DNA of 22,183 nucleotides from Candidatus Odinarchaeia archaeon. Lineage in GTDB: Archaea; Asgardarchaeota; Odinarchaeia; Odinarchaeales; Odinarchaeaceae. The translations under genes and the position numbers were made by a program. The notes below the pieces were generated by a model. That model searched no databases. It was not told the origin of the DNA and saw only the letters and a list, made by a program, of their open reading frames with translations. The stretch is from assembly GCA_029856525.1 (NCBI GenBank), contig JAHQXC010000013.1, forward strand, positions 1 through 22,183. Direction: 5' to 3'. Positions 1 to 22,183 of this stretch are shown piece after piece; within the stretch, counting starts at the first letter, position 1, and the number at the start of each line of letters is the position of its first letter.

Positions 1-1637
1 TCGTTTTTCTCCGCGGCGATTAAAAATTTTGGCTGGTAGAGTGCTTTAAGACTTGGAGTGAATGAGATTTTAGAATAAATCCTTGCCGTGTTTTTAGCCC
101 CTGAAGCCTCCACTCTAACTTTGAACGGTATCCCATTGTAATATAACATTGTACTTATGAGTATAGCTGAAAAAGGTGCTTTTAACAAGTCGAACGGATA
201 GGCTACTAAACGGAATACAGTCCAACTTGGAACTTGAAGCAGCGCTGTTCTCGGTGTGAAAACATTGAAATCTATTATTTTTATCGCAGCAGGCGCAGGG
301 ACAACCCAGTAACTACTCCGCCCGTATATGAAAGGTATATCTATATTCAGGATAATTATTGTTATGAATAAGGATAAAATAAAAGAGATTATGATTGCTA
401 GATGAAGTTTAGCCGGTGAACTTCTAGTTAAATAAGCTGATGAGATACTCCATCCGAGTAATCCTATAAAGGTTAACGTGAAGCTTAGAATTATATTAAA
501 CTCTAATGAGATTTGCTGTGTGAAGCCTGGTCCGATAGGGTTTTCGAAAAGAAATTGGTTGAAGAATGTACTTCCAACACCTGTTGTAAACAACCAGAGA
601 ATTGATAGAGCGAAATTTAAAACCAGTATTATAAAGAAGAGGAATACCCCTATTATCAGACTATAACTTTTAGATTCATCGATTAATTTTTCCACTGCTT
701 CAGGTTTAGAATTATCTTTCTTTATTGAATTTGATATTTTAACCAGTAGGAAAGTTGATAAGCTTTCGTATAATGGAAGGAATGCGGCGAATACTACTGT
801 GCTCATCGCATAATATGAAACAAAATATATTATTGTAGGTATTGAAGCAGGATTCTGCTGGATGAAGAGGATTATACTTAAACCGGATAACACTGCTCCT
901 ATGGATATTAAATAGTAGAAGACTGACTGTCTTATTTTATCTCCGAAAAACTTTCCTTCATAGGAGACTTTGCTGAAGTATAATAAGTGCACAGCGGTTA
1001 TCGGAACTAGTAAATATACTATAAACACTTCTATAAACCAGCCTAGCTCAGAGGACGGGGCTAGTGTATCCGTCACCCCGGTTACAGCTGATAAAACTCC
1101 TGTTAAAAGATATAATGATAACGGTAACAGGACTATTAGCAGTTTTATAAGCTCTTTTTCATCACTCCATGAATTGGTTTCAAGTCTTTCTCTGATAGTT
1201 TTAAGAGGGTTATCTTTCAGCTCGTATCCTATTCTAAAAAATTTCTCTCTAACCCCTCCCCTCTCCCCTCTTAAATGAAATATGATGATTAAAACAGCTA
1301 CTACAGGAGCGCCTACAAATATGAAAGGCCATGAGCTTATTAAAAAATTGAATATGTTTAAGAATATATCCAATGTCATTGTTAGATAGTAACCTAAAAC
1401 AGCTAAGACTTCAACAGGTGTTGTAGCAGTTAAAAGATTAGTAGAGGCTTTACCGCTTAATTGAAATAAAACAGCTGGGAGAATATCGTAGAAAACCCAG
1501 AAGAATACAAAGCAGACTAATAGTCTAATATATAGCGCTCTCCAAACCGGTTTATTTTTCACTAGAGGGTAAGGTGTTAAAGCTGCTAGAATCGGGGTTA
1601 TATTGAAAGCCGCGGATATAAGAGCCTCTAAAACCAT
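1..1637 (-). CDS. Multi-pass integral membrane protein of unknown function (about 11-12 hydrophobic segments, >545 aa, 3' end runs off the window)
   Basis: Absent from the ORF track because it has no stop in the window. Manual translation from ATG at 1637 (MVLEALISAAFNITPILAALTPYPLVKNKPVWRALYIRLLVCFVFFWVFYDILPAVLF...) stays open to position 1 (...SLKALYQPKFLIAAEKN). GAGGAGGT lies just upstream. Long hydrophobic stretches alternate with charged loops. Confidence 0.85.
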   Translation of the reverse strand, partial: MVLEALISAAFNITPILAALTPYPLVKNKPVWRALYIRLLVCFVFFWVFYDILPAVLFQLSGKASTNLLTATTPVEVLAVLGYYLTMTLDIFLNIFNFLISSWPFIFVGAPVVAVLIIIFHLRGERGGVREKFFRIGYELKDNPLKTIRERLETNSWSDEKELIKLLIVLLPLSLYLLTGVLSAVTGVTDTLAPSSELGWFIEVFIVYLLVPITAVHLLYFSKVSYEGKFFGDKIRQSVFYYLISIGAVLSGLSIILFIQQNPASIPTIIYFVSYYAMSTVVFAAFLPLYESLSTFLLVKISNSIKKDNSKPEAVEKLIDESKSYSLIIGVFLFFIILVLNFALSILWLFTTGVGSTFFNQFLFENPIGPGFTQQISLEFNIILSFTLTFIGLLGWSISSAYLTRSSPAKLHLAIIISFILSLFITIIILNIDIPFIYGRSSYWVVPAPAAIKIIDFNVFTPRTALLQVPSWTVFRLVAYPFDLLKAPFSAILISTMLYYNGIPFKVRVEASGAKNTARIYSKISFTPSLKALYQPKFLIAAEKN

Positions 1638-1640
1638 TAA

Positions 1641-1648
1641 ACCTCCTC
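1641..1648 (-). promoter_or_regulatory. Shine-Dalgarno site (GAGGAGGT) of the membrane protein gene
   Basis: Reverse complement of acctcctc, 3 nt before ATG 1637. Confidence 0.7.
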
Positions 1649-1773
1649 TTTAAAATAGGTTTTAAATGGAGAATATATATTCCATAGCTTTATTACCTTT
1701 TTATATTTTTACTTATAATACTTATAAAACAGTTAAATAAAAACAGTTCTGTAGCCTTAAATACTAGGCTGGT

Positions 1774-2505
1774 GTGAGTTTGAAGTTTGAAATAGACCGG
1801 AAATTTCTTAGTAGAATATTATCTAAGGAAGGTTTTAAAACTCTCGATTGTTTATTAAACGATGAAGAAATAAAGGAGATTTACGAAATCGGGGATTTAA
1901 TGGCTAGACTCGAGCATGAAACACCACACGATCACTCTCATGCTATAAGAGCTATGTGTATTTGCGCTGAACTTATAAAGCTTATTCAACGAACGAATCT
2001 CAGCTTAGAAGTCTATAAATTACTTGATAATAAATCTATGAATTTAGCGCTTCTTACAGCAAGCTACCTGCATGATATAGGTAATTTTATAAATAGAGAG
2101 GAGCACGCATTAGCGGGAGCGATGTTAGCGTTTAACATATTAGATAAATATTTCAAGGAGTTAGATCAAGGGCATCTTATTAAAAGCGTTGTTTGCCATG
2201 CGATAGCTGAGCATTCTCCTAGAAAAGTTTTACCTAGCACAGCTTATTCTTCAATAGTAGCTTTATCAGATAAACTTGACATCTCTCATATGAGGGTCTC
2301 AGGCTATAAGCCTTCAACTTTTAAAGAGTATTCTACCGGTGATGTTTTAAATATAGAGCTTAAACGATTGAAAGGGCGGATAATTATAGAAATAACTATA
2401 AGCCACCCCAGTGGATTATACAGGGTTGAAAACCTTAGAAACTATCTTAACATATATGATTTAATAAATAGATACTTTGAGATTACAGTTAAAAATGCTT
2501 TCTAG
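1774..2505 (+). CDS. HD-superfamily metal-dependent phosphohydrolase
   Basis: Motifs PHDHSHAIRA (first His), YLHDIGN (HD), REEH, IAEH and LSDKLD (terminal Asp) give the full metal-ligand set. Start is GTG 1774 or TTG 1780. Confidence 0.85.
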   Translation: MSLKFEIDRKFLSRILSKEGFKTLDCLLNDEEIKEIYEIGDLMARLEHETPHDHSHAIRAMCICAELIKLIQRTNLSLEVYKLLDNKSMNLALLTASYLHDIGNFINREEHALAGAMLAFNILDKYFKELDQGHLIKSVVCHAIAEHSPRKVLPSTAYSSIVALSDKLDISHMRVSGYKPSTFKEYSTGDVLNIELKRLKGRIIIEITISHPSGLYRVENLRNYLNIYDLINRYFEITVKNAF

Positions 2506-3599
2506 CTTTTCATCAACTCTTCTAGTTTAACAGTCCATTGTTTAATCGCTTTATTCAACTCTTTAAGCTCTTCACCGGTTATTTCATTCTTCGACTTAAT
2601 CCGGCTAATCCAAGCGTTAACGCTTATTAAAATAGGATGATTAGGGGGGATGAAGCGCTCCAAGCCGTTTTTAATAGAGATAATACTCTCTAATAATTGG
2701 TTTTCCTCTAGATAGGTGGCTGTTTCACCACTAACCTTCTCCAACCCCTGTAAAATATATGTTTCACAGATCTCCTTAAACACTTTTAAAATCTCATCTC
2801 TATCAGCTAAACTCCTAGATTTTATAGGGTATGTTTTGAAACCTAGAATATTTCCGACTACCCCTGCGTCTAAAGCATCCTTTCTATCCTGCATGTTAGC
2901 TAAACCCACCACCATGGTAGTTTCACTTACATGTTTTTTAAATGAGCCCCAACTCTCCATTGTAGCTAACAGATTAGGGGTTGTAGAGTCTGTCACTATT
3001 AAAATTATATCGCATCCGGATGCATATCTCTCCCACAGCCATCGATGCTCCTCTCTACCAGGTAGATCCCATAAGTTGACAACAGCCTCGCTTGTTATAT
3101 CAGTTAAAGTGTTTCCGTTAGCATCATTTGAAGGAATGTATACTTTGCTAGGCTCCTCTCTGTTTAAAATTTTGAATATAGAGGTTTTACCTGTATTCGG
3201 TTCACCTATCATAATCACTTTAAGAGATAGTGTGGGTGAAGTTATAAGCCTGGTTAAAATCTCGCTGAAGCCCTCTTTCTCATCTTCCGGTACCCCTCTC
3301 TCATTATCCCCATATCTGCGCCGGTATCTTTTAATTATTCTCGAAGCGTAATCTTCTAATACGTTTTCAATATCATCTATGTCTGAAAAAACCACTGCCG
3401 CGATCTCGCCCTCCACTTTAAAAACTATTTTAATGTTACCGATTATTAAATAGGCGAGTTTACTATCTGTTTTCTCTGTTTTTCTAATAATAGCTGTAAT
3501 AATACTCTCCTCGAAGACGTCGAAACTATTTTTCTCATTGAAAACCTTTTGAAATAGTTTTTTACCTGTTTTATGATAGATCTCAATTTTATTTATCAT
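2502..3599 (-). CDS. Longin-like domain fused to an Arf-like small GTPase with a helical C-terminal extension
   Basis: GTPase motifs: G1 GEPNTGKT, G3 WDLPGR, Arf-type RWLWERY and IIVTDS-like IILIVTDS, G4-like LANMQD. The N-terminal ~120 aa show a beta-hairpin/helix/3 strands/2 helices pattern (IEIYHKTGKKLF...LIIGNIKIVFKVEGEIAAVVFSD) typical of longin folds. Confidence 0.8.
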   Translation of the reverse strand: MINKIEIYHKTGKKLFQKVFNEKNSFDVFEESIITAIIRKTEKTDSKLAYLIIGNIKIVFKVEGEIAAVVFSDIDDIENVLEDYASRIIKRYRRRYGDNERGVPEDEKEGFSEILTRLITSPTLSLKVIMIGEPNTGKTSIFKILNREEPSKVYIPSNDANGNTLTDITSEAVVNLWDLPGREEHRWLWERYASGCDIILIVTDSTTPNLLATMESWGSFKKHVSETTMVVGLANMQDRKDALDAGVVGNILGFKTYPIKSRSLADRDEILKVFKEICETYILQGLEKVSGETATYLEENQLLESIISIKNGLERFIPPNHPILISVNAWISRIKSKNEITGEELKELNKAIKQWTVKLEELMKS

Positions 3600-3714
3600 T
3601 TTAACACCGTGTTCTCACTGCTTTTATAATACTTATATATTATTACCCACTAATAAATAAGCTAATAAATTAAATTTTTATCGTTTAAAACAACTTTCAG
3701 CGAGTTGATGAACG

Positions 3715-4269
3715 GTGAGCGGTCCGTTAAAATTCGTTTATAAAATAGTTGTTTTAGGAGACGGAGGAGTCGGGAAAACATGTTTAACTCTCACATTTGT
3801 TAAAAAAGAGTTTAAAACAGATTATATTCCAACTTTAGGAGTGGATATTTATACTAAAGATTTTAATCTAGGCCAAACCGTGATCACTTTGATTATATGG
3901 GATATTGCAGGTCAACAGAAATTCGATCTAGTTAGAAAACAATATTATAAGGGTACTCAAGGAGCTTTAATCGTATTCGATTTGACTAGAATAAATACTT
4001 TCCACAGCGTTGACACCTGGTATAAGGAGTTAACAGAGAACGCGGGTGAGCGCATCCCCATAGTTCTTCTTGGAAATAAAGTCGACGTAGAGGAGGGGAG
4101 AGAGGTATCAGCTGAGCAGTGTAGTCTACTAGCGAAAAAACTCGGATGCGAATATTTTGATACAAGCGCGAAAACAGGGAAGAATGTGGACCAAGCTTTT
4201 CTAACGCTTTTAAAAAAGATTATTCAATTAAATATAACTAGAAGGGAGAGCGTTAAAAAGGTGTTTTAA
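3715..4269 (+). CDS. Rab-like small GTPase (Ras superfamily)
   Basis: G1 GDGGVGKT, G2 YIPTLGVD, G3 WDIAGQ, YYKGTQGALIVFDLT, G4 GNKVD, G5 TSAK. No C-terminal Cys. Confidence 0.95.
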   Translation: MSGPLKFVYKIVVLGDGGVGKTCLTLTFVKKEFKTDYIPTLGVDIYTKDFNLGQTVITLIIWDIAGQQKFDLVRKQYYKGTQGALIVFDLTRINTFHSVDTWYKELTENAGERIPIVLLGNKVDVEEGREVSAEQCSLLAKKLGCEYFDTSAKTGKNVDQAFLTLLKKIIQLNITRRESVKKVF

Positions 4270-5540
4270 TGTCTATTCGCAGCGAGCTGGAAAACTTAAA
4301 GGTGAAAGCTGAGAAGGCGTTAAGTGAATTAGAAGATAAATATTTTAGAAAAGAAATATCCGAGGATCAGTATAAGAAGTGGAGGAATAGGTTAGAGGAT
4401 TACCTGAGATCTTTGCACAAGCAGATGGAGAGCGCCTCCTCTGAGGATACGCTCTCAGCGGAGCGGGCTTCACTATATGAGAAAAGTGAAACTCAAAAGC
4501 TTTTAACAGCGTTTCTAGATGAGAGACTGAAACGGCTTACACCTATTATGGATAAAGAATACGGTGTCAGATACCCTGAAGCTGAGAGGGTAACCGGTCT
4601 TTCACCTCTTGACACGGTTGCCTTAATAGATCAGCTAGCTGAATCTAATATTCTATCACCGTTAATCTACTCTAAGTCTATTAAATGTCCTAGATGCCGC
4701 TCAAATAATATACTAGCTCAATATGTATGCCCTTACTGTCAATCCCCAGACTTCGATAAAGGAAAAGTTATCGAACATTTTAAATGTCATTACATGGATT
4801 TCGAACTGAAATTTAAAAAAGAAGGCGAGCTTTTATGTCCCCGCTGTAATTCAACGCTTAAAAACCTTGGAGTAGACTACCAGAAGCACGGTCCATGGTT
4901 TAAATGCTCTTCCTGTGGTAAGTTTTTCGATGAACCTTTAGCTACATATAACTGCGGTGACTGCGGGTCTATTTTCGAACTTCAACAAGCCGTTTTTCAA
5001 TCACTTTACTCTTATACTTTGAATATGAATTATATTAGCGAGTATGAGAAAGTGACGATTCCATTAAAGGAACTTGAAAAACAGCTAGCTGAGAAGGGAT
5101 GGGTTTTAAAAACACCCGCCTTCATCATAGGTGTCTCCGGCTTAATGCATCAATTTTCAGCCGCGTTCTGGCTTAAAAAGGAAGGCGGGGATGTTATTCT
5201 ACCAGTTGACCCTGATATAATACTAGAAGTTTTCACATCTTCAACCGGTATAACCGCTGAGAAGGTTCTAAGCTTCGCGGTTAAAGCTCAAGATATTGAT
5301 TGTAGAATAAAATTGCTTGTAGGTATACCGAGATTTGAATCGAAAGCCGTGGAGCTTGCCGAGCATTATAATATTGATCTTCTAACTGTCCGAGACCGGA
5401 AAATGTTTGTTGAAACCGTTGCAAATTATATTTTAAGCAGGGAGGTTTCTGTAAGATTACAGCTTCAGACAGCTGAGACCTCTGCGTTAGAAGATGCTTT
5501 AAAAATATTAGAGGATAAGCTTATAGGTCAAGGCGGGTGA
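4269..5540 (+). CDS. TackOD1-like multi-zinc-finger protein with N-terminal SHOCT-like helical segment and C-terminal Mrr/PD-(D/E)xK-like domain
   Basis: Five CxxC plus one HxxC (CPRC, CPYC, HFKC, CPRC, CSSC, CGDC) with GVRYP and GVDY, matching the TackOD1 (PF18551) pattern as I recall it. N-terminal EISEDQYKKWRNRL. C-terminal GVSGLMHQF...ILEVF...AVELAEHYNIDLL. TAATG overlap with the GTPase gene. Confidence 0.75.
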   Translation: MSIRSELENLKVKAEKALSELEDKYFRKEISEDQYKKWRNRLEDYLRSLHKQMESASSEDTLSAERASLYEKSETQKLLTAFLDERLKRLTPIMDKEYGVRYPEAERVTGLSPLDTVALIDQLAESNILSPLIYSKSIKCPRCRSNNILAQYVCPYCQSPDFDKGKVIEHFKCHYMDFELKFKKEGELLCPRCNSTLKNLGVDYQKHGPWFKCSSCGKFFDEPLATYNCGDCGSIFELQQAVFQSLYSYTLNMNYISEYEKVTIPLKELEKQLAEKGWVLKTPAFIIGVSGLMHQFSAAFWLKKEGGDVILPVDPDIILEVFTSSTGITAEKVLSFAVKAQDIDCRIKLLVGIPRFESKAVELAEHYNIDLLTVRDRKMFVETVANYILSREVSVRLQLQTAETSALEDALKILEDKLIGQGG

Positions 5541-5752
5541 CCGGAAGCAAATCCTGTTTTTAACAAGTTTTTATAGTAAGCTATATATTCGAGACTCGAA
5601 TACGTTTATGAACATAGCTCGCTTCTAATGACAGGCATGGGATGAGAAGAATTTTTTAGTAATTGTAGCGGAGGCCGTGAAGCTTTAGTTGAACGCTAGA
5701 AGTGTAGGCTTAGTCTAGAGGTATCTCGCTCATATTTATTGGCTTATAGTCA

Positions 5753-6856
5753 TCAATCACCGTATAATATGATTCTTCTATCTTTCAAAACAGGTATGCT
5801 CTTCCAAAATAATTTTTCATCTAGAAGGGTTAGCGGGGGGATAAAGTTAATTTTTTCCTCTTCGAATACCGGTAGCAGCCAGTAACTGTCAACTTTATCA
5901 AATAAGTATTCTGTGAACACGCTGTGGATTTTACCAAGCCCTCCGTAAGGTAGTGAAAGGAGAAATATGATCCCGTTTAATTCGCCTTTCAAGGTATAGA
6001 AGCTGCATTCAGGTAATGTGAGAAAACCTTGTAAAATACTTTTAAGTATGTTATCATTCTCTGTTTTCACGATGACCGCTATTCTCTCATTTAAACCAGC
6101 GGCTCTCCAATCTATTCTGTAAAGTTTTTTAATAACATTGTTTTCTGTGAAAAACTTTTTTAAATCGTAAAAAATATGCTTATTAAAATTATAGGTTTCA
6201 GCTAACCGGTTAACCGGCGTCCTAGGGTTTGAAACAAGTCTGATTAAAAATCTTATATTCTTTAAAATGTTTAAGTTACGGCTCTCTTTCTCATCGTCAT
6301 ATGCTATCATATTCATTTTCGGGAATAATCCGGAGATATCCCTGTTTATTAACACGTCTTTTATCATTAAACCCCAGTATAACCATTTAATACGCCACTC
6401 TTGGGTTAAATAATCGAAATAATGAAAGGATATGTTATACCCTTCTGACTTGATATAGGTTATATAACTCTCCTTTATCCAATTCCAGCTTTTCATTAAG
6501 CCGAGAGCTGGTTTAATATGGAAATTCAAAGGAGCAGCGTATTTAGCTAAGATGTATAAAGCCTCTCCTCCTATGCACTTATATAGTTCTAAAAGATAAG
6601 GGTTTTTGAGAGCGGCGATAACTTTATCCGCTTTCAAGTAACGGCATTCTACTAAAACCGTGAAGGGTTTTAAGCCTATCTTAGAATAGTTGACTTGGTA
6701 GGATTCTTCGAGTCTAAAATGCTTTCTAAATTTTTTTAAAGCTCGGAAAACCTTGTCTTTTTTAATCTTAAGATTTTTAGCTAGAAATCTGATGCTCTGG
6801 GAAGGGTTTCTCTGCAATTCATTGATTATGTAAACATCGCCGCTTTTAATCTTCAT
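5753..6856 (-). CDS. Tandem (duplicated) Lrp/AsnC-like winged-HTH transcriptional regulator
   Basis: Two repeats: DVYIINELQRNPSQSIRFLAKNLKIKKDKVFRALKKF...VNYSKIGL and IRFLIRLVSNPRTPVNRLAETYNFN...IDWRAAGL, each followed by a RAM/ferredoxin-like segment. Confidence 0.7.
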   Translation of the reverse strand: MKIKSGDVYIINELQRNPSQSIRFLAKNLKIKKDKVFRALKKFRKHFRLEESYQVNYSKIGLKPFTVLVECRYLKADKVIAALKNPYLLELYKCIGGEALYILAKYAAPLNFHIKPALGLMKSWNWIKESYITYIKSEGYNISFHYFDYLTQEWRIKWLYWGLMIKDVLINRDISGLFPKMNMIAYDDEKESRNLNILKNIRFLIRLVSNPRTPVNRLAETYNFNKHIFYDLKKFFTENNVIKKLYRIDWRAAGLNERIAVIVKTENDNILKSILQGFLTLPECSFYTLKGELNGIIFLLSLPYGGLGKIHSVFTEYLFDKVDSYWLLPVFEEEKINFIPPLTLLDEKLFWKSIPVLKDRRIILYGD

Positions 6857-6929
6857 TTTTAACCCTTTAAAGTTGTATTAGTTTGTTTAAATATTTATTT
6901 TTCATTGTTATTAATAAGGTGGTCTCTTA

Positions 6930-8162
6930 GTGAAGCATCCATCTCTCTGCGTTATATGTAAGGGTTCCAGGCTTTTATGCGGGGAGCGCACGTGCCCGAT
7001 ACTTTTAAAACTCCCTATTTTAAAAAGTGTCAAGAGAATAAAAATATCTAGAGATTTATTTTCGGAGAGCCCTCCAGGTGTATTTGTAGGCCACTATAAT
7101 TACCCTAATGTTTCAATCGGCCCTCTTATCTCTTTGGAGCCGATATCGAAGGTGGCTGACATCGACGAAACTGATAGATGGTTCGGTAAAAGTATTCATG
7201 AAATAATAAGGTTGAGGAGTATGCTCTTCCGCTCCTCGTTTAATTTAAGCCGTGAGACTTTAAATACCAAGCTTTTAGAAAATAGCCTTTTAATATCTAT
7301 GGCTTCTAAGCCTGTTTTAACCTCTGTTAAACTTGAAAAAGTATATTCTACACCTATAAGTTTTGACAGCGTATCCGCGCCTTGGGGTGCTTCAGGTAAA
7401 ATAGCTGAAATTGAAATCGATGAAAACCCTGTTATCCACCCTAAAGTTGATTACGTTCACGGTGATACTGATTTAAATTCGCTTGAAGCTATGCGCTTAT
7501 TATATAAGGAGGGTTTTTCTGTAGGGTTTATAACTCGGATTTTAAGCGCCGGCCTTATAGGGGTTGGTAAAAATAGACGGATTGTTCCAACCAGATGGAG
7601 TATAACTGCAGTCGACTCTAATATTTCTAATATTTTACTAGAGGAGATTAAAACTAACAAGCTTATCGAGGATATCCTCCTATTTAAGTCATCTTATTTA
7701 AACAATGAGTTTCGAATTATCCTATTACCAGCAGCTTGGGCTTTCGAACAACTAGAAGCTTGGTCCCCTGGATCGGTTTGGTCTCAGCAGGCAGCGTCTC
7801 CTATAATAATCGGTGATTTCGAGTTTTATGATGGTAGAAAGGATTATGCATCAGAGGTTGCAGGCGCATACTATGCCGCTAGACTAGCTGTATGCGAATA
7901 CCTTTATAGAATAAGACGTCAGGCCGCTGTTTTAGTTTTAAGAGAGATTCGGCCTGAGTATACTATCCCTGTAGGTGTCTGGCAGATTAGAGAGAATGTG
8001 AGACATGCTTTAAAAAACCCGCCTTTAATTTATAATGATCTCGACGCGGCTTTGAAGGCAGCTTGCATCGGGTTGAATATAAGTTTAAATGACTGGATTA
8101 GTAAAAGCAAATTATACTCGTTTTTCAAAAAGCAAAGACGCTTAAACGAGTTTATATTTTAG
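6930..8162 (+). CDS. nreA: Archaeal Nre-family DNA repair protein (NreA)
   Basis: N-terminal CVICKGSRLLCGERTCP Zn motif, SPPGVFVG, RIVPTRWSITAVD, YYAARLAV, PVGVWQIRENVR, C-terminal PIP box QRRLNEF. AGGTGG SD before the GTG start. Confidence 0.92.
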   Translation: MKHPSLCVICKGSRLLCGERTCPILLKLPILKSVKRIKISRDLFSESPPGVFVGHYNYPNVSIGPLISLEPISKVADIDETDRWFGKSIHEIIRLRSMLFRSSFNLSRETLNTKLLENSLLISMASKPVLTSVKLEKVYSTPISFDSVSAPWGASGKIAEIEIDENPVIHPKVDYVHGDTDLNSLEAMRLLYKEGFSVGFITRILSAGLIGVGKNRRIVPTRWSITAVDSNISNILLEEIKTNKLIEDILLFKSSYLNNEFRIILLPAAWAFEQLEAWSPGSVWSQQAASPIIIGDFEFYDGRKDYASEVAGAYYAARLAVCEYLYRIRRQAAVLVLREIRPEYTIPVGVWQIRENVRHALKNPPLIYNDLDAALKAACIGLNISLNDWISKSKLYSFFKKQRRLNEFIF

Positions 8163-8214
8163 AAAATGTTTAACGATTAGCTTTATATTATTAACTTAAA
8201 AATAGGTTATACAT

Positions 8215-9156
8215 ATGGCTTCAAATAGGTTTGCAGTAGTTTTAGATGGGTTAACTAAGAGGTTTAACGGTAAAATCGCTGTCGATCACAACTCTTATGA
8301 AATAGAGGAGGGTGTTATATTCGGGTTACTAGGTCCAAACGGCGCAGGTAAGACGACTACGATAAGACTTTTATCAGGTGTGCTTGAACCTTCAGAGGGG
8401 GATGCTGAAGTATACGGTTATAGATTAAGCAATGACGTTAATATTATTAGATCTATTGTAGGAGTGCTCCCTGAGAATCGCGCTCTCTACGATAGGTTAA
8501 CCGCTCAGGAGAACCTTGAATTTTACGGTCGGCTTTACGGGGTGGAGCCTCCTGAGCTTAATGAGAGAATTGAAAGCCTCCTATCCTTCCTGGACTTGCA
8601 GGATGTTAGAAACACATTTGTGGGAAAATTTAGTATGGGTATGCGCCAGAAGGTTGCTTTAGCTAGAGCGCTTATACATCAGCCTAAGCTTTTACTTTTA
8701 GATGAGCCTACGAGTAATCTTGACCCTGTGATGAGCGCTAAGTTTAAAGAGTATATTAAAGAGTTGAGTAGAGATTTGAAGACAACTATTCTAATTTCAA
8801 GTCATCATTTAGCTGAGGTTGAAAACCTTTGCTCGAAGATCGCGGTTATCAATAATGGGCGTGTTATCTCAGTAGGAGATATTAACGAGTTGAAGAGGAG
8901 GATCTGGGGTTACCGTGAATTTGAAATTAGATTATTAGAGTTAAAACCTGATTTTAAGAAAATAGTTGAGAGTATAAGCGGGGTCTCTGATGTCAGATAC
9001 ACCGGTAATAAAATTTTTTATAGATGCGTTGACGCTGATAAAGTGAATCCGTCTCTTATAAAAGCTCTTGTTCAAGCTAATGCTGAAATTATATCTTTAA
9101 ACGAGGTCGAGAGAACCTTAGAAGACTTGTATATGAAGCTGATTAGAGGTGAATGA
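8215..9156 (+). CDS. ABC-2 type exporter ATP-binding subunit
   Basis: Walker A GPNGAGKT, signature FSMGMRQ, Walker B LLLLDEPT, H-loop SSHHL, C-terminal accessory domain ending TLEDLYMKL. Confidence 0.95.
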   Translation: MASNRFAVVLDGLTKRFNGKIAVDHNSYEIEEGVIFGLLGPNGAGKTTTIRLLSGVLEPSEGDAEVYGYRLSNDVNIIRSIVGVLPENRALYDRLTAQENLEFYGRLYGVEPPELNERIESLLSFLDLQDVRNTFVGKFSMGMRQKVALARALIHQPKLLLLDEPTSNLDPVMSAKFKEYIKELSRDLKTTILISSHHLAEVENLCSKIAVINNGRVISVGDINELKRRIWGYREFEIRLLELKPDFKKIVESISGVSDVRYTGNKIFYRCVDADKVNPSLIKALVQANAEIISLNEVERTLEDLYMKLIRGE

Positions 9157-9956
9157 TTTTGAGATTCAGGGTTTCTATGATAGTAGCTAGAAAGGAGTTT
9201 AAAGAGATCGTTCTTCGAAGTAGGCTTATACTGTCAATGATTTACGTTTTACCTGTAGTATTCGGTGTGGTTATGCCCTGTGTTCTAGCCTGGATTTCGC
9301 TTCCAATGATATGGGCGCCGATAACCGGTTACTCTATTCCCCCTCTTACAGATAACTGGTGGTTGATTCCTCCTGGAGGTCAATTCTATATTTTTTTCAT
9401 TAACCTCTACGCAGGTCTTCTTAACCTAGTTCAACCTTTAATGATTCCTGTCTACATAGCCGCTGATAGTTTTGCAGGTGAAAAAGAGCGTAAGACGCTT
9501 GAACCTGTTTTAGCCGCTCCTATAACTGATTTCGAATTACTTTTCGGGAAGGCTTTAACTTCTCTAATACCTGCTTTAACTGTTAGTTTTCTTTCAATCT
9601 CGCTTAGTATTATAGCCGTGAATATTATCGGCTTCCAAGTCTTCGGATTTATAATCTACCCTGTAGTGCCTATTCTATTGCTTTATATTATCGGAGTACC
9701 TTTGATGAGTCTTTTAACAGTGTTTGCTATGGTTCTTATTTCAAGTAAAGTTAATCGTGTAAGAGAGGCTTCTCAAGTGGGGGGTGTGGTTATCACACCG
9801 GTGCTGATTCTATTCTTTACTCAAATCTTCGGTGTAGTGGAGTTATCTATGGTAACCGTCACAATTTATATACTAGTTTTAATACTTACTGTAGCCTGTT
9901 TAATGTTTGCTAGTTTAAAGGTTTTTAACAGGCGTAGACTGATAGAAATGATTTAA
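9153..9956 (+). CDS. ABC-2 type exporter permease
   Basis: About 6 hydrophobic segments, conserved AGEKERKTLEPVLAAP...LLFGK motif, ATGA overlap with the ATPase gene. Confidence 0.92.
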   Translation: MILRFRVSMIVARKEFKEIVLRSRLILSMIYVLPVVFGVVMPCVLAWISLPMIWAPITGYSIPPLTDNWWLIPPGGQFYIFFINLYAGLLNLVQPLMIPVYIAADSFAGEKERKTLEPVLAAPITDFELLFGKALTSLIPALTVSFLSISLSIIAVNIIGFQVFGFIIYPVVPILLLYIIGVPLMSLLTVFAMVLISSKVNRVREASQVGGVVITPVLILFFTQIFGVVELSMVTVTIYILVLILTVACLMFASLKVFNRRRLIEMI

Positions 9957-10024
9957 ACATGTAGTCTTACTACATAAAATTTAAATAATCATATACTATA
10001 AACTTAAAATTGAGAGGACCGAGT

Positions 10025-10639
10025 ATGGTTAAAGAGACTCTCTCAGATTGGCCTTTAGATGAAAAACTCAGCGATACAGTGTTAGATTTCCTAGTAAAAT
10101 ACCCTAGAGTTTTAAATGAAAGAGTTGTAGTATACTGGGATAACTTCATCTTAACAAATTATAGACTATACTATAGAAACAATGATGGGAAAATATATTT
10201 AATACCACACTATAAAGTTAAAGAATACGTATACAAGGGTGATAACAGATTAATTCTTAAGCTTCGTGATAAGACTGTTATTGAGCTTAACGGGCCGATT
10301 CCTAAATATCAAGTTCTTAAAAAAACATATAGTTTAAGCGATTGGCGTAAGCTTTCGAAAAAGGAAGATGAGCTTTTAGAGAAGACAAACGTGGAGCTAG
10401 GGCGCCCTATAAGAGAGAAACCTAGAAGAGCAGTTGAACAGCCAACAGTTTTAAGCGAGCCGGGTTTCACAATACCGTTAAATAATAAGACTCAAACAGG
10501 TTTTGAACGAATACCCTTCGATATTAAAGCGAATTCTTCTCTAAATCACACCGCCGGTATCTTCTGCCCTCACTGCGGTTTTAAAATTACATTGAATGGA
10601 GCGCGTTTCTGTCCTAATTGCGGTGTGGATCTAATTTAA
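10025..10639 (+). CDS. Hypothetical protein with PH-like N-terminal region and C-terminal double zinc ribbon
   Basis: FILTNYRLYY...IYLIPHYKVKEY...LILKL beta-rich segment resembling bacterial-PH/GRAM-type domains. C-terminal CPHCG...FCPNCG. ATG 10025 is preferred over TTG 10010 because GAGGA lies at 10014-10018. Confidence 0.7.
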   Translation: MVKETLSDWPLDEKLSDTVLDFLVKYPRVLNERVVVYWDNFILTNYRLYYRNNDGKIYLIPHYKVKEYVYKGDNRLILKLRDKTVIELNGPIPKYQVLKKTYSLSDWRKLSKKEDELLEKTNVELGRPIREKPRRAVEQPTVLSEPGFTIPLNNKTQTGFERIPFDIKANSSLNHTAGIFCPHCGFKITLNGARFCPNCGVDLI

Positions 10640-11139
10640 AGCTCCCCTGCTCGCTGAATCCTATCATACAGGTATTCTACGAGTTCGTTAATCTCATCGA
10701 TCTTGCAGTTCTTTAATAATTTAGCCAGCGTGGATAGCTTACTCTTACCTTTACTTTCATCATACTCCACAATTTTCTTATATAAATTAACTCTGCTAAC
10801 AGTAAGCTCTATAGAGTTAACTAATTTCTTGATGAAAGGGAGATCCTCCTCTAGTTTTTTAATTTCATCACTCATCTCATTCATTAATTTTTCAACTTCT
10901 CCCGTAGCCTCCTCGTAGAGTAAACCTAGGTTTTTAAAGTCAACCTCCTCCTCTTCTCTACTAAGCATATTATATATCTCACACATACTTCGATGGAATC
11001 TAAGCCTTTTCTCTAATATTCTAGTCAAATTATTAATGCTAAGTAACGCTTTCTCCAGTACTTCCGTTAGTTTTCTGGAGAGTTCAGGCTGTTTTAATCC
11101 CTCTAATCCTTCGAAAGGATACTCTTCAGCTAATTTCAT
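10636..11139 (-). CDS. Hypothetical all-helical/coiled-coil protein (true start may be upstream)
   Basis: 167 aa E/K/L-rich heptad-like ORF converging on the previous gene with a 4-bp overlap. No motif recognised. Confidence 0.7.
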   Translation of the reverse strand: MKLAEEYPFEGLEGLKQPELSRKLTEVLEKALLSINNLTRILEKRLRFHRSMCEIYNMLSREEEEVDFKNLGLLYEEATGEVEKLMNEMSDEIKKLEEDLPFIKKLVNSIELTVSRVNLYKKIVEYDESKGKSKLSTLAKLLKNCKIDEINELVEYLYDRIQRAGEL

Positions 11140-11231
11140 GTTAATATCCCTTATAAGAGAGAAAATTTTACGTTTAGTCTCTATCTCAGTAGCCTCCTTT
11201 CACTAATAAATCGTGTTTAATATTAACCTCC

Positions 11232-11306
11232 ACTTCTATAAATATTGCTCGTTAAAATATTTTCATAAAGTTTATTAAAAAAATAGTCTTCCATATTTAT
11301 AGAAGT
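11232..11306. repeat. Perfect 14-bp inverted repeat (ACTTCTATAAATAT ... ATATTTATAGAAGT) in the divergent intergenic region upstream of uvrB
   Basis: Arms at 11232-11245 and 11293-11306 are exact reverse complements. A third CTATAAATAT lies at 11319-11328. Confidence 0.75.
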
Positions 11307-11396
11307 TGAATAAAAATGCTATAAATATTTTAAATTTCATGTTAAAATTTTAATAACTAAATTTTTACGCGAATAAAACAGGTTTAATGAGAATAT

Positions 11397-13397
11397 ATGG
11401 GGTTTAAACTGGTAACTGATCTAACTCCGAAAGGTGATCAGCCTAAAGCTATCAGACAGTTAGTTGAAGGCTTCCGTAACGGGTTAAGCCAGCAAGTATT
11501 ATACGGGGTGACTGGTTCAGGTAAAACTTTCGTGATAGCTAATGTAATAGCGGAGCTCGACATTCCAACAATTATAATAGAACCTAATAAAACTTTAGCA
11601 GCCCAGATCACGGCTGAGCTCAGATCCTTCCTTCCAGAGAATGCTGTCGAATATTATGTAAGCTACTATGATTATTACCAACCGGAAGCATATGTGCCTA
11701 CAACCGACACGTATATCGCTAAAGACTATTCTATAAATGAGGAGATAGAGAAATTTAGAATTTCAACGATGAGATCCCTAGCCACGCGACGTGATGTTGT
11801 TGTAGTCGCAACCGTGTCATGTCTTTATCCAGCCGGCTCACCTGAAGACTTCAGAGTTACAAGTAAAATATTCAAGGTTAACCAGGAGATCACCCGTGAA
11901 AACTTCATAACAGAGCTTATTAACCTTCAATATGAGCGCGATGACTTCAACTTTCACAGGGGGACATTCCGTGTGAGAGGTGATTTAATCGACTTATATT
12001 TTTCTTACAGTGATGAAATCGCTAGATTCGAATTTTTCGGAGACGTGATCGAGAAAATAACTATTTTAGAACCTTACAACTATAAGACTTTAAGGGCGGT
12101 TGATTCTATTGAAGTTTTCTCCGGAAGCAGGTTTATAACGACTAAAAGCAAAATTGAACGCGCGATTCTTACAATTGAAGAGGAGCTTGAACAGAGAGTT
12201 AAAGAATTAAAAGCGCTCGGTAAACATTTATACGCTGAACGTCTTGAAAAACGCACCCGCCATGATCTTGAACTACTTAAAGAAATGGGGTTCTGCCCGG
12301 GTATCGAGAATTATTCCCGCCATTTTGACGGTCGAGCGCCAGGTCAGAAACCTTACTGCCTATTAGACCATTTTAACAGTGAATTTCTAATTTTTATCGA
12401 TGAATCGCATCTAACTCTCCCGCAAATACATGCAATGGCTCACGGGGACTATATGCGGAAGAAGAATTTAGTCGACTACGGTTTCAGACTCCCCTCAGCT
12501 TATGATAATCGCCCGATAACCTTCGAGGAGTTCGAGCAATATTTGAAAAAAGTCGTCTATGTATCCGCGACACCCGGCGATTATGAGTTTAAGAAATCGC
12601 AGCAGGTTGTGGAATTAATAATAAGACCTACCGGTTTACTTGACCCTGTTATAGAGGTCCGCAGCACAAAAAATCAAATCGATGATTTAATAAAGGAGAT
12701 TCAGAAGAATCGTTTAAACAATGAGAGAGCTCTTGTAACAACTTTAACTAAGAGGATGGCTGAAGAGCTCTCAGAATACTTGATTGAAGCGGGTATAAGA
12801 GCAGAATACCTTCACAGTGAAGTTGACACGATTGAAAGGGTTAAAATACTTAGAAATCTCAGAGCCGGTAAATTCGATGTAGTGGTAGGTATTAATCTTT
12901 TAAGAGAGGGTCTAGACTTACCTGAAGTCTCGCTTATAGCTATACTAGACGCCGATAAGGAAGGCTTTCTACGCTCTGACACTTCTCTAACCCAGATTAT
13001 AGGACGGGCTTCTAGAAATATTAACGGTCGGGTAATATTATACGCTGATGAGATAACTGAATCTATGCGTAAAGCTATCGAGGAGAATAATCGTAGGCGT
13101 AGAATTCAATTAGAATATAATCAGCGTCATGGAATAGTCCCGGCGACTATAACTAAAAAGATAAGTGATATCGCTCCACCTATAGAGGAGGAAGGCGAAA
13201 TATTAGACGAGGAGACTCGTAGAGAACTTCTCTTACTATCAGACTCCGACATAGATCTTTATATTACAAGTTTAAAAATGAAAATGAGCGAGTACGCTGA
13301 AAGACTAGAATTTGAGAAAGCAGCTGAAATACGGGATAAAATTAGGATGCTGGAAAAAAATCTTGGATTACTCTCTCAACGTGGTGGAAATGAATAA
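11397..13397 (+). CDS. uvrB: Excinuclease ABC subunit B
   Basis: [55 protein letters not shown]-terminal UVR domain [11 protein letters not shown]. Confidence 0.98.
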
Positions 13398-16221
13398 GAA
13401 TATCATTGTGAAAGGGGCTAGGGTTAACAACTTAAAAAATATAGATGTAGTTATTCCACGTGATAAATTAGTTGTTATAACAGGAGTCAGCGGCAGCGGG
13501 AAATCATCTTTAGCATTTGACACCATATACGCTGAAGGTCAGCGCAGATATATTGAATCTCTATCTTCCTATGCACGTCAATTCATAGAGCAGATGGAGA
13601 AACCTGACGTAGACCAAATCACAGGGTTAAGTCCAACTATAGCTATAGACCAGAAATCAGTTAGTAAAAACCCTCGTTCCACTGTTGGAACTGTTACAGA
13701 AATACACGATTATCTGAGATTATTATACGCTAACATCGGGCGCCCTCACTGTTGGATATGCGGCAGGGAGATAAGCGTTTTAACAACTGATCAAATAATA
13801 GATGAAATCTTAAAACAAACCGGTAAAAAGTTAATGATTCTATCCCCGATTATAAGAGGGCGTAAAGGACAATACCAAACTCTTTTAAGCCAATTATTAA
13901 AAGACGGTTTTATAAGGGTGAGAGTGGACGGTAAATTCTACAATCTAGATAAGGACACGGTTGAATTAGATAAGTATAAGGCTCACACAATTGAAATAGT
14001 CGTCGACCGTTTAATGCTAACAGAAGTAACCCCTGAGCTGAGAAAGCGTGTAGCTGACTCTGTTGAAACAGCTTTAAACTACTCTAAGGATCTGGTTAAC
14101 ATATATCTGGTTGATGAGGATAAGAATATCTTGTTAAGCAGGAGCTTCGGCTGTTCGTACTGCGGTGTAACATTAGAGAAGCTTACACCGAGAATGTTTT
14201 CATTCAACTCCCCTTACGGTGCATGTGAAACCTGCGACGGCTTAGGTTATATAATGAAAATCGACCCTGACTTAGTGATCCCGGATAAAACGCTCTCGAT
14301 AGCGGAGGGTGCTATTAAACCTTTTAGAAACAGGTTTAACAACTCATACTACTATGCTCTTCTCAGCGCAGTCGCCGAGCATTATGGTTTCAGTTTAGAA
14401 ACCCCTTTCAACCAGCTTGACGAAAAATATCAGCGGATAATCTTATACGGTAGCGATGAGCCTATATTATTCACGTATACAGGGAGGAGTGGAAGCTACT
14501 GGCAGACTACGAAGCGATTTGAAGGGGTTATACCAAGCCTTGAAAGAAGGTATAATGAGACAAGCTCCCTATCTACTAAAATTGAAATCGAACAGTATAT
14601 GGCTGAGCTTCCATGTCCTTCATGTCAGGGTAAAAGGCTTAAACCAGCTAGTCTAGCTGTTAAAATCAACGGGAAAAATATCAGCGAACTAGAAGATATG
14701 TCGATAAGCCAGCTTTACGATTTCTTTAACAATCTTAAACTATCTGATGTCGAATTAATGATCGCTGATAAAATACTAAGAGAAATCAAGAAACGCTTAG
14801 AGTTTTTAATCAACGTAGGCCTAGATTATTTAACTTTAAGTCGTTCAAGCCGAACATTAGCTGGAGGTGAAGCGCAGCGGATTAGACTCGCCACTCAACT
14901 AGGCTCAGGTCTTATGGGCGTCATCTATATTCTAGACGAGCCGAGTATAGGATTACACCCTCGAGATAATCTGAAGCTTATAAACACGTTGAAAAGCCTG
15001 CGCGATCTAGGGAATACTGTGATCGTTGTCGAACACGACGAGGAGACTATGAGAAACGCGGATTATATTATCGATATCGGCCCGGGAGCCGGAGAGAACG
15101 GCGGTCTAATAGTAGCCTCAGGAACCCCTGATGAACTTATTATAAACAGTAAAGATTCTTTAACAGCTAAATACCTGCGCGGAGAATTGAAGATTCACAT
15201 ACCTGTTAAACGAAGACAGCCTAAAGGCTTCATTCGCGTGATCGGCGCGAAAGCTAATAATCTTAAAAACATTACAGTAGATTTTCCGCTAGGTGTTCTA
15301 TGCGCGGTAACCGGTGTCTCCGGCAGCGGGAAGAGCACTCTTGTAGAAGAAGTCTTATACAAAGGGTTAATGAGGAGACTATACCACTCTAAAATAGTTC
15401 CAGGTGAACATGAAGATATTAAGGGATTAGATCAAATAGATAAAGTTATAATAATCGATCAGTCTCCTATAGGTAGAACCCCGCGATCTAATCTTGCAAC
15501 TTACACCGGCGTCTGGACTCATATAAGAACTCTTTTCGCGCAGACACCTGACGCGAGGAGGAGAGGGTATAAACCCGGGCGTTTCAGTTTTAACGTTAAA
15601 GGCGGTAGATGTGAAAGCTGTGAAGGTCAGGGGATTAAAAAAATAGAAATGCATTTTCTACCCGACATCTATATTCCATGCGAGGTGTGTGACGGTAAAA
15701 GATTCAATGTTGAAACACTTCAAATAAAATACAAAGATAAGAATATATATGATATTCTTAATATGAGCGTGAATCAAGCATTAGAGTTCTTCAATAATAT
15801 ACCTCAAATAACAAAGATATTGAAAACAGTTCAAGATGTTGGGTTAGGTTATGTTAAGCTAGGGCAGCAGGCTCCAACACTTTCAGGGGGTGAGGCTCAA
15901 CGAATAAAATTGAGTCGAGAACTGAGTAAGCGCGACACTGGTAGGACTCTTTACATTCTCGATGAACCGACTACAGGCCTCCATTTTTCAGATATTCAAA
16001 AATTACTTGACGTTCTAAACCGGCTCGTAGACGCCGGTAACACTATAATTATCATCGAACATAACTTGGATGTAATAAAAAGCGCAGACTATATTATCGA
16101 CTTAGGCCCGGAGGGGGGTGAAAAAGGCGGTTTAGTGATAGCTCAGGGGACGCCTGAACAGGTAGCGGAGAATAATAATTCTTATACGGGTATGTTTCTA
16201 AGAGGTGTTTTAAACAGGTGA
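13390..16221 (+). CDS. uvrA: Excinuclease ABC subunit A
   Basis: Two Walker A GVSGSGKS, signatures LAGGE and [13 protein letters not shown] and DEPTTGLH, CxxC zinc modules. Start set at ATG 13390 ([18 protein letters not shown]), the canonical UvrA N-terminus, rather than 13312. Confidence 0.98.
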
Positions 16222-18038
16222 ACGAGGATATTTTAAATGATATTAAACAGTTACCTGACAAAACCGGCGTATACTTTTTCCTAAATAAAAATAATGAGTG
16301 TATTTATGTTGGGAAAGCTAAAAGTATATTGAAACGTGTTTTACAACACTATTCTTCTAAAGATATAAAAGAAAGACAGTTGATGAGTGAAGTTGAAAGC
16401 ATACAGTTTATTTTAACCCCTAATGAAGTTGAAGCTCTTATACTAGAACAGAGAAAGATAAACGAGCTGGAACCTAAATACAACGTGTGTTTTAAAGATG
16501 ATAAATCCTATCCTTATATTAAAATCACCTCCTCTGAGAAATATCCGCGTATGTTGATAGTGAGAAAACTAAAAGTAGGAGAGGATTCAACAGCTGAATT
16601 CATAGGACCCTTCTCCAACATTGAAGATTTGAAAAGAACCTTTAACTATCTAAGATCCTTCTTCCCTTTAGCTAATTGTAAAAATAAAATAGTTGAGAAT
16701 AGTAGAAAACGCCCTTGTCTACAATATAATATAAGAAGATGCCCTGGTCCATGCTTTCAAAATATAGATCCAGCTGAATATTCTAAATCTGTTGAATATA
16801 TGAGAATGTTTTTTAAAGGCGGTGGAGGCGACTTATTAAAACACTTAGAAATTGAGATGAAAAACGCTGCCTCCAACCTAGAGTTTGAGAAAGCGGCTTT
16901 AATGAGAGACCGTCTATTCGCGATTAGCAGAATTCTTGAAAGTCGAAGGCTGAGACCTACAGGAGAAGGAGATGTTGATTTCATAACGCTGGTAAGAGAG
17001 TATGATACCGCTCTTATAGGTGTTCTATCAGTTAACAATGAGGGTATAGCTAACCAAGAATACTATAAATTTAAAGTTAACGAGTTTAACGCTGACAGCG
17101 AAATTTATGAGGCTTTAATTACAAGACTATACTTTAATACCGCTAGAAAACCTGTTAAAATAATAGTTGATACTGTTGATGAAAATCTAATATTTTTACT
17201 AAACCAGCTGCTAGCGTTAACCGGGAAAAATATCAAGGTAACCGGTTATAATTTAAACTTAGAAAAAGAGTATTTAACCCTGCTAAGAGAAGCCGCGCTA
17301 TCAGAATTTAAGAGACATATTATGAAAGAATTCTCCGATCGCAGGCAGCTTGAAGACGTTATTAAAACATTAACCGAATTATTCCCAAACTATAATTTCA
17401 ATAGGCAGCCGCTTAGAATAGAAGCATTTGATATTTCAAATATCCGAGGCGAGCAACCTGTAGGTTCTAGAGTAGTCTTCTTAAACAGCTACCCGTTTAA
17501 GAGAGAGTATCGAATGTATAGGATTAAAACAGTTAAAGGCCAAGACGACTATGATATGCTTAGAGAGATTTTAAATCGTAGGCTTAAGAAAATTAATTTA
17601 GAGGGAATACCTGACTTGATAGTGGTTGATGGCGGTAGAGGACAGTTAAACGTAGCCCTAGATGTTTTAAAAAACCATGGATTGGATATACCGGTTATCG
17701 GACTTGCTAAAGAAAAAGAAGAAGTCTACACTCCTCTTTCAAAAGAACCTTTAATATTCCCGGATGATTCAAGCTTTAAAAAGACGCTTCAATATATCAG
17801 GGATGAGGCTCACAGATTCGCTGTTAACTATCATAGAAAATTAAGATCTAAGCAATTTCTGAAATCTGCTCTCGACGCTATTCCCGGTTTAGGTGAGCGT
17901 GTTAAAAAGATAATCCGTTCAGTTTACCCTGATCTTGAAGCTCTTCGAAAAGACTCAGCTGAGAATATAGTTAAAAAACTAGGGGTTAGCTATAATTTAG
18001 CTGTTAAAATTAAAGAGAAGCTTTTAAATTTACAGTAA
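16218..18038 (+). CDS. uvrC: Excinuclease ABC subunit C
   Basis: GIY-YIG (GVYFF...IYVGKAK), Cys cluster [16 protein letters not shown] domain, RNase H-like IEAFDISN and [19 protein letters not shown], HhH IPGLGE. GTGA overlap with uvrA. Confidence 0.97.
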
Positions 18039-19160
18039 AGGTAGGTTAATGTTGAAGTCGACGATGCTTCTACAATAAGCGCAGAAGAATGCGTTTTCTT
18101 GGAGTCTACCCCCGCAGTTCTTACAATACTTAGGGGGGTCCGGTGAAATTCTAACAGGTTTAGCGTTTTCTAAACTATTTTTTGAATATAAGTAGAGATT
18201 ATACTCTCTTTTAGGAGCGCTGAACCCTGCTGTGATAATGCTGTTAACCAGTGTCTCAAGCAGCGGGTAACCTTTAAACCCTTCTTCAACGTATAATGGA
18301 AGCTGGAAGAAGGTTGTTTGATTTTTATAAGCTATATGCGGTTGTATAAAAATAATATCAGCGTTTTCAGCTATACACTTCTTTAAATTACTTAAAATAT
18401 TAAGGTAATCTGATTCATTATACCAGTGAAATAGATACGATACAATAATTTTATCCGGTTTAGTGTCTTGCAAGCAACCGGTGAAATCTATTTCGCTGGT
18501 GAAATCATGTTTTATAAAAGTTACTTTAAATCTTTTATCAGGTAGGAGATTTGATACATTCTCTTCAGCTATATTTAAAAAATCCTGGTTAGAGTCGACC
18601 GCTATTATATTTTTAGGTTTGAAAATGTTGAGCAAATTTATTGTACACCAGCCGGTTTTACACCCTACTTCTAGAATTGTTGAATCGCCGGTTATGTTCA
18701 ACCTCTTAATCGCGTTAACCCATAAAAGCTGATATAAAGGCGTGGAGTAGATGCTATCCCATATCCCAGGCTCATGGAGTTGTAGTCTAGTTTTACCTTT
18801 CAACAAGTCTGGTAGTTTTTTAAAGTATACTTGTAATATTTTAATCCAGGGTTCAGCTAAAATCTTAAGTTCTTCTTCTTCACTTGTAACTCTAATCTCC
18901 CCTCCAATCCATTTGAAAAGGTCTCCGTTCTGCTCAACTACTCCAAGTTTTACAAGCGATACTATAAGCTCTCTGAAAAGTTTTAAGTCTTTAATATTCA
19001 TAGTGTGGACGAGATCTAAAATACTCCTATAATCATTTAAAATATCAGGTAGACCCTCCGCTAAAAGTGTTTGAATTAATATCCGTTTAATATAAGATGT
19101 TAACCCCCTAGCTATCTTAGGAATATCTAAATCTTCCAACGGTAGACTATCTGCAAACAC
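18030..19160 (-). CDS. Class I SAM-dependent methyltransferase with N-terminal wHTH-like region and C-terminal double zinc ribbon
   Basis: Motif I ILEVGCKTG, motif II IIAVDSN, HDF, IVSYLFHW. N-terminal FRELIVSLVKLGVVEQNG helix-wing. C-terminal YCKNCG...FCAYC. Confidence 0.82.
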   Translation of the reverse strand: MFADSLPLEDLDIPKIARGLTSYIKRILIQTLLAEGLPDILNDYRSILDLVHTMNIKDLKLFRELIVSLVKLGVVEQNGDLFKWIGGEIRVTSEEEELKILAEPWIKILQVYFKKLPDLLKGKTRLQLHEPGIWDSIYSTPLYQLLWVNAIKRLNITGDSTILEVGCKTGWCTINLLNIFKPKNIIAVDSNQDFLNIAEENVSNLLPDKRFKVTFIKHDFTSEIDFTGCLQDTKPDKIIVSYLFHWYNESDYLNILSNLKKCIAENADIIFIQPHIAYKNQTTFFQLPLYVEEGFKGYPLLETLVNSIITAGFSAPKREYNLYLYSKNSLENAKPVRISPDPPKYCKNCGGRLQENAFFCAYCRSIVDFNINLPLL

Positions 19161-19836
19161 TTATAATCCCTCTCAGAGTAAGATTCTTTATAAGTTTGAG
19201 AAGAGTCTCCTCTTCAATGTTAAACTCTTTTCTTATCTCATCTAAAGTTAAATACGCTGTTTTCAACCTGTTAAGTAACTGGCTTACTAAAATCTCCGGT
19301 ATAGAGAAATTTTTTAAAAAAAGCTTGAAACTCACCGAATCCTTATAGAAAATATTGAATATGTTAAAACCATCCTCGTCTACAGAGTAGAAGTAGATTG
19401 ACCTCTTATCCGCTAATTCTTTTATATTAGGCGGCTGGCTTAACCTTACAGTTTCTCGAAACGTATCCGAGACTACTTCTTCAATATTTTTAAAATCGTT
19501 TAAATCACCACTCCACTCTTTTAAAACTTCACTGTAGCTTTTTTCTAAGCGTTCAGTTAAATCAGCTAGCCGATTATTTAAATAAATTATTTCTTTTCTA
19601 TCAGCTTCACATATAAGAGCCGTATGAAGAAAGCTACCGTGAGTGAATATCACCTTTATATTCCCCTTCTCAATCACATTAAGTAAACCATCCGACGGCA
19701 AAGCCTCCTTCGAGAACTCTGTTAAAGCGCTTAGAAACCCGCTTATAATAGTCGCATCTAAATTTGACTCACAGAACCCTTTATGAAAAATATTACGGCC
19801 ATCCCGGTGAATAATGTATAAATCGTAAAGCTTCAT
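19147..19836 (-). CDS. Longin-domain protein with C-terminal winged helix
   Basis: LYIIHRDGRNIF...DATIISGFLSALTEFSKE...IEKGNIKVIF...EWSGDLNDF is the Asgard/Mon1-Fuz-type longin pattern. C-terminal LTLDEIRKEFNIEEETLLKLIKNLTLRGII is wHTH-like. Confidence 0.8.
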   Translation of the reverse strand: MKLYDLYIIHRDGRNIFHKGFCESNLDATIISGFLSALTEFSKEALPSDGLLNVIEKGNIKVIFTHGSFLHTALICEADRKEIIYLNNRLADLTERLEKSYSEVLKEWSGDLNDFKNIEEVVSDTFRETVRLSQPPNIKELADKRSIYFYSVDEDGFNIFNIFYKDSVSFKLFLKNFSIPEILVSQLLNRLKTAYLTLDEIRKEFNIEEETLLKLIKNLTLRGIISVCR

Positions 19837-19899
19837 CTAATAAACCTCTAATTTAACATTAATAGTTAATAATTTAATAATAACTTAACGATTTAAGTA

Positions 19900-20275
19900 T
19901 AGCTTTTCCACGATGGTCGCCGCTTCAAAACTATGATATGTAAGCGGTTAACCATTAACTCTTAGCATAAAAACCATATTATGTGAATATCCTAGCTTTC
20001 AAAAAGGTTTCTACTTTCACTGAACAGTCTCTTCTCTTCACAGGCTTCTTAGAGTGCTTCAAACACAGTATCTTTAACTCCCTGTATGAATTTTCTATCA
20101 AAGTTAATCTTCAATATAACAAGCCTTTTTCTTCATTATAATAAAGTTTATATGCATCATAAAATTATCGTCAACTTTCACTCAGCTATCTGAAGGGGTT
20201 TCAGCCGTTGAAGAGAAAAATAAGCTAGTGGCTACTTAACACTATAAGCTCTTTATTATAACACATTACAATCAC
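19900..20275 (-). pseudogene. Possible decayed gene remnant
   Basis: AAGAGGAG SD (20290-20283) then GTG 20275 opening only 16 codons. Downstream stop-interrupted protein-like segments such as RLVILKINFDRKFIQGVKDTVFEAL*EACEEKRLFSESRNLFES*DIHII. Confidence 0.3.
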
Positions 20276-20294
20276 TTGGCCGCTCCTCTTATAT

Positions 20295-21848
20295 TCAATA
20301 AGATAGAACGTCTATTCTACCGCTTAAATTCACCGCATCTTCTATTAAACTCTTCGACGCTAGCCTAGGGATTTTCATCTGACCGATCGGTTTACCCGCA
20401 GCAGCCTGCTTCTCTTTATATTTCTGGAATGTTCCAGGAGGCGGAATCATTATCTCCGGGTTTTCTATCAACCCCATTAATCTGCATTGATTATATATTT
20501 TATTACGTTTTCTTAAACAGTTATCAAGTGTTTTCAGAAACTCGGATGGTGTTTTAGGCGGATTCTTAAACTCTATAATAAATCTATATCTGGGTTTACC
20601 TTCATATACAGGGATTATTGTAAAATCATTTAACTGTAGATTGAACCGGACAGTCGCCTCGTAAACAGCGTCTGAAATAGCTTGCTCATCCATTTTCTCT
20701 CCTGCTAAACTTATTTCGCCTTCAAGTCTTCCTATAACACGAATTGTAAGCGGGTTTAAAGTAACAGCTTCAATGACATCTGATATTAAATAAGAGTATA
20801 AACCGGTTGAAGTAGTAACTAGAATAGTGTATTTAACATTTCTTTTAAGCTCATCTGCTAGATACCTTTTAGGGTTCTCGTTTTTCAACTCTTTTTCAGG
20901 TATGAACTCGAAGAAATAAGTATCTAAATTAGGAGTCATTCCTTTATTCTCACCGATTTGAAAAGCGAAGACGCCTTCCGTTGCCCCGTAGCAATCTCTA
21001 AAATCAACTTGCTCGTCGAAAATGCTTCTCATCCACGTCATATATGGTTTAACATTAACCCCGCTGTGGAGTAATACTTTGAAATTAGGCCAGATCTTTG
21101 ATAATGTATCTTCTATGAGAGTATTCTTCATATAATCGTAGGGGAGAGGATTACTGTAATCGTCTAATATCTTCTGGAATAATGATAAAAGTAGAGGTGT
21201 CACACCGCCCGCTAACGTAATATTGTTTTTAACAGCCAGCTGCGCTGTTTTATAAAACTTTTTATTCCAATCTTTCTCATTAAGGATAGATAACGGTGGT
21301 ATAACCATTTTTTGAAATATTTTACTCTGGTTAACCGCGTTTATCCCTGAAATATATCCTACCGGTATATTATTTATATAATAATCAAATGCAGGCGCCA
21401 TGAATAGGAGAAATTTTCCATCTAATATTCTCGCGTTCTCCTCACGCTCATTTATATACGAGGCGAATATTCTAGCTGACATTCTCCCAAATTCTTTTAT
21501 AGCCTGTTTTGAAAGTGGAATTATCTTCGGTTCACCGGTTGTACCAGACGTTTGAGCTAGATGAACTGTTTTATAAGGTGTTAAAATGTTTTCTTCACCT
21601 TGAATTACACAGTTAATTAGAGGCTTATAATCAGAGTACTTTAACACGGGGATCCGTTGCTGATAGTCTTCTATTGTTTTTATCGAATTGAAACCGTGTT
21701 TTCTACCAAAAAAAGTGTTTTTACTCGTTTTAATAATTTTTAAAAGAGTTTTCTCCTGTGATTCATAAGGGGTTTCAACAGCTTTTTCAAGGGGGCTGCA
21801 AAACTTTTTGATAGCGAATTTCAATAACTGTTTAACTAAGCTATGCAT
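20295..21848 (-). CDS. GH3-family acyl-adenylate-forming (acyl-acid amido synthetase-like) protein
   Basis: QTSGTTGEPKIIP P-loop, YGATEG, YLISDVIE, IGRLEGEISLAGEK, C-terminal GQMKIPRL. ATG 21848 follows GGTGG (the alternative start is GTG 21857). Confidence 0.88.
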   Translation of the reverse strand: MHSLVKQLLKFAIKKFCSPLEKAVETPYESQEKTLLKIIKTSKNTFFGRKHGFNSIKTIEDYQQRIPVLKYSDYKPLINCVIQGEENILTPYKTVHLAQTSGTTGEPKIIPLSKQAIKEFGRMSARIFASYINEREENARILDGKFLLFMAPAFDYYINNIPVGYISGINAVNQSKIFQKMVIPPLSILNEKDWNKKFYKTAQLAVKNNITLAGGVTPLLLSLFQKILDDYSNPLPYDYMKNTLIEDTLSKIWPNFKVLLHSGVNVKPYMTWMRSIFDEQVDFRDCYGATEGVFAFQIGENKGMTPNLDTYFFEFIPEKELKNENPKRYLADELKRNVKYTILVTTSTGLYSYLISDVIEAVTLNPLTIRVIGRLEGEISLAGEKMDEQAISDAVYEATVRFNLQLNDFTIIPVYEGKPRYRFIIEFKNPPKTPSEFLKTLDNCLRKRNKIYNQCRLMGLIENPEIMIPPPGTFQKYKEKQAAAGKPIGQMKIPRLASKSLIEDAVNLSGRIDVLSY

Positions 21849-21882
21849 ACCCGCCACCTTCAGGATGAAGGCTAGCGTAAAT

Positions 21883-21890
21883 TATTTAAA
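21883..21890 (-). promoter_or_regulatory. Candidate archaeal TATA box (TTTAAATA) for the GH3 gene
   Basis: TTTAAATA ending 35 nt upstream of ATG 21848, preceded by a purine-rich BRE-like GAGAA. The background is AT-rich, so this is uncertain. Confidence 0.35.
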
Positions 21891-22139
21891 CAATTCTCTG
21901 AATCTTCTAGAAGGCTTCTAAAAGCTTTTAGAATCGACTTCCGGCTCAGGGGATTATACATTTTTAACGAATATTAGATTTTTTAATTAGGAAAAAACGA
22001 CATTTTCCAGATTAATAGCTCTTAGCCTCTTTAATTTCTCACCGTTTAACTTTGATGGCGAGGTTTCACGCGAAGCAGCTGGTAACGTAAAACTAGACTT
22101 TTTTCGTTAAACTTTTTCTTTTGAATAATATTCTCCAGT

Positions 22140-22183
22140 TTATTCATGTTTCAATCTAAATAGGCTGCTTAACCGTTCCTTGA
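22140..22183 (-). CDS. Probable C-terminal end of a gene entering from the right edge (...KERLSSLFRLKHE*)
   Basis: Only one minus frame stays open from the window edge to TAA at 22142-22140. Too short to identify. Confidence 0.3.
   Translation of the reverse strand, partial: KERLSSLFRLKHE

Follow-up and report, generated by a model that had tools for sequence, protein, structure and literature searches.

Proteins with a TackOD1 core have been described in Thaumarchaeota as REC-TackOD1 response regulators, which have a fused phospho-receiver (PMC5847659). The core has five CxxC motifs and one HxxC motif and is followed in most relatives by an endonuclease-fold domain. Odinarchaeota were listed by Galperin et al. 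(2018) among the taxa that carry TackOD1, with no mention of GTPases (PMC5847659). Fusions of longin domains to GTPases have also been published, including Asgard Rag/Arf-like GTPases fused to longin or roadblock domains (PMC10933270; bioRxiv 10.1101/2020.10.19.343400), and an Asgard operon of LAMTOR1-like, Rab-like GTPase and DENN genes was reported by Liu et al. (2020; 10.1101/2020.10.19.343400). According to Tran et al. (2024), the GTPase genes of MK-D1 do not, as a rule, share operons with the genes of their regulators (PMC10933270). A published description of a link between a GTPase and TackOD1 was not found.

The window (the whole 22,183-nucleotide stretch of DNA that was analysed) is from an Odinarchaeia metagenome-assembled genome of 1.32 Mb. 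Three intact genes are arranged as the earlier note had claimed: a longin-GTPase gene (2502-3599, minus strand, 365 aa) is separated by a divergent spacer of 115 bp (3600..3714) from a Rab-like GTPase gene (3715-4269, plus strand, 184 aa), whose stop codon overlaps the start of a TackOD1 gene (4269-5540, plus strand, 423 aa) in a TAATG junction at 4267-4271. With Ras-superfamily genes numbering about 17 per 1.4 Mb in Odinarchaeial genomes, an adjacent pair is expected by chance at only a few percent. We read the locus, with a probability of about one half, as a small-GTPase signalling cassette that has a two-gene operon as its core and an Odinarchaeia-specific longin-GTPase as its third component.

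The locus resembles each of the described systems in part. It shares with the REC-TackOD1 regulators (PMC5847659) the same core, the endonuclease-fold domain that follows it in most relatives and an upstream molecular switch, but the switch is a separate, upstream-encoded Ras-superfamily GTPase rather than a fused phospho-receiver, and the TackOD1 protein has additional helices at both termini and no Asp297. An N-terminal longin domain followed by an Arf/Rag-like GTPase is found here as in the published Asgard fusions (PMC10933270; 10.1101/2020.10.19.343400), and canonical longin-fused Arf/Rag-like paralogs are also present in this genome. The longin-GTPase orthogroup of this locus differs from the published proteins in its DLPGR and NMQD motifs, in a C-terminal helical bundle that replaces the roadblock domain, and in its head-to-head position with the Rab-like/TackOD1 operon. 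As in the LAMTOR1-like/Rab-like/DENN operon, a conserved Asgard neighbourhood, a Rab-like gene adjoins a member of the longin/roadblock superfamily, but neither a DENN nor a LAMTOR-like gene is present and the third gene encodes a TackOD1 protein of probable DNA-binding type. In contrast to MglA-MglB and SRbeta-SRX, the longin domain and its GTPase are parts of one protein and there is no SRP context; furthermore, the 365-aa protein starts directly with the longin domain, so that a membrane anchor at the N-terminus would have no space.

The Rab-like protein (3715..4269, plus strand) matched Pfam Ras (PF00071) with an E-value of 9.5e-57 and 191.5 bits. Its start codon is GTG; an ATG close by, at 3708, lies in another reading frame. 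The G1 to G5 motifs are canonical (GDGGVGKT, YIPTLGV, WDIAGQ, NKVD and TSAK), and GDGGVGKT, T40, WDIAGQ, NKVD and TSAK are conserved in the alignment of Rab-like orthologs; judged by these motifs, the protein is a canonical switch and a Ras/Rab-type small GTPase. Membership in the eukaryotic Rab family was rejected, since the prenylation motif is missing: the protein ends in SVKKVF, and no C-terminal cysteine was found in it or in any ortholog of the alignment.

The TackOD1 protein matched Pfam TackOD1 (PF18551, cut-off 32 bits) with an E-value of 4e-36 and 124.8 bits. The core (residues 72-251, 4482..5021, plus strand) consists of an ArsR/SmtB-like winged helix followed by a zinc-ribbon array with five CxxC motifs and one HxxC motif. 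Eleven cysteines in the array are invariant (C140, C143, C154, C157, C173, C190, C193, C213, C216, C229 and C232), and at least 90% of the alignment rows have H170; together with the Pfam match these features place the protein in the TackOD1 family. An N-terminal helical hairpin (residues 1-71, 4269..4481, plus strand), modelled as helices 3-26 and 32-71, is shared with the Atabeyarchaeial GTPase-linked orthologs, which align from residues 5-6, and is missing from most of the family, whose members align only from about residue 65. A long C-terminal helix (residues 377-420, 5397..5528, plus strand), seen in the model and in the alignment, is likewise present in GTPase-linked TackOD1 orthologs.

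Residues 260-386 (5046..5426, plus strand) form a domain assigned by fold similarity to the restriction endonucleases (PD-(D/E)xK, Mrr_cat-like), with a likeness to Can2, Cdn1 and Card1, which are ancillary nucleases of CRISPR systems, and to NucC. The presumed catalytic positions in the family are D297 (aspartate in 85 of 148 sequences), D/E320, K339 and D342; here they are S297, E320, K339 and D342. Asp297 is lost in every Rab-operon-encoded member that retains the domain. Because K339 and D342 are retained, some residual nuclease activity may remain. The protein, which had been described earlier as a Zn-finger effector, turned out to combine a winged helix, zinc ribbons and an endonuclease fold, and it looks built for DNA binding.

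The endonuclease fold raises the alternative that the locus serves in conflict or defence, with the GTPase switch licensing a nuclease effector, namely the TackOD1 endonuclease fold and perhaps an HD-domain protein, against invading DNA. The HD-domain phosphohydrolase gene (1774..2505, plus strand, 243 aa, Pfam HD E-value 6.9e-8) adjoins the cassette, being convergent with the longin-GTPase gene and overlapping its 3' end by 4 bp; some TackOD1 family members give Mrr_cat matches; and the distribution among Asgard archaea is patchy (110 of 400 genomes, 30 of 85 genera). However, none of five proteins matched PADLOC models at an E-value of 0.001, the sole match being LeoA at 0.0045 with no stretch passing, and the TackOD1 gene is single-copy and syntenic across the 1.3-1.4 Mb genomes of Odinarchaeia. 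The loss of Asp297 in the Rab-operon members and the uniform base composition across the region also speak against a defence role, which we consider improbable. A further point against it is the company that TackOD1 keeps: among 35 long relatives, eight have a fused receiver domain, and in Freyarchaeum TackOD1 is joined to an Lrp/AsnC regulator, and such receiver or Lrp/AsnC fusions are typical of signalling. Together with the Mrr_cat matches of 12 of the 35 long relatives, these domain combinations mark the TackOD1 unit as a signalling module.

The HD neighbour was also found on L035, L036 and L037, which are divergent contigs of Odinarchaeia, and it was absent at the non-Odin loci examined; it is possibly an accessory gene of the cassette. 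On the other side, a gene for a 367-aa protein (5753..6856, minus strand), which gave a weak N-terminal winged-HTH match below the cut-off (Pfam HTH_24, E-value 5.6e-4), is convergent with the TackOD1 gene. Homologs of it adjoin the TackOD1 gene in the Odinarchaeia genomes and contigs G004, G005, G006, L035 and L037, and this conserved neighbour is a candidate member of the cassette.

The coupling of the Rab-like and TackOD1 genes that the earlier note had pointed out recurs outside Odinarchaeia. The order Rab-like gene then TackOD1 gene was found at two Atabeyarchaeial loci, one with a 6-nt gap (L070) and one on a metagenome contig (L038), and in Ca. Asgardarchaeum, and the order is reversed, with a 4-nt overlap, in Helarchaeota. 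The TackOD1-linked Rab-like proteins of Odinarchaeia, Atabeyarchaeia, Asgardarchaeum and Helarchaeota fell into one subtree (support 92/88) of a tree built from a partial sample of paralogs, whose key branch does not reach strong support on both measures. The linkage label required four changes on this tree, compared with a mean of 10.2 after shuffling, and none of 500 shuffles was as low. Among the 30 best Asgard TackOD1 loci, 12, covering five of nine families, have a small GTPase gene within 1.5 kb, for which a rough binomial estimate that uses a density of one GTPase gene per 82-138 kb gave a chance probability of about 3e-5. The other 18 loci have no GTPase gene within that distance, so the link is limited to a subset of TackOD1 genes.

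The N-terminal 120 residues of the longin-GTPase (3240..3599, minus strand) are a true longin domain, and the assignment, already proposed in the earlier note, is firmer than Pfam indicates, where Fuz_longin_1 matched residues 10-86 weakly and under its cut-off (E-value 0.008). A profile of the N-domain family, compared with PDB sequences, matched AP-2 sigma from residue 1 with an E-value of 3.5e-6 and AP-3 sigma with 5e-6 (AP-2/AP-3 sigma range 3.5e-6 to 1e-5), followed by the VAMP7 longin domain (1.3e-3) and by the AP-2 mu N-terminus and coatomer delta and zeta (0.003-0.06). DSSP analysis of the model, in which the pLDDT of this domain is mostly 87-93, gave strands 2-9 and 14-19, helix 31-42, strands 48-53, 56-63 and 66-73, and helices 78-96 and 105-120, which is the longin order b1-b2-a1-b3-b4-b5-a2-a3.

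The GTPase domain that follows (residues 122-290, 2730..3236, minus strand) is Arf/Arl-like, with a Pfam Arf match over residues 114-263 (E-value 1.6e-13) and an Arf-like G-domain fold. The P-loop is retained (G1 GEPNTGKT), and the other motifs are non-canonical: switch I is PS, G3 is WDLPGR, with arginine in place of the catalytic glutamine and with lysine in place of that arginine in P0008, and G4 is NMQD, a change from NKxD to NMxD. An Arf GTPase in the strict sense was rejected, because the N-terminus is a 120-residue longin domain rather than an amphipathic helix and WDLPGR stands instead of WDxGGQ. SRbeta identity was rejected as well, Pfam SRPRB scoring 22.1 bits against a cut-off of 25. 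Gtr1_RagA matched under its cut-off (E-value 0.016), and Rag/Gtr identity was rejected, since residues 264-364 are predicted as four helices (264-291, 293-313, 322-336 and 342-364) with no strands and hence no roadblock domain. The C-terminal helical bundle (residues 291-365, 2505..2729, minus strand), which contains a conserved PPNHPI motif, is present in P0001-P0008 and absent in all paralogs, and no match covering it was found in the other Asgard genomes searched. From these searches the bundle appears to be confined to this orthogroup, which itself was found only in Odinarchaeia.

Conserved co-occurrence of all three genes, for which the earlier note had proposed a synteny search, was found within Odinarchaeia. 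Seven Odinarchaeial lineages share the arrangement, down to 41% identity and with different outer flanks, and the gaps or overlaps between the Rab-like and TackOD1 genes do not exceed 21 nt in the six other lineages; outside Odinarchaeia, this longin-GTPase subfamily was not found. All three genes are missing together from a second Odinarchaeial family (G001-G003), so the cassette is dispensable. The spacer contains A/T-rich TATA-like elements close to each gene and, at its centre, a tandem repeat, CTAATAAAT-N3-CTAATAAAT (3650-3670). The repeat block is conserved throughout the genus and, in part, on L035 and L037, and the tandem form occurs once in the 1.32-Mb genome, whereas the single 9-mer occurs 44 times; we count this unique tandem in favour of the signalling cassette.

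It is conceivable, although we regard it as unlikely, that the locus consists of two independent units, with the Rab-like and TackOD1 genes as a functional pair, the longin-GTPase (with the HD gene) as an unrelated neighbour kept by descent in a slowly rearranging, streamlined lineage, and the spacer as back-to-back promoters. The restriction of the longin-GTPase orthogroup to Odinarchaeia would fit such an arrangement, as would the three to four further longin-GTPase paralogs elsewhere in Odinarchaeial genomes and the general placement of MK-D1 small GTPase genes outside operons with longin or roadblock genes (PMC10933270). No longin-GTPase gene was found within about 7 kb of the Rab-TackOD1 operons in Atabeyarchaeia and Asgardarchaeum, which means that this protein is not required for the core pair. 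Against two units, the head-to-head pair persists to 41% identity despite the changed outer flanks, and the joint absence from the second family concerns all three genes. The association of longin-GTPase and TackOD1 genes suggested earlier was also found independently, in other arrangements: in Freyarchaeum three tandem longin-GTPase genes, a Rag-like and a Rab-like GTPase gene and two TackOD1 genes lie within 14 kb, and in Helarchaeota a gene for an N-domain-Arf GTPase is convergent with the TackOD1-Rab operon.

The Rab-like and TackOD1 proteins, proposed earlier as interaction partners, were predicted as a complex with a score of 0.46, compared with 0.00 for the best of three controls, with at least 74% of contacts in common between runs and a partner pLDDT of at least 77. 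Of 80 solved complexes, 58 reached the mark, as did two of 110 mismatched pairs; scores of 0.60 or less were given to only seven of the 80 solved complexes and to both mismatches that passed, a band in which passes are wrong more often than right without a strong prior. The prediction thus lends weak support to binding.

In the signalling cassette that we favour, the Rab/Ras-like GTPase would be the switch, translationally coupled to the TackOD1 protein as its probable effector. The GTP-bound form would bind the TackOD1 protein and alter its DNA binding, with gene regulation, not cleavage or membrane traffic, as the output, and the small GTPase would occupy the place of the fused receiver domain in the thaumarchaeal regulators. 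The longin-GTPase, as the Odinarchaeia-specific third component, may be slow-hydrolysing or partner-dependent, and its longin platform would regulate the Rab-like switch or pair with it. The analysis shows the domain anatomy, the states of the motifs and neighbourhoods that are conserved in several Asgard classes; what we infer is that the proteins bind each other, that DNA is the target and in which direction regulation runs.

Alternatively, the longin-GTPase might be a GEF, as the earlier note had proposed, or a GAP of the Rab-like switch, or act in an MglA/MglB-like manner, with an output at the membrane or cell surface (vesicle-like trafficking, polarity or pilus) and with TackOD1 as a protein-binding adaptor. 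Small GTPases come under the control of longin and roadblock platforms in organisms ranging from bacteria to eukaryotes (PMC10933270), and the modelled N-terminal hairpin of TackOD1 may be of the element type used by many Rab effectors. In Thaumarchaeota, TackOD1 genes are located within loci for type IV pili (PMC4858521), a hint of a target other than DNA. This alternative has little probability in our view, given the winged helix and endonuclease fold of TackOD1 and its Lrp/AsnC-fused relatives, the lack of a lipidation motif in the Rab-like protein, and the absence of pilus, ESCRT and membrane-remodelling genes from the conserved core; in addition, the longin-GTPase has lost the canonical catalytic glutamine and does not look like a dedicated GEF. 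A proto-eukaryotic trafficking cascade was not supported by the domain content of the locus, and the fusion of TackOD1 relatives to receivers or Lrp/AsnC points to a prokaryote-style, DNA-directed output. The cassette is probably GTPase-switched and DNA-directed rather than a trafficking cascade.

A tentative extension, less probable than the cassette itself, is that the locus represents a pathway that is ancient and Asgard-wide, where a dedicated Rab-like clade directly switches a TackOD1 DNA-binding protein and where, in Odinarchaeia, a longin-fused, hydrolysis-impaired GTPase acts as cognate regulator or heterodimeric partner. If this were true, gene regulation in the archaeal relatives of eukaryotes would have come to take its inputs from small GTPases in place of two-component receivers. 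Asgard small GTPases would then have, in this locus, their first effector that can be assigned and their first GTPase-GTPase regulator pair. The recurrence of the Rab-TackOD1 pair across Asgard classes makes TackOD1 a testable candidate for the first effector of an Asgard small GTPase.

The window corresponds to contig C118 in a 1.32-Mb genome that is 93% complete. The proteins encoded in it share 77-86% identity with those of Ca. Odinarchaeum yellowstonii and other Odinarchaeia. The earlier note had proposed that a longin-Arf-like GTPase, a Rab-like GTPase and a zinc-finger TackOD1 protein form a two-GTPase switch module, and the gene structure that it described is present in the sequence: the ORF for the longin-GTPase at 2502-3599 on the minus strand (365 aa; Pfam Arf, E 1.6e-13; Fuz_longin_1 sub-threshold) is separated by a 115-bp divergent spacer from the ORF for the Rab-like GTPase at 3715-4269 on the plus strand (184 aa; Pfam Ras, E 9.5e-57), which shares a TAATG stop/start overlap with the TackOD1 ORF at 4269-5540 on the plus strand (423 aa; Pfam TackOD1, E 4e-36). 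The longin-GTPase gene is also convergent with an HD-domain gene (1774-2505), with a 4-bp overlap, and this pairing was kept in every divergent Odinarchaeia contig examined.

The three-gene arrangement withstood a synteny check within the Odinarchaeia. All three genes occur together in four of four genomes of the genus and in three divergent contigs, where the identity of the longin-GTPase is 55%, 48% and 41%, and the divergent spacer measures 115-179 bp across these loci. The HD gene is kept in the three divergent contigs, as is the HTH gene (5753-6856) wherever the contig extends that far, whereas the outer neighbours differ, being for example an H+-pyrophosphatase and an asparagine synthase in the divergent contigs and a membrane protein and nreA in the window. 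A second Odinarchaeial family, represented by three genomes (78-91% complete), lacks orthologs of all three genes.

In that second family, a canonical longin-GTPase paralog is located head-to-head with a 612-aa fusion of a Ras-like GTPase and an M20 peptidase (L076, from G001:C2, 5732-6577 on the minus and 6855-8693 on the plus strand; also G003:C176 and G002:C148). Orthologs of this paralog and of the fusion are ~35 kb apart in the Odinarchaeum genus. A Ras-like gene of the complete Odinarchaeum genome (G006:C1:20775-21256, minus strand) appears split, with one or two in-frame TAG stops depending on the search, and may be a pseudogene.

At the centre of the spacer, midway between A/T-rich TATA-like elements, a tandem CTAATAAAT-N3-CTAATAAAT was identified at 3650-3670. 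The genus shares this tandem repeat, which can also be recognised in two divergent contigs; in the 1.32-Mb genome the tandem is present once and the single 9-mer 44 times. The tandem repeat is thus far a candidate operator, through which the two transcription units could be co-regulated. A third, single copy of CTAATAAAT is located at 11203-11211, in the gap ahead of an ORF at 11397.

The longin-like domain that the earlier note had assigned to the Arf-like GTPase was borne out by profile matches to longin proteins and by the topology of a structural model. The AlphaFold model, built with 17 homologs (pLDDT 84.6), has three parts: residues 1-120, whose strands and helices follow one another as is typical for a longin domain, then the G-domain and a four-helix C-terminal region. 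Residues 1-122 as a database query gave no usable match, and a search with the whole model gave G-domain matches only, which bear on neither the longin domain nor the C-terminal bundle and by which Arf, Rab, Sar and SRbeta could not be separated. A profile of the N-domains of the longin-GTPase, its Odin paralogs and Freyarchaeum relatives, run against PDB sequences, matched AP-2 and AP-3 sigma adaptins (E 3.5e-6 to 1e-5), the VAMP7 longin domain (E 1.3e-3), AP mu, and coatomer delta and zeta; the longin call is supported because the profile retrieves these proteins. Longin-GTPase fusions as such have already been described in Asgard archaea (PMC10933270; bioRxiv 10.1101/2020.10.19.343400).

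The longin-GTPase orthogroup was aligned with three groups of canonical paralogs from the same genomes, whose motifs are GVGKT, PT, WDFxGQ and NKQD. The orthogroup retains a P-loop (GEPNTGKT), with Ser in place of the switch I Thr, Arg in place of the catalytic Gln (Lys in the most divergent member) and NMQD in place of NKxD, and it has gained a helical extension of ~75 residues with a PPNHPI motif. At the level of these motifs the comparison shows a derived orthogroup relative to the canonical paralogs. Homolog searches that included Asgard genomes found it in Odinarchaeia only.

The Rab-like/TackOD1 coupling, when checked across Asgard genomes, recurred in Atabeyarchaeia, Asgardarchaeum and Helarchaeota, so that the coupled operon is found in at least four Asgard classes. 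In Atabeyarchaeia (CP147779) the Rab-like gene comes first and TackOD1 follows after a gap of 6 nt; in a related metagenome contig the gap is 31 nt, and Ca. Asgardarchaeum has this gene order too. In a Helarchaeota genome TackOD1 precedes the Rab-like gene with a 4-nt overlap, and this operon is convergent with an N-domain-Arf GTPase gene that follows a KaiC-like ATPase gene. A 14-kb cluster of Ca. Freyarchaeum deiterrae encodes three tandem longin-GTPases, a Rag-like GTPase, a TackOD1-Lrp/AsnC fusion, two KaiC-like ATPases, a Rab-like GTPase and a second TackOD1 protein. TackOD1 was present in 110 of 400 Asgard genomes, and at 12 of the 30 best Asgard TackOD1 loci, in five of nine families, a small GTPase gene was at most 1.5 kb away; the GTPase-linked genomes carry one Ras-superfamily gene per 82-138 kb, and a rough binomial estimate puts the chance of five of nine families at ~3e-5. 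A profile search with an alignment of seven TackOD1 sequences retrieved three loci only, two from Odin and that of the Atabeyarchaeia. For P0020, P0027, P0061 and P0022, whose contigs were very short or lacked DNA, no GTPase gene came to light. An alternative reading is that the longin-GTPase, the member confined to Odinarchaeia, is independent of the more widespread Rab-like/TackOD1 pair, with which it is kept in the genus and in the three divergent contigs.

The Freyarchaeum cluster (L075, 1034-14841; chromosome 3324000-3344000) holds five GTPase genes, four of them among the 26 PF00071 (Ras) matches of the genome, and both TackOD1 genes of the genome, the second of which encodes a 478-aa protein with an extra N-domain. 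KaiC-like ATPase genes adjoin TackOD1 genes, or their GTPase partners, in unrelated contigs (L103/L104, 5080-5790 and 4513-5214; the Helarchaeota contig L072, 6529-7365; the divergent Odinarchaeia contig L035, 4077-4817), which suggests that they are a third TackOD1-associated kind of switch, after receiver domains and small GTPases.

In the alignment every G motif of the Rab-like GTPase is canonical and a C-terminal cysteine is absent; in these features the protein resembles an ordinary, active switch. When 36 Rab-like sequences were placed in a tree, the TackOD1-linked ones of Odin, Atabey, Asgardarchaeum and Hel formed one subtree (support 92/88) together with two unlinked rows, and the Freyarchaeum TackOD1-linked protein fell outside it. 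This tree, which draws on a partial sample of paralogs, suggests that the operon is old.

TackOD1 relatives numbered 2127 among the 1.8 billion cluster representatives searched. Most have 320-350 residues and align to query residues 65-375, and therefore the evolutionary unit comprises the Pfam TackOD1 region and the C-terminal domain. The model of the TackOD1 protein (pLDDT 94.5) has a helical hairpin at residues 3-71, a zinc-ribbon array and, at its end, a 44-residue C-terminal helix. Among 35 longer relatives, a receiver domain is present in eight, and the C-terminal domain matched Mrr_cat in 12 and NA-iREase1 in four. The Asp that the family conserves at position 297 (in 85 of 148) is replaced by Ser in the protein of the window, and this residue is never Asp in the Rab-like-operon members with this domain (Odin, Atabeyarchaeia and Asgardarchaeum), in which K339 and D342 are retained. 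Judged from motif positions rather than residue-level superposition, the endonuclease-fold domain is probably non-catalytic. A reading of the cassette as a defence nuclease system is further opposed by PADLOC, which gave no match at E 0.001 or better for five proteins.

Helarchaeota and Freyarchaeum TackOD1 proteins carry a fused N-terminal domain of ~125-140 residues, for which no match was found among PDB sequences and which reached a probability of only 31.6% against the longin profile in hhalign. This unannotated domain (L072, 8909-9916 on the minus strand, residues 1-125; L075, 13405-14841 on the plus strand, residues 1-140) resembles the N-domain of the adjoining 324-aa Arf-like GTPase.

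Complex prediction for the Rab-like GTPase and TackOD1, which the earlier note had proposed as switch and output, gave weak support, with a score of 0.46 versus 0.00 for the best control. Of 80 solved complexes 58 reached the mark, as did 2 of 110 mismatches; scores up to 0.60 included only 7 of those 80 complexes and both mismatches that passed. The runs agreed in at least 74% of contacts, with partner pLDDT of at least 77. Because GTPase-linked TackOD1 proteins differ in what has been added at either terminus, the part most likely to be regulated is the core that they share, and a docking site may be contributed by the terminal helices specific to Odin/Atabey.

The best-supported reading is that the three genes form a GTPase-switched signalling cassette whose output is probably DNA-directed. 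In thaumarchaeal TackOD1 proteins the switch is a fused receiver (PMC5847659), whereas here it would be a separate Rab-like GTPase acting in the role of that receiver, and the longin-GTPase would be a lineage-specific regulator or partner. An output directed to the membrane or a pilus is an alternative, favoured by the location of thaumarchaeal TackOD1 genes in pilus loci (PMC4858521). In the library searched, TackOD1 is named in one paper and arCOG06883 in two, without a link of the domain to GTPases, and the GTPase neighbourhoods described in the Asgard papers examined are other ones than GTPase-TackOD1 (bioRxiv 10.1101/2020.10.19.343400; PMC10933270). The role of the domain has been called obscure (PMC5847659), and the DNA-directed signalling cassette, if true, would give it a first functional context.

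In the Rab-like/TackOD1 operon, the 1.3-Mb genome of a thermophile offers a concrete, clonable candidate pair of GTPase and effector, with a candidate third partner, the longin-GTPase, adjoining the operon. Asgard archaea have dozens of Ras-superfamily GTPases, and to our knowledge the effectors and regulators of their small GTPases are essentially unassigned. Gene order is rarely informative for these GTPases (PMC10933270). If DNA binding proves to be the output, some of the "eukaryote-like" Asgard GTPases, at least, would act in gene regulation of a prokaryotic type and not in membrane traffic, and such a role, if true, would bear on the later recruitment of GTPase families during eukaryogenesis.

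Follow-up and report, generated by a model that had tools for sequence, protein, structure and literature searches.

A longin-GTPase fusion with a clade-specific, remodelled nucleotide pocket in Odinarchaeia

Results

Genes at the locus

The window analysed here is a stretch of 22,183 nucleotides from a Candidatus Odinarchaeia archaeon (contig JAHQXC010000013.1 of assembly GCA_029856525.1). On its minus strand lies the gene for a protein, here called the longin-GTPase, that consists of a longin domain, an Arf-like G domain and a helical tail, in this order. Positions in the list are counted from the first nucleotide of the window.

1774 to 2505, plus strand: HD-domain phosphohydrolase gene (Pfam HD), convergent with the longin-GTPase gene, the two stop codons overlapping in CTAG
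2502 to 3599, minus strand: longin-GTPase, whole gene (365 amino acids and a TAG stop; protein P0001; eight orthologous clusters in Odinarchaeia)
2505 to 2774, minus strand: helical tail, residues 276-365 (AF2), with invariant PPNHPI (2631-2648), W330 and W355
2775 to 3230, minus strand: Arf-like small GTPase domain, residues 124-275 (Pfam Arf)
2808 to 2828, minus strand: loop at the G5 position, PIKSRSL (beta6-alpha5), with Ser261 in the alignment column where relatives have Ala
2886 to 2897, minus strand: G4, NMQD, residues 235-238, with Met236 at the Lys position and N235 and D238 kept
3054 to 3071, minus strand: G3, WDLPGR, residues 177-182, with Arg182 at the catalytic Gln position
3129 to 3140, minus strand: G2 (switch I), YIPS, residues 154-157, with Ser157 at the Thr position
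3183 to 3206, minus strand: G1 (P-loop), GEPNTGKT, residues 132-139, intact, with no variation at G, GKT and S within the Odin clade
3240 to 3599, minus strand: longin domain, residues 1-120, beta-beta-alpha-beta-beta-beta-alpha-alpha (AF2 and fold matches)
3600 to 3714, no strand: AT-rich spacer of 115 bp between divergent genes, with TATA-like runs in both directions
3715 to 4269, plus strand: canonical Rab/Ras-like GTPase gene (GDGGVGKT, YIPT, WDIAGQ, NKVD, TSAK; Pfam Ras 191 bits)
4269 to 5540, plus strand: TackOD1 zinc-ribbon protein gene (Pfam TackOD1 124.8 bits); its start overlaps the Rab-like stop, as in an operon

The gene is real and conserved in Odin-type Asgard archaea. It cannot be ascribed to chance, because Pfam Arf matches its product at 51 bits against a cut-off of 22.3 (E 1.6e-13), the same motifs appear in eight Odinarchaeia protein clusters at 41-79% identity, and dN/dS is about 0.12. 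The orthologue in Ca. Odinarchaeum yellowstonii is P0002. The highest hydropathy over 19 residues is 1.4, so the protein has no transmembrane helix. The AF2 model of the whole protein reaches a pTM of only 0.60 and therefore does not give the arrangement of longin domain, G domain and tail.

The surroundings of the gene are fixed as well. In all seven Odin loci examined the Rab-like gene diverges from the longin-GTPase gene (orthologues 61-93% identical), the TackOD1 gene is kept and a gene of the same size occupies the HD position, with a Pfam HD match in six and none recorded for L016. This synteny holds despite differing outer flanks; among related genomes of one class it is weak evidence of function. 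The 115-bp spacer probably holds back-to-back promoters, to judge from the TATA-like runs in its sequence. NCBIfam gave no useful match for the wHTH and TackOD1 neighbour proteins, and the sister family has no TackOD1 match above cut-off. For the longin-GTPase paired with the Rab-like GTPase, complex prediction gave 0.00 where the mark is 0.32, a figure from which the method yields no verdict.

The N-terminus has a longin fold

The initial annotation described the protein as a longin-Arf-like fusion, and structural modelling bears out the N-terminal half of this description: the first domain of the model has a genuine longin fold. AF2, given an alignment of 111 sequences, models the domain with a pLDDT of 93.8. 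VIA-align pairs this model with the longins of VAMP7 (Z 14.3 over 114 residues, 2.4 A), Sec22 (Z 13.2) and sedlin (Z 12.7), and Foldseek returns sigma and zeta adaptins and VAMP7. The longins of GATOR1 and Lst4 score lower (Z 9.0-9.2) than those of SNAREs and adaptors, and roadblock structures match residues 1-97 alone (Z 8.5-9.9, VIA-align). Pfam Fuz_longin_1 matches 11 of 111 relatives, with a best E of 3.5e-9. The beta-hairpin loops of the domain carry no invariant Arg; the invariant R87 and R91 sit in helix alpha2.

The G domain is Arf-like

The motifs GEPNTGKT and DLPG, the Pfam matches and fold similarity of up to TM 0.80 place the second domain in the Ras superfamily. Pfam Arf, Roc and Ras each exceed their cut-offs, Roc (41.5 bits) ranking below Arf, while NCBIfam offers the generic small_GTP domain alone, under its cut-off. 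Foldseek finds HodArfR1-GTP (8ouk) and Arf6-GTP at TM 0.80 each, and NRAS Q61K-GTP (8vm2) is also among the fold matches; a PDB profile search ranks Arl8, Arl5 and Arf6 highest. As modelled, the G domain thus resembles Arf proteins in their GTP form. Its best matches are the eukaryotic Arf family and the Asgard ArfR proteins (HodArfR1, GerdArfR1; TM 0.75-0.80), and it shares the P-loop Asn of Arl2, Arl3 and Arl8. Unlike Arf and ArfR, it is preceded not by an N-terminal amphipathic helix but by the 120-residue longin domain, and it lacks the catalytic Gln. According to a published account (bioRxiv 10.1101/2024.02.28.582541), longin fusions of the ArfL type have no direct relationship with eukaryotic Arfs.

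Four pocket residues are altered in one clade

The canonical G2 Thr, G3 Gln and G4 Lys are absent from the longin-GTPase, which has Ser157, Arg182 and Met236 in their places. These readings, made at first from the letters, hold in the translation and in a HMMER alignment to Arl3. The motif assignments are correct because that alignment pairs WDLPGR with WDIGGQ, NMQD with NKQD, PS with PT and GEPNTGKT with GLDNAGKT. The absence of a SAK-type G5 is likewise borne out by the loop PIKSRSL.

Are these substitutions simply the norm of the family? Among 138 Asgard relatives, the catalytic Gln is present in 125 (and missing from 13), the G4 Lys in 131, the G2 Thr in 131 and the Ala of the G5 position in 132. 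The motif around that Ala is A-I-D, so it too is not SAK. Because 91-96% of the relatives thus hold the canonical Q, K, T and A states, the R/K, M, S and S of the Odin protein are derived and clade-specific. With the longin fold present and the substitutions not a family norm, neither of the two outcomes that would have overturned the initial annotation was found.

Within the Odin clade, the eight clusters are nearly uniform: G3 is Arg in seven and Lys in one, G4 is Met in seven and Lys in one, and G2 and the G5 position are both Ser in seven and Thr in one. The exception is the basal cluster, P0008 (G2 Thr, G3 Lys, G4 NKQD, G5-position Thr). Invariant in all eight are the P-loop GxxxxGKT, the Asp and Gly of G3 and the Asn and Asp of G4. 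Switch II is also invariant in the clade right after G3, as EE.RWLW.R (REEHRWLWERY in P0001). In the literature covered, which is incomplete, we found no paper that deals with unusual G motifs in longin-GTPases of Odin or other Asgard archaea.

Descent and selection

The longin-GTPase nests within a tree of about 110 Asgard proteins that combine a longin domain with an Arf-like G domain; named members come from the Odin, Baldr, Hel and Ran lineages. In this tree, built from the relatives gathered here, the Odin clade has an SH-aLRT of 100 and a long stem (0.66), P0008 is sister to the seven other Odin clusters with a support of 99, and the nearest groups are DxPGQ proteins. The variant occurs in only part of the Odinarchaeia; the sister family has no orthologue. 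Canonical paralogues (WDFAGQ, NKQD), one of them 303 residues long, remain in the same genome, which makes the longin-GTPase a specialised copy.

The protein is under purifying selection. Conservation is highest in the G domain, where mean pairwise identity is 68%, as against 47-48% in the longin domain and tail. The dN/dS of about 0.12 was taken from the two closest orthologue pairs, dS being saturated in more distant ones.

The helical tail

A conserved helical C-terminal tail, overlooked in the initial annotation, follows the G domain. AF2 places helices at 264-314, 322-336 and 342-364, so that the C-terminus consists of three helices with no strands. Orthologues from other Asgard lineages, Baldr and Hel among them, share its motif. 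A feature search of the ESM Atlas with residues 280-365 gave no usable match.

Comparison with known systems

The fusion of longin and Arf-like domains has been known since 2016; the form with the remodelled pocket is specific to one lineage. Asgard Arf-like GTPases with an N-terminal longin domain ('ArfL') were reported first (Klinger 2016, as cited in PMC4917890). Later accounts describe Rag family GTPases with fused longin (Liu 2020, bioRxiv 10.1101/2020.10.19.343400), the L-G architectures of MK-D1 (Tran 2024, PMC10933270) and AArfs with longin N-termini (PMC11914678). The Odin protein shares with these fusions a longin domain directly before the Arf-like G domain. It differs from them in its G2-G5 signature residues, canonical in nearly all relatives, in an extra helical tail of 90 residues with PPNHPI, and in its restriction to part of the Odinarchaeia in a fixed neighbourhood.

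Three-domain orthologues that are built in the same way and carry the tail motif LPxN/SxPIF...WI as well are P0010 (Baldrarchaeia), P0161 (Helarchaeota), P0009, P0011 and P0015. DxPG in G3 is also found in P0009 and P0010. All five retain Gln, NK/RxD and Thr, however, and the Odin protein does not. Their neighbours also differ (KaiC-like ATPases, an Elp4/PAXNEB-like gene, archaeal prepilin peptidase), and P0011 and P0015 have an additional Cys-rich C-terminus.

At the position of Ras Q61, the LRRK2 Roc domain and the Odin protein both have Arg, in DxxGREE. In LRRK2, which remains a functional GTPase, this Arg is described as sensing the gamma-phosphate (PMC13345514, PMC4781896), and the mutation R1398L raised GTPase activity (PMC4781896). 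The Odin protein, unlike LRRK2, has no COR domain, kinase or LRR. The shared Arg is convergence, not membership: a Roco (Roc-COR) identity was rejected, as there is no Pfam COR match and the G domain is followed by the 90-residue helical tail alone.

The initial annotation also likened the fusion to the longin domain of SRalpha and its partner SRbeta. In the SRalpha SRX/SRbeta-GTP complex a longin-type domain is indeed paired with an Arf-related GTPase, although on separate chains, and the DLPG of the Odin G3 resembles the DLPGH motif of SRbeta. The parallel is an analogy only. SRX matches the longin domain at Z 9.7, more weakly than SNARE, adaptor and TRAPP longins (Z 12-14), and an SRbeta identity fails on Pfam SRPRB (22.1 bits against a cut-off of 25) and on the lack of a membrane anchor. 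A Rag/Gtr identity was rejected too: the C-terminal three helices come without strands, and there is no Gtr1_RagA match at E <= 0.01.

Discussion

How might such a pocket work? The Odin gene is the Odinarchaeia orthologue of a three-domain Asgard longin-GTPase that keeps a canonical active site in other lineages, Baldr and Hel included. Its catalytic Gln was presumably exchanged for Lys or Arg on the Odin stem; the changes of the G4 Lys to Met and of the G2 Thr to Ser would have followed in the crown group. The G5-position Ala appears to have been replaced already in the basal member, by Thr, with Ser in the crown group.

The protein probably still binds guanine nucleotide and Mg, since GKT in the P-loop, Asp and Gly in G3, and Asn and Asp in G4 do not vary and Ser retains the Mg-binding hydroxyl. 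The canonical Gln-water mechanism would no longer be used. Arg182 may instead touch the gamma-phosphate and order the invariant switch II (REEHRWLWERY) in the GTP state. Intrinsic hydrolysis is likely to be slow, and the missing G4 Lys may loosen nucleotide binding; the idea that a Lys-to-Met change speeds exchange is taken from Ras K117 mutants. Slow hydrolysis and loosened binding together would leave the protein mostly loaded with GTP. We therefore favour, at about even chances, a functional signalling protein: a GTP-dependent docking switch that hydrolyses GTP slowly by a route without Gln. The longin domain and tail would serve as partner surfaces, and the partners are probably to be sought among the products of the conserved neighbouring genes: the Rab-like GTPase, TackOD1 and the HD hydrolase.

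A less probable but serious alternative is a cycling GTPase that completes hydrolysis by other means. Arg182 might be catalytic in a dimer, as in GTPases that dimerisation activates (Roco, LRRK2), or a partner might insert the missing residue, as RapGAP does for Rap, which lacks the Gln, or in the manner of a longin or roadblock GAP. The Roc domain of LRRK2, with Arg at the Q61 site, does hydrolyse GTP. Longin and roadblock domains are usually dimeric platforms, and Asgard ones dimerise (PMC10933270). An invariant switch II across orthologues only 41% identical is what one expects of a catalytic or partner interface, and the recurrent loss of Gln in 13 of the 138 relatives suggests that alternative mechanisms are tolerated. 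Against such a cycle, no invariant arginine like the one in the FLCN/NPRL2 loop is seen in the longin domain, and neither a COR domain nor a Pfam COR match is present.

The initial annotation suggested a possible GTP-locked scaffold or pseudo-GTPase, or altered nucleotide handling, by analogy with the Gln-to-Arg change in Ras. Mutants of Ras with Arg or Lys at position 61 are hydrolysis-deficient and GTP-locked, so that a longin-GTPase that never cycles could exist; Arg or Lys replaces Gln in all eight Odin clusters, and the NRAS Q61K-GTP structure is among the fold matches. The same analogy, however, failed for LRRK2, where R1398L raised activity (PMC4781896). With outcomes opposite in LRRK2 and Ras, Arg alone is not decisive. 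Moreover, G2, G4 and G5 have changed in a coordinated way, which suggests that the handling of nucleotide was retuned rather than simply blocked, and we regard full locking as improbable.

A nucleotide-free pseudo-GTPase, or one of changed base specificity whose G domain is a structural module only, is very unlikely. Four of the five G motifs are off consensus, but there is no variation in the P-loop GxxxxGKT, in Asp and Gly of G3, or in Asn and Asp of G4, where the guanine-specificity residue lies. Replacing Thr or Ala by Ser is a conservative change, and a dN/dS of about 0.12 with the G domain as the best conserved part disfavours decay or loss of nucleotide.

The docking switch that we favour can be taken a step further, into speculation that we hold to be a long shot. 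The Arg or Lys may be a gamma-phosphate sensor that arose independently of LRRK2, in the non-canonical half of a two-GTPase module whose longin domain and tail dock the Rab-like GTPase and TackOD1. If true, this would be a prokaryotic counterpart of eukaryotic pairs of canonical and atypical GTPases and of longin platforms (Arl13B-Arl3), in a small and fully sequenced genome.

The longin-GTPase reveals no new kind of system. Its interest lies in its setting. The small GTPases of Asgard archaea and their longin and roadblock regulators form large, mostly uncharacterised sets that matter for the question of how the membrane and signalling switches of eukaryotes arose, and the Odin genome is very small, 1.3-1.4 Mb, with a handful of GTPases. 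The Odin clade is a clean natural experiment because the genome is tiny, four pocket changes are fixed, a canonical paralogue and canonical orthologues exist, and the neighbourhood does not vary. It offers a tractable case for asking how a Ras-like switch operates without the catalytic Gln and the G4 Lys, and whether longin-GTPases pair with Rab-like GTPases.

Results

Motifs and domains of the longin-GTPase

The initial annotation described a longin-Arf-like fusion with altered G2, G3 and G4 motifs. Translation, with coordinates checked, gives these motifs precisely as claimed.

Features of the longin-GTPase gene (minus strand)
2502-3599: longin-GTPase ORF, 365 aa, the sole ORF at these coordinates
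aa 132-139: G1, GEPNTGKT
aa 154-157: G2, YIPS
aa 177-182: G3, WDLPGR
aa 235-238: G4, NMQD

In a HMMER alignment with solved Arl3, WDIGGQ pairs with WDLPGR, NKQD with NMQD, TPT with IPS and GLDNAGKT with GEPNTGKT. Arg182 therefore occupies the position of the catalytic Gln, Met236 that of the NKxD Lys and Ser157 that of the switch I Thr. The observation is confirmed; its interpretation is partly supported. Among Pfam families, Arf scores 51 bits, Roc 41.5 and Ras 32.4; SRPRB reaches 22.1 bits, under the cut-off, and Fuz_longin_1 matches residues 10-86 weakly. No transmembrane segment was found in the protein sequence.

AlphaFold2 (AF2), given an eight-sequence alignment of the whole protein, predicts three parts (pLDDT 81, pTM 0.60).

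Parts predicted by the whole-protein AF2 model
aa 1-120: beta-beta-alpha-beta-beta-beta-alpha-alpha domain
aa 124 to about 275: Ras-like domain
aa 264-364: three long helices

Is the N-terminus a longin domain, as the annotation held? Folded alone with 111 relatives, it is modeled at pLDDT 93.8, and the whole of this domain matches solved longins (VAMP7, Z 14.3; Sec22, Z 13.2; sedlin, Z 12.7), with sigma and mu adaptins and TRAPP subunits at Z 11-12.6. SRX scores Z 9.7, and roadblock proteins (Z 8.5-9.9) cover only residues 1-97. Pfam finds Fuz_longin_1 in 11 of the 111 N-domains (best E 3.5e-9), Clat_adaptor_s in 6 and Longin in 2. Because of the full-length structural matches and the Pfam matches among relatives, the modeled fold is confirmed as a longin domain. 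The end of its helix alpha2 (window 3315-3350, aa 84-95) carries a strongly basic run, RIIKRYRRRYG, a candidate binding patch. R87, R91, Y96 and G97 of the domain are invariant across the Odin clade, the eight orthologous protein clusters of Odinarchaeia.

The best structural matches of the G domain are Arf-family proteins in the GTP form, HodArfR1-GTP and Arf6-GTP (both TM 0.80), and Arl8b (TM 0.78). A profile search with the Odin clade places Arl8, Arl5 and Arf6 on top, barely ahead of Rab7. PPNHPI, W330 and W355 are invariant in the clade's C-terminal helices.

An old architecture with new residues

Fusion of longin domains to Asgard Arf-like or Rag-like GTPases is already published. Five such fusions are known from Lokiarchaeum (Klinger 2016, as cited in PMC4917890), MK-D1 has the architectures L-G, G-RB and L-G-RB (PMC10933270), and longin N-termini occur among Asgard Arfs (PMC11914678). 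Published work describes ArfL-type proteins as confined to Asgard archaea and as no direct ancestors of eukaryotic Arfs. In our literature search, no publication dealt with the R/M/S/S pocket, with the tail motif or with the Odin neighbourhood.

A word-indexed search with the longin-GTPase returned eight clusters (41-79% identity); the named ones are all Odinarchaeia, Ca. Odinarchaeum yellowstonii included. An exhaustive search returned 635 relatives. Of the 156 proteins examined, 111 share the architecture, as judged by a G1 motif that lies 110-145 residues in from the N-terminus; those with names belong to Baldr-, Hel- and Ranarchaeia, and the ESM Atlas adds Thor and Loki clusters as structural neighbours. 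The three-domain layout and the tail motif LPxN/SxPIF...WI also occur in P0009 and P0010 (Baldrarchaeia), P0161 (Helarchaeota), P0011 and P0015, all of which, unlike the Odin clade with its R or K, keep the canonical Gln. By this shared tail and layout, the Odin proteins are no new fusion; they are the orthologues of a three-domain protein that is older among Asgard archaea. In P0011 (465 aa) and P0015 (455 aa) the tail is extended by a Cys-rich, putatively zinc-ribbon- or RING-like C-terminus with several CxxC pairs (alignment columns 450-550), reminiscent of the zinc ribbons in Odin's neighbouring TackOD1 protein.

Residue states counted per column over 146 G domains (8 Odin clade, 138 other relatives)
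G3 Gln position: Odin clade R 7, K 1; relatives Q 125
G4 Lys position: Odin clade M 7, K 1; relatives K 131
G2 Thr position: Odin clade S 7, T 1; relatives T 131
G5 Ala position: Odin clade S 7, T 1; relatives A 132

The Odin states are not the norm of a characterised clade. In the tree the Odin clade has full support (SH-aLRT 100) and its stem is long, at 0.66 substitutions per site; the clade groups weakly (83) with Gln-keeping DxPG proteins such as P0009 and P0010. Since P0008 (WDMPGK, NKQD, YEPT) is sister to the remaining seven clusters (SH-aLRT 99), the Gln was probably replaced by Lys or Arg first, and G2 and G4 changed later, in the crown group. At the G5 position, Ala has already given way to Thr in basal P0008; the crown-group residue is Ser. 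The catalytic Gln is replaced sporadically in 13 of the 138 relatives (by K, R, D, E, H, A, L or T), so that Gln-less paralogues arise repeatedly and independently in this family; a few have F, M or H for the G4 Lys.

Constraint on the G domain

Is the altered protein decaying? Against its two closest orthologues, dN/dS is 0.12, and mean pairwise identity is 68% for the G domain and 47-48% for longin domain and tail. All residues in direct contact with phosphate, Mg or guanine are invariant (G132, G137-K138-T139, D178, G181, N235, D238), as are E183, E184, R186, W187, L188, W189 and R191 of switch II. Ser at G2 keeps the Thr hydroxyl; Ser for Ala at G5 lies at a backbone contact. These results mark the gene as functional. 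Together they favour a protein that has kept its nucleotide binding and whose switch II interface is under constraint, and they speak against a decaying or nucleotide-free pseudo-GTPase.

Gene neighbourhood

We compared seven Odin loci (the window, L001, L002, L003, L016, L017 and L018). In all seven the longin-GTPase and a highly conserved, canonical Rab-like GTPase gene (61-93% identity) stand back-to-back. A TackOD1 zinc-ribbon gene follows the Rab-like gene, its start overlapped by the Rab-like stop or shortly behind it; in the window (3715-5540) the two overlap at 4269. This suggests an operon. TackOD1 was originally defined as a response-regulator output (PMC5847659); no receiver domain was matched in the window's TackOD1 protein. 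An HD-domain gene lies tail-to-tail with the longin-GTPase in 7/7 loci, with a Pfam HD hit in six and a gene of equal size in L016. In the window one palindromic CTAG (2502-2505) supplies the TAG stop of both, on opposite strands; the 4-bp overlap recurs in L001, L002, L016 and L018 and is absent from L003 and L017. Five of the seven loci have a wHTH gene (367-386 aa) after TackOD1, and the core persists despite differing outer flanks in L003 and L016.

All four genomes examined from the window's genus carry the longin-GTPase gene. Three genomes of the sister family (78-91% complete) have canonical longin-GTPases only, and no TackOD1 match above cut-off. Such conservation reflects co-inheritance within close kin, and is suggestive, not proof, of joint function. 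The P0009/P0010 loci (L004:4576-12716, L006:1-7125) differ from the Odin setting: their conserved cluster holds KaiC-like ATPases (PF06745), an Elp4/PAXNEB-like ATPase, large unannotated proteins and an archaeal prepilin peptidase (Arc_PepC_II). An Nre gene adjoins P0009, as in the Odin window, and a KaiC-like gene lies near the P0008 locus (L003:2077-2817). In the sister family (L025:1492-3823 in G001; also L026 and L027), a Ras-like GTPase gene is divergent to a canonical 281-aa longin-GTPase (FDFAGQ/NKQD). As this is a different paralogue, the longin-Arf-like/Ras-like pairing recurs. The Ras-like ORF runs on into a Peptidase_M20-like region and may be a fusion or two genes.

Discussion

How might such a pocket work? 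We give an even chance to the reading we prefer, a docking switch that would be mostly GTP-loaded. The protein would bind GTP, Arg182 would sense the gamma-phosphate and thereby order switch II, and intrinsic hydrolysis would be slow. Loss of the G4 Lys would loosen the hold on nucleotide, an effect reasoned from Ras K117 mutants.

A true cycling GTPase, completed by dimerisation or a partner, is possible but rather doubtful. We think a permanently locked scaffold improbable. The annotation held that the protein may be GTP-locked; to take Arg at this site as hydrolysis-dead is an analogy with Ras Q61R, and LRRK2 Roc is a counter-example. [quoted passage not shown] It has been described there as sensing the gamma-phosphate and ordering switch II, and its change to Leu did not lock the protein but raised GTPase activity (PMC13345514, PMC4781896). 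A nucleotide-free or re-specified module is very improbable, given that conservation is highest in the G domain, its contacts are invariant and dN/dS is low.

The genome of the window also encodes a canonical, tail-less 303-aa longin-GTPase paralogue (WDFAGQ, NKQD; contig C85:5728-6573, L009:1435-2346, minus strand) and a stand-alone 165-aa Arf-like GTPase (contig C110, L010:1480-1977). These two canonical paralogues are natural controls for the atypical longin-GTPase.
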